Positions 1 through 64,000 are shown, counted from the stretch's first letter. The stretch: 64,000 nt of DNA from an uncultured Clostridia bacterium (GCA_947166135.1 CAMVDB010000002.1:14189-78188); one strand, 5' to 3'. Translations and numbers: made by a program. The notes: generated by a model from the sequence alone, not told the origin.

Positions 1-1
1 G

Positions 2-274
2 CTCTCAAAGATCGAGCTAGAGGATCGCATCCATCGAGCTCTCGGCACATTGAAGAGCGCTCTGCTGATGGATCACAACGAGGCGATGACGCTGCTGTCA
101 CTTGTCAGACTGGGAGTCAGCGCAAAGAAGCTCGAGACCCTCTCGACCGACAGCATCGACAGGCTGATTGTCGAAATACAGCCCGCGTCAATTATGACGC
201 GATTCGGTGAGGATCTCTCACCCCGCGACCGCGATATCAAGCGCGCGGAAATAATCAGAAATAAATTTGAATAA
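2..274 (+). CDS. mcsB: Protein arginine kinase McsB, C-terminal fragment (5' end outside the window)
   Basis: Frame is open from base 2: ..LEDRIHRALGTLKSALLMDHNEAMTLLSLVRLG..QPASI..RDIKRAEIIR, the typical McsB C-terminus. Lies directly upstream of clpC. Confidence 0.85.
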   Translation, partial: LSKIELEDRIHRALGTLKSALLMDHNEAMTLLSLVRLGVSAKKLETLSTDSIDRLIVEIQPASIMTRFGEDLSPRDRDIKRAEIIRNKFE

Positions 275-320
275 TTAGTATAATGATTAATTGCCTTCGG
301 CATCAAAGGAGGTTAGGTAT

Positions 321-2750
<2,430 letters not shown>

Positions 2751-2793
2751 TCAGAATTAAAGGCAATTCGAAATAAGAATAATAAATGATATA

Positions 2794-2826
2794 ACAAAGC
2801 CCGAGCCTTTGCGGTTCGGGCTTTGT
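2794..2826. terminator. Bidirectional intrinsic terminator between clpC and tarJ
   Basis: ACAAAGCCCGA...TCGGGCTTTGT inverted repeat between convergent genes. Confidence 0.8.
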
Positions 2827-2828
2827 CG

Positions 2829-3851
2829 TTATAGATTCCAGTGTAAGATCGTTTTACCGTAAGCCTTCTTGATATCTGTCTCGAAGGCTTTTTTGATGTC
2901 GGAGAATTGATCGATCTCGACGGTGTTGCCGACGAGACGGCTCAGATAGAGCGGGATCTCCGGATGCTTGCAGTAGAGCGAGACGGTGGTGCGGAAATCA
3001 TCACGACCCGACCGGCTCGTACCGAAGAGCCGAAGCCCCTTTTCGAGAATCATGCGTGTATTGATCGCGACAGGATATTCGCTGACGCCGAGGATCGAAA
3101 TGGTGCCCTCCGGGCGTATCAGACCGATGATCTGCTCGATCGCGATCGGCGAGCCGTTGCCGCCGACACACTCGAAGGCGTGGTCGATCTGCATTTCCGT
3201 GGGGATCTCGGTTGTCAGGAAGGTGCCGTCTGCGAAGGAGAAGTCGGAGAGCTTCTCGCGGTTGATGCCGAAGATATAGATTTTTGATTTCGGCTGCATG
3301 TATCTGAGTAGGAGCGAAGTGATGAAGGCGAGGTTTCCGTCGCCCCATACGCCGATGATGTCGCGGCGCTCGTGAGCGATCTTCTTAAAGCGGCTGATAG
3401 CGTGCACGCTGACGGATACCAGCTCAGTGAACGCGGCGACGTCGAGGTCGATCCCGTAGGGGAGCTTGACCAGTCGCTCGGGGGTGATGCTGTAGTACTC
3501 CTGCATGAAGCCGTCGGCAGAGCTGCCGCAGAACTTGCTGGAGCGCAGATAATTTTCGGCGATCGTATCGTCTCTTTCGGTGGGAATATTGGGTACCATC
3601 ACCACACGGTCGCCGGGGGTAAAGCTTTCGGTAGCGTCGTAAACGACCTGTCCGATCGCCTCATGGATCAGCGCCATCGGGAGTTTTTCGCGGAGCACCT
3701 TCGGGTCGCGGGTCCCCTGATAGTACCGCTGGTCGGCGTTGCATATAGAGAGGTGGGTGGGGCGGACGATCACGCCGCTGTTCATCCCGATCTCGCTGAA
3801 CGCGATCTCGAACCTGCGCGGAGCGCACAGGCGGTAGACTGTATTGATCAT
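2829..3851 (-). CDS. tarJ: Ribulose-5-phosphate reductase (zinc-binding alcohol dehydrogenase family)
   Basis: SICNADQRYYQG, LPMALIHEAIG and GVWGDGNL motifs. Overlaps the tarI stop. Confidence 0.88.
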   Translation of the reverse strand: MINTVYRLCAPRRFEIAFSEIGMNSGVIVRPTHLSICNADQRYYQGTRDPKVLREKLPMALIHEAIGQVVYDATESFTPGDRVVMVPNIPTERDDTIAENYLRSSKFCGSSADGFMQEYYSITPERLVKLPYGIDLDVAAFTELVSVSVHAISRFKKIAHERRDIIGVWGDGNLAFITSLLLRYMQPKSKIYIFGINREKLSDFSFADGTFLTTEIPTEMQIDHAFECVGGNGSPIAIEQIIGLIRPEGTISILGVSEYPVAINTRMILEKGLRLFGTSRSGRDDFRTTVSLYCKHPEIPLYLSRLVGNTVEIDQFSDIKKAFETDIKKAYGKTILHWNL

Positions 3852-4558
3852 CGCGCGTCCTCATCTTCCAGCAGGGAGCGGGCAATACGCAGATCATAGG
3901 GATAGGTGATCTTGATGTTGAAGGTCTCGCCCTGCACGAGCTTTACGTCCATGCCCTTCATGACCAGGATCTTCGCCGCGTCGGTGAGGATCTCCTTTTC
4001 CTCGTCGCTCAGGCTCATGTAGGTATCACGCAGAAGCTTCGCCTTGAAGCTCTGCGGCGTCTGACCCTGATACATCAGTCGACGGTCGGGGATCGCGGTG
4101 ATCTTGTCGTTTTTGCCTTCGACGATGGTATCGGTGGCGGGGATGACGGTATCGCACGCGCCGCAGCTGAGAGCTGTTTTTATATTTTCTTCGATGATCC
4201 GATGTGTGACAAACGGACGAACGCTGTCGTGGGTCACGATCACGGTATCATCGTCGAGTGTGTAGTGCTCGTCGATATAGGCAATCGCGTTCATGATGGT
4301 CTCGTTACGGGTCTTGCCGCCTTCGATGACCGCGATCCGATCGCTCATGCCGGTATATTTGCGAATGATCTCTTTGGTATGTCCCAGCCACGCGCGCGGA
4401 GAGAGGACGATGATCTTCTCGAAGGCGGGGTTGGGAAGGAATTTTTCCAGAGTATGGTTCAGGATCGGCTTGCCCTTGATCTCCAAGAACTGCTTGGGCA
4501 TGTCGGTCGAACCCATGCGCGAGCCGGTTCCGCCCGCTAAAATGACTGCAAAAATCAT
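3848..4558 (-). CDS. tarI: Ribitol-5-phosphate cytidylyltransferase (IspD/TarI family)
   Basis: ILAGGTGSRMG..PKQF, THDSVRPF, QGQTPQSF and NIKITYPYDL motifs. Adjacent to tarJ. Confidence 0.9.
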   Translation of the reverse strand: MIFAVILAGGTGSRMGSTDMPKQFLEIKGKPILNHTLEKFLPNPAFEKIIVLSPRAWLGHTKEIIRKYTGMSDRIAVIEGGKTRNETIMNAIAYIDEHYTLDDDTVIVTHDSVRPFVTHRIIEENIKTALSCGACDTVIPATDTIVEGKNDKITAIPDRRLMYQGQTPQSFKAKLLRDTYMSLSDEEKEILTDAAKILVMKGMDVKLVQGETFNIKITYPYDLRIARSLLEDEDAR

Positions 4559-4569
4559 AATGTTCTCCT

Positions 4570-6291
4570 TTATTTCAATTCACCCATGTAGTCGAAGTGG
4601 ATATCGCTGTTTTCTTCTATGTTACTGCCCAAATCAAGGCGGTAATAATCGTGGAACGGATTCTGCTCGCTCAACGGGAGCATCTCCATGTAGCTCTCGG
4701 TGTACCATGCGTTCAGGAAGTCTTTGTATCCGACGGGGATGAAGGTGTCTACATCGTCGAAACGATAGGGGATGACCTCCGAGAAGGTTTCGATGGGGAA
4801 GGTTCCGCGGTATTTATGGTCGGAGGAAGCGGGCATGACCCAACCGGTCTCCTTATGCTCGTATTTACGTACCGCCTTTTCGTATGATCGCGAATAGTCG
4901 TCCATCGAGCGCAGGCGAAGGATCGGCAGCAGCAGCTTGCTCAGCAGGTATGCCTTGCCCTTGCGGGCGGTATCCTTCCATCGCACGTTCATCAGCATGC
5001 GCTTGCGCATCAGATGCTTCCAGAAGCGGTATGCTGCCTTCGGATCGGCGGGCACATTATCGACAACGAAGATATCGACAGAGATACCCTTGTGCATTTC
5101 GTAGCCGTCGGAGTATTTTGAGGCGAAGTACGTGTCCTTCGCCGTGATCCGATCGAAAAAGTAGTGGTATCCGTTATGGTTGGTGTGGCTTTCGTAGCTG
5201 AATCGATTGTTTAATTCTTTTGGAGCAATTTGACGGAACTTTTCAAATTCCGATCTCAGCATGGCGACGTCAACGTCGTCATCCCACGGGATGAAGCCCC
5301 CGTGCCTGACGGCGCCCAACATCGTTCCGTAGCTGATGAAGTACTTGATATCATTCGCGCGGCATATTCGGTCAATCTCCCTGAGCATATCCTTTTCGAT
5401 CTCGCGCAGGGTATTGAGCTTGCCGCTGTAGCCGTCGTGGATACGGTCGGTCTGGATGCTGAACCGCTCCAGATGGTGGAGCAGGCTGTAACGCAGCGCA
5501 TCGGAGAAGGAACAAGCGTTCTCGTAACCGAGGGATTTCAGCTTGCCGTTGCTGATCGCGGCATATATCGGCTGAGTCGGCTCACCGCTGATCTGTAATT
5601 GTATCCCGTGACGCGCGAGCATGGTGTAGACCTCGCTTCTGAGCTCGTATTCACTGAGGTAGAAGGATGAGGCGTTGTAGGCGTTGCCGGGATGTCCGAG
5701 CTTACTGACGGTATAGACCGCGTCGATCGCGTCGCTGATATACAGCGCCGAGGTGTAGCGGTTCGCCATGCTCTGGGTTAGGCTGACAGTGCGGTCATTC
5801 TGTGCTTCCTTCGCGATATCCGCTAGATCAAAGCAGTCGAAATCGGCGCTGAATATTCTATCAAAGAATAATAAACAGGCGTCGCTATATGTGCCGAGTA
5901 ACTCTCTGAGACCGCCGAGACGATCATTCATCACGGTCAACAGCTCCATCTCGGCATATTTCTGAATGGTATCACCGGCTGGAATATTCGATAAAAGAAT
6001 AATAACAACCAGCCTCGCATGGCTTTTCTCGCACAAAGCGATCGCACTTTTGATATCATCCTCGTCAATGCGATCCTCCTCGGCAATATACCATAAACGG
6101 CTAAAGCCGCCGTTGATCGCAGCGGCGGCAGGGTAGAGGGGAGCTTCACTCCCGAGATATTTTGTTGTAGCCTTGAGATATTCAGCGCAGTGATGGGTGC
6201 CGACGATGGCGACGCCGTCCTGCTGCAGCCCCTTGCTCTTGATGTAGCGGGCGCTCATGTATATCTCGTTCTTGAAAACGGTTTCAATCAT
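4570..6291 (-). CDS. licD: LicD-family phosphotransferase fused to a degenerate N-terminal NAD-dependent epimerase/dehydratase-like domain
   Basis: C-terminal half has YFISYGTMLGAVRHGGFIPWDDDVDVAMLR and ISVDIFVVD (LicD). N-terminal half resembles an extended-SDR C-terminus (LYISDAIDAVY..GNAYNAS..KLKSLGY). Confidence 0.8.
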   Translation of the reverse strand: MIETVFKNEIYMSARYIKSKGLQQDGVAIVGTHHCAEYLKATTKYLGSEAPLYPAAAAINGGFSRLWYIAEEDRIDEDDIKSAIALCEKSHARLVVIILLSNIPAGDTIQKYAEMELLTVMNDRLGGLRELLGTYSDACLLFFDRIFSADFDCFDLADIAKEAQNDRTVSLTQSMANRYTSALYISDAIDAVYTVSKLGHPGNAYNASSFYLSEYELRSEVYTMLARHGIQLQISGEPTQPIYAAISNGKLKSLGYENACSFSDALRYSLLHHLERFSIQTDRIHDGYSGKLNTLREIEKDMLREIDRICRANDIKYFISYGTMLGAVRHGGFIPWDDDVDVAMLRSEFEKFRQIAPKELNNRFSYESHTNHNGYHYFFDRITAKDTYFASKYSDGYEMHKGISVDIFVVDNVPADPKAAYRFWKHLMRKRMLMNVRWKDTARKGKAYLLSKLLLPILRLRSMDDYSRSYEKAVRKYEHKETGWVMPASSDHKYRGTFPIETFSEVIPYRFDDVDTFIPVGYKDFLNAWYTESYMEMLPLSEQNPFHDYYRLDLGSNIEENSDIHFDYMGELK

Positions 6292-6303
6292 AGGATAAAA
6301 CGA

Positions 6304-7116
6304 TTATTTCTTTTCTGCTGATTTTTTCTCTTCCGCGGCTTTCTTCTCGGCGTCCTTCTTTTTCTTCTCGGCCGCCTTTTTAGCCTTTTCCTCTTCCTTG
6401 ACCTTCTTATACATGTTGAAAGCCTCGTGTACCTCGCCGTCGAACATCAGTTGCCCCTTCCTCAGATACAGGGCGCGGTCGCAGATCTCGATGACGGATT
6501 CGGGGTTATGGCTGACGTAGAGGACGGTGGTGCCGCTCGCAATGATATCGTTGATCTTATCCTTACACTTGCGCTTGAAGCTTGCGTCACCCACGGATAA
6601 CGCCTCGTCGACGACGAGGATATCCGGGTCGATATTGACGTTGATCGCAAAGCCCAAACGCATTTTCATACCGCTCGAATAGGTTCGGACGGGTTGGTCG
6701 ATATAGTCGCCGAGCTGAGCAAAATCAATGATACGCTCCTCAATCTCGCGGATATATGCGTCCTTGAGTCCGAGAATGTAGCCCTTGAGGTAGATGTTCT
6801 CTCTACCGGTCATCTCGGTGGAGAAGCCCGCGGTCAGCTCGAGCAGCGCCGCGACCTTACCGCCGACGTATACCTCGCCCTCACTGGGGAAGGCAACGCC
6901 GGTGATCATCTTGAGGATGGTGGATTTACCCGCGCCGTTATCGCCGATGATACCGATACTCTCGCCGCGGTGGACATCGAAGGTGACGTTTTTGAGCGCC
7001 TTGTTGATCTTTGCGCCCTTGGGCTTGAAGAACAGCGCGCGGAAGCGCTCGCGGTCGTTTTTATACAGGGTGTATTCCTTACTTACGTTCTTGAAAGAGA
7101 TAATTGCTTCTGACAT
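6304..7116 (-). CDS. tagH: Teichoic acid/polysaccharide ABC exporter ATP-binding protein
   Basis: GDNGAGKST, YSSGMKMRLGF and ILVVDEALSVGD motifs. Lys/Glu/Ala-rich C-terminal tail. Confidence 0.85.
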   Translation of the reverse strand: MSEAIISFKNVSKEYTLYKNDRERFRALFFKPKGAKINKALKNVTFDVHRGESIGIIGDNGAGKSTILKMITGVAFPSEGEVYVGGKVAALLELTAGFSTEMTGRENIYLKGYILGLKDAYIREIEERIIDFAQLGDYIDQPVRTYSSGMKMRLGFAINVNIDPDILVVDEALSVGDASFKRKCKDKINDIIASGTTVLYVSHNPESVIEICDRALYLRKGQLMFDGEVHEAFNMYKKVKEEEKAKKAAEKKKKDAEKKAAEEKKSAEKK

Positions 7117-7128
7117 GATATTACCTCC

Positions 7129-8022
7129 TTACAGTACGTCGGGCAGTCTCTTGCGCAGACGGTTGTAGTTGAAGATGCCCAGGAGAATAACGACAAGGAA
7201 CTCAGCGAGGAAGATGAACAGCTCGGTCTTATACTCCCAGAACCAGCGGTGATACAAGAAGCAGTTGCGGTAGCCGTTCGCGAAGAAGTTGATCGGGTTG
7301 AACATCATTAACTTTCTGATCCAGTCTGCGGGAGGATTCTTGCCGGTCAGCAGGTAGGAGTCGTAGATGATACCGGACAGCCAGAAGATACCCGACATGA
7401 CGGATACGATCATGTTCTCAAAGTCGCGCGAGAAAGCGGACATCGGCGCTGTCGACCATGACAGTACGAGAAAGAAGATGAACATCAGCGGCATGTAGAA
7501 GAATATCTGCAGGTTATAGACGCTCGGCATGATGCCCGCCGTGACCTCCTCGGCGCCCGGCAGCTTGATGGTGCCGCCGACGAAGCAGAGGTAGATGTAC
7601 ATCAGTACGGTCAGAAAGATATGGACGTAGAGTCTTGCGACCGAGGTGTAGGTCATAATGGTCGATACCGGGAAGCTGACCTTGTTGACGAACTGGCGGT
7701 TCTCGCGGATGGACTTCGCGCCCTGTACGATGCTCTCGTTGATGAAGAACCACGGGATGAAGCCGACCAGCATGAACAGGAATCGGCTGTACTCGAAGGT
7801 ACCGCCCGCATGTCCCAGCTCCGGGAAGATGACCTTGACGTTACCGGCGCTCTTGAGACCTACCTCGAAGGCGAACCAGTAGACGAACAGGGTAAACAGC
7901 GGCTTGACGACGCTCCACAGAGGACCGATGACCGCGCCCTTGTACTTTTTGATCAGCTCGTTCTTCGCCAGGAGCATGATTTGCTTACCAAACCCCCGGT
8001 GTTCTTGAAATATCTGAAACAT
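7129..8022 (-). CDS. tagG: Teichoic acid/polysaccharide ABC exporter permease
   Basis: LAKNELIKKYKGAVIGPLWSVVKP, GFIPWFFINESI and FNPINFFANGYR motifs. AGGAGA RBS precedes the ATG at 8022. Confidence 0.82.
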   Translation of the reverse strand: MFQIFQEHRGFGKQIMLLAKNELIKKYKGAVIGPLWSVVKPLFTLFVYWFAFEVGLKSAGNVKVIFPELGHAGGTFEYSRFLFMLVGFIPWFFINESIVQGAKSIRENRQFVNKVSFPVSTIMTYTSVARLYVHIFLTVLMYIYLCFVGGTIKLPGAEEVTAGIMPSVYNLQIFFYMPLMFIFFLVLSWSTAPMSAFSRDFENMIVSVMSGIFWLSGIIYDSYLLTGKNPPADWIRKLMMFNPINFFANGYRNCFLYHRWFWEYKTELFIFLAEFLVVILLGIFNYNRLRKRLPDVL

Positions 8023-8193
8023 AAAACTCTCCTTACAGGTGCCGATGGGAAAATCTGCCTGAAATACGGCACCACACAGATACAAATATTATAACTTATC
8101 TGCGTAAAAAGTCAATATCATATGATTCTATATAATAGTAGAATTATCGACGTTATTTTAGTGATTATTTCGAGAGAATTTCAGCACTTTATA

Positions 8194-8222
8194 TTGACAA
8201 AGTACGACGTGAAATATATAAT
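8194..8222 (+). promoter_or_regulatory. SigA-type promoter of potABCD
   Basis: TTGACA-17 bp-TATAAT consensus. Confidence 0.75.
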
Positions 8223-8314
8223 TTGAAAATGACGCTTTGCGATAGTATTCATGCTGTAAAGCGCAAAAGCGGTTGTTCGGATATGATCCGTTCAAAACTA
8301 AGGAGGTTAGATAG

Positions 8315-9718
8315 TTGAAGCAAAATGCAGTCGTATCCTTGAGGGATATCAATTTCAAGTATTCGAATGAGGTGATATTGAATAATATCAGCCTCGACAT
8401 ATTCGACAAGGAGTTCATCACGCTGCTCGGTCCGTCCGGCTGCGGAAAGACCACGACCCTGCGTATCATCGCGGGTTTTGAGACCCCGCAGAGCGGCGAG
8501 GTGTATTTTGAGGGGAAACAGATCAATGACCTGCCGCCCCACAAACGCAACGTGAACACGGTGTTCCAGAAGTACGCCCTGTTCCCGCATCTGAATGTGT
8601 TTGATAACGTTGCCTTCGGCTTAAAGCTGAAGAAGTTGTCGAAATCCGAAATCGAGCGGAAGGTAAAGCAGATGCTTGCTATCGTTGACCTCAAGGGCTA
8701 TGAGAAGCGTCCCGTACGCGAACTCTCCGGCGGCCAGCAGCAGCGAGTCGCTATCGCCCGCGCTCTGGTGTGCGACCCTAAGGTCGTCTTGCTCGACGAG
8801 CCGCTCGGCGCGCTCGACTTGAAGCTGAGAAAGGACATGCAGATCGAATTAAAGCAGCTTCAACAAAAGACCCAAAAGACTTTTGTATATGTTACCCATG
8901 ATCAGGAAGAGGCGCTGACCATGTCCGATCGCGTATGCGTTATGAACAACGGCGTGATCGCTCAGGTCGGTACTCCCGAAGATATTTATAATGAGCCGGC
9001 AAACGCTTTTGTCGCCGACTTCATCGGCGAGGCAAATATCATCAACGGCACCATGCTCGAGGACTGTAAGGTGCGTCTGCTCGGCGTCGAGCTCGACTGT
9101 GTGGATAAGGGCTTCGAGAAGAACAAGCCCGTCGACGTCGTGATCCGCCCCGAGGATATCGAGGTCGTCGCCCCCGATCGGGCGAAGCTCTCCGGCGTCG
9201 TCGAGGACGTTATCTTCAAGGGCGTCCATTTCGAGATCAGCGTGCGCTGCAACAACTGCCAGTGGCTGATCCACTCTACTGTCGCTCAGAAGGTGGGAGA
9301 CAGGATCGGTATGCGCGTTGATCCCTTCAACATCCATATCATGGATAAGATGTTCTTAAACCCCACGAATGATATTTTTACTGAGGTTTATTATTCTGAT
9401 AAAGAAAATAATACTACTACCTTCCTGCTCGAGGGCAGTGAGGTTACCATCCCCGATGTCTACTACAAGGAGGGGACAAAGCTCAAGATCGTCCTCCCGC
9501 CCGACGCGCTTTATATCGCGGGCGACGGCGTAGGACAGCTCGATGAGGTCTATATTGAGTCGGTTATATGGAAGGGTGAGCATAATGAGATCATCCTCGA
9601 GTCCGACGAGCGCAAGTGGATCATGCAGAGTGATATCGATGAGCAGGTAGCGACCTACGTTCCGCTTTGCTTCGATTTCAGTAAGGCTGAGATCAGCGAG
9701 GTAGCAGCCGATGAGTAG
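8315..9718 (+). CDS. potA: Spermidine/putrescine ABC transporter ATP-binding protein with extended C-terminus
   Basis: [19 protein letters not shown] and [14 protein letters not shown] motifs, plus a TOBE region. TTG start after AAGGAGG. Confidence 0.9.
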
Positions 9719-10577
9719 TAATTCCACCGCTTCTGCTTCCGCTGCAAAGACGCGGGTCCCCGCCGCGCCGCACAAGCAACGTTCGTTTATGAAGTCAAAG
9801 CGCCCCGCGATCCCGTATCTCGGTTGGATGCTGATCTTCACCATCGTTCCGCTGGTGATGGTTGTCTACTATGCGTTTACCGATTCCAAGGGACATTTCT
9901 CTCTGGAAGCATTTGAAAACGCCTCCGTTTACAGCGAGGTTTTCCTGTATTCACTGTTGATCGCGCTGATTTCTACCGTGATCTGTCTGGTGCTCGCGTA
10001 CCCGCTGGCGTTCTCTATCTCACGCTGTTCTCAGCGCGCTCAGAGCACGATCGTTATGTTCCTGATGGTACCGATGTGGATGAACTTCCTGCTGCGTATC
10101 TATGCGTGGGTGCTGATTCTGCAGAACTACGGTCCGCTCGACATGATTCTCAACTTCTTCGGTATCGACATTACCCTGATCGGTAATTCCGGCGCTGTCA
10201 TTGTCGGCATGGTCTACGAGTTCCTGCCGTTTATGATCCTGCCTCTGCATACCGTTATGAGCAAGATCGATCCCTCGCTGATCGAAGCGGCTCAGGATCT
10301 GGGATGTAACAGGATCGGTGTATTCCGCAAGGTCATCTTCCCGCTGTCGATCCCGGGTATCATCTCCGGCGTGACAATGGTATTCGTTCCGACCGCGTCG
10401 ACTTTCCTCGTTGCTCAGTACCTCGGCGGCACCCAGTTCATGATCGGTGACGTCATTGAGCGAGTATTCCAGAGCGATCATCATACCGGTTCCGCGATCG
10501 CGGTGGTATTGATGGTGGTCATCCTCGGCTGTCTGGTCTTTATGAACCGATTCGGTGATGAGGAGGCGGTGAGCTGA
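9711..10577 (+). CDS. potB: Spermidine/putrescine ABC transporter permease
   Basis: [13 protein letters not shown] and LIEAAQDLG (EAA motif). Operon position. Confidence 0.88.
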
Positions 10578-11368
10578 TGAAAAAGCTGAGTTCCAAGATC
10601 TATTTCGCCATCATCATGGCGTTCCTCTATCTGCCGATCATCTACCTGATCGCCTATTCCTTCAACGACGGCAAGACCTCCGTCTGGAAGGGCTTTACCT
10701 TCAAGTGGTATGAGGCGTTGTTCAACGACGCCCAGATCATGGGCAGCCTGTATAATACGTTGCTTGTCGCGATCCTCGCTTCGGTGATCTCTACGATCCT
10801 CGGAACCCTCGCGGCGATCGGCATCTATAATTTTAAGGGCGGTGTGCGCTCTGCAATCCAGAACGTGTCCAATATCCCGATCATCAACCCCGAGATCGTT
10901 ACGGGTGTATCGCTGATGCTCCTGTTCACCTTCGCCGGCGTGATGATGGGCTTTGAGATGGGCTTTTGGACGGTGCTGCTGGCGCATATCGGCTTCTGTA
11001 CGCCTTATGTGATCCTCAATGTCACCCCGCGGCTCAAGCAGATGGACAGCTCTCTGTATGAAGCGGCGCTCGACCTCGGCTGTTCGCCGATGCAGGCGTT
11101 CTTCAAGGTCGTGCTCCATGAGCTCTTGCCCGGAATTTTCTCCGGCTTCCTTATCAGCTTCACCTATTCGCTGGATGACTTCGTTATCACCTACTTTACC
11201 CGCGGCTCGCGATTCCAGACCTTGCCGATCCAGATCTACACCATGACCCACCAGCGTATCAATCCCAAGGCGAACGCCCTTTCGGCGCTGATGTTTGTTA
11301 TAGTCATTGCTATTCTGCTGACTTCGAACTTTGTTTCTGCACGCAGGGATAAGGAGGAAGCTCGATGA
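10577..11368 (+). CDS. potC: Spermidine/putrescine ABC transporter permease
   Basis: YLPIIYLIAYSFN, LYEAALDLG and SLDDFVIT motifs. Confidence 0.88.
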   Translation: MKKLSSKIYFAIIMAFLYLPIIYLIAYSFNDGKTSVWKGFTFKWYEALFNDAQIMGSLYNTLLVAILASVISTILGTLAAIGIYNFKGGVRSAIQNVSNIPIINPEIVTGVSLMLLFTFAGVMMGFEMGFWTVLLAHIGFCTPYVILNVTPRLKQMDSSLYEAALDLGCSPMQAFFKVVLHELLPGIFSGFLISFTYSLDDFVITYFTRGSRFQTLPIQIYTMTHQRINPKANALSALMFVIVIAILLTSNFVSARRDKEEAR

Positions 11369-12645
11369 AACGATTCTTTCTTTTGATCCTATCCGCGGCG
11401 ATCCTGCTGCCTGTGCTTGCGCTTTCCGCCTGCTCTTCGGGTAACTCCGGCGCGACAGGCGACGAGGCGGATTATGATGGCGGCTATCAGGGTGAAGTCA
11501 ACGTCTATAACTGGGGTGAATACGTTTCTCCCGGTGACGACGGTATGTTGGATGTTATCGCTGAGTTTCAGAAGCGCTATCATATTAAGGTCAATTATAC
11601 CAACTTTGAAACAAACGAGGAGTTATACAACGTACTGACCAATTCCAACTCCACTTATGACGTGATCTTCCCCTCCGACTACATGGTTGCGCGTCTGCGC
11701 GAGGAGGGTATGCTCGCAAAGCTCGATTTCAGCAATATCCCGAACTACAAGTATATCGATGATCGTTTCAAGAATATGGCTTATGACCCCGATAACGAAT
11801 ACAGTGTGCCGTATACCTGGGGCTTTGTCGCGATCGGCTATAATACCAAGATGATTGAAGAGGGCTCTATCACGGGCTTCAAGGATATGTGGGATCCAAA
11901 GTATAAGGACGACGGTATCCTGATGTTCAACAACTCCCGTGACGCGATGGCGATCGCCATGCAGCTTTGCGATCCGCCGATTGATCCGGGTTCTACGACC
12001 TTTACCCGCGAGGACATTGATCGCGCGACTCAGAAGCTGATCGACGAGAAGCCTGTGCTGAAGAAATACGTCATGGATCAGGTGTTCACTGAAATGGAGG
12101 GCAGTCAGAGCGGTCTGTGCGCCTACTACGCCGGCGACATCATGACTATGATGGATAATAACGAGGATCTGACCTATTGTCTGCCTGAGGAGGGCTCGAA
12201 CCTCTTCAACGACGCGATGTGCATCCCCGCGAACTGTAAGAACAAGGAGAACGCCGAGCTGTTCATCGACTTTATGTGCGAACCCGAGATCGCGGCAGCC
12301 AACGCGGAGTATATCTGCTACGGCACGCCTAACACCGGCGCGCTCGAGCTGCTCGATGAGGAGATCGTTTCCTCCGAGCTGTTCAACCCGCCGCAGGAGT
12401 ATCTCGATAAGTGCTACACCTTCTCGAATATCGACGATGATATCTACGCGTATATGCAGAAGCGCTTTGTCGAAGCCTGCTCTGCCTCCGCGGAGGTCAG
12501 CAGCGTTGAGAAAAAGACGGTCAATCCCGCCGCCGTATGGGGCGTGGGGATCATCCTTCTGGTGATCATTATCGCGACCGTATGTATCATTGTGCTCGAT
12601 ATCCGCCGCGCGGTCAAAAACCGCGGTAGGATCTTCAAAAGATAA
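11365..12645 (+). CDS. potD: Spermidine/putrescine-binding lipoprotein with an extra C-terminal transmembrane helix
   Basis: Lipobox LSAC; NVYNWGEY, YDVIFPSDY and YSVPYTWG motifs; hydrophobic C-terminal helix followed by basic residues. Confidence 0.88.
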   Translation: MKRFFLLILSAAILLPVLALSACSSGNSGATGDEADYDGGYQGEVNVYNWGEYVSPGDDGMLDVIAEFQKRYHIKVNYTNFETNEELYNVLTNSNSTYDVIFPSDYMVARLREEGMLAKLDFSNIPNYKYIDDRFKNMAYDPDNEYSVPYTWGFVAIGYNTKMIEEGSITGFKDMWDPKYKDDGILMFNNSRDAMAIAMQLCDPPIDPGSTTFTREDIDRATQKLIDEKPVLKKYVMDQVFTEMEGSQSGLCAYYAGDIMTMMDNNEDLTYCLPEEGSNLFNDAMCIPANCKNKENAELFIDFMCEPEIAAANAEYICYGTPNTGALELLDEEIVSSELFNPPQEYLDKCYTFSNIDDDIYAYMQKRFVEACSASAEVSSVEKKTVNPAAVWGVGIILLVIIIATVCIIVLDIRRAVKNRGRIFKR

Positions 12646-12662
12646 TAATTCTAATTAAGAAA

Positions 12663-12697
12663 AAAGCCTGATTCCGCTTTTGACGGAGTCAGGCTTT
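12663..12697. terminator. Bidirectional intrinsic terminator
   Basis: AAAGCCTGATTCCG...CGGAGTCAGGCTTT inverted repeat between convergent genes. Confidence 0.78.
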
Positions 12698-12725
12698 GTC
12701 TATAAATGTGTCTCAACCATTTATC

Positions 12726-13442
12726 CTATTCCGGATAGATCGCTTGATAGATCGTCGTGACCGCCTCGTCAGAGATGGTACAGCCGAGCTTATACAGCGG
12801 AACGGTCTCTACCAGTCCACCGAGAAGATCGAGCAGCACGGACAATTCGCCTTTGTCACGCGGCAGTACGGTTTGCTGCAGCAGCAGGCTCAGTCCGTCG
12901 ATCGGGGAGAGGGGAGCCGCGCTGTTTTCGGGCGCTTGCTTCAGAAAGACGATCGCTTTGATCGGTGCGCTGATATTGTTGCCGATGCCGTGCTTGCCGT
13001 TCCACGGTGAGCCGTAGATGATGTAACGTCCGTCCTTACGGCGTACCAGCGGCTTATCGTCGTTGATCATCGTGACGTCATCCCCGAAGTGCTTGCGCCA
13101 CAGCGCCGCGTGGGTGCTCTTGCCCGTTCCCGAAGGTGCGGTGAAGATGATCGCGTCCCCCTTGTAGCTCAGACACGAACAGTGCAGGAAGAATCCTTCT
13201 CTGTCGATGATGTAATCGCATATCACACGCAGGATCGCGACCGCCTCACAGATATGCATGCTCTGTGGCGTTCCGTGAATCTCCTCGCCCAGCTCCAGCT
13301 CGTACCGTATCATCTCGTCGGTCGTTTCGATATACAGCTCGTATTTTTCGCTGTCCGTGAGGAAGTCCTCCATGTATTCGTAGGTTTTCTCATATTTTGC
13401 CTTGACGGCAATATTCATTTCGGCTATTCGATAGATTTTCAT
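12726..13442 (-). CDS. P-loop protein of the HPr-kinase-related (ScmC/lasso-kinase-like) group, function unknown
   Basis: FFLHCSCLSYKGDAIIFTAPSGTGKSTHAALW, MINDDKPLVR and IYGSPWNGK motifs. Confidence 0.7.
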   Translation of the reverse strand: MKIYRIAEMNIAVKAKYEKTYEYMEDFLTDSEKYELYIETTDEMIRYELELGEEIHGTPQSMHICEAVAILRVICDYIIDREGFFLHCSCLSYKGDAIIFTAPSGTGKSTHAALWRKHFGDDVTMINDDKPLVRRKDGRYIIYGSPWNGKHGIGNNISAPIKAIVFLKQAPENSAAPLSPIDGLSLLLQQTVLPRDKGELSVLLDLLGGLVETVPLYKLGCTISDEAVTTIYQAIYPE

Positions 13443-13460
13443 AGTGACTCCGGTTACAGA

Positions 13461-14132
13461 TTATTTCTTCCCCTTTATTTTAACATAAGAATAAATAATT
13501 GCAACCGTTAAAAATACGATCAGTGCGATCACCATAACGAGAACATAGCTGACGTTTCGAAGGATCAGCCCCGCCGCGACGGTGACAAGTCCCGAGAGAA
13601 CCATCGCGATACCTCCCGCGCGGTTGGCGATATACCAGTGTTCGTCGGTATCCATCGCAAAGCTCAGCCTCATTCCCAAGAACGCGTTGGGCTTGGTTTT
13701 CGGCATAATGTTGCCCAGCAGGATAAAGATGACGCCGACGATTGCAGCGACGATGGCGGTCGCGATGCTTTCGGCGTTCATCACGGCTTTGGGCTTCATC
13801 ATCATGAACAGGACAAAGACGTTGATCGCGTTCAGTAAGACCAGCAACAGCATGACAACCGTATCGCCGATGTCGAGGTTGCGGAGTGTTCGCTCGTCAT
13901 CAATTGACGATTTCATTGTGAATTTTCTTATAAAGAATATTATAATATACATAACCAATATGATCGCAGGTAAGAGGAAAGCTTCATACTTCGAACCGTA
14001 GCGGTCAACCTGACCGTGGATGTTGATGTGTGCCGCGACGGTGTCGGGCATGATGAAGAAAACCGTGATCGCGGTATAAATCATCGGTAAAACCGCCAGG
14101 ATAGCGGTGAGGATCGCTTTGAATCTTTTCAT
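13461..14132 (-). CDS. sdpI: SdpI-family immunity membrane protein (DUF1648 + SdpI)
   Basis: MPDTVAAHINIHGQVDRYGSK, GNIMPKTKPNAFLGMRL and EHWYIANRAGG motifs; multi-pass membrane protein. Confidence 0.8.
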   Translation of the reverse strand: MKRFKAILTAILAVLPMIYTAITVFFIMPDTVAAHINIHGQVDRYGSKYEAFLLPAIILVMYIIIFFIRKFTMKSSIDDERTLRNLDIGDTVVMLLLVLLNAINVFVLFMMMKPKAVMNAESIATAIVAAIVGVIFILLGNIMPKTKPNAFLGMRLSFAMDTDEHWYIANRAGGIAMVLSGLVTVAAGLILRNVSYVLVMVIALIVFLTVAIIYSYVKIKGKK

Positions 14133-14205
14133 GATATACTCCTTTCTCTGCTTCCTTTTTCTATGGGAAGCACCCCGACAGGGGAGGATCGATATGGTTG
14201 ATCGT

Positions 14206-14463
14206 TCAGAATTGCTTCAGCCACAAGATCAGCTCGTCGAACAGCGAGGCGTTGAGTTCATAGTAGACGAAATTCTTTTCCTTAGTCTCGAATACCAGCC
14301 CGCTCTCCTTGAGTAATTTCAGGTGGTAGCTCAGCGACTGCGGCGAGATACCCAGCGCCTCGGCGATTTCACCCGCCGACATGCGGTAATGCTGCTTGAT
14401 CAGCGTCAGGATCTCCCGCCTGAGGGGATCGGACAGGGTCTTGAAGGTTTTTCCTAACGACAT
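14206..14463 (-). CDS. sdpR: ArsR-family autorepressor, SdpR-like
   Basis: FKTLSDPLRREIL..MSAGEIA..LSYHLKLLKESGLV..KEKNFVYYELN. GGAGGTG RBS before the ATG at 14463; upstream of sdpI. Confidence 0.75.
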   Translation of the reverse strand: MSLGKTFKTLSDPLRREILTLIKQHYRMSAGEIAEALGISPQSLSYHLKLLKESGLVFETKEKNFVYYELNASLFDELILWLKQF

Positions 14464-14492
14464 ACAGTCACCTCCTGCAGAATATTGCATTC

Positions 14493-14580
14493 TATTTCAA
14501 AATATTTTTAAACAGCTGTTTGAGTGTATTATAGTACCTAAACATACCTTTGTCAATAGGTATTTCAAAATATTTTTAAA
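14493..14580 (-). promoter_or_regulatory. sdpR promoter flanked by two identical 20-bp near-palindromic operators
   Basis: Minus-strand TTGACA (14556-14551)-17-TATAAT (14533-14528). TATTTCAAAATATTTTTAAA occurs at 14493-14512 and at 14561-14580. Confidence 0.7.
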
Positions 14581-14640
14581 TAATAAATTTCCTCTGTGTA
14601 ATAATGACGAAGCTGTAACCGAGATATTGTACTTTTGTTG

Positions 14641-14694
14641 TTGACACCACAATATATTGTTGTTATACTAGAGTTCCACACCAAAATATTGAGA
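14641..14694 (+). promoter_or_regulatory. nrdD promoter with tandem NrdR boxes
   Basis: TTGACA-17-TATACT. CCACAATATATTGTTG (14647-14662) fills the spacer; a second box CACCAAAATATTGAGA starts 32 bp downstream. Confidence 0.8.
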
Positions 14695-14748
14695 TAGTAC
14701 TGTGCTTGAAAAACAGATATCAGATAAACAGAAACAAAGGAGAGCAAC

Positions 14749-16923
14749 ATGAAGATTATCAAGCGTAACGGCTCTGAAGAGACCTTTAACCCGCAAAAGA
14801 TTATTGACGCCGTCCGTAAGGCGGACTGCGCCAACATCAACGGCAGACTGCTCACCGATGCCCAGATCGAGGGCATCGCCAAGACCATCGCCGATACCGG
14901 CGCCTGCGTCAGCCGCGCTCTGTCCGTGGAGGAGATCCAGGAGCTCGTCGAGACCGAGATCATGAAGCTCGGCGCATACGAGACCGCTAAGCTCTATATC
15001 CGCTATCGCTACACCCGCTCGCTTGCGCGTGTCGCCAATACTACGGATAACCAGATCCTGACCCTCATCGAGTGCAACAACGAGGAGGTCAAGCAGGAGA
15101 ACTCCAATAAGAACCCCACAGTCAATTCCGTTCAGCGAGACTATATGGCGGGCGAGGTCAGCAAGGATATCACCAAGCGAATCCTTCTGCCCGAGGATAT
15201 CGTCAAGGCGCATGAGGAAGGTATCATCCATTTCCATGACGCGGACTATTTTGCCCAGCACATGCACAACTGCGACCTCGTTAACCTCGAGGATATGCTG
15301 CAGAACGGCACCGTTATCAGCGGTACGATGATCGAGAAGCCCCACAGCTTCTCTACCGCGTGCAATATCGCGACCCAGATCATCGCGCAGGTCGCCTCCA
15401 ACCAGTACGGCGGCCAGTCAATCTCGCTGACTCACCTCGCGCCCTTCGTACAGGTTTCCCGTCAGAAGATCACGAAGCAGGTCTTGAAGGAGTTTGATGA
15501 ACTCGGCGTGATCCCGACGAAGGAGAAGGTCGAGCCGATCGTTGAGCGACGCGTCCGAGAGGAGATTAACCGCGGCGTCCAGACCATCCAGTATCAGGTC
15601 GTCACTCTGCTTACGACCAACGGTCAGGCGCCCTTTATCACCGTGTTCATGTACCTCGGCGAAGCCCGCAACGAGCAGGAGAAGAAGGATCTCGCCCTGA
15701 TTATCGAGGAGACCTTACAGCAGCGTATCCAGGGCGTGAAGAACGAGAAGGGCGTGTATATCACCCCCGCGTTCCCGAAGCTGATCTACGTGCTCGAGGA
15801 GCAGAACATCCACGAGGATTCGCCTTACTGGTACCTCACCGAGCTCGCCGCAAAGTGTACTGCAAAGCGCATGGTTCCCGATTATATCTCCGAGAAGAAG
15901 ATGCTGGAGCTGAAGATCGACAAGAACGGCGAGGGTCACTGCTATACCTGCATGGGCTGCCGCAGCTTCCTGACTCCCTATGTGGATGAGAACGGTCAGC
16001 CGAAGTACTACGGTCGCTTCAATCAGGGCGTCGTTACCATCAACCTGCCCGATATCGCTCTGTCCTCCGGCGGCGATATGGAGAAGTTCTGGCAGATCTT
16101 TGACGAGCGACTTGAGCTGTGCCATCGCGCTTTGATGTGCCGCCATAACCGCCTCAAGGGTACGCTCTCCGACGCCGCTCCCATCCTGTGGCAGAACGGT
16201 GCTCTCGCAAGATTACAGAAGGGTGAGACTATCGACAAGCTTCTCTACGGCGGCTACAGCACCATTTCTCTGGGCTACGCGGGACTGTACGAGTGCGTCA
16301 AGTACATGACCGGCAAGAGCCATACCGACCCCGACGGCGAGCCTTTCGCCCTCAAGGTCATGCAGCATATGAATGATGCATGCAAGGGCTGGAAGGAGAA
16401 GCACCGCATCGACTTCTCGCTCTACGGCACACCGCTCGAGAGCACCACTTATAAGTTCGCAAAATGCCTGCAGAAGCGCTTCGGTGTGATCGAAGGCATC
16501 ACCGATAAGGGCTATATCACCAACTCCTATCACGTCCATGTCACCGAGGAGATCGACGCGTTCTCGAAGCTTAAATTCGAAGCGAAGTTCCAGGCGCTCA
16601 GCCCCGGCGGTGCGATCAGTTATGTCGAGGTTCCCGATATGCAGAACAATATCAAGGCTGTCCTGCAGGTCATGAAGTTCATCTATGACAACATCATGTA
16701 CGCCGAGCTGAACACCAAGAGCGATTACTGCCAGGTCTGCGGTTATGACGGCGAGATCTCGATCGTAGAGGAGGACGGAAAGCTCGTCTGGGAGTGTCCG
16801 AACTGCGGCAACCGCGATCAGGATAAGATGAACGTCGCCCGCCGTACCTGTGGCTACATCGGTACTCAGTACTGGAACCAGGGACGTACTCAGGAGATTC
16901 GCGACCGCGTTCTGCATCTGTAA
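14749..16923 (+). CDS. nrdD: Anaerobic (class III) ribonucleoside-triphosphate reductase, copy 1
   Basis: ATP cone, MHNCDL, finger loop MGCRSFL, Zn ribbon CQVC..CPNC, glycyl-radical loop RRTCGYIG. Confidence 0.95.
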   Translation: MKIIKRNGSEETFNPQKIIDAVRKADCANINGRLLTDAQIEGIAKTIADTGACVSRALSVEEIQELVETEIMKLGAYETAKLYIRYRYTRSLARVANTTDNQILTLIECNNEEVKQENSNKNPTVNSVQRDYMAGEVSKDITKRILLPEDIVKAHEEGIIHFHDADYFAQHMHNCDLVNLEDMLQNGTVISGTMIEKPHSFSTACNIATQIIAQVASNQYGGQSISLTHLAPFVQVSRQKITKQVLKEFDELGVIPTKEKVEPIVERRVREEINRGVQTIQYQVVTLLTTNGQAPFITVFMYLGEARNEQEKKDLALIIEETLQQRIQGVKNEKGVYITPAFPKLIYVLEEQNIHEDSPYWYLTELAAKCTAKRMVPDYISEKKMLELKIDKNGEGHCYTCMGCRSFLTPYVDENGQPKYYGRFNQGVVTINLPDIALSSGGDMEKFWQIFDERLELCHRALMCRHNRLKGTLSDAAPILWQNGALARLQKGETIDKLLYGGYSTISLGYAGLYECVKYMTGKSHTDPDGEPFALKVMQHMNDACKGWKEKHRIDFSLYGTPLESTTYKFAKCLQKRFGVIEGITDKGYITNSYHVHVTEEIDAFSKLKFEAKFQALSPGGAISYVEVPDMQNNIKAVLQVMKFIYDNIMYAELNTKSDYCQVCGYDGEISIVEEDGKLVWECPNCGNRDQDKMNVARRTCGYIGTQYWNQGRTQEIRDRVLHL

Positions 16924-16924
16924 T

Positions 16925-17455
16925 ATGAATTATTGCAACATCAAATTTAATGATATCGCCGACGGGGAAGGGGTGCGCACGACGCTGTTCGTGTCCGGTT
17001 GCACCAATCGCTGCAAGGGCTGCTTCCAGCCGGAGACATGGGACTTCTCCTACGGCGAAACGTTCACAAAGGAAACGGAGGATACGATCCTCAAGAGCCT
17101 CGAGCCCTCCTATATCGACGGTTTGACCCTTCTCGGCGGCGAGCCGTTCGAGCCCGAGAATCAGTTTGCGCTGCTGCCGTTTATCAGGCGGGTAAAGGAG
17201 CGTTTCCCTGATAAAACTGTTTGGGCGTTCACCGGCTTTGTCTATGACCGAGATCTGATCGAGGGCGGTCGCAGGCATACACCCGATACCGACGAGCTGC
17301 TTAGCCTGATCGATATTCTGGTTGACGGTCCGTATATGGAGGAGCGCCGCAGCCTGATGCTTCAGTTCCGCGGCAGCGAGAACCAGCGCGTGATCGACAT
17401 GCAAAAGACCCTCGTAAAAGGAGAGGTCGTCCTCTGGGATAAACTGGTGAGATAA
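16925..17455 (+). CDS. nrdG: Anaerobic RNR activating radical SAM protein, copy 1
   Basis: DGEGVRTTLFVSGCTNRCKGCF, LGGEPF and FRGSENQR motifs. Confidence 0.93.
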   Translation: MNYCNIKFNDIADGEGVRTTLFVSGCTNRCKGCFQPETWDFSYGETFTKETEDTILKSLEPSYIDGLTLLGGEPFEPENQFALLPFIRRVKERFPDKTVWAFTGFVYDRDLIEGGRRHTPDTDELLSLIDILVDGPYMEERRSLMLQFRGSENQRVIDMQKTLVKGEVVLWDKLVR

Positions 17456-17466
17456 TATATAAAAAC

Positions 17467-17499
17467 ACCCCGCAGGGCTTCCGGAAAGCCTTGCGGGGT
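17467..17499. terminator. Bidirectional intrinsic terminator
   Basis: ACCCCGCAGGGCTT...AAGCCTTGCGGGGT hairpin between convergent genes. Confidence 0.75.
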
Positions 17500-17517
17500 T
17501 CGTTGCGTTGTGATGCT

Positions 17518-18603
17518 TTATACCGTCACCAGATTGACGACGACAGCCGCGACGAGGATCACGCCGTACAGGATCAGGGAGGGTACGAGCGGGATCTTTG
17601 CGAGCAGCGCTTCGAGCTTCTTCAGCGGGATGCTGAATAGACTCAGCGAGAGCAGCAGTCCTACGATGACTGCGATCGTCAGGACCGTGATCTTCCACAG
17701 GGGATCGCCCAGCGGCAACAGAAGGTCGTAAGCGCCGACGTGCCAGAGCAGAAGTACTACGGGGTAGTGCCAGAAATAGACCCCCAGCGTATTGCGCCCC
17801 ATGCGCGTCAGCAGCGGTACCTTGCGGTTAGGCACACAGGCGAGTACCGAGATGATCAGTACCGCCGAGATGCCGTAGCACAGCAGTCGGTGATAGAAGG
17901 TACAGCCCTCGATCGGGATGATGCTGTAGGGGTTACGCCCCGTGAACAGCATCCTCAAAGGATAGATCGCTTCGCGCATCCTGAAGCACAGCACGAAGTA
18001 TATGATCAGGAAGGCGACTCCCGCCAGCTTCACCTGCGTTTTGTGAGAGAAGCGGCGTACCGTATGCGGCGTCAGATAATAGCCCGCCGCAAAGAACGGG
18101 AGAAAGACGCAGTAACGCATCAGATAGAATTCATCCCTCAACGGCAGAAATCCCGCCAGCGTTCCGATCAACACCGAGCCGATCAGCACGATTCGATAAT
18201 CGACGCGTCTGAGCAGGTACATCGTGACATTATACATGAATACGACGAAGAGGTACCACTCCATCGTCGCACCGCCGAACATATCCAGTCCCACGTCCTC
18301 GCCGTTCCAGCGGCGCATGAGGAAGATGATGATCTTCAACAGGATACCCAGTATCAGGTAGTAACCCGCCTTCTGGATATTCGGCTTGCCGTCGTTCTTA
18401 TACTGCTTGTGAAACAGACCGCTGAGGAAGATGTACATCGGCGCGGTGAACGAGCTGACAAAGACAAACCAGCTTCGGAACATATCGCTCTTGTCGGTGA
18501 ATTCCTCGGCAAAGCTGCCGACGACGACCAGCACCATGACCAGCAGCTTCACATTATCAAATTTGTAGATGCGCGCTCTGCCGCTTTCGCTGATCATAGG
18601 CAT
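17518..18603 (-). CDS. Acyltransferase family 3 membrane protein (polysaccharide O-acetyltransferase-like)
   Basis: RIYKFDNVKLLVMVLVVVG, APMYIFLSGLF, EWYLFV and MGRNTLGVYFWH motifs; multi-pass membrane protein. Confidence 0.8.
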   Translation of the reverse strand: MPMISESGRARIYKFDNVKLLVMVLVVVGSFAEEFTDKSDMFRSWFVFVSSFTAPMYIFLSGLFHKQYKNDGKPNIQKAGYYLILGILLKIIIFLMRRWNGEDVGLDMFGGATMEWYLFVVFMYNVTMYLLRRVDYRIVLIGSVLIGTLAGFLPLRDEFYLMRYCVFLPFFAAGYYLTPHTVRRFSHKTQVKLAGVAFLIIYFVLCFRMREAIYPLRMLFTGRNPYSIIPIEGCTFYHRLLCYGISAVLIISVLACVPNRKVPLLTRMGRNTLGVYFWHYPVVLLLWHVGAYDLLLPLGDPLWKITVLTIAVIVGLLLSLSLFSIPLKKLEALLAKIPLVPSLILYGVILVAAVVVNLVTV

Positions 18604-18682
18604 GCCTCTTTATACTTTATCGTCATTGTCTGATTCCGTGAGGAATCGCGGATGTCTCAACTGCTTGGGATGAACTATCTGG

Positions 18683-18711
18683 ATTATACAGAACTTGTCG
18701 ATAAATGTCAA
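18683..18711 (-). promoter_or_regulatory. SigA-type promoter of the acyltransferase gene
   Basis: Minus-strand TTGACA-17-TATAAT. Confidence 0.7.
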
Positions 18712-18741
18712 ATATTTCGCGCTTCTTTTCCTCGATTTCCA

Positions 18742-18897
18742 TTGACGAACCCCTTCTGTTGTGGTACTATAGAGCTACAGGATGACCTGACATAAAGGAC
18801 AGCCCGGCTGTCCTGAGGGAAAGGCGCCGACAAGATGACTTTTGCCCTATCATGGGATAAGTGCTTTTGCCGCGCCGCAGTGCGCGGTTTTTTCTTT
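18742..18897 (+). promoter_or_regulatory. Promoter plus structured leader with an intrinsic terminator upstream of the hydrogenase maturation operon (candidate attenuator)
   Basis: TTGACG-17-TACTAT with extended TG; 8-bp hairpin at 18796-18814; terminator CCGCGC/GCGCGG followed by TTTTTTCTTT at 18870-18897. Confidence 0.6.
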
Positions 18898-18957
18898 GAT
18901 ATAAAGTCATTCGATGGTTTTACCCGCGGCAAACGAAGCCGCTGTAAAGGAGGTATT

Positions 18958-19203
18958 ATGGAAACAAGAGTCGCTGTCATCAGCATCATCGTCGAGAACG
19001 ACAGCTCTACTGCTGAACTGAATAGCTTACTCTCGGGCTTTTCGGACTATGTGATCGGACGAATGGGTGTACCCTATAAGGAGCGCGGTGTGCGGTTGAT
19101 CAGTGTGGCGGTCGACGCGCCGCAGGATAAGATAGCCGCTTTAAGCGGTCGGATCGGCTCTCTCGACGGCGTATCGGTCAAGACTGCGTACGCTTCCATA
19201 TAA
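18958..19203 (+). CDS. TM1266-family putative iron-only hydrogenase system regulator (ACT/NikR-C-like)
   Basis: METRVAVISIIVE..LNSLLS..VIGRMGVPY..ISVAVDAPQDKIAALSGRIG..GVSVKT. AAGGAGG RBS; upstream of hydG. Confidence 0.85.
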   Translation: METRVAVISIIVENDSSTAELNSLLSGFSDYVIGRMGVPYKERGVRLISVAVDAPQDKIAALSGRIGSLDGVSVKTAYASI

Positions 19204-19278
19204 TTGTCATTAGGAGGCTTCCTGAGGAGCCACTGATAACTCATCAAACATATTCATGAACATAAAGGAGATATAATT

Positions 19279-20727
19279 ATGGCTGTTTACGATCCAAAAT
19301 CCCTCCATGCGGAGGAGTTTATCAACGATGAAGAGATTCGCGAAACACTGGAATACGCGGAGAAGAACAAGAACAACATGGAGCTGATCAACTCGATCCT
19401 CGAGAAGGCTCGCCCGATCCCGACCGCCGGCGGATGCCGCTGCAACGGTCTGACCCACCGCGAAGCTTCCGTTCTGCTTGCCTGTGAGGATCCCGAGGTC
19501 ACCAAGCGTATCTATGAGATCGCCGAGGAGATCAAGCTCGCCTTCTACGGCAACCGTATCGTCATTTTTGCACCGCTGTATCTGAGCAATTACTGCGTCA
19601 ACGGCTGTTTGTACTGCCCCTATCATATGAAGAATAAGACCATCCCCCGCAAGAAGCTCACCCAGGAGGAGGTTAAGGCGGAGGTCATCGCCCTGCAGGA
19701 TATGGGTCATAAGCGCCTTGCGATCGAGAGCGGCGAGGATCCCGTGATGAATCCGATCGAGTATATCCTCGAGTGCATCGATACCATCTACAGCATCAAG
19801 CATAAGAACGGCGCGATCCGCCGCGTGAATGTCAATATCGCCGCTACCACCGTCGAGAACTACACCAAGCTCAAGAACGCGGGTATCGGCACCTATATCC
19901 TGTTCCAGGAAACCTACCACAAGGAGAGCTACCTCCACCTGCATCCGACCGGCCCCAAGCACGATTACGACTATCATACCGAGGCGATGGACAGAGCGAT
20001 GTTCGGCGGTATCGACGACGTCGGTCTGGGTGTATTGTTTGGTCTGGAGCTGTATAAGTATGAGTTCGCGGGCCTTTTGATGCATGCTGAGCACCTTGAG
20101 GCTGTTCACGGCGTAGGCCCGCACACGATCTCTGTACCCCGCGTCAAGCGCGCCGACGATATCGACCCCGACGAGTTTGACGGCGGTATCGATGACGAGA
20201 CCTTCGAGAAGATCACCGCCTGCATCCGTCTGGCGGTACCCTATACCGGTATGATTATCTCCACCCGCGAGTCCGAGGCTGTCCGCAGTAAGCTTCTGCG
20301 TCTCGGTATCTCTCAGGTATCCGGCGGTTCGCGTACCTCCGTCGGCGGCTATACCCAGAAGCTCCGTCCCCACGATACCGAGCAGTTCGATGTATCCGAC
20401 CAGCGTACCCTTGACGAGGTTGTCGCGTGGTTGATGCAGAGCGGTCATATCCCGTCCTTCTGTACCGCCTGCTACCGCGAGGGGCGTACCGGTGATCGCT
20501 TTATGTCGCTGTGCAAGAGCGGCCAGATCCTCAACTGCTGTCATCCCAATGCGCTGATGACCCTTGCCGAGTACCTTGTAGACTATGCGTCTCCCGAGAC
20601 AAAGGCGATCGGCTTCGATATGATCGAGAAGGAGCTGAGGCGTATCCCCAAGGAGAAGGTGCGTGCGATCGCGGCGCAGAATATCGAGGCTATCAAGAGC
20701 TCTAACCGCAGAGATTTCAGATTCTGA
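19279..20727 (+). CDS. hydG: [FeFe]-hydrogenase H-cluster radical SAM maturase HydG
   Basis: APLYLSNYCVNGCLYC, LFQETY and C-terminal PSFCTACYR..LNCC cluster motif. Confidence 0.93.
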   Translation: MAVYDPKSLHAEEFINDEEIRETLEYAEKNKNNMELINSILEKARPIPTAGGCRCNGLTHREASVLLACEDPEVTKRIYEIAEEIKLAFYGNRIVIFAPLYLSNYCVNGCLYCPYHMKNKTIPRKKLTQEEVKAEVIALQDMGHKRLAIESGEDPVMNPIEYILECIDTIYSIKHKNGAIRRVNVNIAATTVENYTKLKNAGIGTYILFQETYHKESYLHLHPTGPKHDYDYHTEAMDRAMFGGIDDVGLGVLFGLELYKYEFAGLLMHAEHLEAVHGVGPHTISVPRVKRADDIDPDEFDGGIDDETFEKITACIRLAVPYTGMIISTRESEAVRSKLLRLGISQVSGGSRTSVGGYTQKLRPHDTEQFDVSDQRTLDEVVAWLMQSGHIPSFCTACYREGRTGDRFMSLCKSGQILNCCHPNALMTLAEYLVDYASPETKAIGFDMIEKELRRIPKEKVRAIAAQNIEAIKSSNRRDFRF

Positions 20728-20739
20728 AAGTATCATAAC

Positions 20740-20851
20740 GTCATTGCGAGGGGCTGGCATACTGTCAGCCCCGTGGCAATCTCCGTGTAATTGCCGACAA
20801 TTGTAAGAGGAAGGGGCTTCCCGCGTCGGGGTTTGATTTCCTCGCTATGAG
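20740..20851. repeat. Palindromic intergenic repeat element (GTCATTGCGAGG...CCTCGC type)
   Basis: Left end GTCATTGCGAGG, internal hairpin GGGGCTGGCA..GTCAGCCCC, GTGGCAATCT, degenerate right end CCTCGCTATGAG. Confidence 0.55.
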
Positions 20852-20873
20852 ACTAATATTTGAGGATGATTCT

Positions 20874-22067
20874 ATGTCATTAAACATTACTGTTTCCGCC
20901 GAGCGGCCTCATATCGCTTTTTTTGGACGCCGCAACGCGGGTAAATCCAGCGTCGTCAACGCTGTTACTAATCAGAAAATCTCCGTTGTGTCTGATACCC
21001 TCGGCACTACGACCGATCCCGTGCAGAAGGCGATGGAGCTCCTGCCGCTGGGTCCTGTGGTTATCATCGACACCCCGGGCTTCGATGATGAAGGCGCTCT
21101 CGGCTCGCTCAGGGTCGAGCGTACCCGTGAGGTGCTTCGAAAGACGGATATCGCGGTCTTAGTTGTTGACGGAACGGTTGGGATGACCGAGGCGGATCAC
21201 GCGCTTTCGGAAGAGCTCAAGAGCCGCCGCCTGCCGTATTTGATCGCGTATAATAAATCCGATCTTTTGCCCGAAACTCCAAAGCCCAAAGAGCATGAGC
21301 TGTATGTCAGTGCCTTGACAGGTCAGGGGATAGGAGAGTTGAAGGAGCGTTTAGCAACGCTGGTCAAGAGCGATTCAAAGCCTAAGCTTATTGTTGCCGA
21401 TCTCCTTTCCGAGGGCGATACCGTCGTTCTGGTCATCCCGATCGACGAATCCGCTCCAAAGGGACGTATTATCCTGCCCCAACAGCAGGTATTGCGCGAG
21501 CTGCTCGACCATCACTGCACGGTATTGTGCTGTCAGGATACGGAGCTCAAAGACACGTTTATCAAGCTCGCCGGGAAGCCCGCTCTGGTGATCACCGATT
21601 CCCAGGCGTTCAAGCGGGTCGCCGCCGATACCCCCGATGACATCCCGATGACTTCGTTCTCGATCCTTTTCGCGCGCTATAAAGGTAATCTGGACGGCTT
21701 GATCAAAGGCGCCAATGCCCTGAAATCTCTGAAAGACGGCGATAAGGTACTGATCTCCGAAGGCTGTACCCATCACCGCCAGTGCGGCGATATCGGAACC
21801 GTGAAGCTTCCCGCGTGGCTGAAAGCGTATACCGACGCGGATATCTCATACGATTTCACCTCCGGTACAGGCTTTCCCGATGACCTTTCCCCTTATAAGG
21901 TTATTATCCACTGCGGGGGATGTATGCTCAACGAGAAGGAGATGCAGTACCGCCAGAGTGCCGCTAAAGCTGCGGGTATCCCGATGGTCAACTACGGTAT
22001 CGCGATCGCCGAGATGAACGGTATCTTTGACCGTGCGCTGAAACCACTGACACACTCTCGTTCCTGA
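20874..22067 (+). CDS. hydF: [FeFe]-hydrogenase H-cluster maturation GTPase HydF
   Basis: FGRRNAGKSS, GTTTDPV, IIDTPG, NKSD, EGCTHHRQCGDIG and IIHCGGC motifs. Confidence 0.93.
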   Translation: MSLNITVSAERPHIAFFGRRNAGKSSVVNAVTNQKISVVSDTLGTTTDPVQKAMELLPLGPVVIIDTPGFDDEGALGSLRVERTREVLRKTDIAVLVVDGTVGMTEADHALSEELKSRRLPYLIAYNKSDLLPETPKPKEHELYVSALTGQGIGELKERLATLVKSDSKPKLIVADLLSEGDTVVLVIPIDESAPKGRIILPQQQVLRELLDHHCTVLCCQDTELKDTFIKLAGKPALVITDSQAFKRVAADTPDDIPMTSFSILFARYKGNLDGLIKGANALKSLKDGDKVLISEGCTHHRQCGDIGTVKLPAWLKAYTDADISYDFTSGTGFPDDLSPYKVIIHCGGCMLNEKEMQYRQSAAKAAGIPMVNYGIAIAEMNGIFDRALKPLTHSRS

Positions 22068-22117
22068 GACGGCTGTCGCGCAGGAACCGGAGTTTGCAAC
22101 TCTCAGCCCGATCGGGC

Positions 22118-22144
22118 GCCTCCCTTAGAAACGGGAGGCTTTCT
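22118..22144 (+). terminator. Intrinsic terminator after hydF
   Basis: GCCTCCC..GGGAGGC followed by TTTCT. Confidence 0.6.
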
Positions 22145-22178
22145 ACTGTTTTGTAACGGCAGATTACAAAATCTTTAC

Positions 22179-22240
22179 TTGCTAATACTATATCTATGTA
22201 TTATAATTGCTTTGTAGAAATATAATACATGATATGGGGT
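22179..22240 (+). promoter_or_regulatory. nrdR promoter with candidate degenerate NrdR boxes
   Basis: TTGCTA-17-TATAAT; ATACTATATCTATGTA in the spacer and ATACATGATATGGGGT at 22225-22240. Confidence 0.5.
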
Positions 22241-22246
22241 GTAAAG

Positions 22247-22702
22247 ATGAAGTGTCCCTATTGCGGATATGAAGAAAGCAAGGTTATCGATTCCCGTCCC
22301 GCGGATGAGGGCGAGCGTATTCGCCGCCGCCGCGAGTGCCTTAAGTGCGGCAAGCGTTTTACTACCCACGAGGTGATCGAGACCGTTCCGATCGTTGTCG
22401 TCAAGCGTGATAAGAGCCGTGAGGTCTTTGACCGCGCTAAGCTGACCGCCGGTATTCTCCACGCGTGTGAGAAGCGTCCTGTTTCGATCCAGCAGATCGA
22501 GAAGATGGTCGATTCAATCGAGGCACTGCTCCAGAGCTCTCTCGACCGCGAGGTGACCTCTCTGCATATCGGCGAGCTGACTATGGATCAGCTCAAGAAC
22601 GTCGACGAGGTCGCGTATGTCCGCTTCGCTTCCGTTTATCGCCAGTTTAAGGACATCAACACCTTTATGGAGGAGCTCAACAAGCTTCTGAGTGAAAAAT
22701 GA
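22247..22702 (+). CDS. nrdR: Transcriptional repressor NrdR
   Basis: [34 protein letters not shown] cone, [15 protein letters not shown]. Confidence 0.96.
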
Positions 22703-22757
22703 TTGACAGCACGGGATGCGGCTGACTCCCGCGCCGTTCATAGTGCTTACTGTTTCA

Positions 22758-22785
22758 GAAAGTCCCGATTCGTCGGGACTTTTTC
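22758..22785 (+). terminator. Intrinsic terminator after nrdR
   Basis: AAAGTCCCGA-TTCG-TCGGGACTTTTT. Confidence 0.8.
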
Positions 22786-22808
22786 GTTCTTCGGACTATT
22801 ACAGCTAC

Positions 22809-22837
22809 TTGACGTTGGACGGATTCGCCGCTATAAT
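22809..22837 (+). promoter_or_regulatory. SigA-type promoter upstream of the MITE-like element and yabO
   Basis: TTGACG-17-TATAAT. Confidence 0.7.
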
Positions 22838-22845
22838 AACGTTAA

Positions 22846-23001
22846 TACTAAGTATCATTAAACGCTTTAACAAATTTGTTAGCGAGAAATTTCGCAGAGC
22901 AAGGCGGAGGACGCAGGCATACTGGCGTATGTCAAGGACGACAACACCGCTATGCGGAATTTATCGCAATAAATGTTAAAGTGTTTTAATGATACTTAGT
23001 A
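22846..23001. mobile_element. 156-bp MITE-like element with ~27-bp terminal inverted repeats, TA at both ends
   Basis: Left TACTAAGTATCATTAAACGCTTTAACA versus right TGTTAAAGTGTTTTAATGATACTTAGTA (reverse complement TACTAAGTATCATTAAAACACTTTAACA). No coding capacity. Confidence 0.65.
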
Positions 23002-23023
23002 TAATACCGTTTGGAGGGATACT

Positions 23024-23263
23024 ATGCGTTTGGATAAATACTTGAAGGTGTCGCGTATCATCAAGCGCCGTACCGTTGCTAATGAGGTTTGCGACGCGGG
23101 CAAGGCGACCGTCAACGGTAAGGTCGCCCGCGCGTCTTATGATGTGAAGGTAGGCGATGTTGTGGAGCTGAATTTTGAGTCGCGCTCCGTTAAATTCCGC
23201 ATCGAGAAGGTTGCCGAGACCGTCCGTAAGGAAGACGCAGGCACGATGTATACGCCGCTTTGA
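23024..23263 (+). CDS. yabO: S4-domain RNA-binding protein YabO/RqcP
   Basis: MRLDKYLKVSRIIKRRTVANEVCDAGK..VKVGD. Confidence 0.9.
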   Translation: MRLDKYLKVSRIIKRRTVANEVCDAGKATVNGKVARASYDVKVGDVVELNFESRSVKFRIEKVAETVRKEDAGTMYTPL

Positions 23264-23271
23264 TCGAGCTA

Positions 23272-23300
23272 TCATAAATCTATTAATCCTCCCATATAAT
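23272..23300 (+). promoter_or_regulatory. SigE-type sporulation promoter upstream of yabP
   Basis: TCATAAA-14-CATATAAT. yabPQ is SigE-dependent in Bacillus subtilis. Confidence 0.55.
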
Positions 23301-23328
23301 CTACTGATAAGATTATGGGGGGATTTTT

Positions 23329-23598
23329 ATGTCCGATAATATCGTCAAGAAGCCGCATATTCTAACGCTCGATAACCGCAGTCTGCTCACCCTGACCGGG
23401 GTTGAGGATGTACCGGGCTTTGATGAGCAGACCATCAGCGTTAAGCTGTCCGACTGTTCTCTGGTCGTCAAGGGAAGTAATCTGCATATCAGCAAGCTGA
23501 GTCTTGACAGCGGCGACGTCGTAATCGATGGCAGGATCACTTCGCTGCAGTACCTCGGCGCGTCCTCCGGTTCACTGCGTTCGCGATTGTTCCGCTGA
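23329..23598 (+). CDS. yabP: Sporulation protein YabP/YqfC family
   Basis: HILTLDNRSLLTLTGVEDVPGFDEQ..VKGSNLHISKLSLDSG..GRITSLQY; synteny. Confidence 0.88.
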   Translation: MSDNIVKKPHILTLDNRSLLTLTGVEDVPGFDEQTISVKLSDCSLVVKGSNLHISKLSLDSGDVVIDGRITSLQYLGASSGSLRSRLFR

Positions 23599-24146
23599 TG
23601 GGATTATCACTCTCGGCTCAGGGAGCCTATTTCCTGTGGTCATTAGCGCTGGGACTTGCGATGGGCGCGGCTTACGATATTCTTCGTGCCGTGCGGATGT
23701 TGTTTAAACTGAAGCATACGGCAGTGACCGTGACGGATATCCTGTTCTTTACACTGTGCGGTTTTGCGACGTCTATATTGGCGCTTCCGTTCAATAAAGG
23801 GGAGGTCCGCGTCTTTGTGATCGCGGGCGAAGCGGCGGCGTTTTTGCTTTACCGATTGACCGTCGGCAGCATAATGGGCAAGATTTATGCTCCTTTGACT
23901 GCATTTTTGCGTAAATTTATACAAAAGATTCACAAAATAATTGAAAAAACTTACGATTTGCTATTGAAAATGACGCATGGTTTAGTGTATAATGTAGTTG
24001 TAGTAATAGATAGGTTGTATCATAGTACAATTCGTCATCTTAAAAGTCACCGCTCGGCAATGGTAAAAGCCCAAGCCGATCGAAAGGATAGAATACATGA
24101 GCAGAAGAAGTTCAAAAAATGCAGAAACAAAGGCGGCGGCGCCTGA
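23598..24146 (+). CDS. yabQ: Spore cortex biosynthesis protein YabQ
   Basis: GLAMGAAYDILRAVR, DILFF and GEVRVFVIAG motifs; located between yabP and divIC. Confidence 0.8.
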   Translation: MGLSLSAQGAYFLWSLALGLAMGAAYDILRAVRMLFKLKHTAVTVTDILFFTLCGFATSILALPFNKGEVRVFVIAGEAAAFLLYRLTVGSIMGKIYAPLTAFLRKFIQKIHKIIEKTYDLLLKMTHGLVYNVVVVIDRLYHSTIRHLKSHRSAMVKAQADRKDRIHEQKKFKKCRNKGGGA

Positions 24147-24459
24147 GAAAGAGCGCGAAGAGGGCAGGAGCTTTATTTCCCGACCCGTGTTCGTGCTGCT
24201 CTCTTTGGCTGCGGTCGCTTTCCTGGTTTATTCGATGGTTTCCATCATCGGTATCCAGGCGCAGATCCGTGAGCGCCGTGCCGAACTCGACGAGCTCGAG
24301 AAGCAGATCACCGTGCAGGAGATCAAGAACGATGAGATGCAGAAGCTCTACGATTCAACCGGTTCTGATTTTTCGGCGCTGGTGGAGCAGATCGCTCGTG
24401 ATGACCTCGACTATGTCCGTGAGGGCGAGAGGGTTTTTGTCAACGTTACAGGCGAGTAA
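24097..24459 (+). CDS. divIC: Septum formation initiator DivIC/FtsB family
   Basis: Basic N-terminus, one TM helix, coiled coil, VEQIARDDLDYVREGERVF. Confidence 0.85.
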   Translation: MSRRSSKNAETKAAAPEKEREEGRSFISRPVFVLLSLAAVAFLVYSMVSIIGIQAQIRERRAELDELEKQITVQEIKNDEMQKLYDSTGSDFSALVEQIARDDLDYVREGERVFVNVTGE

Positions 24460-24513
24460 ACGCGTTATCCCGCATAAGCGGTTTGATAGACTAAATAAGG
24501 GGTTTTAATCTGA

Positions 24514-25005
24514 ATGGCTTTAAGTGTAGGTGCAATTGTTAACGGAAAGATCACAGGCATTACCGGATTCGGCGCTTTTGTCGAGACGGAGGACGGCTCT
24601 CGCGGTATGATCCATATCTCCGAGATATCCCATTCCTACGTCGAGAATATCAAGAGCGTTTTGAAGATCGGACAGGCTGTCACCGTGAAGGTGTTGTCGG
24701 TGTCCGACGACGGTAAGGTAGCGCTGTCCTTAAAGCAACTTGAGAAGCCCGGCGACGGCGCTAAAAAGCCCGCCGCTGCCCGCAAGCCCAAACAGTTTGA
24801 ACAGAGAAAGCCCAAGAAGAAATACGAGCCCGCTCCTCCGGTCACCTCGCCCGGTGACTTTGAGTGGCAGAGCTCTTCGTCGGGCGGTTCCTTCGAGGAT
24901 ATGATGAGTAAATTCAAGCGTACCTCCGAGGACAAGATGTCCGACCTCAAGCGTGGCGAGAGCCGCGGCTATTCCCGTCGTGGAAATGGCGGCGGTCGTA
25001 AATAA
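24514..25005 (+). CDS. yabR: S1 RNA-binding domain protein (YabR-like)
   Basis: GKITGITGFGAFV..GMIHISEISHSYV and SFEDMMSKFKRTSEDKMSDLK motifs. Confidence 0.82.
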   Translation: MALSVGAIVNGKITGITGFGAFVETEDGSRGMIHISEISHSYVENIKSVLKIGQAVTVKVLSVSDDGKVALSLKQLEKPGDGAKKPAAARKPKQFEQRKPKKKYEPAPPVTSPGDFEWQSSSSGGSFEDMMSKFKRTSEDKMSDLKRGESRGYSRRGNGGGRK

Positions 25006-25027
25006 ATTATTGCTGGGAGGCATTATT

Positions 25028-25561
25028 ATGAAGATTACCTATACCGAACGCAAGGTTAATCTGAGGGACAACTTCAAAGACAGAGTCGAGAAAAAGCTCA
25101 AAAAGTTCGACAAGATCTTTTCCGATGACGCTGAGGCATTTGTCGTTGTTACCGTCGATAAAAACTCTCAGACTGTTGAGATCACCATCCGTGACAAGTC
25201 GATGGTTTACAGAGCTGAGAAGACGATGCCTGAGATGAACGACGCTGTCGATAAGTGCGTAGACGTACTGGGTCGTCAGCTGCGTAAGAATAAGTCGAGG
25301 CTGGAGAAACGCCTCAGACAAGGCTCGCTTGATGAGCTTGTCGCTCCCGTGGACGAGCCTGTGGTCGAGGAGGACTACTCTGTAGTACGCACCAAGGAGA
25401 TTCCCGTCAAGCCGATCTCGGTTGACGAGGCGATCCTCCAGATGAACATGGTCGGACATAAGTTCTTCATGTTCACCAACGCTGAGACCAACGAGGTCAA
25501 CGTGGTTTATCTGCGTGACGACGGAAAGTACGGTCTGCTCGTGCCGACTGTCGGCGAGTGA
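25028..25561 (+). CDS. hpf: Ribosome hibernation promoting factor (long HPF/RaiA)
   Basis: N-terminal S30EA domain plus C-terminal KPISVDEAILQMNMVGHKFFMFTN..VNVVYLRDDGKYGLL. Confidence 0.92.
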   Translation: MKITYTERKVNLRDNFKDRVEKKLKKFDKIFSDDAEAFVVVTVDKNSQTVEITIRDKSMVYRAEKTMPEMNDAVDKCVDVLGRQLRKNKSRLEKRLRQGSLDELVAPVDEPVVEEDYSVVRTKEIPVKPISVDEAILQMNMVGHKFFMFTNAETNEVNVVYLRDDGKYGLLVPTVGE

Positions 25562-25597
25562 TTATCCCGGTTATACGATTGACGAATGAATAAACCT

Positions 25598-25626
25598 AAG
25601 CGGACAGCGCTCCTGCTGTCCGCTTT
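25598..25626 (+). terminator. Intrinsic terminator after hpf
   Basis: AAGCGGACAGC..GCTGTCCGCTTT. Confidence 0.7.
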
Positions 25627-25644
25627 CTGTATGGAGTTGATGTT

Positions 25645-26754
25645 ATGTGGTTTGTAGCTCCCTGTCTGCTGGGACTAGAGGGATTAGCGGCAAATGATCT
25701 GAAATTCAAGGGGATCGAAGGCGTCCGCGCCGAAAACGGCAGAGTGCTGTTCAGCGGTGATTACGCGACGATGATCCGCGCCAATCTCTGCTCGAGCTTA
25801 TGTGCGCGAATCTTTATCCTGATGGCGGAATTTGAGGCACGGGATTTCGATGCACTGTTCGAGGGCGCGAGATCGGCAGATTGGAACGCCTTCATCGGCG
25901 AGCGCGACGCTTTTCCTGTTAAAGGCAGTAGCCTTGATTCAACCTTGAACTCGATCCCTGCGTGCCAGAAGATCATTAAGAAGGCGGTTGTCGAAAAGCT
26001 TCGCGAGTCCTATCATACCGGCTGGTTCGAAGAGGACGGCGGCGTGCATCAGATCCAGTTCCGCATCTTCAAGAACCGCGTCAGCATCTATCTCGATACC
26101 ACCGGCGAAGCGCTGAACAAGCGCGGTTACCGCTCCCTGTCGGGCGGCGCTCCGATCAAGGAGACCCTCGCTGCGGCGATGGCGGATCTCGCCCGTGTAC
26201 GGGCGGATCATACCGTTGTCGATCCCTTCTGCGGCAGCGGCACCATTCTGATCGAAGCGGCTCGCAAGGCGATGAACATCATGCCCGGTATCGATCGCTC
26301 CTTTGCCTTTGAGGAGTGGAGTCAGGTCGATTCTGCTGTCATCCAAGCGGAACGCGACAGAGCGAGATCAGGGGAGAAGCGCGACGCGTCCTTCATCGCC
26401 TACGGTTACGATATCGACGACGAGGTGCTTGCGCTTGCGCAGCGTAATGCCGAGCTTGCCGGAGTCGGCGACAGGATCATTTTTGAGAAGCGCGATATCC
26501 GCGATTACAGCAACGATCATGAGCGCGTCAGCGTGATCACCAACCCGCCCTACGGCGAGCGGATGCTCGATGTCCGTGAGGCGCGTGAGCTGTACCGCGT
26601 GATGGGGGAGAAGTTCCCGAGACTGCTTTTCCATTCTTATACGATCATTTCTCCCGATGATAGCTTCGAGCAGCTTTTCGGCAGACCTGCCGATAAGCGC
26701 CGCAAGCTTTACAACGGTACGTTGAAATGTCAGGTGTATCAATATTTCAAATAA
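25645..26754 (+). CDS. THUMP-domain class I SAM-dependent RNA methyltransferase (RlmL/YpsC-like)
   Basis: LDTTGEALNKRGYR, APIKETLAAA, DPFCGSGTILIEAA and ITNPPYGER motifs. Confidence 0.88.
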   Translation: MWFVAPCLLGLEGLAANDLKFKGIEGVRAENGRVLFSGDYATMIRANLCSSLCARIFILMAEFEARDFDALFEGARSADWNAFIGERDAFPVKGSSLDSTLNSIPACQKIIKKAVVEKLRESYHTGWFEEDGGVHQIQFRIFKNRVSIYLDTTGEALNKRGYRSLSGGAPIKETLAAAMADLARVRADHTVVDPFCGSGTILIEAARKAMNIMPGIDRSFAFEEWSQVDSAVIQAERDRARSGEKRDASFIAYGYDIDDEVLALAQRNAELAGVGDRIIFEKRDIRDYSNDHERVSVITNPPYGERMLDVREARELYRVMGEKFPRLLFHSYTIISPDDSFEQLFGRPADKRRKLYNGTLKCQVYQYFK

Positions 26755-26943
26755 CCTGTGATAGCTCTCGAGCGGATTGTTCGGGGGCTGTTTTTTCTTG
26801 CAAAACGGCTGAAATTTGACATTTGTACAAAAATAGACTATTATATAAAGAGATGATTTTTCAATCCTTTGCTGTGTTGATTGCTGCAGCGGAGGAAATA
26901 ACCTGAATTCATTGCGGTTTCTTTACCGCTGAAGGAGGATTAC

Positions 26944-28062
26944 ATGAAGAAAACGATCATTGTCATCATCAGCGTTATCCTGATCCTCGCCGTGATCGGC
27001 GGCGCCGGATATGCGGTGTACCGCTTCTTTTATCCGGCAGGTATCGGAAATGCCGAGACTGTCGCGCCGCTCGAGACTTTGTTTCCCGCTTCTTCTGATG
27101 AGTCGGCGACCCAGCCCGAGAAGCTCTATAAGGTCGGCATCGTCCAGAACGGACTCGGCGACGCCAGTAAGGCGTGTTATGAGGGCTTTATCTCCGAACT
27201 AAACGAGCGCGGCGTGCTCGGTAATCTGGATATCGTATATATCGTTGAGGACGATAGGGAACAGTGCGCGGCGAAGATCAAGCAGCTTACTAACGACTGT
27301 GACCTTCTCTATACCATCGGCCGTTACGCAAGTGTAACGGCGAAGGATACCACCAAGGATATTCCCGTCGTCTTCGGCGCGGTCAACAGCCCTGATGAGA
27401 TTGGGTTGGTCGCGACCAATGAAGCTCCCGGCGGTAATGTGACCGGCGTGTCCAGCTTCCCGCCGTGCTTTGAGCAGATCGACCTGATCAAGCTGCTTTT
27501 ACCCGAGGCTAAGAGCGTTGCGGTACTTTACAGCGGAACAGATACCGACGCCGTATCTCAGGGCATCATCGCCTCTAAGGAGGCGGAAAACATCGGGCTT
27601 TCCTGCGAAAAGTACATTGTCGACAGCGAGAAAACGCTCCAGTCCACGCTTGATAAGATCAAGACGGCTAAGACCAATGCTATTTATATCCCCGTCGATA
27701 AATTCCTGAATAAGCATCTGGATACGATCACCAAGTTCTCGATAGATAACAAGATCCCCGTTATCTGCGGCGATGAAGCGACCCTCGCCAAGGGAGCTTT
27801 CGCTACCAGCGTTGTCAATCACAGCTCTATCGGCAGAAAGGCGGCGGGTATGGCGGTCGATATCCTCTTCAATAAGAAGGATCCCGCGACCCTGAGCGTA
27901 ATCTATAAGCACGACTGCGATAACCTGATCAATCAGGAGGTCGCCGATAAGCTCGGCGTCAAGATCCCCGCTACCGCCCAGTCGAAGGTGCAGGTCTATG
28001 AGAAGCCGACGGAGGCGCAGATCCCGACCGAAACCGCTGCAGTCGAAACCTTAAAGCAATAA
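26944..28062 (+). CDS. ABC transporter substrate-binding protein (ABC_sub_bind family), membrane-anchored
   Basis: N-terminal TM helix; TKDIPVVFGAVNSPDEIGLV..PGGNVTGVS and IGRKAAGMAVDIL motifs. Confidence 0.8.
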   Translation: MKKTIIVIISVILILAVIGGAGYAVYRFFYPAGIGNAETVAPLETLFPASSDESATQPEKLYKVGIVQNGLGDASKACYEGFISELNERGVLGNLDIVYIVEDDREQCAAKIKQLTNDCDLLYTIGRYASVTAKDTTKDIPVVFGAVNSPDEIGLVATNEAPGGNVTGVSSFPPCFEQIDLIKLLLPEAKSVAVLYSGTDTDAVSQGIIASKEAENIGLSCEKYIVDSEKTLQSTLDKIKTAKTNAIYIPVDKFLNKHLDTITKFSIDNKIPVICGDEATLAKGAFATSVVNHSSIGRKAAGMAVDILFNKKDPATLSVIYKHDCDNLINQEVADKLGVKIPATAQSKVQVYEKPTEAQIPTETAAVETLKQ

Positions 28063-28072
28063 TCGATCATTG

Positions 28073-28103
28073 AGCACCGCTTGCATCAGCAGGCGGTGCT
28101 TTT
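28073..28103 (+). terminator. Intrinsic terminator
   Basis: AGCACCGC..GCGGTGCTTTT. Confidence 0.7.
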
Positions 28104-28188
28104 GCGTGATTTCAGAAACTATTTATTAACTTTTTATGAAATCGCAAAAACCCCCTTGATTTTTCCAATAATATGGTATAAAATATGT

Positions 28189-28215
28189 TTAGCACTCAAA
28201 GATAGAGAGTGCTAA
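28189..28215 (+). promoter_or_regulatory. CIRCE element (HrcA operator)
   Basis: Exact TTAGCACTC-N9-GAGTGCTAA upstream of groES. Confidence 0.97.
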
Positions 28216-28247
28216 ATCACAGCTTAACATTATAAGGAGGAATAGAT

Positions 28248-28532
28248 ATGACAATCAAACCCTTACTCGATAAGGTCGTCTTAAAACTCGACGACGCGGA
28301 GGAGACTACCGCTTCCGGTATTGTTTTATCCACTGCCGCTCAGGAGAAGCCCCAGTATGCGAACGTCGTCGCGGTAGGCCCCGGCGGAATCGTAGACGGC
28401 AACGAGGTCGTCATGAACGTTAAGGTCGGCGACAAGGTTATCGCGTCTAAGTATGCCGGTACCGACGTCAAGGTCGACGGCGAAGAGTACACTATTGTAC
28501 GTCAGAGTGATATTCTGGCAATCGTAGAATAA
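28248..28532 (+). CDS. groES: Co-chaperonin GroES
   Basis: IKPLLDKVV..TASGIVL..VAVGPG..VKVGDKV..IVRQSDILAIVE. Confidence 0.97.
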   Translation: MTIKPLLDKVVLKLDDAEETTASGIVLSTAAQEKPQYANVVAVGPGGIVDGNEVVMNVKVGDKVIASKYAGTDVKVDGEEYTIVRQSDILAIVE

Positions 28533-28547
28533 TTCGGGAGGTTATGA

Positions 28548-30176
<1,629 letters not shown>

Positions 30177-30197
30177 TCATTTAATATTCCTTTATAG

Positions 30198-30230
30198 AAA
30201 AAAGCCTGTTCTTCGGAACGGGCTTTTTTT
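30198..30230 (+). terminator. Intrinsic terminator after groEL
   Basis: AAAAAAGCCTGTTC-TTCG-GAACGGGCTTTTTTT. Confidence 0.85.
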
Positions 30231-30241
30231 GATGTGTGTTT

Positions 30242-30271
30242 GTATATTCTTTTCTTTTACGCCCATACTAT
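30242..30271 (+). promoter_or_regulatory. Possible SigE/SigK-type sporulation promoter
   Basis: GTATATT-15-CATACTAT upstream of two coat-like genes. Confidence 0.4.
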
Positions 30272-30299
30272 CATTACCAAATATTCAGGAGGTAATGTT

Positions 30300-30473
30300 A
30301 TGACCGACAAAGAGTTGCTCTATATCGAGGACGCCCTCGGACATGAGCAGTATTTTCAGCAAAAGTGCGCCGAGACCGCACAGAGCCTGAGTGATCCCGC
30401 TCTGAGATCCTGCGTAGAGAAGTACGCCGCACGCCATAAAGAGATCTTCAGCCGTTTCTACGGACTGCTGTAA
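30300..30473 (+). CDS. Small spore-coat-associated protein (57 aa)
   Basis: MTDKELLYIEDALGHEQ..KC..H..L pattern typical of genes preceding Coat F-like genes; CAGGAGG RBS. Confidence 0.65.
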   Translation: MTDKELLYIEDALGHEQYFQQKCAETAQSLSDPALRSCVEKYAARHKEIFSRFYGLL

Positions 30474-30479
30474 GGAGGC

Positions 30480-30734
30480 ATGAACATGGATGACAGAAAT
30501 CTGATGCAGAATCTTCTGCTTCTCGAGAAGGGCTGCTGCGACCTGTATATGCACGGCGCGGTCGAGTCCGCTAACAGCAACGTACAGGGCGCGTTTAACG
30601 CCGCTTATGACGATTCGCTGAGTATGCAGAGCGAGATCTTCGCGAAGATGACCGACAAGGGCTGGTATAACGTCGCTCAGGTCGAACAGCAGAAGGTCGA
30701 TCAGCTCAAGCAGCAATTCGCAACCGCACAGTAA
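30480..30734 (+). CDS. Spore coat protein, Coat F domain
   Basis: MDDRNLMQNLLLLEKGCCDLY..ESAN..EIFAKMTDKGWY..Q pattern; AAGGAGG RBS. Confidence 0.75.
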   Translation: MNMDDRNLMQNLLLLEKGCCDLYMHGAVESANSNVQGAFNAAYDDSLSMQSEIFAKMTDKGWYNVAQVEQQKVDQLKQQFATAQ

Positions 30735-30794
30735 AGCAGTTAGGCTATTGCAAACGCAACAGTTCTATCTGGTTTAGTAAAGACACATGAAGAG

Positions 30795-30821
30795 AAGGCG
30801 CCGGAGTGATCCGACGCCTTT
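30795..30821. terminator. Bidirectional terminator between the coat genes and nrdG2
   Basis: AAGGCGCCGGA..TCCGACGCCTT hairpin. Confidence 0.55.
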
Positions 30822-30830
30822 GGCTTTTAT

Positions 30831-31352
30831 TTAATTGATATCGGATAAGACTGCCTTACCTTCTGCGAGCGATTCTTTCACATTCAGGATGCGCTGGTTT
30901 CGGCTGCCGCGGAAATGGAGCATCAGGCTCATTTCTTCCTCGATGAACGGCCCGTCCACCAACCAGTCGCATTGCTCCAGCAACGCTTTGTACTCGGGGT
31001 GAGTGTCAAACATGCTGTAGAGCTTTTCAAAGGTATAGCCGGTAAAGCAGAATACGTTCAAGCCCATCTCATGAGCGCCTTTGGCGAGTACCGTGAGCGA
31101 TTCAGCCTGAGTGAACGGCTCTCCGCCGGAGAGCGTGATGCCGTACAGCAGCTTATCCTTTGCCGCTTCTTCTAAAATGCGCTCGACAGAACTCATATAG
31201 CCGCCGTCAAAATCCCATGTGTGCTCGTTGTGACAACCCTTGCAGTGATGCGGACAGCCCTGCACAAATACCGTCATACGGATTCCGGGTCCGTCTACGA
31301 TGCTTTCGCGCACCACGCCCGCGAGTCTGAGCGGTGTTTTTTGATGATCCAT
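30831..31352 (-). CDS. nrdG: Anaerobic RNR activating radical SAM protein, copy 2
   Basis: RLAGVVRESIVDGPGIRMTVFVQGCPHHCKGCHN, LSGGEPF and FRGSRNQR motifs. Confidence 0.93.
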   Translation of the reverse strand: MDHQKTPLRLAGVVRESIVDGPGIRMTVFVQGCPHHCKGCHNEHTWDFDGGYMSSVERILEEAAKDKLLYGITLSGGEPFTQAESLTVLAKGAHEMGLNVFCFTGYTFEKLYSMFDTHPEYKALLEQCDWLVDGPFIEEEMSLMLHFRGSRNQRILNVKESLAEGKAVLSDIN

Positions 31353-31378
31353 GGTTTGCTCCTTTATGTGACTAAACA

Positions 31379-31404
31379 GGGCGGGGAGTAAGTCCCCGCC
31401 CTAC
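31379..31404 (-). repeat. GTAG-type REP palindrome
   Basis: Minus strand GTAG-GGCGGGGACTTACTCCCCGCCC. Confidence 0.7.
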
Positions 31405-31418
31405 AAGATTGATTAGGT

Positions 31419-33770
31419 TCAAATCGCTTCCAGCTCACAGCCGCAGTCATCTTCGAGAATACTGTGCTTGACGCGGTCCTGTACCTCCGCCTTCTTCGCA
31501 TTATTGAAGCGGTCGAGGGTACCGACGAGATAGCCGGTAATGCGTCGGATACGCTCAACGCCGGAGCCTTCCTTGGTAATCTTGCGTCCGCACTGCGGGC
31601 AGTAGTCGCCGATGATGCCGGTGTAGCCGCAGACAGGGTCACGGTCAACAGGATGGTTGATCGAGCCGTAGCCGATTCCCTCCTCCTTCATGCAGCGAAC
31701 GACCTGCTCGAAAGCCTCGAGGTTTTCGGACGGATCGCCGTCCAGTTCAACGTATGAGATATGACCGGCGTTGGTCAGCGCATGATAGGGAGCTTCGATC
31801 TTGATCTTGTCAAAGGCGCTGATCGGATAGTATACCGGTACATGGAAGGAGTTGGTGTAGTATTCGCGGTCGGTGACGCCCTTGATCACGCCAAAGCGCT
31901 CCTTGTCCATACGGACGAAACGTCCCGAAAGACCTTCGGCGGGAGTTGCCAGACAGGTGAAGTTCAGACCGGTCTCTTCGCCTTTCTTATCGAGCTTCTT
32001 GCGAATGAAGGAAACGATCTCAAGACCCAGTCGCTGGGCTTCTTCCGACTCGCCGTGATGCTTACCGATCAAGGCGACCAGTGTCTCAGCCAGACCGATG
32101 AAGCCGAGGCTGAGGGTTCCGTGCTTGAGTACCTCGCGTACCTCGTCGTCGATACTGAGCTTTTCGGAGTCGATCCATACGCCCTGACCCATCAGGAAAG
32201 GATAGTTGCGTACGTGCTTCTGGCACTGGATCTCGAAGCGCTCGAGAAGCTGAGCGATACCGAGGTCGACCATGCGGTCGAGCTGATCGAAGAAGAAATC
32301 GACATTCTTGTTGGAGAGGATCGCGAGTCTCGGCAGATTGATAGAGGTGAAGCTCAGGTTGCCTCTGCCGTAGGTGATTTCACGGCTCGGATCGTAACGG
32401 TTGCCGATGACGCGGGTACGGCAGCCCATGTATGCGATCTCGGTCTCGGGATGACCGGGCTTGTAGTAAGCGAGGTTGTAGGGTGCGTCGATGAAGGCGT
32501 AGTTGGGGAAGAGGCGCTTCGCCGATACGCGGAAGGAGAGCTTGAAGAGGTCGTAGTTCGGATCCTCGGGGTTGTAGTTGATACCCTCTTTGACCTTGAA
32601 GATATGAACGGGGAAGATCGGGGTCTCGCCGTTGCCCAGACCCTTCTCGGTCGCGAGCAGGATATTCTTGATGACCATACGGCCTTCGGGGGTGGTATCG
32701 GTACCGTAGTTGATGGAAGAGAAGGGTACCTGAGCGCCTGCACGGGAGTGCATGGTATTGAGGTTGTGTACGACAGCCTCCATCGCCTGGAAGGTCGCGC
32801 GGTCGGTCTCGGTGAGCGCGTGCTTCTTCGCGAAGCGCTGGAGCTTTCCGGCAATCTTCTCGCCGTATTTTTCGGTGAGAAGTTCGAGCTCCTTCGCTTC
32901 ATACTCAGCGGTGGATTCGAGCTTCGCCATCTCGCCGGTAGCTGCCTCTGCGGCGGCACAAATCGCCTCGATGCTATCCTTGGCATCCTCGTCGTCGGCA
33001 AGAAGCTCAGCGCCGCGGCTGAGATTTGCACGATAACGCTTGTTATAGGTCTTAGCTACACCCGGCGCCATGCTGTAGTCGAAGTTCGGTACGGACTGAC
33101 CGCCGTGCTGGTCATTCTGGTTGGACTGGATCGCGATGCACGCAAGCGCAGCATAGGTAGAGATATCGTTCGGTTCACGGATGAAGCCGTGGCCGGTGGA
33201 AAAACCGCCCTTGAAGAGCTTTAACAGATCGATCTGGCAGCAGGTAGTGGTCAGGGTGAGGAAGTCGAGGTCGTGGATGTGGATATCGCCCTCGCGATGC
33301 GCCTTCGAGAACTTCGGATCGAGGACATACATCTGGTAGAATTCCTTCGCGCCCTCGGAGCCGTACTTAAGCATCGTGCCCATCGCGGTATCGCCGTCGA
33401 TGTTGGCGTTCTCACGCTTGACGTCATTGTCCTTTGCAGACTTAAAGGTCAGATCCTCATAGATCTTCATCAGCTTGGTGTTCATCTCACGCACGCGGGT
33501 ACGCTCCGCGCGATAGAGGATAAACTCCTTCGCGGTTCTGGCGTGACCGTTCTCGATCAGGATCTTTTCGACGGTATCCTGTACATGCTCGACGGTGGGG
33601 GTCTGGTTATCCTCCGCTTCGAGGTATTCCATTACCTTTGCGGCGAGATTCTCGGCGCTCTCATAGTCATTTCCGCCGATCGCGTGTGCCGCCTTGTAGA
33701 TGGCGTTAGTGATCTTGTCCTTGTTAAATTCAACCGCGCGTCCGTCGCGCTTCACGATTTTACGGATCAT
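31419..33770 (-). CDS. nrdD: Anaerobic (class III) ribonucleoside-triphosphate reductase, copy 2 (divergent type)
   Basis: ATP cone, TTTCCQID, YMGCRTRV, DPVCG..CPQCG and glycyl-radical loop RRITGYLVG. Confidence 0.95.
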   Translation of the reverse strand: MIRKIVKRDGRAVEFNKDKITNAIYKAAHAIGGNDYESAENLAAKVMEYLEAEDNQTPTVEHVQDTVEKILIENGHARTAKEFILYRAERTRVREMNTKLMKIYEDLTFKSAKDNDVKRENANIDGDTAMGTMLKYGSEGAKEFYQMYVLDPKFSKAHREGDIHIHDLDFLTLTTTCCQIDLLKLFKGGFSTGHGFIREPNDISTYAALACIAIQSNQNDQHGGQSVPNFDYSMAPGVAKTYNKRYRANLSRGAELLADDEDAKDSIEAICAAAEAATGEMAKLESTAEYEAKELELLTEKYGEKIAGKLQRFAKKHALTETDRATFQAMEAVVHNLNTMHSRAGAQVPFSSINYGTDTTPEGRMVIKNILLATEKGLGNGETPIFPVHIFKVKEGINYNPEDPNYDLFKLSFRVSAKRLFPNYAFIDAPYNLAYYKPGHPETEIAYMGCRTRVIGNRYDPSREITYGRGNLSFTSINLPRLAILSNKNVDFFFDQLDRMVDLGIAQLLERFEIQCQKHVRNYPFLMGQGVWIDSEKLSIDDEVREVLKHGTLSLGFIGLAETLVALIGKHHGESEEAQRLGLEIVSFIRKKLDKKGEETGLNFTCLATPAEGLSGRFVRMDKERFGVIKGVTDREYYTNSFHVPVYYPISAFDKIKIEAPYHALTNAGHISYVELDGDPSENLEAFEQVVRCMKEEGIGYGSINHPVDRDPVCGYTGIIGDYCPQCGRKITKEGSGVERIRRITGYLVGTLDRFNNAKKAEVQDRVKHSILEDDCGCELEAI

Positions 33771-33838
33771 GTTAACCTAAACTCCTTTATCTTCATCTTG
33801 GTTCTGCTGTAACTCTTTTGTTACAAAAAGATTGCCCG

Positions 33839-34029
33839 CCACTATATCTTGTGCACGGGTCATAAGCCTGTCATAATATAACAGATTAGCGCCGCGAAAT
33901 CAATTGTTAATTTACACGATAATAAATTTTTTCTTTGTGGAATTTGATATGATTTTCGAAAATGATATTCTTAAAAGAATTATAACAATTTATTGTGACC
34001 GAGATACACTCTACCACAATATCTTGTGC
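33839..34029 (-). promoter_or_regulatory. nrdD2 promoter region with three NrdR boxes
   Basis: CCACTATATCTTGTGC (33839-33854), TAACAATTTATTGTGA (33983-33998) and CCACAATATCTTGTGC (34014-34029, 31 bp from the previous box). Minus-strand TTGATT-17-TATATT at 33903-33875. Confidence 0.75.
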
Positions 34030-34147
34030 TTGATGTCATTCTTGTAACAATCGGTAAAATCCGTGTCATTGTTAATTTGCATAAAGAAAAATGATGTTTG
34101 GCATGATGAAATCGCATTCAACATTACGTCTGTATCCGGTGTTCTAT

Positions 34148-34176
34148 AAAAAACCGCCCCCGATGACCGGGAGCGG
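34148..34176 (-). terminator. Intrinsic terminator after putP
   Basis: Minus-strand CCGCTCCCG..CGGGGGCGG followed by TTTTTT. Confidence 0.65.
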
Positions 34177-34201
34177 ATGGATGATTGTATACGATTGATT
34201 A

Positions 34202-35746
34202 TCAGATCTCGACAGTATTGACCTTCTCGAATTCCTCGACGATCTCCTTCGAGGGAGCCTTGGTGATGAGGGTCGCGATGATCGCGACGATCAGTGCCAG
34301 CGCAAAGCCGAGTACCAGAGAGTACAGACCTGTCTTAGCGTACAGGGTCTCGCCGCCGAAGGGGATGTAGTCCCACAGGATAACGGTCGCGAAACCGGTG
34401 ACCATACCCGCGATAGCACCGGGCAGGTTGAAGCGCTTCCAGAACAGGGACAGCAGGATGATCGGACCGAAGGCTGCGCCGAAGCCGGCCCAGGCGTCGG
34501 ATACCAGACCCATGACGGAGGAGTTGGGATCGAGAGCGATCACGAAAGCGATGATCGCGACGACGACGACGGCGATCCTGCCGACGTTCAGTGCGCTCTT
34601 TTCGCTCGCGTCCTTCTTGATGACGCCCTTATACATATCCTCGGATACCGCGGAGGCGGTTACCAGCAGCTGGCTGTCAGCGGTAGACATGATCGCCGCG
34701 AGGATGCCGCAGAGGAAGATGCCGCCGATGAAAACAAGGAAGACGTTGCTGGAGAAAATCTGCTGGATGGTCTTGATGAATACGACCTCAGACTTGCCGC
34801 TTGCGACGAGATCCTCATTCAGGAAACCGCGTGCGATCAGACCGAGGAAGGAAGCCGCGCCCAGGGACAGGATGACCCATACGATGGCGATGATACGGCT
34901 CTTCTTGACCTCTTTATCGCTCTTGATCGCCATGAAGCGAACGAGGATGTGCGGCATACCGAAGTAACCCAGCGCCCAACCGAGGTTGGAGATGATCGAT
35001 ACAGCGGTGATCGGGTTGCCGTCGCCGTCCTTCATCAGGCTGACAAAGCCCGCGGGATCGGCTATGCCCTTTGCACTCAGCGCGCCGGTCAGGTCGCCGT
35101 TGATACCGATATACGCGATGATCGGAACCGCCAGGATCGCGACGAGCATCAGAAGACCCTGGATGAAGTCGGTGTAGCAGACCGCCTTGAAACCGCCGAG
35201 CAGGGTATAGACCAGAATAACGACAGCCGCGACGATCAGACCGATCATGTATGCAGTGTGGTCGTCTGCGCCGGTACCGAATACGTTCGCAAAGAGCTTA
35301 GCGCCCGAAGCAAACGCCGAAGCGGTGTAGACGGCGAAGAAAACGATGACGATGACCGAGGAAACGATCTTGAGTACGCCCTTCTTATCGTGAAAGCGGT
35401 TCTCAAAGAAGCTCGGGATAGTCAGCGAGTTGTTCGCGACGATGGTGTACTTTCTCAGTCTGCGCGCTACGAGGAACCAGTTGAGGATGGTACCGATCAG
35501 AAGACCGATCGCGATCCAGACCTCGCCAGTACCCGCGACATAGATCGCGCCCGGTAGACCCATCAGCAGCCAGCCGCTCATATCGGACGCCTGCGCCGAG
35601 AGCGCCGCTGTCCACGAGCCGAGGCCTCTACCGCCGAGGAAGTAGTCCTCGTTGTTGCTCTGTTTACTGTTCAGGGCGCCGATGAGGATCATCAAGCCCA
35701 TGTACACAACAAAAGCAACCAGAATGATAATGGTGTTTGTTGACAT
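34202..35746 (-). CDS. putP: Sodium/proline symporter (SSS family)
   Basis: ALSAQASDMSGWLLMGLPG, WALGYFGMPHILVRFMA, AAIMSTADSQLL and AWAGFGAAFGP motifs. Confidence 0.93.
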   Translation of the reverse strand: MSTNTIIILVAFVVYMGLMILIGALNSKQSNNEDYFLGGRGLGSWTAALSAQASDMSGWLLMGLPGAIYVAGTGEVWIAIGLLIGTILNWFLVARRLRKYTIVANNSLTIPSFFENRFHDKKGVLKIVSSVIVIVFFAVYTASAFASGAKLFANVFGTGADDHTAYMIGLIVAAVVILVYTLLGGFKAVCYTDFIQGLLMLVAILAVPIIAYIGINGDLTGALSAKGIADPAGFVSLMKDGDGNPITAVSIISNLGWALGYFGMPHILVRFMAIKSDKEVKKSRIIAIVWVILSLGAASFLGLIARGFLNEDLVASGKSEVVFIKTIQQIFSSNVFLVFIGGIFLCGILAAIMSTADSQLLVTASAVSEDMYKGVIKKDASEKSALNVGRIAVVVVAIIAFVIALDPNSSVMGLVSDAWAGFGAAFGPIILLSLFWKRFNLPGAIAGMVTGFATVILWDYIPFGGETLYAKTGLYSLVLGFALALIVAIIATLITKAPSKEIVEEFEKVNTVEI

Positions 35747-35998
35747 TCTTTTCCCTCCAATAAATATTGGGACCGATTTTGTTCAGTCATAGACATAAAA
35801 CAGATCGGTCATTTGTTTTTGCACTTTTGTATTTTAACACATCGAAGAGTGAAACGCAAGATAGAATAAAGTATAGACTTAATTCAGTACAATAATTGAA
35901 TAAATAAATAAAAAGTCTGTTATAAAGCCGTTTTATAACAAGACCCTATAACAGACCGAATACTTGACGAAAAATAAATTTAAATCGTAACCGCTTGC

Positions 35999-36586
35999 TT
36001 AGCGATTCTCTCTGATACCGCAGAGGAAGAGCGGCATGGTGTTTCCTGCGTATTCCGCGAGCGAGTATTCTCCACCGTGAAGACACCAGTCATACAGCAG
36101 CGCCCGCTCCGCGATCGCGTACAGCCGAACGATCTCTGCGGAGGATTTCTGCCGCGTGATCTCGCCGCGCGACTGTCCATTCTGCACCAGCTTTTTTAAC
36201 AGGCGGTAGTACAGTCGGCTCTGGTCGAGAAGCTCTTTTTCACCGCGTTTAGAGAGCTGCTGCGCGTACAGCCGTGATAAAAGCTCGATATCGATGTTGT
36301 TCTCGATCATCATGAAAAGCTCGCGGGTGAGATAGATCATGTTCTCGATCGCGTCGCGGTCATAGTCGAGCTTTTGCTCCAGCTCCGCGTATTTTTCGTC
36401 GAATAGATACGCAAGCGAGCCGATCAGGTTGTCCTTGCTGTCAAAGTAGTGATAGAACGACCCCTTGGAGGTGCCGGATAGCTTGATGATCTCGTCGACG
36501 GTCGTATTCTCGAAGCCCTGATCATAGAACAGCTGCCACGCAGCCGAGACGATCTTGCTCTTTGTATGATTCGACGCTTTTTTCAT
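35999..36586 (-). CDS. TetR/AcrR-family transcriptional regulator
   Basis: TKSKIVSAAWQLFYDQGFENTTVDEII..SKGSFYHYFDSKD HTH. Confidence 0.9.
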   Translation of the reverse strand: MKKASNHTKSKIVSAAWQLFYDQGFENTTVDEIIKLSGTSKGSFYHYFDSKDNLIGSLAYLFDEKYAELEQKLDYDRDAIENMIYLTRELFMMIENNIDIELLSRLYAQQLSKRGEKELLDQSRLYYRLLKKLVQNGQSRGEITRQKSSAEIVRLYAIAERALLYDWCLHGGEYSLAEYAGNTMPLFLCGIRENR

Positions 36587-36730
36587 TTTTTCACATCCTT
36601 AAGTATTCTGTACTTCATTCTATACTTCGGTCTATTCCTTGTCAAGCCAATTATTTTTATCTATATATTGTAAAAGCTCGCTGTTTGTATTATAATACCT
36701 ATATATGCATTTCTTTACGAGGTGACAGAT

Positions 36731-37939
36731 TTGGAAGAGAATTTACTGTTTACCCGCCGACTTTGGGCGGAGATCAATATGGATTCGATCAAGCATAATT
36801 ACGAGTCGATCCGCGCACAGATCGGTGAGGGCGTCAAGCTCTGCTGCGTCGTCAAGGCGGATGGTTACGGTCACGGTGCGGTGGAGATATGTAAGCTCTA
36901 TCACGAGCTCGGGGTAGATTTCCTCGCCGTATCCAACCTGGATGAGGCGCTGGAGCTCAGGCGTGCCGATATCACGGAGCCTATCCTGATCCTCGGCTAT
37001 ACGCCCGCGAACCGCTGTCGCGATCTCTCCCGTCAGAATATTTCGCAAGCTGTCTACAGCCTCGATTATGCCCGTGAGCTGTCGGCTCAGTGCGAGCAGT
37101 TCGGTGTAGACGTTAAGGCGCATATCAAGCTCGATACCGGAATGAGCCGTATTGGATTTATGTGTCAGGAGTTTCCCCGTGATAATAATTCTATTGAAGA
37201 AATAAAAGAAGCCTGTACCTTGCCCCGTATCATCCCCGAGGGTATTTTCACTCATTTCGCGGTAGCGGATGACGGTGAACGCGGCGAGGATTATACTCTC
37301 AGACAGTATGAGAACTACGTCCATACCGTAGACGCGCTCGAGAGGGCGGGGATTCGTTTTGAGATCCGCCACTGCTCCAATTCCGGCGCGATCATGGATT
37401 ATCCCGCGATGCGGCTCGATATGGTTCGTGCGGGTATCATCCTGTACGGTTATGCGCCGTCTGACTGCATGCGGCATGCGCTCGATCTGCGTCCCGCCAT
37501 GCGCCTTAAGACCCTGATCTCTCATGTCAAGACCGTCAAGGCAGGCACCACCGTCAGTTACGGCAGAACCTTTACCGCCGAGCGCGATATGCGGATCGCT
37601 ACCGTGCCTGTCGGTTACGCCGACGGCTACATACGCGCTTATGCCGAGGACGGTTATATGTTCGTATGGGACAAGACCAAGAAGTTCGGTAAGAACTGTA
37701 AGATCATTGGACGTATCTGCATGGATCAGACCATGCTGGACGTGACCGATTTCCCCGAAGCGGAGGTCGGTAATGTGGTTGTCGTATTCGGCAACGGTAA
37801 GGACGGAGAACCCACCGCCGAGGATATCGCCCGCTGGGGCAACACCATCAGCTACGAAGTGCTCTGCGCCGTGTCTAAGCGCGTCCCGCGACTCTACCGT
37901 ACCAACTGGATCACCGGTAACGTCGTTTATAAACTGTAA
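36731..37939 (+). CDS. alr: Alanine racemase
   Basis: VVKADGYGHG (PLP lysine), HIKLDTGMSRIG, VPVGYADG and GRICMDQ motifs. TTG start inferred from GAGGTG RBS. Confidence 0.95.
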   Translation: MEENLLFTRRLWAEINMDSIKHNYESIRAQIGEGVKLCCVVKADGYGHGAVEICKLYHELGVDFLAVSNLDEALELRRADITEPILILGYTPANRCRDLSRQNISQAVYSLDYARELSAQCEQFGVDVKAHIKLDTGMSRIGFMCQEFPRDNNSIEEIKEACTLPRIIPEGIFTHFAVADDGERGEDYTLRQYENYVHTVDALERAGIRFEIRHCSNSGAIMDYPAMRLDMVRAGIILYGYAPSDCMRHALDLRPAMRLKTLISHVKTVKAGTTVSYGRTFTAERDMRIATVPVGYADGYIRAYAEDGYMFVWDKTKKFGKNCKIIGRICMDQTMLDVTDFPEAEVGNVVVVFGNGKDGEPTAEDIARWGNTISYEVLCAVSKRVPRLYRTNWITGNVVYKL

Positions 37940-37961
37940 AGGAAAACAAAGATCATGATTT

Positions 37962-37986
37962 GTAGGGGGCGGCGCCTCGACGTCCC
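37962..37986 (+). repeat. GTAG-type REP palindrome
   Basis: GTAG-GGGGCG-GCGCCTCGA-CGTCCC. Confidence 0.6.
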
Positions 37987-38002
37987 GTGAAGCAGGTGTT
38001 TT

Positions 38003-40597
38003 ATGAAACTGTTAGTAGTAGACGGAAACAGTATATTGAACCGCGCGTTCTACGGTATCAAGCCGCTGACCACTAAGGACGGTCAGTTCACCAACGCGAT
38101 CTACGGCTTTCTGACGATGTTTGAGCGCATGAAGGCAGATGTTCAGCCCGATGCGGTCGCGATCGCCTTTGATCTTAAGGCGAAGACCTTCCGCCATAAG
38201 ATGTACGATCTCTATAAGGCGAACCGTAAGGGGATGCCCGAGGAGCTGTATATGCAGATGGCGCCGCTCAAGGAGCTGTTGACCGATCTCGGCTACAAGC
38301 TCGTTACCTGTGAGGGGTATGAGGCAGACGATATCCTCGGTACCCTCAGTAAGGCATGCGCCGATTCCGGTAACACCTGCGTGATCGCTACCGGTGACCG
38401 TGACAGCCTCCAGCTCGTGAACGACAGCGTTTCCGTTCGCCTTTCTAAAAACCTCAACGGTACGATGCTATATACCCCCGAGGTCGTTCATGAGGAATAC
38501 GGCGTCGAGCCGAAGAAGCTGATCGAGATCAAGGCAATCCAGGGCGATACCTCCGACAATATCCCCGGTGTAGCGGGAATCGGTCCGAAGGGCGCGACCG
38601 AGCTGATCCAAAAGTATGATAATATTCAATATATATACGACCATCTCGACGAGCTCGATATCAAGCCCGGCATGCGCGCAAAGCTTGAAAAGTCGAAGGA
38701 CAATTGCTTTATGAGCCGTGATCTCGGCGAGATCTGCCTGACCGCTCCCGTCGATACCGATCTCGAGAGCTACATGGTAGGGGAGGGCGACAAGGCTGCC
38801 GCCGCCCGACTGATGGCGCGTCTGGAGCTCTTCTCTCTGATCAAGAAGTTCGATCTGGAGCTTACGGAGGACAGGACCGTCGCGCAGGATGCGCAGCGCA
38901 CTTTCAAGGTGATAGACGCCGATCCCGATACACTTGATAAAATTCTCTCAGAGAAAAATATTTACGTTAAATTTTCTTTTGAAGAAAAACATACAGAGAG
39001 TCATTACGAGGGAAAAAGCCCGTGGCAAGCTCAACCTGTTGTTGCATATATTTCCACAGAAGAAATATTATATAGAATTAATTCTTTAGAAGAAATTAAG
39101 AAACTGTTGATCAGCGGAAAGAAGATCTATACCGATAACAGCAAGTCCGTTTTCGCCTACTGTGATCGGGGGGGGATCGAGCCCGATATCGCCTTCGATA
39201 TCTCGCTTGCCGCCTATTTGCTCAGTCCGTCATCTTCGAGCTATGAGCTCGAGCGCCTCTGCGCCGAGTACAGTATCCCTGTAGCGGCAACGGAGGACGA
39301 GACCGAGGGGATCCCGTATATCCACGCGATGCCCTCCTTGTGTAAGCGCCTCGCCGATGATATTCACGAGATCGGCAACGATAAGCTGCTGTATGAGATC
39401 GAGATCCCGCTCGCACGGGTGCTGGCGAGGATGGAGAACCTCGGCTTTGCCGTCGATGTGGACGGCATCCGTGACTACGGAGAGAAGCTCAGCCGCGAGG
39501 TACAGGAGCTGCAGGCTTCTATCTATGAGGACGTCGGTTACGAGTTCAACATCAATTCCCCCAAGCAGCTTGCCAAGGCGCTTTTTGAGGACTTGAACCT
39601 CCCCGCCCGCAAAAAAACCAAGAGCGGCTATTCCACTAACGCCGAGGTGCTTGAGGGTCTGATCCCTCTCCACCCCGTGATTTTGAAGATACTCGATTAC
39701 CGCGCGGTCGCGAAGCTCAAGTCCACCTACTGTGACTCACTGATCGACAAGGTCGCTCCCGACGGACGGATCCACTCTTCCTTCAACCAGACTGAGACCC
39801 GCACCGGGCGTATCAGCTCCACTGAGCCTAATCTGCAGAACATCCCCGTGCGTACCGAGCGCGGCAGAGAGTTCCGCCGCTTCTTCAAGGCGAAGGAGGG
39901 CTGTGTGCTGGTTGACGCGGACTATTCCCAGATCGAGCTGCGCGTGCTCGCTCATTTCTCGGGCGATAAGACGATGCAGCAGGCGTTCCGCGATAATATC
40001 GACATCCATACCGTGACCGCTTCCGAGGTGTTCGGCGTGCCGATCAACATGGTAACGCCCCTGATGCGTTCCCGCGCCAAGGCGGTCAACTTCGGTATCG
40101 TCTACGGTATCGGCGCTTTCTCGCTGTCGAAGGATATCGGCGTTTCCGTGCGCGAGGCGCAGAAGTATATCGACAATTATCTCAACCGATTCTCGTCTAT
40201 CAACAGCTATATGAACGAGGTCATCGAACGCGCGAAGACTGACGGCTATGTCACCACCCTCGAGGGCAGACGGCGTTATCTGCCCGAGCTTTCCGCGTCG
40301 AACCGTAACACCCGCATGTTCGGCGAGCGCGTCGCCCGCAACGCTCCTATCCAGGGTACCGCCGCGGATATCATCAAGATCGCGATGGTACGTGTCGATG
40401 AGCGTTTGAAGCGCGAGGGACTGGAGTCCCGCCTGATCTTACAGGTACACGATGAACTGCTCGTCGAAGCCCCTGCGTATGAGAGTATGCAGGTCGCGAT
40501 GCTCCTGCAGGAGGAGATGGAGAACGCTGTCACGCTCAGCATCCCCCTCTCCGCCGAAGCCTCGATGGGCGAGACATGGTACGAGGCGAAGGGCTGA
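38003..40597 (+). CDS. polA: DNA polymerase I
   Basis: 5'-3' exonuclease (VDGNSILNRAFY, EADDILGTL), polymerase motifs ADYSQIELR, AKAVNFGIVYG and LQVHDELL. Confidence 0.97.
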   Translation: MKLLVVDGNSILNRAFYGIKPLTTKDGQFTNAIYGFLTMFERMKADVQPDAVAIAFDLKAKTFRHKMYDLYKANRKGMPEELYMQMAPLKELLTDLGYKLVTCEGYEADDILGTLSKACADSGNTCVIATGDRDSLQLVNDSVSVRLSKNLNGTMLYTPEVVHEEYGVEPKKLIEIKAIQGDTSDNIPGVAGIGPKGATELIQKYDNIQYIYDHLDELDIKPGMRAKLEKSKDNCFMSRDLGEICLTAPVDTDLESYMVGEGDKAAAARLMARLELFSLIKKFDLELTEDRTVAQDAQRTFKVIDADPDTLDKILSEKNIYVKFSFEEKHTESHYEGKSPWQAQPVVAYISTEEILYRINSLEEIKKLLISGKKIYTDNSKSVFAYCDRGGIEPDIAFDISLAAYLLSPSSSSYELERLCAEYSIPVAATEDETEGIPYIHAMPSLCKRLADDIHEIGNDKLLYEIEIPLARVLARMENLGFAVDVDGIRDYGEKLSREVQELQASIYEDVGYEFNINSPKQLAKALFEDLNLPARKKTKSGYSTNAEVLEGLIPLHPVILKILDYRAVAKLKSTYCDSLIDKVAPDGRIHSSFNQTETRTGRISSTEPNLQNIPVRTERGREFRRFFKAKEGCVLVDADYSQIELRVLAHFSGDKTMQQAFRDNIDIHTVTASEVFGVPINMVTPLMRSRAKAVNFGIVYGIGAFSLSKDIGVSVREAQKYIDNYLNRFSSINSYMNEVIERAKTDGYVTTLEGRRRYLPELSASNRNTRMFGERVARNAPIQGTAADIIKIAMVRVDERLKREGLESRLILQVHDELLVEAPAYESMQVAMLLQEEMENAVTLSIPLSAEASMGETWYEAKG

Positions 40598-40694
40598 CAT
40601 GTGTTTATAAATGCAATAATGATAAGAATTATATATCACGAGTATCATCGATCACTGCCTTGTGCGATAGTGATTTGATACAAGGAGAGTCAAT

Positions 40695-41153
40695 ATGAAG
40701 AAACTATTATTTGTCTGTACCGGCAACACCTGCCGCAGTCCGATGGCTGAGGTGATCTTCAACTCCCTTGCTGTTCAGCAGGGGCTTGACTGGCGTGCAG
40801 AGAGCGCCGGTGTAGCGGCGGTGGGTGATCGTCCTGCGTCGCCGAACGCGATCCGTGCTGTTGCTGAGATTGGGCTGGATCTGAATATGCATCGTACGCG
40901 CTTTCTGCCCGCGATCGATCTGAATGAGTATTCGCTGTTTGTAGCGCTCGGTGAGGAGCATGCGGATATCCTGCGCTCCATCGGCATCCCCGCCGACTAT
41001 GTGCGCGTGCTGCACCGTGCGCCGAACGCAGATGACATCTACGACCTGCGTATGGATATCGCAGATCCCTACGGCGGCGATCTGAACGATTATCGTAAGT
41101 GCCGTGATGATATCGTCGGCGCCGTGAAAGCGCTGATGACCACTCTGTCATGA
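40695..41153 (+). CDS. Low-molecular-weight protein phosphatase (YwlE-like arginine phosphatase)
   Basis: LFVCTGNTCRSPMAE P-loop and DIADPYGG. Confidence 0.85.
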   Translation: MKKLLFVCTGNTCRSPMAEVIFNSLAVQQGLDWRAESAGVAAVGDRPASPNAIRAVAEIGLDLNMHRTRFLPAIDLNEYSLFVALGEEHADILRSIGIPADYVRVLHRAPNADDIYDLRMDIADPYGGDLNDYRKCRDDIVGAVKALMTTLS

Positions 41154-41593
41154 TTGCTTTGATGCAACCCGAGCATGTCGAGGCGGTGAAAGACCTGCTT
41201 GACACATGCTTTGACGAAAACAGTTGGTCTGTCGAGTCGATACAGTCGGAGCTTGAGAAGGCGGATTCCCGATGTACTGTCGCTGTAGAGGACAGTAAGG
41301 TAGTCGGTTTTCTCGCGTTTGAGCAGATCGTGGACGAAGGCAGTATCGTCGAGGTCGCCGTCTCTCCCGATTATCGTCGCAGAGGTATCGCCCGCGCACT
41401 GATTAATGAAGCTTTGCGGAGCTGTACCGGTCTTTGTACCGTTTTTTTAGAGGTGCGCGAGGGTAACGCGCCCGCTGTCGCGCTGTATGAGTCGCTCGGC
41501 TTCGAGCGGATCGCCGTCAGACGCGGCTATTATGATAATCCCAAAGAAAATGCAATCATCATGAGGAAGAATTATGAAAATACTGGCTATTGA
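41150..41593 (+). CDS. rimI: Ribosomal protein S18 N-acetyltransferase
   Basis: VAVSPDYRRRGIA, FLEVREGNAPAVALYESLGF and RRGYY..ENAIIM motifs. Confidence 0.9.
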   Translation: MIALMQPEHVEAVKDLLDTCFDENSWSVESIQSELEKADSRCTVAVEDSKVVGFLAFEQIVDEGSIVEVAVSPDYRRRGIARALINEALRSCTGLCTVFLEVREGNAPAVALYESLGFERIAVRRGYYDNPKENAIIMRKNYENTGY

Positions 41594-42587
41594 GAGCAGT
41601 TGTGACGAGACCGCCGCAGCTGTGGTCGAGGACGGCAGGAACGTTCTCTCCAATATTATCGCTTCTCAGGTAGAGGAGCATAAGCTCTACGGCGGCGTAG
41701 TTCCCGAGATCGCTTCCCGGCGTCATGCCGAGGCAATCGTCGGCGTAGTAAATGAAGCGCTGAAAACGGCGAATTGTACCGTGGATGATGTAGATGCGAT
41801 CGCCGTGACCTACGCTCCCGGACTGATCGGTGCGCTTTTGGTCGGTGTGAACTTTGCGAAGGGCTTGTCCCTCGCGACCGGCAAGCCGTTGATCCCGACC
41901 CATCACCTGCGCTCTCATATTGCGTCTAATTATATTTCACATAAAGAATTAAAACCTCCGTTTCTCTGTTTGGTCGTCTCAGGCGGTCACAGCCATATCG
42001 TTGAGGTGAAGGACTATACCGACATGCGCGTGATCGGTCGTACCCGTGACGATGCTGCGGGAGAAGCTTTTGACAAGGCGGCTCGCGCTATGGGTATCCC
42101 GTACCCCGGCGGCGTAGAGCTCGACAAGATCGCTGAGAACGGTGACGACACTGCTTTTCCGATGCCGCGTCCGCGCGTGGACGGCTCGCCCTACGACTTT
42201 TCCTTCTCGGGACTCAAGACTGCTGTCATCAACCTGATCCATAATCGTCAGCAGAAGGGGGAGGATATCCCCGTCGCCGACGTCTGCGCTTCTTATCGTA
42301 AAGCGGTGGTCGGACTGTTGGTCGACAATTTTTTGCAGGCGGCTGACGATCTCGGTTATACGACTCTTGTGACTGCCGGCGGCGTGTCGGCGAATTCTCT
42401 GCTGCGCAGGGAGCTTGAGAAACGCTGTAAAGGCAAGTATCAGCTCTTTATGCCCGAGAAGCCTCTTTGCGGCGATAACGGCGCTATGGTCGGCGCTCAG
42501 GGTTATTATGAATACTTGGCGGGACATGTGGCGAAGAGCGATCTGAACGCTGTCGCTACTCTGCCGATCAGTGAGGATAAATATTGA
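41574..42587 (+). CDS. tsaD: t6A tRNA modification protein TsaD
   Basis: ILAIESSCDETAAA, GGVVPEIASRRH, VSGGHS, DDAAGEAFDK, FSFSGLKT and CGDNGAMV motifs. Confidence 0.96.
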   Translation: MKILAIESSCDETAAAVVEDGRNVLSNIIASQVEEHKLYGGVVPEIASRRHAEAIVGVVNEALKTANCTVDDVDAIAVTYAPGLIGALLVGVNFAKGLSLATGKPLIPTHHLRSHIASNYISHKELKPPFLCLVVSGGHSHIVEVKDYTDMRVIGRTRDDAAGEAFDKAARAMGIPYPGGVELDKIAENGDDTAFPMPRPRVDGSPYDFSFSGLKTAVINLIHNRQQKGEDIPVADVCASYRKAVVGLLVDNFLQAADDLGYTTLVTAGGVSANSLLRRELEKRCKGKYQLFMPEKPLCGDNGAMVGAQGYYEYLAGHVAKSDLNAVATLPISEDKY

Positions 42588-43930
42588 AGAAGCTATTATT
42601 CAGGGTGGTATCCCTGCTGCTTGCCTCTGTGATGGCGATCTCCCTTTGTTCCTGTGAGAGGATCCGACAGGCTGTGCACCGTACGCTGATGAAGACCCTC
42701 TCCATCAAGGATCCCGATATCACCGACGGCGAAAAAAATCCCTATCTGAATATCGAACCGGATCCCTCGACCTACAATGAGGGCTATGAGGCTGCGCCCT
42801 CACGCTATTCTTATCAGGCATTACCGCTTGAAGGGCAACAGAAGCTGTACGGTCTACTGATCGACTCTTTCTATGAGGTTTCTCCCGAGTACAGCGAGGA
42901 AGCACAGAAATACCCCATGCCCGAGATTCGACTGACCGGTTATTCTCTCACCGAGGCGCAGGTGCGCACCACGCTCAAGGCGATCAGCGACGACTGCCCC
43001 GAGATCTTCTGGATGTCGAACACGATCGGATACTATTCCAACAACGAGATGACCATCGTACAGGGCTATTCGCGCCTGTCTCCCGATGAAGTATCCGAAA
43101 AGCTCGGTAAGGTGCGTCAGGCGGCGGGTGAATTCTACGCGAGTGTTCCCGACGGGCTTTCCGAGTACCAGCGTGAGCTGAGGGTGCATGATTTCCTGGC
43201 TGAGATCGCGGCGTATGATACCGGTGTTGATGTTGATAACACCGATAACAGCGATCCCGAGCTCTACACGGTTTACGGCGCTTTGGTAAACCGACTGACC
43301 GTCTGTGAGGGTTATGCCCGCGCGTTCCAGATGCTGCTCAACGGTCTCGGCGTCGATTGCGTGAATATCATCGGAAGGTCCAGCGACGAACTCCACATGT
43401 GGAATGCGGTCAAGCTGGACGAAAAGTGGTATTTGGTCGATCTGACATGGGATGATCGAGAGGAGAGCTACTCGCGTTATTGCTACTTTAATCTGACGAG
43501 CGAGCAGATGGCGATTGATCACACGGATGCGCCGATGTTTACTTCTCTCAGCGACAGCCAGATCAACGGCGAGGTCGAGGATATCGGTGCCGACGTCATG
43601 AATATGTTCATCCCCAAGTGTACCGACCCGACCATGAGCTGGTTTTATCGTGAGACGCCCCATCTCGATGACTTTGACGGTGTTGACGTGAAGAACGCAC
43701 TGCTCGCGGCAGCGAAGAACAGTGATAAATACTTTGTATTTTATGTCGATGAGGGGATGGAACTTGAAGATACCGTTCGACAGCTGTTTAAGGAATCGCC
43801 TCAGTATTTCTTCGACTATGTCATCTCCGTAAATAATTATCTGGACGACTACAGCATTGATGAGTCCAACATCGGCTATATTACGATGCCTACTAACCGC
43901 GCCGTTGCGGTCGAGCTTCATTATTATTGA
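42584..43930 (+). CDS. Transglutaminase-like domain lipoprotein
   Basis: Signal peptide ending SLCSC; VCEGYARAF, HMWNAV and VDLTWDD give a Cys-His-Asp triad. Confidence 0.78.
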   Translation: MKKLLFRVVSLLLASVMAISLCSCERIRQAVHRTLMKTLSIKDPDITDGEKNPYLNIEPDPSTYNEGYEAAPSRYSYQALPLEGQQKLYGLLIDSFYEVSPEYSEEAQKYPMPEIRLTGYSLTEAQVRTTLKAISDDCPEIFWMSNTIGYYSNNEMTIVQGYSRLSPDEVSEKLGKVRQAAGEFYASVPDGLSEYQRELRVHDFLAEIAAYDTGVDVDNTDNSDPELYTVYGALVNRLTVCEGYARAFQMLLNGLGVDCVNIIGRSSDELHMWNAVKLDEKWYLVDLTWDDREESYSRYCYFNLTSEQMAIDHTDAPMFTSLSDSQINGEVEDIGADVMNMFIPKCTDPTMSWFYRETPHLDDFDGVDVKNALLAAAKNSDKYFVFYVDEGMELEDTVRQLFKESPQYFFDYVISVNNYLDDYSIDESNIGYITMPTNRAVAVELHYY

Positions 43931-43955
43931 TACAAAATAGAATTAGGAGATTCAC

Positions 43956-44369
43956 ATGATCGTATTATCCGTAGACCTCGGTCATGCCCGCACGGGGCTT
44001 GCCGTATCCGACAAGAGCGGCTTTCTTGCCTCGTCGCTGTGTGTGATTACCGAGTATAATGATGATAAACTGGTAGAGAAGATCGCCGAACAGGCGTCGT
44101 CCGTGAAGGCGGAGCTTCTCGTTGTAGGACTTCCGCGTAATATGGACGGTTCCGAGGGGGATAGCGCGCTCCGTGCCCGTGAGCTCGCCGCGCGTCTTTC
44201 CGAGCGTACCGGACTCCCTCATGTGATGCAGGATGAGCGCGGTACGACCATCACCGCCCACGCCTATCTCAGTTCAGGCAACGTATACGGCAGGAAACGC
44301 AAGCAGAAGGTGGACGCTGTCGCCGCTTCTATCATCTTGCAGGATTATTTAGACAGCGCGAAAGGATAA
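43956..44369 (+). CDS. ruvX: Pre-16S rRNA nuclease / Holliday junction resolvase RuvX (YqgF)
   Basis: LSVDLGHARTGLAVSD, VVGLPRNMDGSEG, QDERGTT and VDAVAASIILQDYLD motifs. Confidence 0.93.
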   Translation: MIVLSVDLGHARTGLAVSDKSGFLASSLCVITEYNDDKLVEKIAEQASSVKAELLVVGLPRNMDGSEGDSALRARELAARLSERTGLPHVMQDERGTTITAHAYLSSGNVYGRKRKQKVDAVAASIILQDYLDSAKG

Positions 44370-44373
44370 GCTT

Positions 44374-44586
44374 ATGGAAATGCAGGAATTATTATCGGAG
44401 ATCAACGCTCTCGCTAAGAAGAAACGTGAAGAAGGTTTGAGTGAAGAAGAGCAGAAGCGACAGAAGGAGCTCTATCAGATCTATCTCAAGGGTTTCCGCG
44501 CTCAGGTCAAGCAGCGCCTCGATAACGTCGACGTCACCTATCCCGACGGCACCGTCAAAAGCCTCAAGGATGCGATGAAAAAATAA
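44374..44586 (+). CDS. DUF896 family protein (YnzC-like)
   Basis: INALAKKKREEGLSEEEQKRQKELYQIYLKGFRAQVKQRLDN. Confidence 0.85.
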   Translation: MEMQELLSEINALAKKKREEGLSEEEQKRQKELYQIYLKGFRAQVKQRLDNVDVTYPDGTVKSLKDAMKK

Positions 44587-44596
44587 TAGGAAGAAG

Positions 44597-44631
44597 AAAA
44601 GCTTACGGTTTCTGATGATCCGTAAGCTTTT
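44597..44631. terminator. Bidirectional intrinsic terminator
   Basis: AAAAGCTTACGG..CCGTAAGCTTTT. Confidence 0.82.
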
Positions 44632-44644
44632 GTTATATGTACTG

Positions 44645-46225
44645 TTATTCGGTTGATGTGCTTCTGCTGATCGCTTCTGTCAGCGTAAGAAAGATGAAGA
44701 AGTGCGGTGTTACGATTGGGTTGTAGAGGTTGACGGTGGACTGTACAAGATAGCAGAGGACCGCCCCCATGAATATCAGTGTCAGCGGTTTTTTTCGTGC
44801 GGTTTTCAGCCCGCGTACAAGCGCCGTGACGATCAGTCCCAAATATGCCGCCAGTCCGAGTGCGCCTTGGGTGAGCAGGTAGTTGATCAGTTCATTGTGC
44901 GCGCAGTCGGTAGAGGAGTCGCCGAACCGTGCTGCCAGTTCTTTGAAGTGAGGCTCCAGAACATTGTAGGCAGTATCGGGACCTGCGCCGAAGAGCTTTT
45001 GCCAGAAATTGAACTTACCGTATTCTTCGAAACTGATCCGCCACATGAATCCGCGGTGAGTACCCCAGGCGTCGCTGAATCGCAGCAGCTTTTCATAATC
45101 GCCGAGGTCGGTCTCTCTGTCGATCACGCTGAAATAGAAGAACGCGCCGAGCAGTGTTACGATGCTTACACCAAAGAGCACCTTTAAGGTGATCTGCAGT
45201 GTTTTCGCGGGATATCTCGGCTCGCCGTTCTTCCCTAAAAAGTACAGAAGCAGGAAGATCGCGCCGCAAATAATGATTGGTATGAACATCAGCGGGCTGT
45301 AGATCAGGAACTGCTGGAATACTTCGAAGCCCTTGTTCTTATTCCCGACGAGGATCGCGAAGAGGTGCAGCAGCTTACCGGAGATGAACAGGATCGTCAT
45401 AGTGCCGAAGAAGCGCTTCAGATAAGTATAACTGCGGCAGTAGATGATGAACATGATCGGCAGGATCACCAGTAGTCCCAGAATGTTGGAACTTGAATCC
45501 GCGCACAAAATACCGGGGTAAGCAAAGATGATCGCGAATCCGCTGAGGATGCGCATATATCGCTTTTCTGTCACGGTGAAGAAGCCTACCGCAACGGGGA
45601 GAAACATGCACATGAACGCGGCGATGATATTCTTGTTGCCGATGGTGGAGCCGAAGTCGACGATGGTGTCTTCTCCGTAACCCGAGAAAATATTCAGCGG
45701 GTCGATGTAGAAGTAGTTGATCACCGTCAGGAGCGCTACGATCGACGATACGACCAGATACCCGACGAAGGCGTAGTCTTTGTAGCGGTAGTTGCGTGTG
45801 ATGATGAAATACATCAGCGCGTAGGCGGTCAGCAGCAGCAGACCGTTGTCGCGCCCTTTAAAGCCCGTGAACGCGTCAAAGATATAGGGGGAGGTGATCG
45901 TAGAGATCGCCGCAAAGCCTACGAAGCACAGCATCAATATGTCGGTAGTACTCAGCGATTGCAGAGCGTCTTTTGGCTTAGTATGCTTTTTATCACCAAG
46001 CTTACGCATCGTCGAGCTGAATACGACGCTGATCACCAGCACGGCAGTCAGGATCAAATACAGCCAGAATTTATCTGTCCGCGCATGCGCGTACTGTTCG
46101 GTAAGAAACAGCGGAAAGAAGCTGAACATCAGCGTCAGATAAACATTGACGAGCGTGTGCGAGACGGTATATGGTTTTTTTTCGTTGCCTGTATCGGCGA
46201 CCGGTGCAGTCTGAGTCATTATCAT
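44645..46225 (-). CDS. O-antigen ligase (Wzy_C)-family polytopic membrane protein
   Basis: About 12 TM helices; STIGNKNIIAAF, GTHRGFMWR, LFGAGPDT and AHNELINYLLTQGALGL motifs. Confidence 0.72.
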   Translation of the reverse strand: MIMTQTAPVADTGNEKKPYTVSHTLVNVYLTLMFSFFPLFLTEQYAHARTDKFWLYLILTAVLVISVVFSSTMRKLGDKKHTKPKDALQSLSTTDILMLCFVGFAAISTITSPYIFDAFTGFKGRDNGLLLLTAYALMYFIITRNYRYKDYAFVGYLVVSSIVALLTVINYFYIDPLNIFSGYGEDTIVDFGSTIGNKNIIAAFMCMFLPVAVGFFTVTEKRYMRILSGFAIIFAYPGILCADSSSNILGLLVILPIMFIIYCRSYTYLKRFFGTMTILFISGKLLHLFAILVGNKNKGFEVFQQFLIYSPLMFIPIIICGAIFLLLYFLGKNGEPRYPAKTLQITLKVLFGVSIVTLLGAFFYFSVIDRETDLGDYEKLLRFSDAWGTHRGFMWRISFEEYGKFNFWQKLFGAGPDTAYNVLEPHFKELAARFGDSSTDCAHNELINYLLTQGALGLAAYLGLIVTALVRGLKTARKKPLTLIFMGAVLCYLVQSTVNLYNPIVTPHFFIFLTLTEAISRSTSTE

Positions 46226-46308
46226 TCAACCTTAAAACAAGATTCCCGCCCTTTATCGTAGCGCAAAAGGGCAGGAATGTCAATAGTATTCGTGGCGGAT
46301 AAGGCGGT

Positions 46309-46586
46309 TAGGGTGACTGCAATAATCCGAACCGTGGTTTTGACGGGCAGATTTTCGCCCACTCTTTGTTAAAATCCTCGCTAACCCGACAAGGGTTAGC
46401 TGCGGTTTTGCCGCGATTGGACGTAAATCTGCTCCGTCAAAACTCCGAAGGACTGAAAATGAGCAAGATTTCGAGCAAGTTTCGGTGCAGAAAGTGCAGG
46501 CAGGCTGGCGCCTGCCAAGATTGATAAGCCGAAAATTGCCGAAATAATGCCATTTTCAGCAGATTCGAATTATTACAGTCACCCTA
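46309..46586. mobile_element. 278-bp MITE-like element with 23-bp terminal inverted repeats and TA at both ends
   Basis: Left TAGGGTGACTGCAATAATCCGAA versus right reverse complement TAGGGTGACTGTAATAATTCGAA (21/23 match); long internal hairpin at about 46338-46442. Confidence 0.7.
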
Positions 46587-46599
46587 CCGTTGCCTGATT

Positions 46600-48753
46600 T
46601 CAAACTTTGCTTTTGATCAGTCTGACCGCATTGAGTACGCAGAGCAGGCATACGCCGGTGTCGGAGAATACCGCCAGCCACAGCGCGTGACTGCTCAGTA
46701 TCCCGATCATCGTCAGGATGATGATGACAGCCTTGATGATGAGTGAGAAGGTGATGTTCGCCTTGACCGTAGCGATGGTTTTACGCGCTAAACGGATCGC
46801 ACGGGGGAGAGAGGAGAGGTTCTCGGAGCTGAGTACGATGTCGGCAGCTTCGATTGCCGCGTCGGAGCCCAGACCCATTGCCGCGCCGCAGGTAGCCATG
46901 CTCAGTACCGGAGCGTCGTTGATACCGTCGCCGACGAAGCAACAGGAGTCGTTCTCCTGTATCAGCTTTTCGACGGTATGCACCTTGTCCTCCGGCATCA
47001 GCTCGCCGTAGACCTTGTCGATCGGAAGGTTTGCGGCAACAGCGTCGCAGGAAGCCTGTTTATCGCCCGAGAGCATCGCAACAGGAGAGATACCGAGCTC
47101 TTTCAGCTTGCCGAGTGTCTCTGCAGCTTCCTCGCGGATATGCTCGCTGACAGTGATCACACCGATCTCCTTACCGTTCAGTTGTATGGATGTGCCCGCC
47201 TTTCCGTCAGCCTTGCAGACGGTGATCAGATCATCTTTGTATACAGCGGTTACGCCGTGACCGCTGATTTCCACATGATCTCTTAATTCTAATAGAGAAA
47301 TATTATGCTGTTCGCAATAGGCTTTCAACGCGCCTGCGATCGGATGCGCCGAGTGTGCTTCTGCTGATGCGGCAAATCGGATTATTTCTTCTGTAGAATA
47401 ATTGCCTGTCGTCTTAATTTCTTTTACGGAAATTTGATTATCCGTGATCGTACCCGTTTTATCGAAGGCAAAGGCTTTCACTTTTGCCAAAGCTTCTACA
47501 TATCTGCCGCCTTTGATCAGCACGCCTGCCTTTGATGACGCGCCGATGCCCGCGTAGTAGGAGAGCGGTACCGAGATCACGATGGAGCAGGGACATGAGG
47601 CGACGAGACATACCAGCGCCTTGTGGATCCAGCCCGTCCAGTCGCCGGTGATGAGGGAGGGGATGACTGCGATGACGAGCGCCAGTCCCAGCATAACGGG
47701 CGTGTAGACCGCCGCGAAGCGCGTAATCAGCTTCTCGTGATCGCCTTTGTTCTTGCTGCTTTCTTCAACCAGCTTGACGATACGCGTGGCCGCACTGTCA
47801 GCGTACGCTTTGGTGGTTTGCAGGTAGACGGTACTGTCGTTGTTGACCATGCCGCTGAGCAGCTCGGTACCGACGGTCGCCTCCATCGGAGCGGATTCAC
47901 CGGTCAGAGAAGAGGTATCAAGCGTGGTGTTGCCGCTCGTGATCACGCCGTCCAGCGGGACGCGCGTATGGGGCGGGATCTCCAGTACAGAGCCGATCGC
48001 GACATCCTCGGCGGGTATCTCGCGACTCTTGCCGTTCTCAAATAGGTAAGCGGTATCCGGGCGAATATCCGCCAGCTTTCGGATATCACGTCGGGATTTC
48101 TCGACGGCATGATCCTCCAGCAGCTCGCCGATGCCGAACAGCACCATGACAGCCGCGCCTTCGACATATTCGCCCAGCACCATCGCGGCGATCACCGCAA
48201 CGGTCATCAGCGTGGTCTCGTCAATGCGACGCTTGAATACCGACTTCACGCCTTCGATCACGACGTCATAGCCCGCAAGTACTGAGGAAACGATGCTCAG
48301 CACGGTGCAGGGAATCTCGAGTCCGCCGATCAGATGCATGATTAATGCCGCGATAAAGAAGACTGCCGCAAAGATCAGCAGGATCAGCTTGATTTTTCCG
48401 CCCTCGTGATGATGTTCATGTTCGTGACCGTGATCATGATCGTGATGATGCTCGTGGTGCTCATGGCCGTGTTCATGATCGTGGTCACAACAGCCGTCAT
48501 GACAGTGATGGTCGTTCACGTGGTGATGGTGGTGATCGTGATGTTCTTCCTTCGGCACTACGGTCACGCCGTCCTCGATCGAGTCGACGATCGCCTGGAC
48601 CTCGTCGCGGATATCTTCTTTTTCGGTATGGATCTCCAGCTCGAGCGTTGCGAAAGAGAATCGCACATCGCCATAGGTTTTCTCGAGCTTAGCTTCGATC
48701 TTCGCCGCGCAGTTCGCGCAGTGAAGACCTTCCAGTATATATTCATGCTTCAT
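46600..48753 (-). CDS. cadA: Heavy-metal (Cd/Zn/Co) translocating P1B-type ATPase with His-rich linker
   Basis: HMA GLHCANC, long His/Asp tract, LTGES, SCPC, DKTGT and VGDGINDAP motifs. Confidence 0.9.
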   Translation of the reverse strand: MKHEYILEGLHCANCAAKIEAKLEKTYGDVRFSFATLELEIHTEKEDIRDEVQAIVDSIEDGVTVVPKEEHHDHHHHHVNDHHCHDGCCDHDHEHGHEHHEHHHDHDHGHEHEHHHEGGKIKLILLIFAAVFFIAALIMHLIGGLEIPCTVLSIVSSVLAGYDVVIEGVKSVFKRRIDETTLMTVAVIAAMVLGEYVEGAAVMVLFGIGELLEDHAVEKSRRDIRKLADIRPDTAYLFENGKSREIPAEDVAIGSVLEIPPHTRVPLDGVITSGNTTLDTSSLTGESAPMEATVGTELLSGMVNNDSTVYLQTTKAYADSAATRIVKLVEESSKNKGDHEKLITRFAAVYTPVMLGLALVIAVIPSLITGDWTGWIHKALVCLVASCPCSIVISVPLSYYAGIGASSKAGVLIKGGRYVEALAKVKAFAFDKTGTITDNQISVKEIKTTGNYSTEEIIRFAASAEAHSAHPIAGALKAYCEQHNISLLELRDHVEISGHGVTAVYKDDLITVCKADGKAGTSIQLNGKEIGVITVSEHIREEAAETLGKLKELGISPVAMLSGDKQASCDAVAANLPIDKVYGELMPEDKVHTVEKLIQENDSCCFVGDGINDAPVLSMATCGAAMGLGSDAAIEAADIVLSSENLSSLPRAIRLARKTIATVKANITFSLIIKAVIIILTMIGILSSHALWLAVFSDTGVCLLCVLNAVRLIKSKV

Positions 48754-48765
48754 AATCTTTCACCG

Positions 48766-49098
48766 TCATTCCAGAATATGCTCTAAGCCCATTTCAAAAA
48801 TCTTTTGGATGTGCTCATCCTCGAGGGAATAGTAGCTCTGCTTGCCCTCTCTGCGAACTTTTACAAGATTCTCTTGCCTGAGTACGCGAAGCTGATGCGA
48901 TACGGTGCTCTGCTCCATGCCGACGATATCCGCGATACAGCAGACGCTCAGCTCTCGTTCGAACAGTGCGCACATTATTCGGATGCGGGTGGAGTCGCCG
49001 AATACCTTAAAGAAATCCGCCAGTTCAAACAGCGTGTCTGTATCGGGCATTTGTTTTTTTATGTCCTGTACAATCTCTCTATGTTCTTCGTGTGCCAT
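48766..49098 (-). CDS. ArsR/SmtB-family metalloregulator (CadC/CzrA-like)
   Basis: LADFFKVFGDSTRIRI..ELSVCCIA..QSTVSHQLRVLR..YYSLEDEHI..EH. GGAGG RBS before the ATG at 49098. Confidence 0.85.
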   Translation of the reverse strand: MAHEEHREIVQDIKKQMPDTDTLFELADFFKVFGDSTRIRIMCALFERELSVCCIADIVGMEQSTVSHQLRVLRQENLVKVRREGKQSYYSLEDEHIQKIFEMGLEHILE

Positions 49099-49124
49099 AA
49101 CAGCCTCCGATTTGAATGTTTGAA

Positions 49125-49146
49125 CGTATGAACAAGTGTTCATACG
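49125..49146. promoter_or_regulatory. SmtB/CzrA-type operator palindrome
   Basis: Perfect CGTATGAACA-AG-TGTTCATACG just upstream of the ArsR gene. Confidence 0.8.
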
Positions 49147-49251
49147 ATACTGTTATCATATACCTTTTAAAAGTCGATGTCAATAGTTTTTATTGAAAAA
49201 CCGTCCTGTTTACGTTATAATAGGGTTATCAACTGAGATGGAAGTGTGTAT

Positions 49252-49896
49252 ATGAATGTGATTTTCGACATGGACGGCGTCATCTTTGACTCCGAGCGCG
49301 CGTATGTCGGCGCGTATCAGAAGCTTGCGGTGAAATACGGCCTGACCGATACCGAGGCGGTTCATCGCGCCTGTATCGACAGCATCGGCGTGACCCGCGA
49401 TCTGACGAAGAAGATTTTCTTTTCCTATGTAGGGCATGAGTTTGACTATGAGAGCTACCGCGCGGATGTACAGGTAGAGCTGAACAAAACTCCCTTTGAG
49501 TTGAAACCGGGCGTGTATGAGCTCTTTGATTGGCTCAGTGAGAACGGCGCTAAGATCGCGCTTGCGTCCTCGACTCGTCGTGAGCACGTATTCCCGATGT
49601 TGGACGGCGCTGATCTGACGAAGTACTTTAACGCGATCGTCTGCGGCGATATGGTCGGTCAATCCAAGCCGAATCCCGAGATCTTCCTCACTGCCGCCGA
49701 GAGGCTCGGTGAAGATCCTGAGGACTGCTATATAATCGAGGACAGCTACAACGGTATTCGTGCCGCTCATGCCGCGGGCTCCCACGCGATCATGGTGCCC
49801 GATATCGTTCAACCCGACGATGAGATCAAGGGGCTTGCCGCGGCGGTTTTACCGTCATTATTTGAAGTTAAAGATTATCTGAATGACAGAACATAA
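49252..49896 (+). CDS. HAD-family phosphatase (beta-PGM-like)
   Basis: VIFDMDGVIFDSE, ALASST, SKPNPEIF and IIEDSYNGI motifs. Confidence 0.88.
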   Translation: MNVIFDMDGVIFDSERAYVGAYQKLAVKYGLTDTEAVHRACIDSIGVTRDLTKKIFFSYVGHEFDYESYRADVQVELNKTPFELKPGVYELFDWLSENGAKIALASSTRREHVFPMLDGADLTKYFNAIVCGDMVGQSKPNPEIFLTAAERLGEDPEDCYIIEDSYNGIRAAHAAGSHAIMVPDIVQPDDEIKGLAAAVLPSLFEVKDYLNDRT

Positions 49897-49929
49897 ATAA
49901 TCAAATAGTTTTTTATACCGATATAAGAC

Positions 49930-49966
49930 AACCGCCGCCTCGGAACGATTCCGAAGCGGCGGTTTT
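49930..49966. terminator. Bidirectional intrinsic terminator
   Basis: AACCGCCGC..GCGGCGGTTTT between convergent genes. Confidence 0.8.
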
Positions 49967-49996
49967 ATCAGATTATGATTGTTTTATCGGCAGAGA

Positions 49997-51424
49997 TTAC
50001 AGCCAGTGCATGGTGTCCTCATAGACGTTGATATAGTCCTGAGCACTGCGCTCCCAGCTGTTATCGCTCATCATGGCGCGCCACATGAGCTGATGCCAGC
50101 CCTCGTTGTCGTAGATACCGGCGAGAGCACGCTTGACAGCGTTGCACATATCAGCGATATCATAGTTGCGGAAGGTGAAGCCGTTGCCGTAGCCGTCGGC
50201 GCTGTCGAATACGCTGTCCTTCAGACCGCCTACCTCGCGGACGACCGGGATGGTGCCGTAGCGCAGAGCGATCATCTGGGACAGACCGCAGGGCTCCTGC
50301 TTACTGGGCATCAGGAAGATGTCGGCGCCGGAGTAGATCTTGCGGGCGAGCTCGGGCACGAAGCCGTGGCAGGTGCAGACGCGGCCCGGATAGAACCACT
50401 GCATATCGCGGAAGAAGTTCTCATACTCCTCATCGCCGGAGCCGAGGATGACGAACTGCATGTTGTTATTGTTCAAGAGATCCGGCAGACCGCCGCGAAC
50501 GAGATCGAGGCCCTTGTGGGATACCATACGGGTGACCATGGCGACGATCGGGATGGACCAGTTCTGCTCCAGACCCAGACGCTCCTGCAGTCTGCGCTTA
50601 CACTCGCCCTTACCGCTCATATCTTCCTTGGTATAGTTGCAGTAGAGCTGATAGTCTGTAGCGGGATCATAGCTCGCCTGATCGATACCGTTGAGGATAC
50701 CGCAGAGCTTGTAGTGGTTCGCGTTGAGCGCGTGATGCAGACCGTAGCTGTACCAGGGGTCCTTGATCTCCAGCGCGTAGGTGGGGGAGACGGTGTTGAC
50801 GCGGGTGGAGCAGAAGATAGCGCCCTTCATCATGTTCAGCTTGCCGTCCATCTCGAGGATCTTGGTCTCTGTGGGCGGGATACCGACACACTCGGTATTG
50901 ACCTCCCAGCCGTACTTGCCCTGATACTGGATGTTGTGGATGGTGAACAGGCTCTTGATGTTGTAGTACCACGGATTCTTGCTGTAGAACAGATAGTAGT
51001 AAACGGGTACGAGCGCTGTCTGCCAGTCGTTGGTGTGGATGAGATCGGGATGGAAGTCGATGTACGGCAGCATCTCGAGGATGGCGCGGGAGAAGAACGC
51101 AAAGCGCTCGGCGTCATCGTAGAAGCCGTACAGCTTATCTCTCTTGAAGTAGTACTCGTTGTCGATGAAGTAGTAGGTGCAGTCGTTCCAGCGAGCCCAG
51201 AACAGACCGCAGTACTGATGTCTCCACGCGACCGGTACGGTAAAGTTGGTGATGAAATTCATCTGGCACTTGAGCTCGTAGGGGATCGTGCCATACAGCG
51301 GCATAACGATGCGGCAGTCATGACCCTTGCGGCATATGGTATGGGGCAGAGAGCCCGCTACGTCGGCGAGACCGCCGCTTCCGGCAAAGGGGTTGGCTTC
51401 ACTTGCGCAGTAAAGTATTCTCAT
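49997..51424 (-). CDS. glgA: Glycogen synthase
   Basis: EANPFAGSGGLADV, HTNDWQT, TIHNIQYQG and PSKQEPCGLSQM motifs. Confidence 0.94.
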   Translation of the reverse strand: MRILYCASEANPFAGSGGLADVAGSLPHTICRKGHDCRIVMPLYGTIPYELKCQMNFITNFTVPVAWRHQYCGLFWARWNDCTYYFIDNEYYFKRDKLYGFYDDAERFAFFSRAILEMLPYIDFHPDLIHTNDWQTALVPVYYYLFYSKNPWYYNIKSLFTIHNIQYQGKYGWEVNTECVGIPPTETKILEMDGKLNMMKGAIFCSTRVNTVSPTYALEIKDPWYSYGLHHALNANHYKLCGILNGIDQASYDPATDYQLYCNYTKEDMSGKGECKRRLQERLGLEQNWSIPIVAMVTRMVSHKGLDLVRGGLPDLLNNNNMQFVILGSGDEEYENFFRDMQWFYPGRVCTCHGFVPELARKIYSGADIFLMPSKQEPCGLSQMIALRYGTIPVVREVGGLKDSVFDSADGYGNGFTFRNYDIADMCNAVKRALAGIYDNEGWHQLMWRAMMSDNSWERSAQDYINVYEDTMHWL

Positions 51425-51502
51425 ATATTATCCTCCTGAATGAATTGGATCATGATCGCGGAGGACTGAGCGCATCAGCCCTCACGATCACAAAAAGTTA
51501 TG

Positions 51503-52615
51503 TTAAACGATGGAACGCTTAGCGATGTACATGGGATAGTTTTGGGTGCCCTGGATCTTCGATCCTCGGGAGACGTTGACGTCCTTGTCGACGACCAGAT
51601 TGGTCAGCTGGGCTTTGTCGCCGATCACACAATCCTGCATGATGATGCAGTTCTTGATGACGGCGTCATGACCGATATATACACCCTTGGAGATGATCGA
51701 GTTCTCAACGATACCGTTGATGACGCAGCCCTGAGCGATCAGCGAATCCTTGACGTTGCTGTTGAGTCCGTAGCGGGAGGGAGCGTCGTCGCGCACCTTG
51801 GTATAGATGGGGCGCTTGGAGTTGAAGAGCGCGTAGCGGGTATCTCTGTCCATGATCTTCATGTTCGCGTCGTAGTACTCCTTGACGGAGCCGATGATCT
51901 CGCAGTAGCCGTCGAATTCGTAAGCGTAGACTCTGTGACGGTCGAGCGACTTCTGCAGTACGTCGCGGACGAAGCTGTATTTCGACTCGGACATTGCCTG
52001 ACGAACCAGCGCCATAAGGACAGTCTTTTTCACCAGCATAACGCCGATGTCTAGGTTGCAGACGCTGTTGTCAACAGGGGAAGCCATGATCTTGGTGACC
52101 TTGCCGTCGTCGTCTACGTCGAGGATGCAGCGGAAGTCATCGGTGATCTCGGTGACAGCGCGCTTGGTGTATACGAAGGTGATATCGCTGTGATTCTTCT
52201 CCGCGAAGCGGAACAGCTTGTTGTAATCCATGTTATGGACACAGTCTGACGGCGCGATCAGGACATATTCCTCGTCGCCATGCTCAATATAGCCGTGCAG
52301 GTTGAAGATGGTTTCGACCAAGGTCGCGAAGCTGTGCTCACCGTAAGGCGGCAGGATGCTCAGACCGCTTCTGCGGCGGGCGAGATCCCACGCGGAGCCG
52401 GAGCCGACGTGATCCATCAGGGACATAAAGTTGGATTTCGCGACGATACCGACGTTATTGATGCCGGAGTTGGACATGTTGGAGAGCGGGAAGTCGATCA
52501 TGCGGTACTTGCCGCCGAAGGGCACGCTGCCGGTGGAACGGTAAGCAGTCAGCTCGGGCAGGTGCTTCTCGTTGGTGTTCGCGAAGATAAGACCTAATAT
52601 TTTATTGGTAGACAT
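51503..52615 (-). CDS. glgD: Glucose-1-phosphate adenylyltransferase, GlgD subunit
   Basis: [36 protein letters not shown] and IYTKVRDDAP motifs. Confidence 0.92.
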   Translation of the reverse strand: MSTNKILGLIFANTNEKHLPELTAYRSTGSVPFGGKYRMIDFPLSNMSNSGINNVGIVAKSNFMSLMDHVGSGSAWDLARRRSGLSILPPYGEHSFATLVETIFNLHGYIEHGDEEYVLIAPSDCVHNMDYNKLFRFAEKNHSDITFVYTKRAVTEITDDFRCILDVDDDGKVTKIMASPVDNSVCNLDIGVMLVKKTVLMALVRQAMSESKYSFVRDVLQKSLDRHRVYAYEFDGYCEIIGSVKEYYDANMKIMDRDTRYALFNSKRPIYTKVRDDAPSRYGLNSNVKDSLIAQGCVINGIVENSIISKGVYIGHDAVIKNCIIMQDCVIGDKAQLTNLVVDKDVNVSRGSKIQGTQNYPMYIAKRSIV

Positions 52616-52617
52616 GC

Positions 52618-53814
52618 TTACACCTCCATATCCTTGTCGATCATCGCCTTGCAGGGCACGACGACGCCTGCGCCGATCTTGAGGTTATCGCCTACGACGG
52701 TAACGCCCCAGTCATCACGGTTTTCCACCTCAGTGGGAGCCGCGCCGACCTTTGCGCCCGCGCCGATGACGGTATTCTCAGCGACGATCGAGAACTCTAC
52801 GTGAGCGCCGTCCTCTATCACCACGCCGGGGAAGAGGATGGAGGAGTTGATCACGGCGTCCTTGCCGATGATAACGCCCGGGAACACGATGGAGAACTCC
52901 AGCTTTCCGTCAATGTTGCAGCCGTCGGATACCATTGAGTTCTGGATCTCGCCGGTAGGTCCGACATGGTGCGGAGGCATCATGGGATTGCGGGAATAGA
53001 TGTTCTTAAGGTCGAGGGTTACCTTGGGATCGAGCAGATCCATGTTCGCTTCCCACAGGGAGTCGATGGTGCCGACGTCCTTCCAGTAGCCCTCGAAGGG
53101 ATAAGCGACCATCTTCTCACCGGAGTTCAGCATCAGGGGCAGTACGTCCTTACCGAAGTCATTGTGAGAATCGGGATTCTGCGCGTCCTTGATCAGGTAC
53201 TCTCTGACGGTCTTCCATGTAAAGACATAGATGCCCATGGAAGCATTGGTGCTCTTGGGATGAGCGGGTTTCTCTTCAAATTCATAGATAGTGTTGTCGT
53301 CGTTGGTGTTCAGGATGCCGAAGCGCGATGCCTCCTCCATCGGTACGTCCATGGCGGCGATGGTGCAGGCGGCGTTGTGTTCCTTATGGAACTCGAGCAT
53401 CTTGGCGTAGTCCATCTTATAGATGTGGTCGCCGGAGAGAACGACGATGTAGTCGGGGTCGTAGCGGTCGACAAAGCCGATGTTCTGGTAGATCGCGTTA
53501 GCGGTGCCGGAGTACCAGTCGGAGCCCTCCTTGGATTCATAAGGCTGCAGACAGGTGACGCCGCTGTGAATACCGTCCAGATCCCACGGCTGACCGTTTC
53601 CGACGTATTCGTTGAGTTCGAGCGGCTGGTACTGCGTCAGTACGCCGACTGCCTCAATGCCGGAGTTGATACAGTTCGACAGCGGAAAGTCGATAATCCT
53701 GTACTTGCCTCCGAACGGTACGGCAGGCTTGGCGATCTTCTTGGTCAGCACGCCGAGGCGAGAGCCCTGACCGCCGGCAAGCAGCATAGCCACTACTTCT
53801 TTCTTAGGTATCAT
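52618..53814 (-). CDS. glgC: Glucose-1-phosphate adenylyltransferase
   Basis: [38 protein letters not shown] and YWKDVGT motifs. Confidence 0.95.
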
Positions 53815-53889
53815 GTTATCCTCCAATATGGTATGCCGAGCTCCGGGAGGAACCGGAGCTCAACAGATTGATAAATTTCTAAAAGAGAA

Positions 53890-56007
53890 TTATTTCTCTT
53901 CCTTTTTCGCAGCCTTCTTGGCTGCGGGCTTCTTGGCAGCGGGCTTCTTGGCAGCAGACTTCTTTGCGGGAGCCTTCTTCACAGGTTTCTCATCCTTCTT
54001 AACGTCCGCATCCTTCGCAGCTTTCTTTGCGGCGCGGGTAGCGGCAGCCTTTTTTGCGGCTTCCTTACGCTTCGCAGCTTTCTCTTCCGCCGCGATCTCC
54101 TTCGGGCTCTTCTCCTTGCTGACGCACTTGAGGTACAGAGCGCTCATCGGAGGCAGGTTGAGGTAGATGGACTGCTCGAAGCCGTGCATCTCTTCATCGA
54201 CGGTGTGGATCTCGGTGCCGTTTGTCTTACCGGTGCCGCCCCACTGCTCGTCGTCGGAGTTGAATACCTCGGCGTAGGTGCCCCACTCGGGAACGCCGAT
54301 ACCGTAGTTCTCACGGTACATGGGCTGGAAGTTGCACACGACGATGACATTGTTGCCTTCCTTATCGATACGGCGGAACGCGATAACGCTCTGCTGATAA
54401 TCGTCGTGATGGATCCAGTTGAAGCCTTCCCATGTGAAGTCGACCTGATACATGCAGGTGTTCTCTTTATAGAAATTGTTGAGCGCGCGGAAGAAGTCGT
54501 TGAGCTTCTTGTGCTTCTCGAAGCCGAGCAGACCCCACTGCAGCTCTTCGGTGCTGTTCCACTCGTCGAACTGACCGATCTCAGCGCCCATGAAGGTGAG
54601 CTTCTTGCCGGGATGAGCCATCATGTAGGACATGAATACGCGAACGCCCGCGAACTTCATATCATAATCGCCGGGCATCTTATTAATCAGCGAGCCCTTG
54701 CCGTAGACGACCTCGTCGTGAGAGATCGGGAGCAGGAAGTTCTCGGAGAACGCATACAGGAACGAGAAGGTGATGCTGTTGTGATGATAGGGTCTCCACA
54801 GCGGATCGAGGGACATGTAGGACAGCATATCGTTCATCCAGCCCATATTCCACTTGTAGTCGAAGCCCAGACCGCCGTCGGATACGGGACGGGAGACCAT
54901 CGGCCAGGAGGTGGACTCCTCGGCGATCATCATAACGGTCGGATGATGCAGGTGAACGGCAGTGTTCAGTCTCTGGATGAACTCGACAGCCTCGAGGTGC
55001 TCATGACCGCCGTACTTGTTGGCGACCCACTCGCCGTCGCGGCGGTTGTAGTCGAGGTACAGCATGGAGGCTACCGCGTCAACGCGGATACCGTCGACAT
55101 GGTACTTGTCCAGCCAGAACATCGCGGAGGATACCAGGAACGAGATGACCTCGTAGCGGGCATAGTCAAAGACGTAGGTGCCCCACTCTTTGTGCTCGCC
55201 CTTGCGGCTGTCCTCGTACTCATAGCAGTGGATACCGTCGAAACGTCCCAGACCGTGAGCGTCCTTGGGAAAGTGAGCGGGTACCCAGTCGAGGATAACG
55301 CCGATGCCCTCCTGATGGCACTTGTCGATGAAATGCATGAACATGTCGGGAGAACCGTAGCGGGAGGTGGGAGCGTAGTAACCGGTAACCTGATAACCCC
55401 AGGAGCCGTCGAAGGGATACTCGGTCATGGGCATGAACTCGATGTGGGTGTAACCCATCTCCTTGACGTAGGGGATCAGCTCGTCGGCAAGCTTGTCATA
55501 CGAGAAGGTGTTGCCGTCGGCATACTTTCTCCAGGAGCCCGCGTGAACCTCATAGATGTTCAGCGGATTCTCGAAGTGATTGTGTTCCATCTTATACTTG
55601 TACCACGCTTCATCATTCCACTGATACTTGTTGTAGTTGTAGATGATGGAGGCGTTATCGGGACGGGTCTGAGTATGGAACGCGAACGGATCGGACTTTA
55701 AGATTTTCTCGAACCACGGGGTCTCTACGCAATACTTGTAGATCGCGGTCTCGCCGAGGTTGGCGATCCAGCCTTCCCATACGCCGCCTTCGGAAATCTT
55801 GTGCATATGGTTGGCGTTCTGATCCCAGCCGTTAAAGTCGCCGACGACCGAGACGGAGAGAGCGTTCGGAGCCCATACACGGAACATGGTGCCCTGTACG
55901 CCGTCCATCCAGTAATCATGCGCGCCTAAGAAATCATAAGCGCGTACAGCGTCGCCGCCGTGGAATAGATCGAGAGGGAATCTTTCGTCGTTTAAAACAT
56001 AATTCAT
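53890..56007 (-). CDS. glgB: 1,4-alpha-glucan branching enzyme with Lys/Ala/Pro-rich C-terminal tail
   Basis: IYEVHAGSW, SWGYQVTGY, DGIRVDAVASM, IAEESTSW and PISHDEVV motifs. AAGGAG RBS before the ATG at 56007. Confidence 0.95.
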   Translation of the reverse strand: MNYVLNDERFPLDLFHGGDAVRAYDFLGAHDYWMDGVQGTMFRVWAPNALSVSVVGDFNGWDQNANHMHKISEGGVWEGWIANLGETAIYKYCVETPWFEKILKSDPFAFHTQTRPDNASIIYNYNKYQWNDEAWYKYKMEHNHFENPLNIYEVHAGSWRKYADGNTFSYDKLADELIPYVKEMGYTHIEFMPMTEYPFDGSWGYQVTGYYAPTSRYGSPDMFMHFIDKCHQEGIGVILDWVPAHFPKDAHGLGRFDGIHCYEYEDSRKGEHKEWGTYVFDYARYEVISFLVSSAMFWLDKYHVDGIRVDAVASMLYLDYNRRDGEWVANKYGGHEHLEAVEFIQRLNTAVHLHHPTVMMIAEESTSWPMVSRPVSDGGLGFDYKWNMGWMNDMLSYMSLDPLWRPYHHNSITFSFLYAFSENFLLPISHDEVVYGKGSLINKMPGDYDMKFAGVRVFMSYMMAHPGKKLTFMGAEIGQFDEWNSTEELQWGLLGFEKHKKLNDFFRALNNFYKENTCMYQVDFTWEGFNWIHHDDYQQSVIAFRRIDKEGNNVIVVCNFQPMYRENYGIGVPEWGTYAEVFNSDDEQWGGTGKTNGTEIHTVDEEMHGFEQSIYLNLPPMSALYLKCVSKEKSPKEIAAEEKAAKRKEAAKKAAATRAAKKAAKDADVKKDEKPVKKAPAKKSAAKKPAAKKPAAKKAAKKEEK

Positions 56008-56331
56008 AATCTGACTCTCCTTTATAAAAAGAATTAGTACATAAATATACAACTCTATAATAACAGACATTTTTGACAATTTCAAGTAAAAACAGAAATT
56101 AAATTCCAAACTTTTAGTGCAGTTTTTATAAAATCTGACAATACACTTGTCATTATAGACAATGAAAAACTATATTTTCATAACTTATGTACAAAGCGGA
56201 GAGCCGTAAAGAGTGATTTGAGCGCAGCAATCGGTCGATCGTGCTTGGATACAGTGATGGAGCGGCTGTGTGCTTTAATTCGCTTATTGTATAGCGTCAA
56301 GTTTGATATTATTCCTTTTACGAAATAATTC

Positions 56332-56360
56332 TTGACATTTCGGTGTCCGTATATTATTAT
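56332..56360 (+). promoter_or_regulatory. SigA-type promoter about 300 bp upstream of rny
   Basis: TTGACA-17-TATTAT. Confidence 0.65.
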
Positions 56361-56405
56361 AAATTATGGTTTATTATATTGGTATTATTATATTCAATAG
56401 TAATA

Positions 56406-56611
56406 GCCGTTTCACAGCTGCGCGTGACAGGCGTCGCTGTGCTTATCTGACTCTCTTAGAGAGCCGTTATATATAGATATTTTACCCATATTACCATTCC
56501 AACCGCATGATGCTTTGAGATATATTTTTATATAGAAAGGTGACATACGCGGACAACCGATTTTCCTGTCAACGACAGTGGTGATACAAAACTGAATATC
56601 TGAGTAACGGC
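56406..56611 (+). ncRNA. Candidate structured RNA (long rod) in the rny 5' leader
   Basis: Long-range complementarity read by eye: GCCGTT/AACGGC, TGACAGG/CCTGTCA and an AU-rich terminal stem. Not computed. Confidence 0.35.
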
Positions 56612-56658
56612 ACCGTGAGTTGAGTTTGATGAATCATCAAATCAAGGAGGTGTCACAT

Positions 56659-58212
56659 GTGAATGCTGTTTTAGCAGTTATCCTGATCGTCGTCGCGGTG
56701 ATCGTCGGCGCGGCAGTCGGTATCTTTATCGGCAACGCTTATCGTAAGAAGGTAGCCGAGGCTGAGATCGGCAGCGCCGAGGAAGAGGCGAAGCGTATCG
56801 TCTCCGACGCGATGAAAACAGCTGAAGCAAAGAAGAAGGAAGCGATCCTTGAGGGTAAGGATGAGGTTCATCGCCTTCGTAACGAGGGTGAAAAGGAACT
56901 CGCCGACCGCCGCAAGGAGGTACAGCGCCAGGAGCGCCGTATCCAGCAGAAGGAAGAGACCCTGGACCGTAAGATCGACAACATCGAGAAGAAGGAAGAC
57001 AGAGTCAACAAGAAGATCAAAGACGCCGAGGTAAGACTCGCCGAGGCGGAAACTATCAAGAAGAGTCAGTTTGAGATGCTCGAGAGGATCTCGGGCTTCA
57101 CCGTAGATCAGGCTAAGACCTATCTGCTCGATCAGCTCGAGGGCGAGCTCGGCAGAGAGAAGAGCCTCAAGATCATGGAGTATGAGCAGCAGCTCAAGGA
57201 CGAGGCCGACAAGCGCGCCCGCAATATCATCTCCCTCGCGATCCAGCGCTGTGCCGCGGATCAGGTGGCTGAGGCGACCGTATCGGTCGTACCGCTGCCG
57301 AACGATGAGATGAAGGGTCGTATCATCGGACGTGAGGGTCGTAACATCCGCGCTATCGAGACGATGACCGGCTGTGACCTGATCATCGACGATACTCCCG
57401 AGGCGATCACGCTGTCCTGTTTTGAGCCCGTTCGCCGTGAGATCGCGCGCGTCGCGCTCGAGAAGCTGATCTCCGACGGCCGTATCCATCCCGCCAGAGT
57501 TGAGGAGATGGTCGAGAAGGCTCGTCGCGAGGTTGAGCAGAGCATCAAGCAGGCGGGTGAACGCGCCGTATTGGACGCAGGCGTCCACGGACTGCATCCC
57601 GAGCTGGTCAAGATCCTCGGCAGACTCAAGTACCGTACCAGCTACGGTCAGAATGTTTTGAAGCACTCGCTCGAGGTCAGCTATATCTCCGGTATGATTG
57701 CGTCCGAGCTGGGACTTGATCCCAAGGTCGCGAAGCGTGCGGGTCTTCTGCATGACATCGGTAAAGCGCTCGACCATGAGATCGAAGGCAGTCACGTCGA
57801 GATCGGCGTAGACGTTGCCCGTAAGTACAAGGAGAGCGACGCGGTGGTTCATGCGATCCATGCCCACCACGGCGACGTAGAGGCTAAGACGGTCGTCGCC
57901 TGCATCGTACAGGCTGCCGACGCGATCTCCGCCGCCCGTCCCGGTGCACGCCGTGAGAACCTTGAGAACTACATCAAGCGTCTGCAGAAGCTTGAAGAAG
58001 TCGCATCGTCCTTCAAGGGCGTTGAGAACTCCTTCGCGATCCAGGCGGGTCGTGAGATCCGTATCATGGTCAAGCCTGAGCAGGTCAAGGATGACGAGAT
58101 GGCGTCCCTCGCCCGCGATATCTGTAAGAAGATCGAGGAAGAACTCGAGTATCCGGGTCAGATCAAGGTCAACATCATCCGCGAATCCCGCGCGGTCGAC
58201 TTTGCAAAATAA
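56659..58212 (+). CDS. rny: Ribonuclease Y
   Basis: N-terminal TM helix, coiled coil, KH ([13 protein letters not shown]), HD (LLHDIGK). GTG start after AAGGAGGTG. Confidence 0.96.
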
Positions 58213-58219
58213 TCAATGT

Positions 58220-58252
58220 AAAAAAGCACTGCTTCAAAAGCGGTGCTTTTTT
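58220..58252 (+). terminator. Intrinsic terminator after rny
   Basis: AAAAAAGCACTGCT..AGCGGTGCTTTTTT. Confidence 0.82.
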
Positions 58253-58259
58253 GTATTAT

Positions 58260-58284
58260 GTAGGGGTCGAATTGATACGACCCT
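58260..58284 (+). repeat. GTAG-type REP palindrome
   Basis: GTAG-GGGTCG-AATTGATA-CGACCC. Confidence 0.65.
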
Positions 58285-58322
58285 TTTGCGGGGCGTTCTA
58301 TTTAACCGCACTTTGCAGTATT

Positions 58323-58370
58323 AAAGGCTCCCTTTGGTAAAGGGAACTCCCGCACAGCGGGTGAGGGGTT
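58323..58370 (+). repeat. Palindromic intergenic repeat (AAGGCTCCCT..AGGGA type)
   Basis: AAAGGCTCCCTTTGGTAAAGGGAACTCCCGCACAGCGGGTGAGGGG with two nested hairpins. Confidence 0.45.
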
Positions 58371-58399
58371 GTATAAATGGATCGACCGAAGGGAGAACC

Positions 58400-59257
58400 C
58401 TAAAAATCCCACTCGGGTACATACTTTTGATCCGCGCTGGTTAGCTCCTGTGCGAATCCGTCAAAGCCCAGCTCATAATACCGCTCCAGTACACGGTGAT
58501 ATTCCCGCTTTGTGATACGGCGGTTGATATCGGGATACTCGTCTGCTTTCCCCGCGGGCATATACTGCGCCATCAGGCTTACGGGGATTCGGTCGTCCCA
58601 ATGCTCCTTGATGATCTGTAAGACGCCGAAGCTGTTTTTGACGTGAGAGGGGAGGACGAGGTGGCGGATGATGACGCCGCGCTTGATCAAGCCGTCCTCA
58701 TACACGCTGTTGCCGCACTGACGCATCATCTCGTCGATCGCCGCAGTTGCCCTCTCCACATAATCAGGACAGCGCGAGAGCCTTTCTGCCAGTGCGTTAT
58801 CACTGTACTTGAAATCGGGCAGATAGACGTCGATCAGTCCTTCGAGCCTTTTGAGTGTCTCGACCTTCTCATAGCCCGAGCTGTTGTAGATGAACGGAAG
58901 TTCGGGACGGTAAAATCGAAAGCTCTCGATGATCGCGTCGACATAGTGCGTCGGCGTGACCAGCTCGATGTTATGTACACCCATATCCACGAGCCTTCTG
59001 TACTGCTCGCTCAGCTCGTAGGGAGTGATGACCCTCCCTTTTGAGAGCGCTGAGATCTCATAGTTCTGACAGTACACGCACCGCAGGCTGCACCCGGAGA
59101 AGAAGATCGTCCCGGCGCCGTTTGTTCCGCTGATCGGCGGTTCCTCGTCATAGTGAGGCGCTACGCGGGCGACTGTGGGCAGCTTTCCTACGCCGCAGAA
59201 GCTGATACGCTGTTCCCGATCGACGTTACATTCCCTCGGACAGAGCACGCATTTCAT
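58400..59257 (-). CDS. pflX: PflX-like radical SAM protein
   Basis: MKCVLCPRECNVDR, EEPPISG..GAGTIFFSGCSLRCVYCQN, DVYLPDFKY and IRHLVLP motifs. Confidence 0.85.
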   Translation of the reverse strand: MKCVLCPRECNVDREQRISFCGVGKLPTVARVAPHYDEEPPISGTNGAGTIFFSGCSLRCVYCQNYEISALSKGRVITPYELSEQYRRLVDMGVHNIELVTPTHYVDAIIESFRFYRPELPFIYNSSGYEKVETLKRLEGLIDVYLPDFKYSDNALAERLSRCPDYVERATAAIDEMMRQCGNSVYEDGLIKRGVIIRHLVLPSHVKNSFGVLQIIKEHWDDRIPVSLMAQYMPAGKADEYPDINRRITKREYHRVLERYYELGFDGFAQELTSADQKYVPEWDF

Positions 59258-59415
59258 CCAATCACATCCTTTATCCCTATTATACCATAACTCCGAAGGA
59301 GATATGGTATAATCAGCCATCGCCCGTTGTCGCGAAGCGACAAACCGGGCGGGCATATAAATTTGTATAATAACCGGATTTATACGGTTATTATACCATA
59401 TATAGGATAAAAATG

Positions 59416-59646
59416 CTATACCTCAAAGTCGTAGAGAAAATCCTCGATCGCCGTGTTCAGATGGTCGGGCGAGAGTTGTTCGGTATTATATTTTTTCGCT
59501 AAGGCTTCTATCAGAGCCCTTTCTGTAGAAATATCCCCGACAGTGCGTATGATCCTGCCATTGACAAAGACCTGTAAACCGTATGCCGTGTATAATCCGT
59601 ACGCACTGTCGAATTTGCGTTCCGCAATCGGTTTATATCGTATCAT
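59416..59646 (-). CDS. Small hypothetical protein (DUF6514-like)
   Basis: YTAYGLQV..VGDISTERA..LAKKYNTEQLSPDHLNTAIEDFL pattern; GAGG RBS. Confidence 0.6.
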   Translation of the reverse strand: MIRYKPIAERKFDSAYGLYTAYGLQVFVNGRIIRTVGDISTERALIEALAKKYNTEQLSPDHLNTAIEDFLYDFEV

Positions 59647-59810
59647 GTTCTTCCTCTGTGAAGTGATTTCACTCAAACAGTGAAATTTTATCACCGCTTG
59701 TCATTTTTTGCAAGTGTTTCAACAAAAGTGTAAATAACATTACATCAATCGACATATTTGTGCTGTAATCGTTACAAAATGTGACGGAATAATTAAGTAA
59801 AAAAACAATA

Positions 59811-59839
59811 TTGAAAACAATCGCGCATTGTGTTATGAT
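59811..59839 (+). promoter_or_regulatory. SigA-type promoter of the ABC-2 operon
   Basis: TTGAAA-17-TATGAT with extended TG; palindrome TGTAATCGTTACA at 59764-59776 upstream. Confidence 0.65.
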
Positions 59840-59846
59840 ACAAAAA

Positions 59847-59891
59847 ATGGATAATTATAGATCAATAACAAGCGGCTTGTGGATCCTTTGA
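59847..59891 (+). other. Candidate leaderless upstream ORF MDNYRSITSGLWIL
   Basis: ATG starts 8 nt after the -10 box; stops at TGA 59889-59891 inside a leader hairpin. Confidence 0.35.
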
Positions 59892-59933
59892 TAAGGCTGT
59901 TTCGCAACAATCCACGACCGCCGATGAGGGTAT

Positions 59934-60956
59934 ATGAATATGGAAGCAATGATTTATGCAGAAAATCTGCGCAAGGAATTCAAGAAGATCATCAAGGAAC
60001 CGGGTCTCAAAGGCGCCGCGAAAGCGCTGTTCAAGCCGAATAAAGAGATCGTCACTGCAGTGGACGATATCTCGTTCGAGGTACCTGCGGGGGAGATTCT
60101 CGGATTTATCGGGCCGAACGGTGCGGGTAAGAGCACGGTCATCAAGATGCTCACGGGTATTTTGACCCCGACCTCCGGTTTCTGCCGCATCAACGGCAAG
60201 ATTCCGCAGGAGGATCGCAAGAACTATGTCCGTGAGATCGGCGTCGTGTTCGGTCAGCGTACCCAGCTTTGGTGGGATTTGGCGCTGCGTGAGACCTATT
60301 CTGTCTTAAAGGAGATCTATCAGGTTCCGGAGGAACAGTTCAAGAAGCGCATGACGTTCCTTAACGAGGTGCTGGAGCTCGACAGCTTCATTACCAGTCC
60401 CGTCCGAACCCTGTCACTCGGTCAGCGTATGCGTGCCGATATCGCTGCGGCGCTGCTGCATTCTCCGAAGGTGCTGTTCCTCGATGAGCCGACGATCGGC
60501 TTGGATGTTGTCGTCAAGGAGAACATCCGCTCCGCGATCCGTAAGATCAATGAGGAGGAGGGCACGACCGTCATCCTCACTACCCATGATCTCGCCGATA
60601 TCGAGCTCTTATGTGAGCGTATCGTCATGATCGATAAGGGCAGAAAGGTTTTTGATGGTGGTTTGTCGGAGCTTCGCCATAACTTCGGTGATGTACGGAC
60701 GCTCCGCTTCGAGCTGGTCAACGGTCCCGATTTCAAGCTTCTCGACTATCGTCGCCGCTTCAAGCTGACCGATGATGACGTCAGCGCTGAGCGCGACGGC
60801 AGCTCGGTCACGGTTCGTTTTGATACCGCGAAGGTCAGCGTAGAGGAAATGATCTCCTACACGCTGTCGACCGTTCATGTCAAGGATCTGAACATCAAGG
60901 ACGTAGAGATTGAGGAGATCATCAAGAAGCTCTACCGCCGCGAGGTGAGCCTATGA
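59934..60956 (+). CDS. ABC-2 exporter ATP-binding protein
   Basis: GPNGAGKST, VVFGQRTQLWWDL, LSLGQRMRA and LFLDEPTIGLD motifs. Confidence 0.9.
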   Translation: MNMEAMIYAENLRKEFKKIIKEPGLKGAAKALFKPNKEIVTAVDDISFEVPAGEILGFIGPNGAGKSTVIKMLTGILTPTSGFCRINGKIPQEDRKNYVREIGVVFGQRTQLWWDLALRETYSVLKEIYQVPEEQFKKRMTFLNEVLELDSFITSPVRTLSLGQRMRADIAAALLHSPKVLFLDEPTIGLDVVVKENIRSAIRKINEEEGTTVILTTHDLADIELLCERIVMIDKGRKVFDGGLSELRHNFGDVRTLRFELVNGPDFKLLDYRRRFKLTDDDVSAERDGSSVTVRFDTAKVSVEEMISYTLSTVHVKDLNIKDVEIEEIIKKLYRREVSL

Positions 60957-61780
60957 GCAGAGTGAAGCGGTTTTTCCGCACCTATACGCCCTTCACCCGA
61001 GCGGGTATGCAGGAGATGGTCGCCTACCGTGCGAATTTCCTGTGCTTTCTGATCGGTGAGATCATGGCGTCGTTCATCATGTACTTCGTTTGGAAGGCGG
61101 TGTTCGACAGCTCCGGGAGCGAGACCTTCATGGGCTTTACGATGGAGGATATGGTCGTCTACCTGTTTATCACCTTCTTAGCGGGCTATCTGACCTATTC
61201 CGACGGCGCGTTCACGGTAGGGGAGGAGATCATCGACGGCTCGATCGCCATGCGCATGATCCGCCCGTGTTCATTCGAGATGTGCTTTCTGTTTCAGGAG
61301 CTCGGTAATCGCATTATTTCCGTTTCGATGATCTTTGTGCCGATCGTAGCGGGCGTTGAGATCTACCGCTATGTTCAGGCGGGAGAGGTTCGTTTTCAAC
61401 CGATCTATTTCCTTCTGTTTCTGCTTAGCCTTGTGTTCGCCTATATGATCTCTTTCTATTTTAATGTATGCTACGGCTTTATGGCGTTCTTCTTCAAGAA
61501 CCTCTGGGGCACTACGCTGATCAAGGAGACGGTCGTCAATTTCCTTTCGGGAGCGATCGTTCCGTTGGCGTTTCTGCCGGCGGGCCTTGCGAACGTGCTG
61601 AACTTCTTGCCGTTTGCATCACTCTCCTATACCCCCGTGATGATATACATGGGGATGTACAGCTATTCTGAGATCGCGTGGCGTATGGGCTTACAGATAT
61701 TCTGGCTGCTTGTCATGTACGGACTGTCGAAGCTGATCTGGCGCAGTGCTGTCCGTCACCTGAGTGTACAGGGAGGTTGA
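60953..61780 (+). CDS. ABC-2 exporter permease (DUF990/ABC2_membrane_6 type)
   Basis: MVAYRANF, IGEEIIDGSIAMRMIRP-like segment, FLSGAIVPLAFLP and LPFASLSYTPV motifs. Confidence 0.85.
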   Translation: MSRVKRFFRTYTPFTRAGMQEMVAYRANFLCFLIGEIMASFIMYFVWKAVFDSSGSETFMGFTMEDMVVYLFITFLAGYLTYSDGAFTVGEEIIDGSIAMRMIRPCSFEMCFLFQELGNRIISVSMIFVPIVAGVEIYRYVQAGEVRFQPIYFLLFLLSLVFAYMISFYFNVCYGFMAFFFKNLWGTTLIKETVVNFLSGAIVPLAFLPAGLANVLNFLPFASLSYTPVMIYMGMYSYSEIAWRMGLQIFWLLVMYGLSKLIWRSAVRHLSVQGG

Positions 61781-61783
61781 GCT

Positions 61784-62575
61784 ATGATGCGATATATACG
61801 ACTCCACCGCATTTTCATCGCCCAGTATCTCAAGCGGCTGATGGAGTACAAGGTCGATTTTATGCTCGGCGCGATCGGCTTGCTGATCGCTCAGGGTATG
61901 CAGCTGATCTTCCTCGGCATCATCTTCAGCGCGATCCCCGCCCTCAAGGGATGGCAGTTTGAAGAAGTACTGTTCATCTATGGCTTTTCTCTGGTGCCCA
62001 AGACCATCGACCACCTCTTTACCGATAACCTCTGGATGGTCGGTTACCGTATCATCCGCAAGGGCGAGTTCGACAAGTACCTGACCCGCCCGATCAATAC
62101 ACTGTATCATGTGATCGCCGAGAACTTCTGCGTCGACGCATTCGGAGAGCTGCTGACCTGTATTCTCCTGCTTGCGTATTCGATCCCGAAGCTCAGTATT
62201 CCGTTCCACTGGTATACGATCCCGCTGTTTCTTATTGTATCGATATTTGCGACGCTGATCTACACATCACTGAAGATCATGACCTCTGCGATCTCCTTCT
62301 GGACGAAGGCGAGCGGTCATATCACCCACATGCTGTATATGACTAACGACTTCGGCAAATACCCTGTCACGATCTATAATAAGGCGGTACAGGCGCTGAT
62401 CACCTACGTGATCCCCTTCGCCTTTACCGCGTACTTTCCCGCAACCTATTTTCTGACGGGCAAGAATCCTCTTTTCTGCCTCGGAGGCACTGTGATCGCC
62501 GGTACGGTGCTGTTCCTTCTGGCGATCTTCGTCTGGAACAGAGGACTCAGAGCCTACGAGTCCGCCGGATCGTAG
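61784..62575 (+). CDS. ABC-2 exporter permease (DUF990/ABC2_membrane_6 type), second subunit
   Basis: LMEYKVDF, IRKGEFDKYLTRPIN, FGKYPVTIY and RGLRAYESAGS motifs. Confidence 0.85.
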   Translation: MMRYIRLHRIFIAQYLKRLMEYKVDFMLGAIGLLIAQGMQLIFLGIIFSAIPALKGWQFEEVLFIYGFSLVPKTIDHLFTDNLWMVGYRIIRKGEFDKYLTRPINTLYHVIAENFCVDAFGELLTCILLLAYSIPKLSIPFHWYTIPLFLIVSIFATLIYTSLKIMTSAISFWTKASGHITHMLYMTNDFGKYPVTIYNKAVQALITYVIPFAFTAYFPATYFLTGKNPLFCLGGTVIAGTVLFLLAIFVWNRGLRAYESAGS

Positions 62576-62663
62576 ATTAGCTCAAAGCTTAAAGCGAACA
62601 AGTGTATCGAATAAAGCAAAGTTGTGATTCGAAGAGATCTTTCCGAATCAACTCCTAACTATC

Positions 62664-63755
62664 ATGAATCCTTTTATCTATTATTCTTCTGAAGAAAAAA
62701 CAGAATATGTGACTTCCCGATGTTCGCTGAATCGCGCCGTCATGCAGAAGCTCCCCTTGTACGGGATCGAGGATGAGCTCGAGGGCTTGGCTTATAAGGA
62801 TATTTTTTCCACGCCGCTTCTGGTTGCCGAGATCCGCCGTGTGTCACGTCGATTCGGTATTGACCTGAACGAGCTTCCCGACCGACAGCTCCCGTTCCTT
62901 GTTGATGAAGGGCTTGTTTCCGGTGATATGCGTCGTCGTCAGATGGCGGAGCATGTGGTGAAGCGTTTCGGTACGCGCCTCGGACTCCTTTTGCTTGCGC
63001 TCAGGATGGGGGAGAAGGAGAACCGCCTCGCTCGCCCCGAATGGGACGACGCTTGTTGGGATTACTGGCGCGATCTTGATACTGTCATCCTTACCGGAGG
63101 TCTTGCGAGCTCTATGCTCGGCAGACGCTTTAAGGAGTATATCCACCGGGTCTTTGACCGAGCGGGTGAGAGATGTTATCATATCCGCCTGTTCGATAAC
63201 GGCAGTTACCTCGGTATCATGGGACTTGCTCAGCGTTTGCTCAGTGATAACACCGCCGCCCTGGTGTTCGATATGGGGCATACGGGCTGGAAGCGCGCTT
63301 TGGTTCGTATGGGTACGGGTGAGATCGCGGGTTTTACGCCGATGGAGAGCCTACCGTCGCGTTATATGGAGAACCGATTTAATAACCCCGCTGAACAGCT
63401 TCGGTTGGCGATCGAGCTCCATCGATATATCGTCAATACCGTAGCGTCTTCCTACCGTGAACTGACGCAGAAGCTCGAGCTCTGTGATACCATCCTGATC
63501 AGCATCGCCAATTACACCCGCGGCGGCGTTCTCGACAGCGAGCACGGCGGATACGCAAAGCTCAGTCTTCTCAATACCGATTACGGACAACTGCTGGAGG
63601 AGGAACTCTCGGATGAGCTGCACCGTGAACTCAGAGTACGGCTGGTGCATGACGCTACCGCCACGGCACTGTACTTCGATGAAGTGCGGAACGCTGCCTG
63701 TATCACGCTTGGTACCGGCTTCGGCGTCGGATTTCCCGAGATCCGCATCGGTTAG
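62664..63755 (+). CDS. ROK/ASKHA-like protein with circularly permuted motif order
   Basis: VILTGGLAS and DNGSYLGIMG come before LVFDMGHT, VRLVHDATATAL and ITLGTGFGVG. Start codon uncertain (no clear RBS). Confidence 0.7.
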   Translation: MNPFIYYSSEEKTEYVTSRCSLNRAVMQKLPLYGIEDELEGLAYKDIFSTPLLVAEIRRVSRRFGIDLNELPDRQLPFLVDEGLVSGDMRRRQMAEHVVKRFGTRLGLLLLALRMGEKENRLARPEWDDACWDYWRDLDTVILTGGLASSMLGRRFKEYIHRVFDRAGERCYHIRLFDNGSYLGIMGLAQRLLSDNTAALVFDMGHTGWKRALVRMGTGEIAGFTPMESLPSRYMENRFNNPAEQLRLAIELHRYIVNTVASSYRELTQKLELCDTILISIANYTRGGVLDSEHGGYAKLSLLNTDYGQLLEEELSDELHRELRVRLVHDATATALYFDEVRNAACITLGTGFGVGFPEIRIG

Positions 63756-64000
63756 TACCCTCTATACATATTTATATATCATTCTCAGGAGCTGTCGTTT
63801 CATTATCGAACGGCTCCTGATTATTTTTGTGCAAAAAAATGACAGCTTTGTCATTATCACCAAATAATCGGCCGAAAGATTGTGCAATTCATGAAGCGCT
63901 TTTTCGTTTATTTATTCCTCCCTTTATGGTATAATGTCTTTAATTGGAATAGTATGTGCTATTACTGTTCCATAGAACGTTTTTCAAAAGGAGAGGATTA

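Follow-up and report, generated by a model that had tools for sequence, protein, structure and literature searches.

Few enzyme architectures have been studied as thoroughly as the ASKHA fold of actin, Hsp70, hexokinase and the ROK kinases, and to our knowledge the connectivity of its chain, from lobe I into lobe II, has been treated as constant. Natural circular permutation is known from another kinase fold, that of the ADP-dependent sugar kinases and the ribokinases, which differ by a reordering of strands. As in the case described below, the sugar-kinase active site is kept there despite the changed connectivity, but those enzymes belong to the ribokinase-like superfamily and not to ASKHA. 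Here we analyze a gene located in a window of 64,000 nucleotides (the whole stretch of DNA considered) from an uncultured Clostridia bacterium (GCA_947166135.1, CAMVDB010000002.1:14189-78188). The gene occupies positions 62664 to 63755 of the plus strand, begins with ATG and encodes a ROK/hexokinase-like protein of 363 amino acids that is presumably cytoplasmic because it has no signal peptide. The first-pass annotation, made from the DNA alone, had read this protein as a ROK kinase whose motifs occur in circularly permuted order. The nine strings on which that reading was based are all present in the 363-residue ORF where it had placed them: SRCSLNR (18-24), FGTRLGLLL (102-110), VILTGGLAS (141-149), DNGSYLGIMG (178-187), QRLLSDNTA (190-198), LVFDMGHT (200-207), ILISIA (277-282), VRLVHDATATAL (325-336) and ITLGTGFGVG (347-356).

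A Pfam search of the protein gave a match to ROK (PF00480) below threshold (E 0.16, 11.9 bits against a cut-off of 22.9), in which residues 254 to 357 fell on positions 37 to 138 of the 294-position model, that is, on its N-terminal part. The C-terminal half alone scored 14.0 bits and distant members of the family reached at most 16 bits, compared with the same gathering threshold. No match was found to the protein in NCBIfam, nor with phmmer among the PDB sequences. These permuted proteins escape annotation because linear profile models see only one half of them. A profile built from 88 diverse family members, down to about 25% identity, produced matches among the PDB sequences that were confined to ROK kinases and hexokinases. 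In the ROK glucokinase 2qm1 (E 0.001) the matching segments appeared in swapped order, with query residues 134-187 aligned to 265-320, 189-212 to 4-27 and 322-355 to 114-153, and the same order was observed in BglK (4htl); the PDB matches of this profile are individually borderline (E 0.001 to 0.04). With a narrower profile, residues 199 to 361 were placed on the small lobe of yeast hexokinase, residues 81 to 243 (3b8a, E 0.31).

A direct comparison was made with hhalign against a ROK profile of 20 sequences, namely the ROK glucokinase of the same genome and 19 ROK genes, 27 to 40% identical, from other families of the phylum. In the native order the query gave two matches: residues 199-357 to ROK 4-145 (probability 94.3%, E 1e-7) and residues 47-190 to ROK 185-315 (probability 68.8%, E 4.5e-5), these E-values referring to a single comparison and not to a whole database. 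Taken separately, lobe I was matched with a probability of 94-95% and lobe II with 65-69%. The query alignment was then rotated through 25 cut points, each compared with the ROK profile, and the sole cut that gave one end-to-end alignment was at residue 195 (ROK 4-315, 275 columns, probability 96.9%, single-comparison E 1.5e-10), with a score of 81 versus about 61. As controls, the N-terminal half scored 38.7 against 13.9 +/- 2.0 in 20 column shuffles (maximum 17.7) and 17.4 when reversed, and the C-terminal half 59.0 against 13.7 +/- 1.6 shuffled and 13.6 reversed. The swapped motif order thus lies beyond chance, and its motifs fall on invariant columns of the 88-sequence alignment. Likewise, the halves of the protein correspond to the exchanged halves of ROK, as the first-pass annotation had predicted: both hhalign and the PDB profile searches assign residues 196-363 to the N-terminal lobe plus the phosphate-2 hairpin and residues 47-190 to the C-terminal lobe.

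All parts of the gene lie on the plus strand, and the five ASKHA motifs (phosphate-1, connect-1, phosphate-2, adenosine and connect-2) all aligned to ROK with hhalign. The chain starts with a new N-terminal segment (residues 1-46, positions 62664-62801), recognized by the AF2 strands at residues 5-8 and 13-16 and by family conservation. According to hhalign it occupies the place of the ROK ExGH strand and zinc-cysteine loop. The replacement of the EXGH and CxCGxxGC region by a new N-terminus, proposed at the outset, agrees with this, since both motifs are absent from the sequence and the segment has no confident hhalign counterpart. A conserved NPF comes first, followed by S21-L-N23-R, in which N23 is invariant and S21 is present in 93% of the 88 aligned sequences. 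NPF is kept across phyla, consistent with chain ends that have a structural role in lobe II at the point of the cut, and the segment would form part of the substrate site. The bulk of lobe II (residues 47-192, positions 62802-63239) is the counterpart of the ROK C-terminal domain, as delimited by the hhalign and 2qm1 matches given above. It contains the helix FGTRLGLLL (102-110), a Trp-rich insert (W127, W132 and W135), the adenosine motif LTGGLAS, whose LTGGLA aligns with ROK IGGGIA and in which G145 and G146 are invariant, and the connect-2 helix (residues 178-192), where ROK GNDAGIIGAA corresponds to DNGSYLGIMGLA.

A short linker, SDNTA (residues 193-197, positions 63240-63254), bridges the canonical ROK C- and N-termini; it is bounded by the AF2 helix 183-192 and strand 198-204 and coincides with the hhalign cut-point peak at residue 195. 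The segment from phosphate-1 to connect-1 (lobe I, positions 63255-63671) follows, supported by profiles, hhalign, AF2 and conservation. In it, ROK IDLGGT appears as FDMGHT (D203, G205 and T207), D203, G205 and K210 being invariant; the ROK PG loop corresponds to ISIANY at residues 279-284 (A282, Y284), with Y297 further on; and ROK ENDANAAAL corresponds to VHDATATAL, where H329 takes the place of Asn and D330 is the counterpart of the catalytic base of ROK kinases and hexokinases. The retention of the phosphate-1 and connect-1 aspartates, one of the initial claims, holds for D203 and D330 in all 88 sequences. Finally, the phosphate-2 hairpin of lobe II (residues 344-357, CITLGTGFGVGF, positions 63693-63734; profile, hhalign, AF2 and conservation) lies at the extreme C-terminus, six residues before the chain end. 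Here ROK ITLGTGVGGG reads ITLGTGFGVG, with G350 and G354 invariant and T351 present in 95% of the sequences. Altogether, N23, G145, G146, D203, G205, K210, D330, G350 and G354 are invariant in the alignment, and S21, A95, G103, L113, R124, W127, W132, W135, G153, G187, A282, Y284, Y297, H329, A333, A335, T351 and G356 are conserved in at least 90% of its members.

The AF2 model of the window protein (pLDDT 92.5, pTM 0.88) begins with a beta-hairpin (5-8, 13-16), followed by helices between residues 50 and 137, a strand at 140-144, a helix at 150-167, a strand at 173-176 and the helix at 183-192; after the linker, lobe I is complete from strand 198-204 onwards, and the last strands are 344-348 and 354-356. 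This order of secondary structure is what the proposed cut after phosphate-2, with the old termini joined at residues 193-197, implies. The same order of elements was seen when a second protein, an Anaerolineae member with 28-30% identity to the first, was modelled with locus translations as the only alignment input (pLDDT 90.6, pTM 0.89). Foldseek searches with both models retrieved ASKHA proteins throughout, the leading matches with a probability of 1.00. The first ranks were taken in both cases by the tandem 900-residue hexokinases I and II (1dgk, 1cza and 5hfu; 354-404 columns, rmsd 29-35 A), single-copy ASKHA proteins having query TM-scores of about 0.2-0.3. Most likely, the tandem-hexokinase alignment spans the C-lobe of one half and the N-lobe of the next, as expected of a permutant. 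The best-fitting matches of the second model were ROK kinases superposed on one lobe, namely NanK (6jdh, 2aa4 and 6jdc) and 1woq (127-162 columns, 4.1-4.7 A, 16-21% identity). Hence the structural check suggested by the first-pass annotation gave the pattern of a permutation: single-copy ROK kinases fit one lobe only and tandem hexokinases rank first. The sheet of lobe II would be continuous in three dimensions, judging by the modelled order of secondary structure and the Foldseek behaviour. Profile searches, hhalign, AF2 and Foldseek together show that the protein is circularly permuted and belongs to the ROK/hexokinase branch of the ASKHA fold.

The likeness to ROK kinases (PF00480; the Enterococcus glucokinase 2qm1, the beta-glucoside kinase BglK 4htl, the N-acetylmannosamine kinases 2yhw/6jdh/2aa4 and the ROK glucokinase of the same genome) comprises the two-lobed ASKHA fold, the aligned DxGxT, catalytic Asp, LGTGxG, adenosine GG and connect-2 helix, and the best low-rmsd single-lobe superpositions. 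In contrast with them, the permuted protein is cut after the phosphate-2 hairpin, lacks ExGH and CxCGxxGC, has H-D for N-D, carries the N-terminal S-L-N-R segment and the Trp-rich insert, and scores below the Pfam threshold. Homology to ROK extends over both lobes, but the canonical connectivity from lobe I to lobe II is not found. Judged by its sequence, the protein is therefore not a ROK member by the criteria of that family, as it is below threshold, has neither ExGH nor the zinc motif and is not colinear; it is rather a known type of enzyme in a new topology, with well conserved catalytic machinery. The ROK-type inorganic polyphosphate/ATP-glucomannokinase 1woq lacks the cysteine zinc motif, as does the permuted family. 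It was the second-best PDB sequence match (E 0.0016, over connect-1 and phosphate-2) and was also retrieved by Foldseek (162 columns, 21% identity, 4.7 A), yet its chain order is canonical and only one lobe superposes. Among hexokinases, the 100-kDa mammalian tandem enzymes I and II were the top Foldseek matches, and in the lobe I profile alignment to yeast hexokinase the Arg of DLGGTNFR stands opposite K210. The full-length alignment to the tandem enzymes, however, has an rmsd of about 30-35 A, they are much larger, and the hexokinase Pfam models (PF00349/PF03727) gave no match to the permuted protein.

Since the ASKHA superfamily includes more than small-molecule kinases, we considered whether the protein might be an ATPase or phosphohydrolase, like EutJ, the DnaK nucleotide-binding domain, BcrA/BadF, Ppx/GppA or NTPDase, or a filament or scaffold protein like ParM, PilM or FtsA. 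Foldseek indeed returned EutJ, the DnaK domain, PilM, ParM, FtsA and Ppx/GppA with E-values near those of the hexokinases. These matches, however, are explained by the fold common to the superfamily, and their rmsd is poor or their coverage partial, whereas the sequence profiles recognize ROK kinases and hexokinases alone, hhalign spans ROK from end to end, the catalytic N-D/H-D position included, and the structural matches of low rmsd are ROK kinases. We regard an ATPase or scaffold role as unlikely.

We favour, as the somewhat more probable account, a permuted two-lobed ASKHA phosphotransferase of ROK/hexokinase descent that works by a kinase mechanism. The chain begins just after the phosphate-2 hairpin, forms what remains of lobe II with G145-G146 and the connect-2 helix, passes through the 5-residue linker and the whole of lobe I (D203 and D330), and closes with the hairpin (T348, G350 and T351), which folds into lobe II again. 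With the hairpin back in place, the active site in three dimensions would match that of an ordinary sugar kinase. ATP-Mg, or a different phosphoryl donor, would be held in the cleft by the adenosine motif and the two phosphate motifs, the lobes would shut on the acceptor, and D330 would deprotonate its hydroxyl for in-line phosphoryl transfer. The ExGH Glu and His, the zinc-cysteine loop and the Asn of N-D would be replaced by the N-terminal segment (N23), H329 and the Trp-rich insert. Because these ROK specificity elements are replaced, the acceptor is probably not glucose, the presumed substrate type of the canonical ROK glucokinase in the same genome. Selection is strongest on the nucleotide-binding and catalytic residues, and for this reason we think that the protein is rather likely an active phosphotransferase, as would the kinase of altered substrate site suggested in the first-pass annotation be. 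That its acceptor is of sugar type has a little less than an even chance, and an alpha-glucan-derived sugar in particular is a fairly unlikely choice. The aminoglycoside-type acceptors also raised at the outset receive no support from the gene context.

Two replacement roles were rejected. The permuted protein does not stand in for a missing glucokinase, since the genome has a canonical ROK glucokinase (IDLGGTN, ENDANAAALGE, ITLGTGVGGG, ELGH and CGCGRKGCWE); no Glk-type gene (PF02685) was found in that genome. Neither does it replace the pantothenate kinase CoaX (PF03309), since the genome's own CoaX scores 201 bits and, among 81 genomes sampled across the order, the permuted family was present in 1 and CoaX in 50.

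Concerning the genomic neighbourhood, the gene is followed by the start of an amylosome-type pullulanase/amylase gene (63882-64000, plus strand) that runs off the window; its 1445-residue product (locus L005, 8071-12408) carries CBM48, GH13, a pullulanase all-beta domain, MucBP, a type I dockerin and three CBM26 domains. At about 35 loci of Oscillospirales, with identities as low as 43-45%, the permuted gene is immediately followed on the same strand by an amylosome-type pullulanase/amylase of about 1400 residues (CBM48, GH13, MucBP, dockerin and three CBM26), which is its sole constant neighbour in that order, and no terminator-like site was found between the two genes. This arrangement could be expected if the protein were a non-catalytic ligand sensor, a permuted Mlc/NagC-like module without the DNA-binding domain that senses a starch-derived sugar and modulates a partner, for example pullulanase expression or export. 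The ROK family does include non-kinase regulators, Mlc (3bp8) was among the Foldseek matches, and some non-catalytic ROK sensors also keep the ATP and sugar motifs. Nevertheless, the permuted protein has no HTH or other output domain, its nucleotide-binding and catalytic positions are all invariant across phyla, which points to catalysis, and distant members have unrelated neighbours. Moreover, an orthologue-like amylase was present in 61 of 61 sampled genomes of the genus, including those without the permuted gene, so that no co-variation between the two exists, and in a complete genome without the permuted gene the locus is otherwise identical, transporter and amylase included, with a 191-bp gap in its place. 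A sensor role thus seems improbable, and we return to the phosphotransferase as the preferred reading; a link to alpha-glucan metabolism is a weak lead.

Upstream, the window contains an ABC-2 exporter-type operon (59934-62575, plus strand) with an ATPase (59934-60956) and two permeases (60953-61780 and 61784-62575). The operon is not a fixed neighbour: most Ruminococcus loci have it, but eight loci of the Ruminococcus clade do not. These eight loci, together with the complete genome just mentioned, exclude an obligatory unit of transporter and permuted gene, and the two are probably not of the same function. Across the genus the ATPase and its two ABC2_membrane_6 (PF06182) permeases behave as a present/absent cassette between a radical-SAM gene and the amylase locus, and three configurations were seen: the ABC genes with the permuted gene, the permuted gene alone, and the ABC genes alone. 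The radical-SAM protein (58400-59356, minus strand; about 290-318 residues) and a DUF6514 protein from the small ORF beside it (about 75-95 residues) are divergent conserved neighbours across the genus. A DUF4236 protein of 305 residues (L005, 12964-13881) follows the amylase, at a place where relatives have the spore-coat genes CotJA, CotJB and Mn-catalase (CotJC). The G+C content falls to 0.41-0.44 at 55500-57000, near where the RNase Y gene begins, and at 59000-60000, upstream of the ABC operon, from about 0.52-0.57 elsewhere in the window. A defence function was discarded, as PADLOC gave no match for the permuted protein and only generic ATPase matches for the ABC ATPase.

Outside the Oscillospirales the neighbours change and point to no consistent substrate. 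Loci of Izemoplasma and Acholeplasmataceae (L071-L073 and L083, at about 5000-9400) show a DUF2089 HTH protein, a SHOCT-like protein, a RumA-type methyltransferase, UPF0047, the permuted gene and a second, paralogous RumA-type methyltransferase, and in two of the loci of these groups a GH13 amylase lies 5-8 genes downstream. In Izemoplasma the UPF0047 stop codon overlaps the start of the permuted gene. Chloroflexi have LigA, RlaP, an alpha-glucan phosphorylase or unrelated genes. Several of these neighbours (LigA and RlaP in Anaerolineae, the two methyltransferases and UPF0047 with its overlap in Izemoplasma, RNase Y nearby in Ruminococcus) might suggest a kinase of nucleic-acid or RNA metabolism instead of a sugar kinase. 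Yet no neighbour theme is common to Izemoplasma, Acholeplasma and Chloroflexi, each lineage having its own set, a gene on the opposite strand separates RNase Y from the permuted gene, LigA is adjacent in only 2 of 7 Chloroflexi loci, and the closest relatives in sequence and structure are all sugar kinases, which leaves this option very improbable.

The permuted protein belongs to a large family. More than 311 homologues of about 363 residues, from Ruminococcus or from gut and rumen metagenomes, came up in a word-indexed search; the named ones were all "hypothetical" and none had a precomputed Pfam domain. The homologue collection called for by the first-pass annotation was extended by an exhaustive profile search of 1.84 billion representatives, which gave 614 clusters at 50% identity, 452 of them at E <= 1e-10. 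Among the best 150 of the 614 clusters, full-length members have about 330-390 residues and are colinear with the query, hence of the same order. The termini are uniform, with NPF at the N-terminal end and GxGFP at the C-terminal end. Ten distant members showed no Pfam family above threshold, and those with names were again all "hypothetical". One metagenome protein of 680 residues (P0150) consists of a single family copy and an unrelated N-terminal extension of 277 residues with no Pfam match, and P0233, P0266 and P0274 have unannotated extensions of 80-180 residues; no fused domain was recognized in these longer members. The named genomes that encode members are rumen Ruminococcus MAGs and those of other Oscillospirales, of Izemoplasma/Acholeplasmataceae, of Anaerolineae/Chloroflexi and of Gemmatimonadota. 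The spread of the family is patchy. Of the 61 species sampled from the genus, 21 carry an intact copy (among high-quality genomes, 11 of 34), and across the order it was seen in the single genome already counted among the 81. Duplication and fusion is the classical route to permutation, and a single example might resemble the product of misassembly, fusion or decay, put together from one ROK tail and the next ROK head, but the breadth of the family over several phyla, its uniform length and termini, the intact gene in so many species, two compact high-confidence AF2 models and the lack of any tandem or duplicated intermediate among its members refute that artefact, to which we give practically no credence.

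The impression, stated in the first-pass annotation, that no permuted ROK family had been described is borne out by Pfam, NCBIfam, the source names and the literature searched. A full-text literature search, whose coverage excludes most subscription journals, found no paper on a permuted ASKHA or ROK protein. A kinase classification of 2005 uses permutation as a general criterion for fold groups, though not for ASKHA members (PMC1079889). The family may be the first recognized natural lineage of circularly permuted ASKHA sugar kinases, active and with a rebuilt acceptor pocket (the S-L-N-R segment, H329 and the Trp-rich insert) that confers an activity outside those of known ROK, hexokinase and Glk enzymes, a proposal that we consider plausible but somewhat short of an even chance. 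If true, the neighbouring debranching amylase could supply the acceptor, as one of its products, in rumen starch-degrading Ruminococcus.

A large natural family cut inside lobe II, with its old termini fused, means that the ASKHA fold tolerates permutation in evolution, and it offers a natural test case for studies of folding and hinge dynamics. Hundreds of "hypothetical proteins" from gut, rumen and environmental bacteria can be reassigned as probable kinases. A new sugar-phosphorylating activity may emerge from them, possibly relevant to the use of starch by rumen Ruminococcus.
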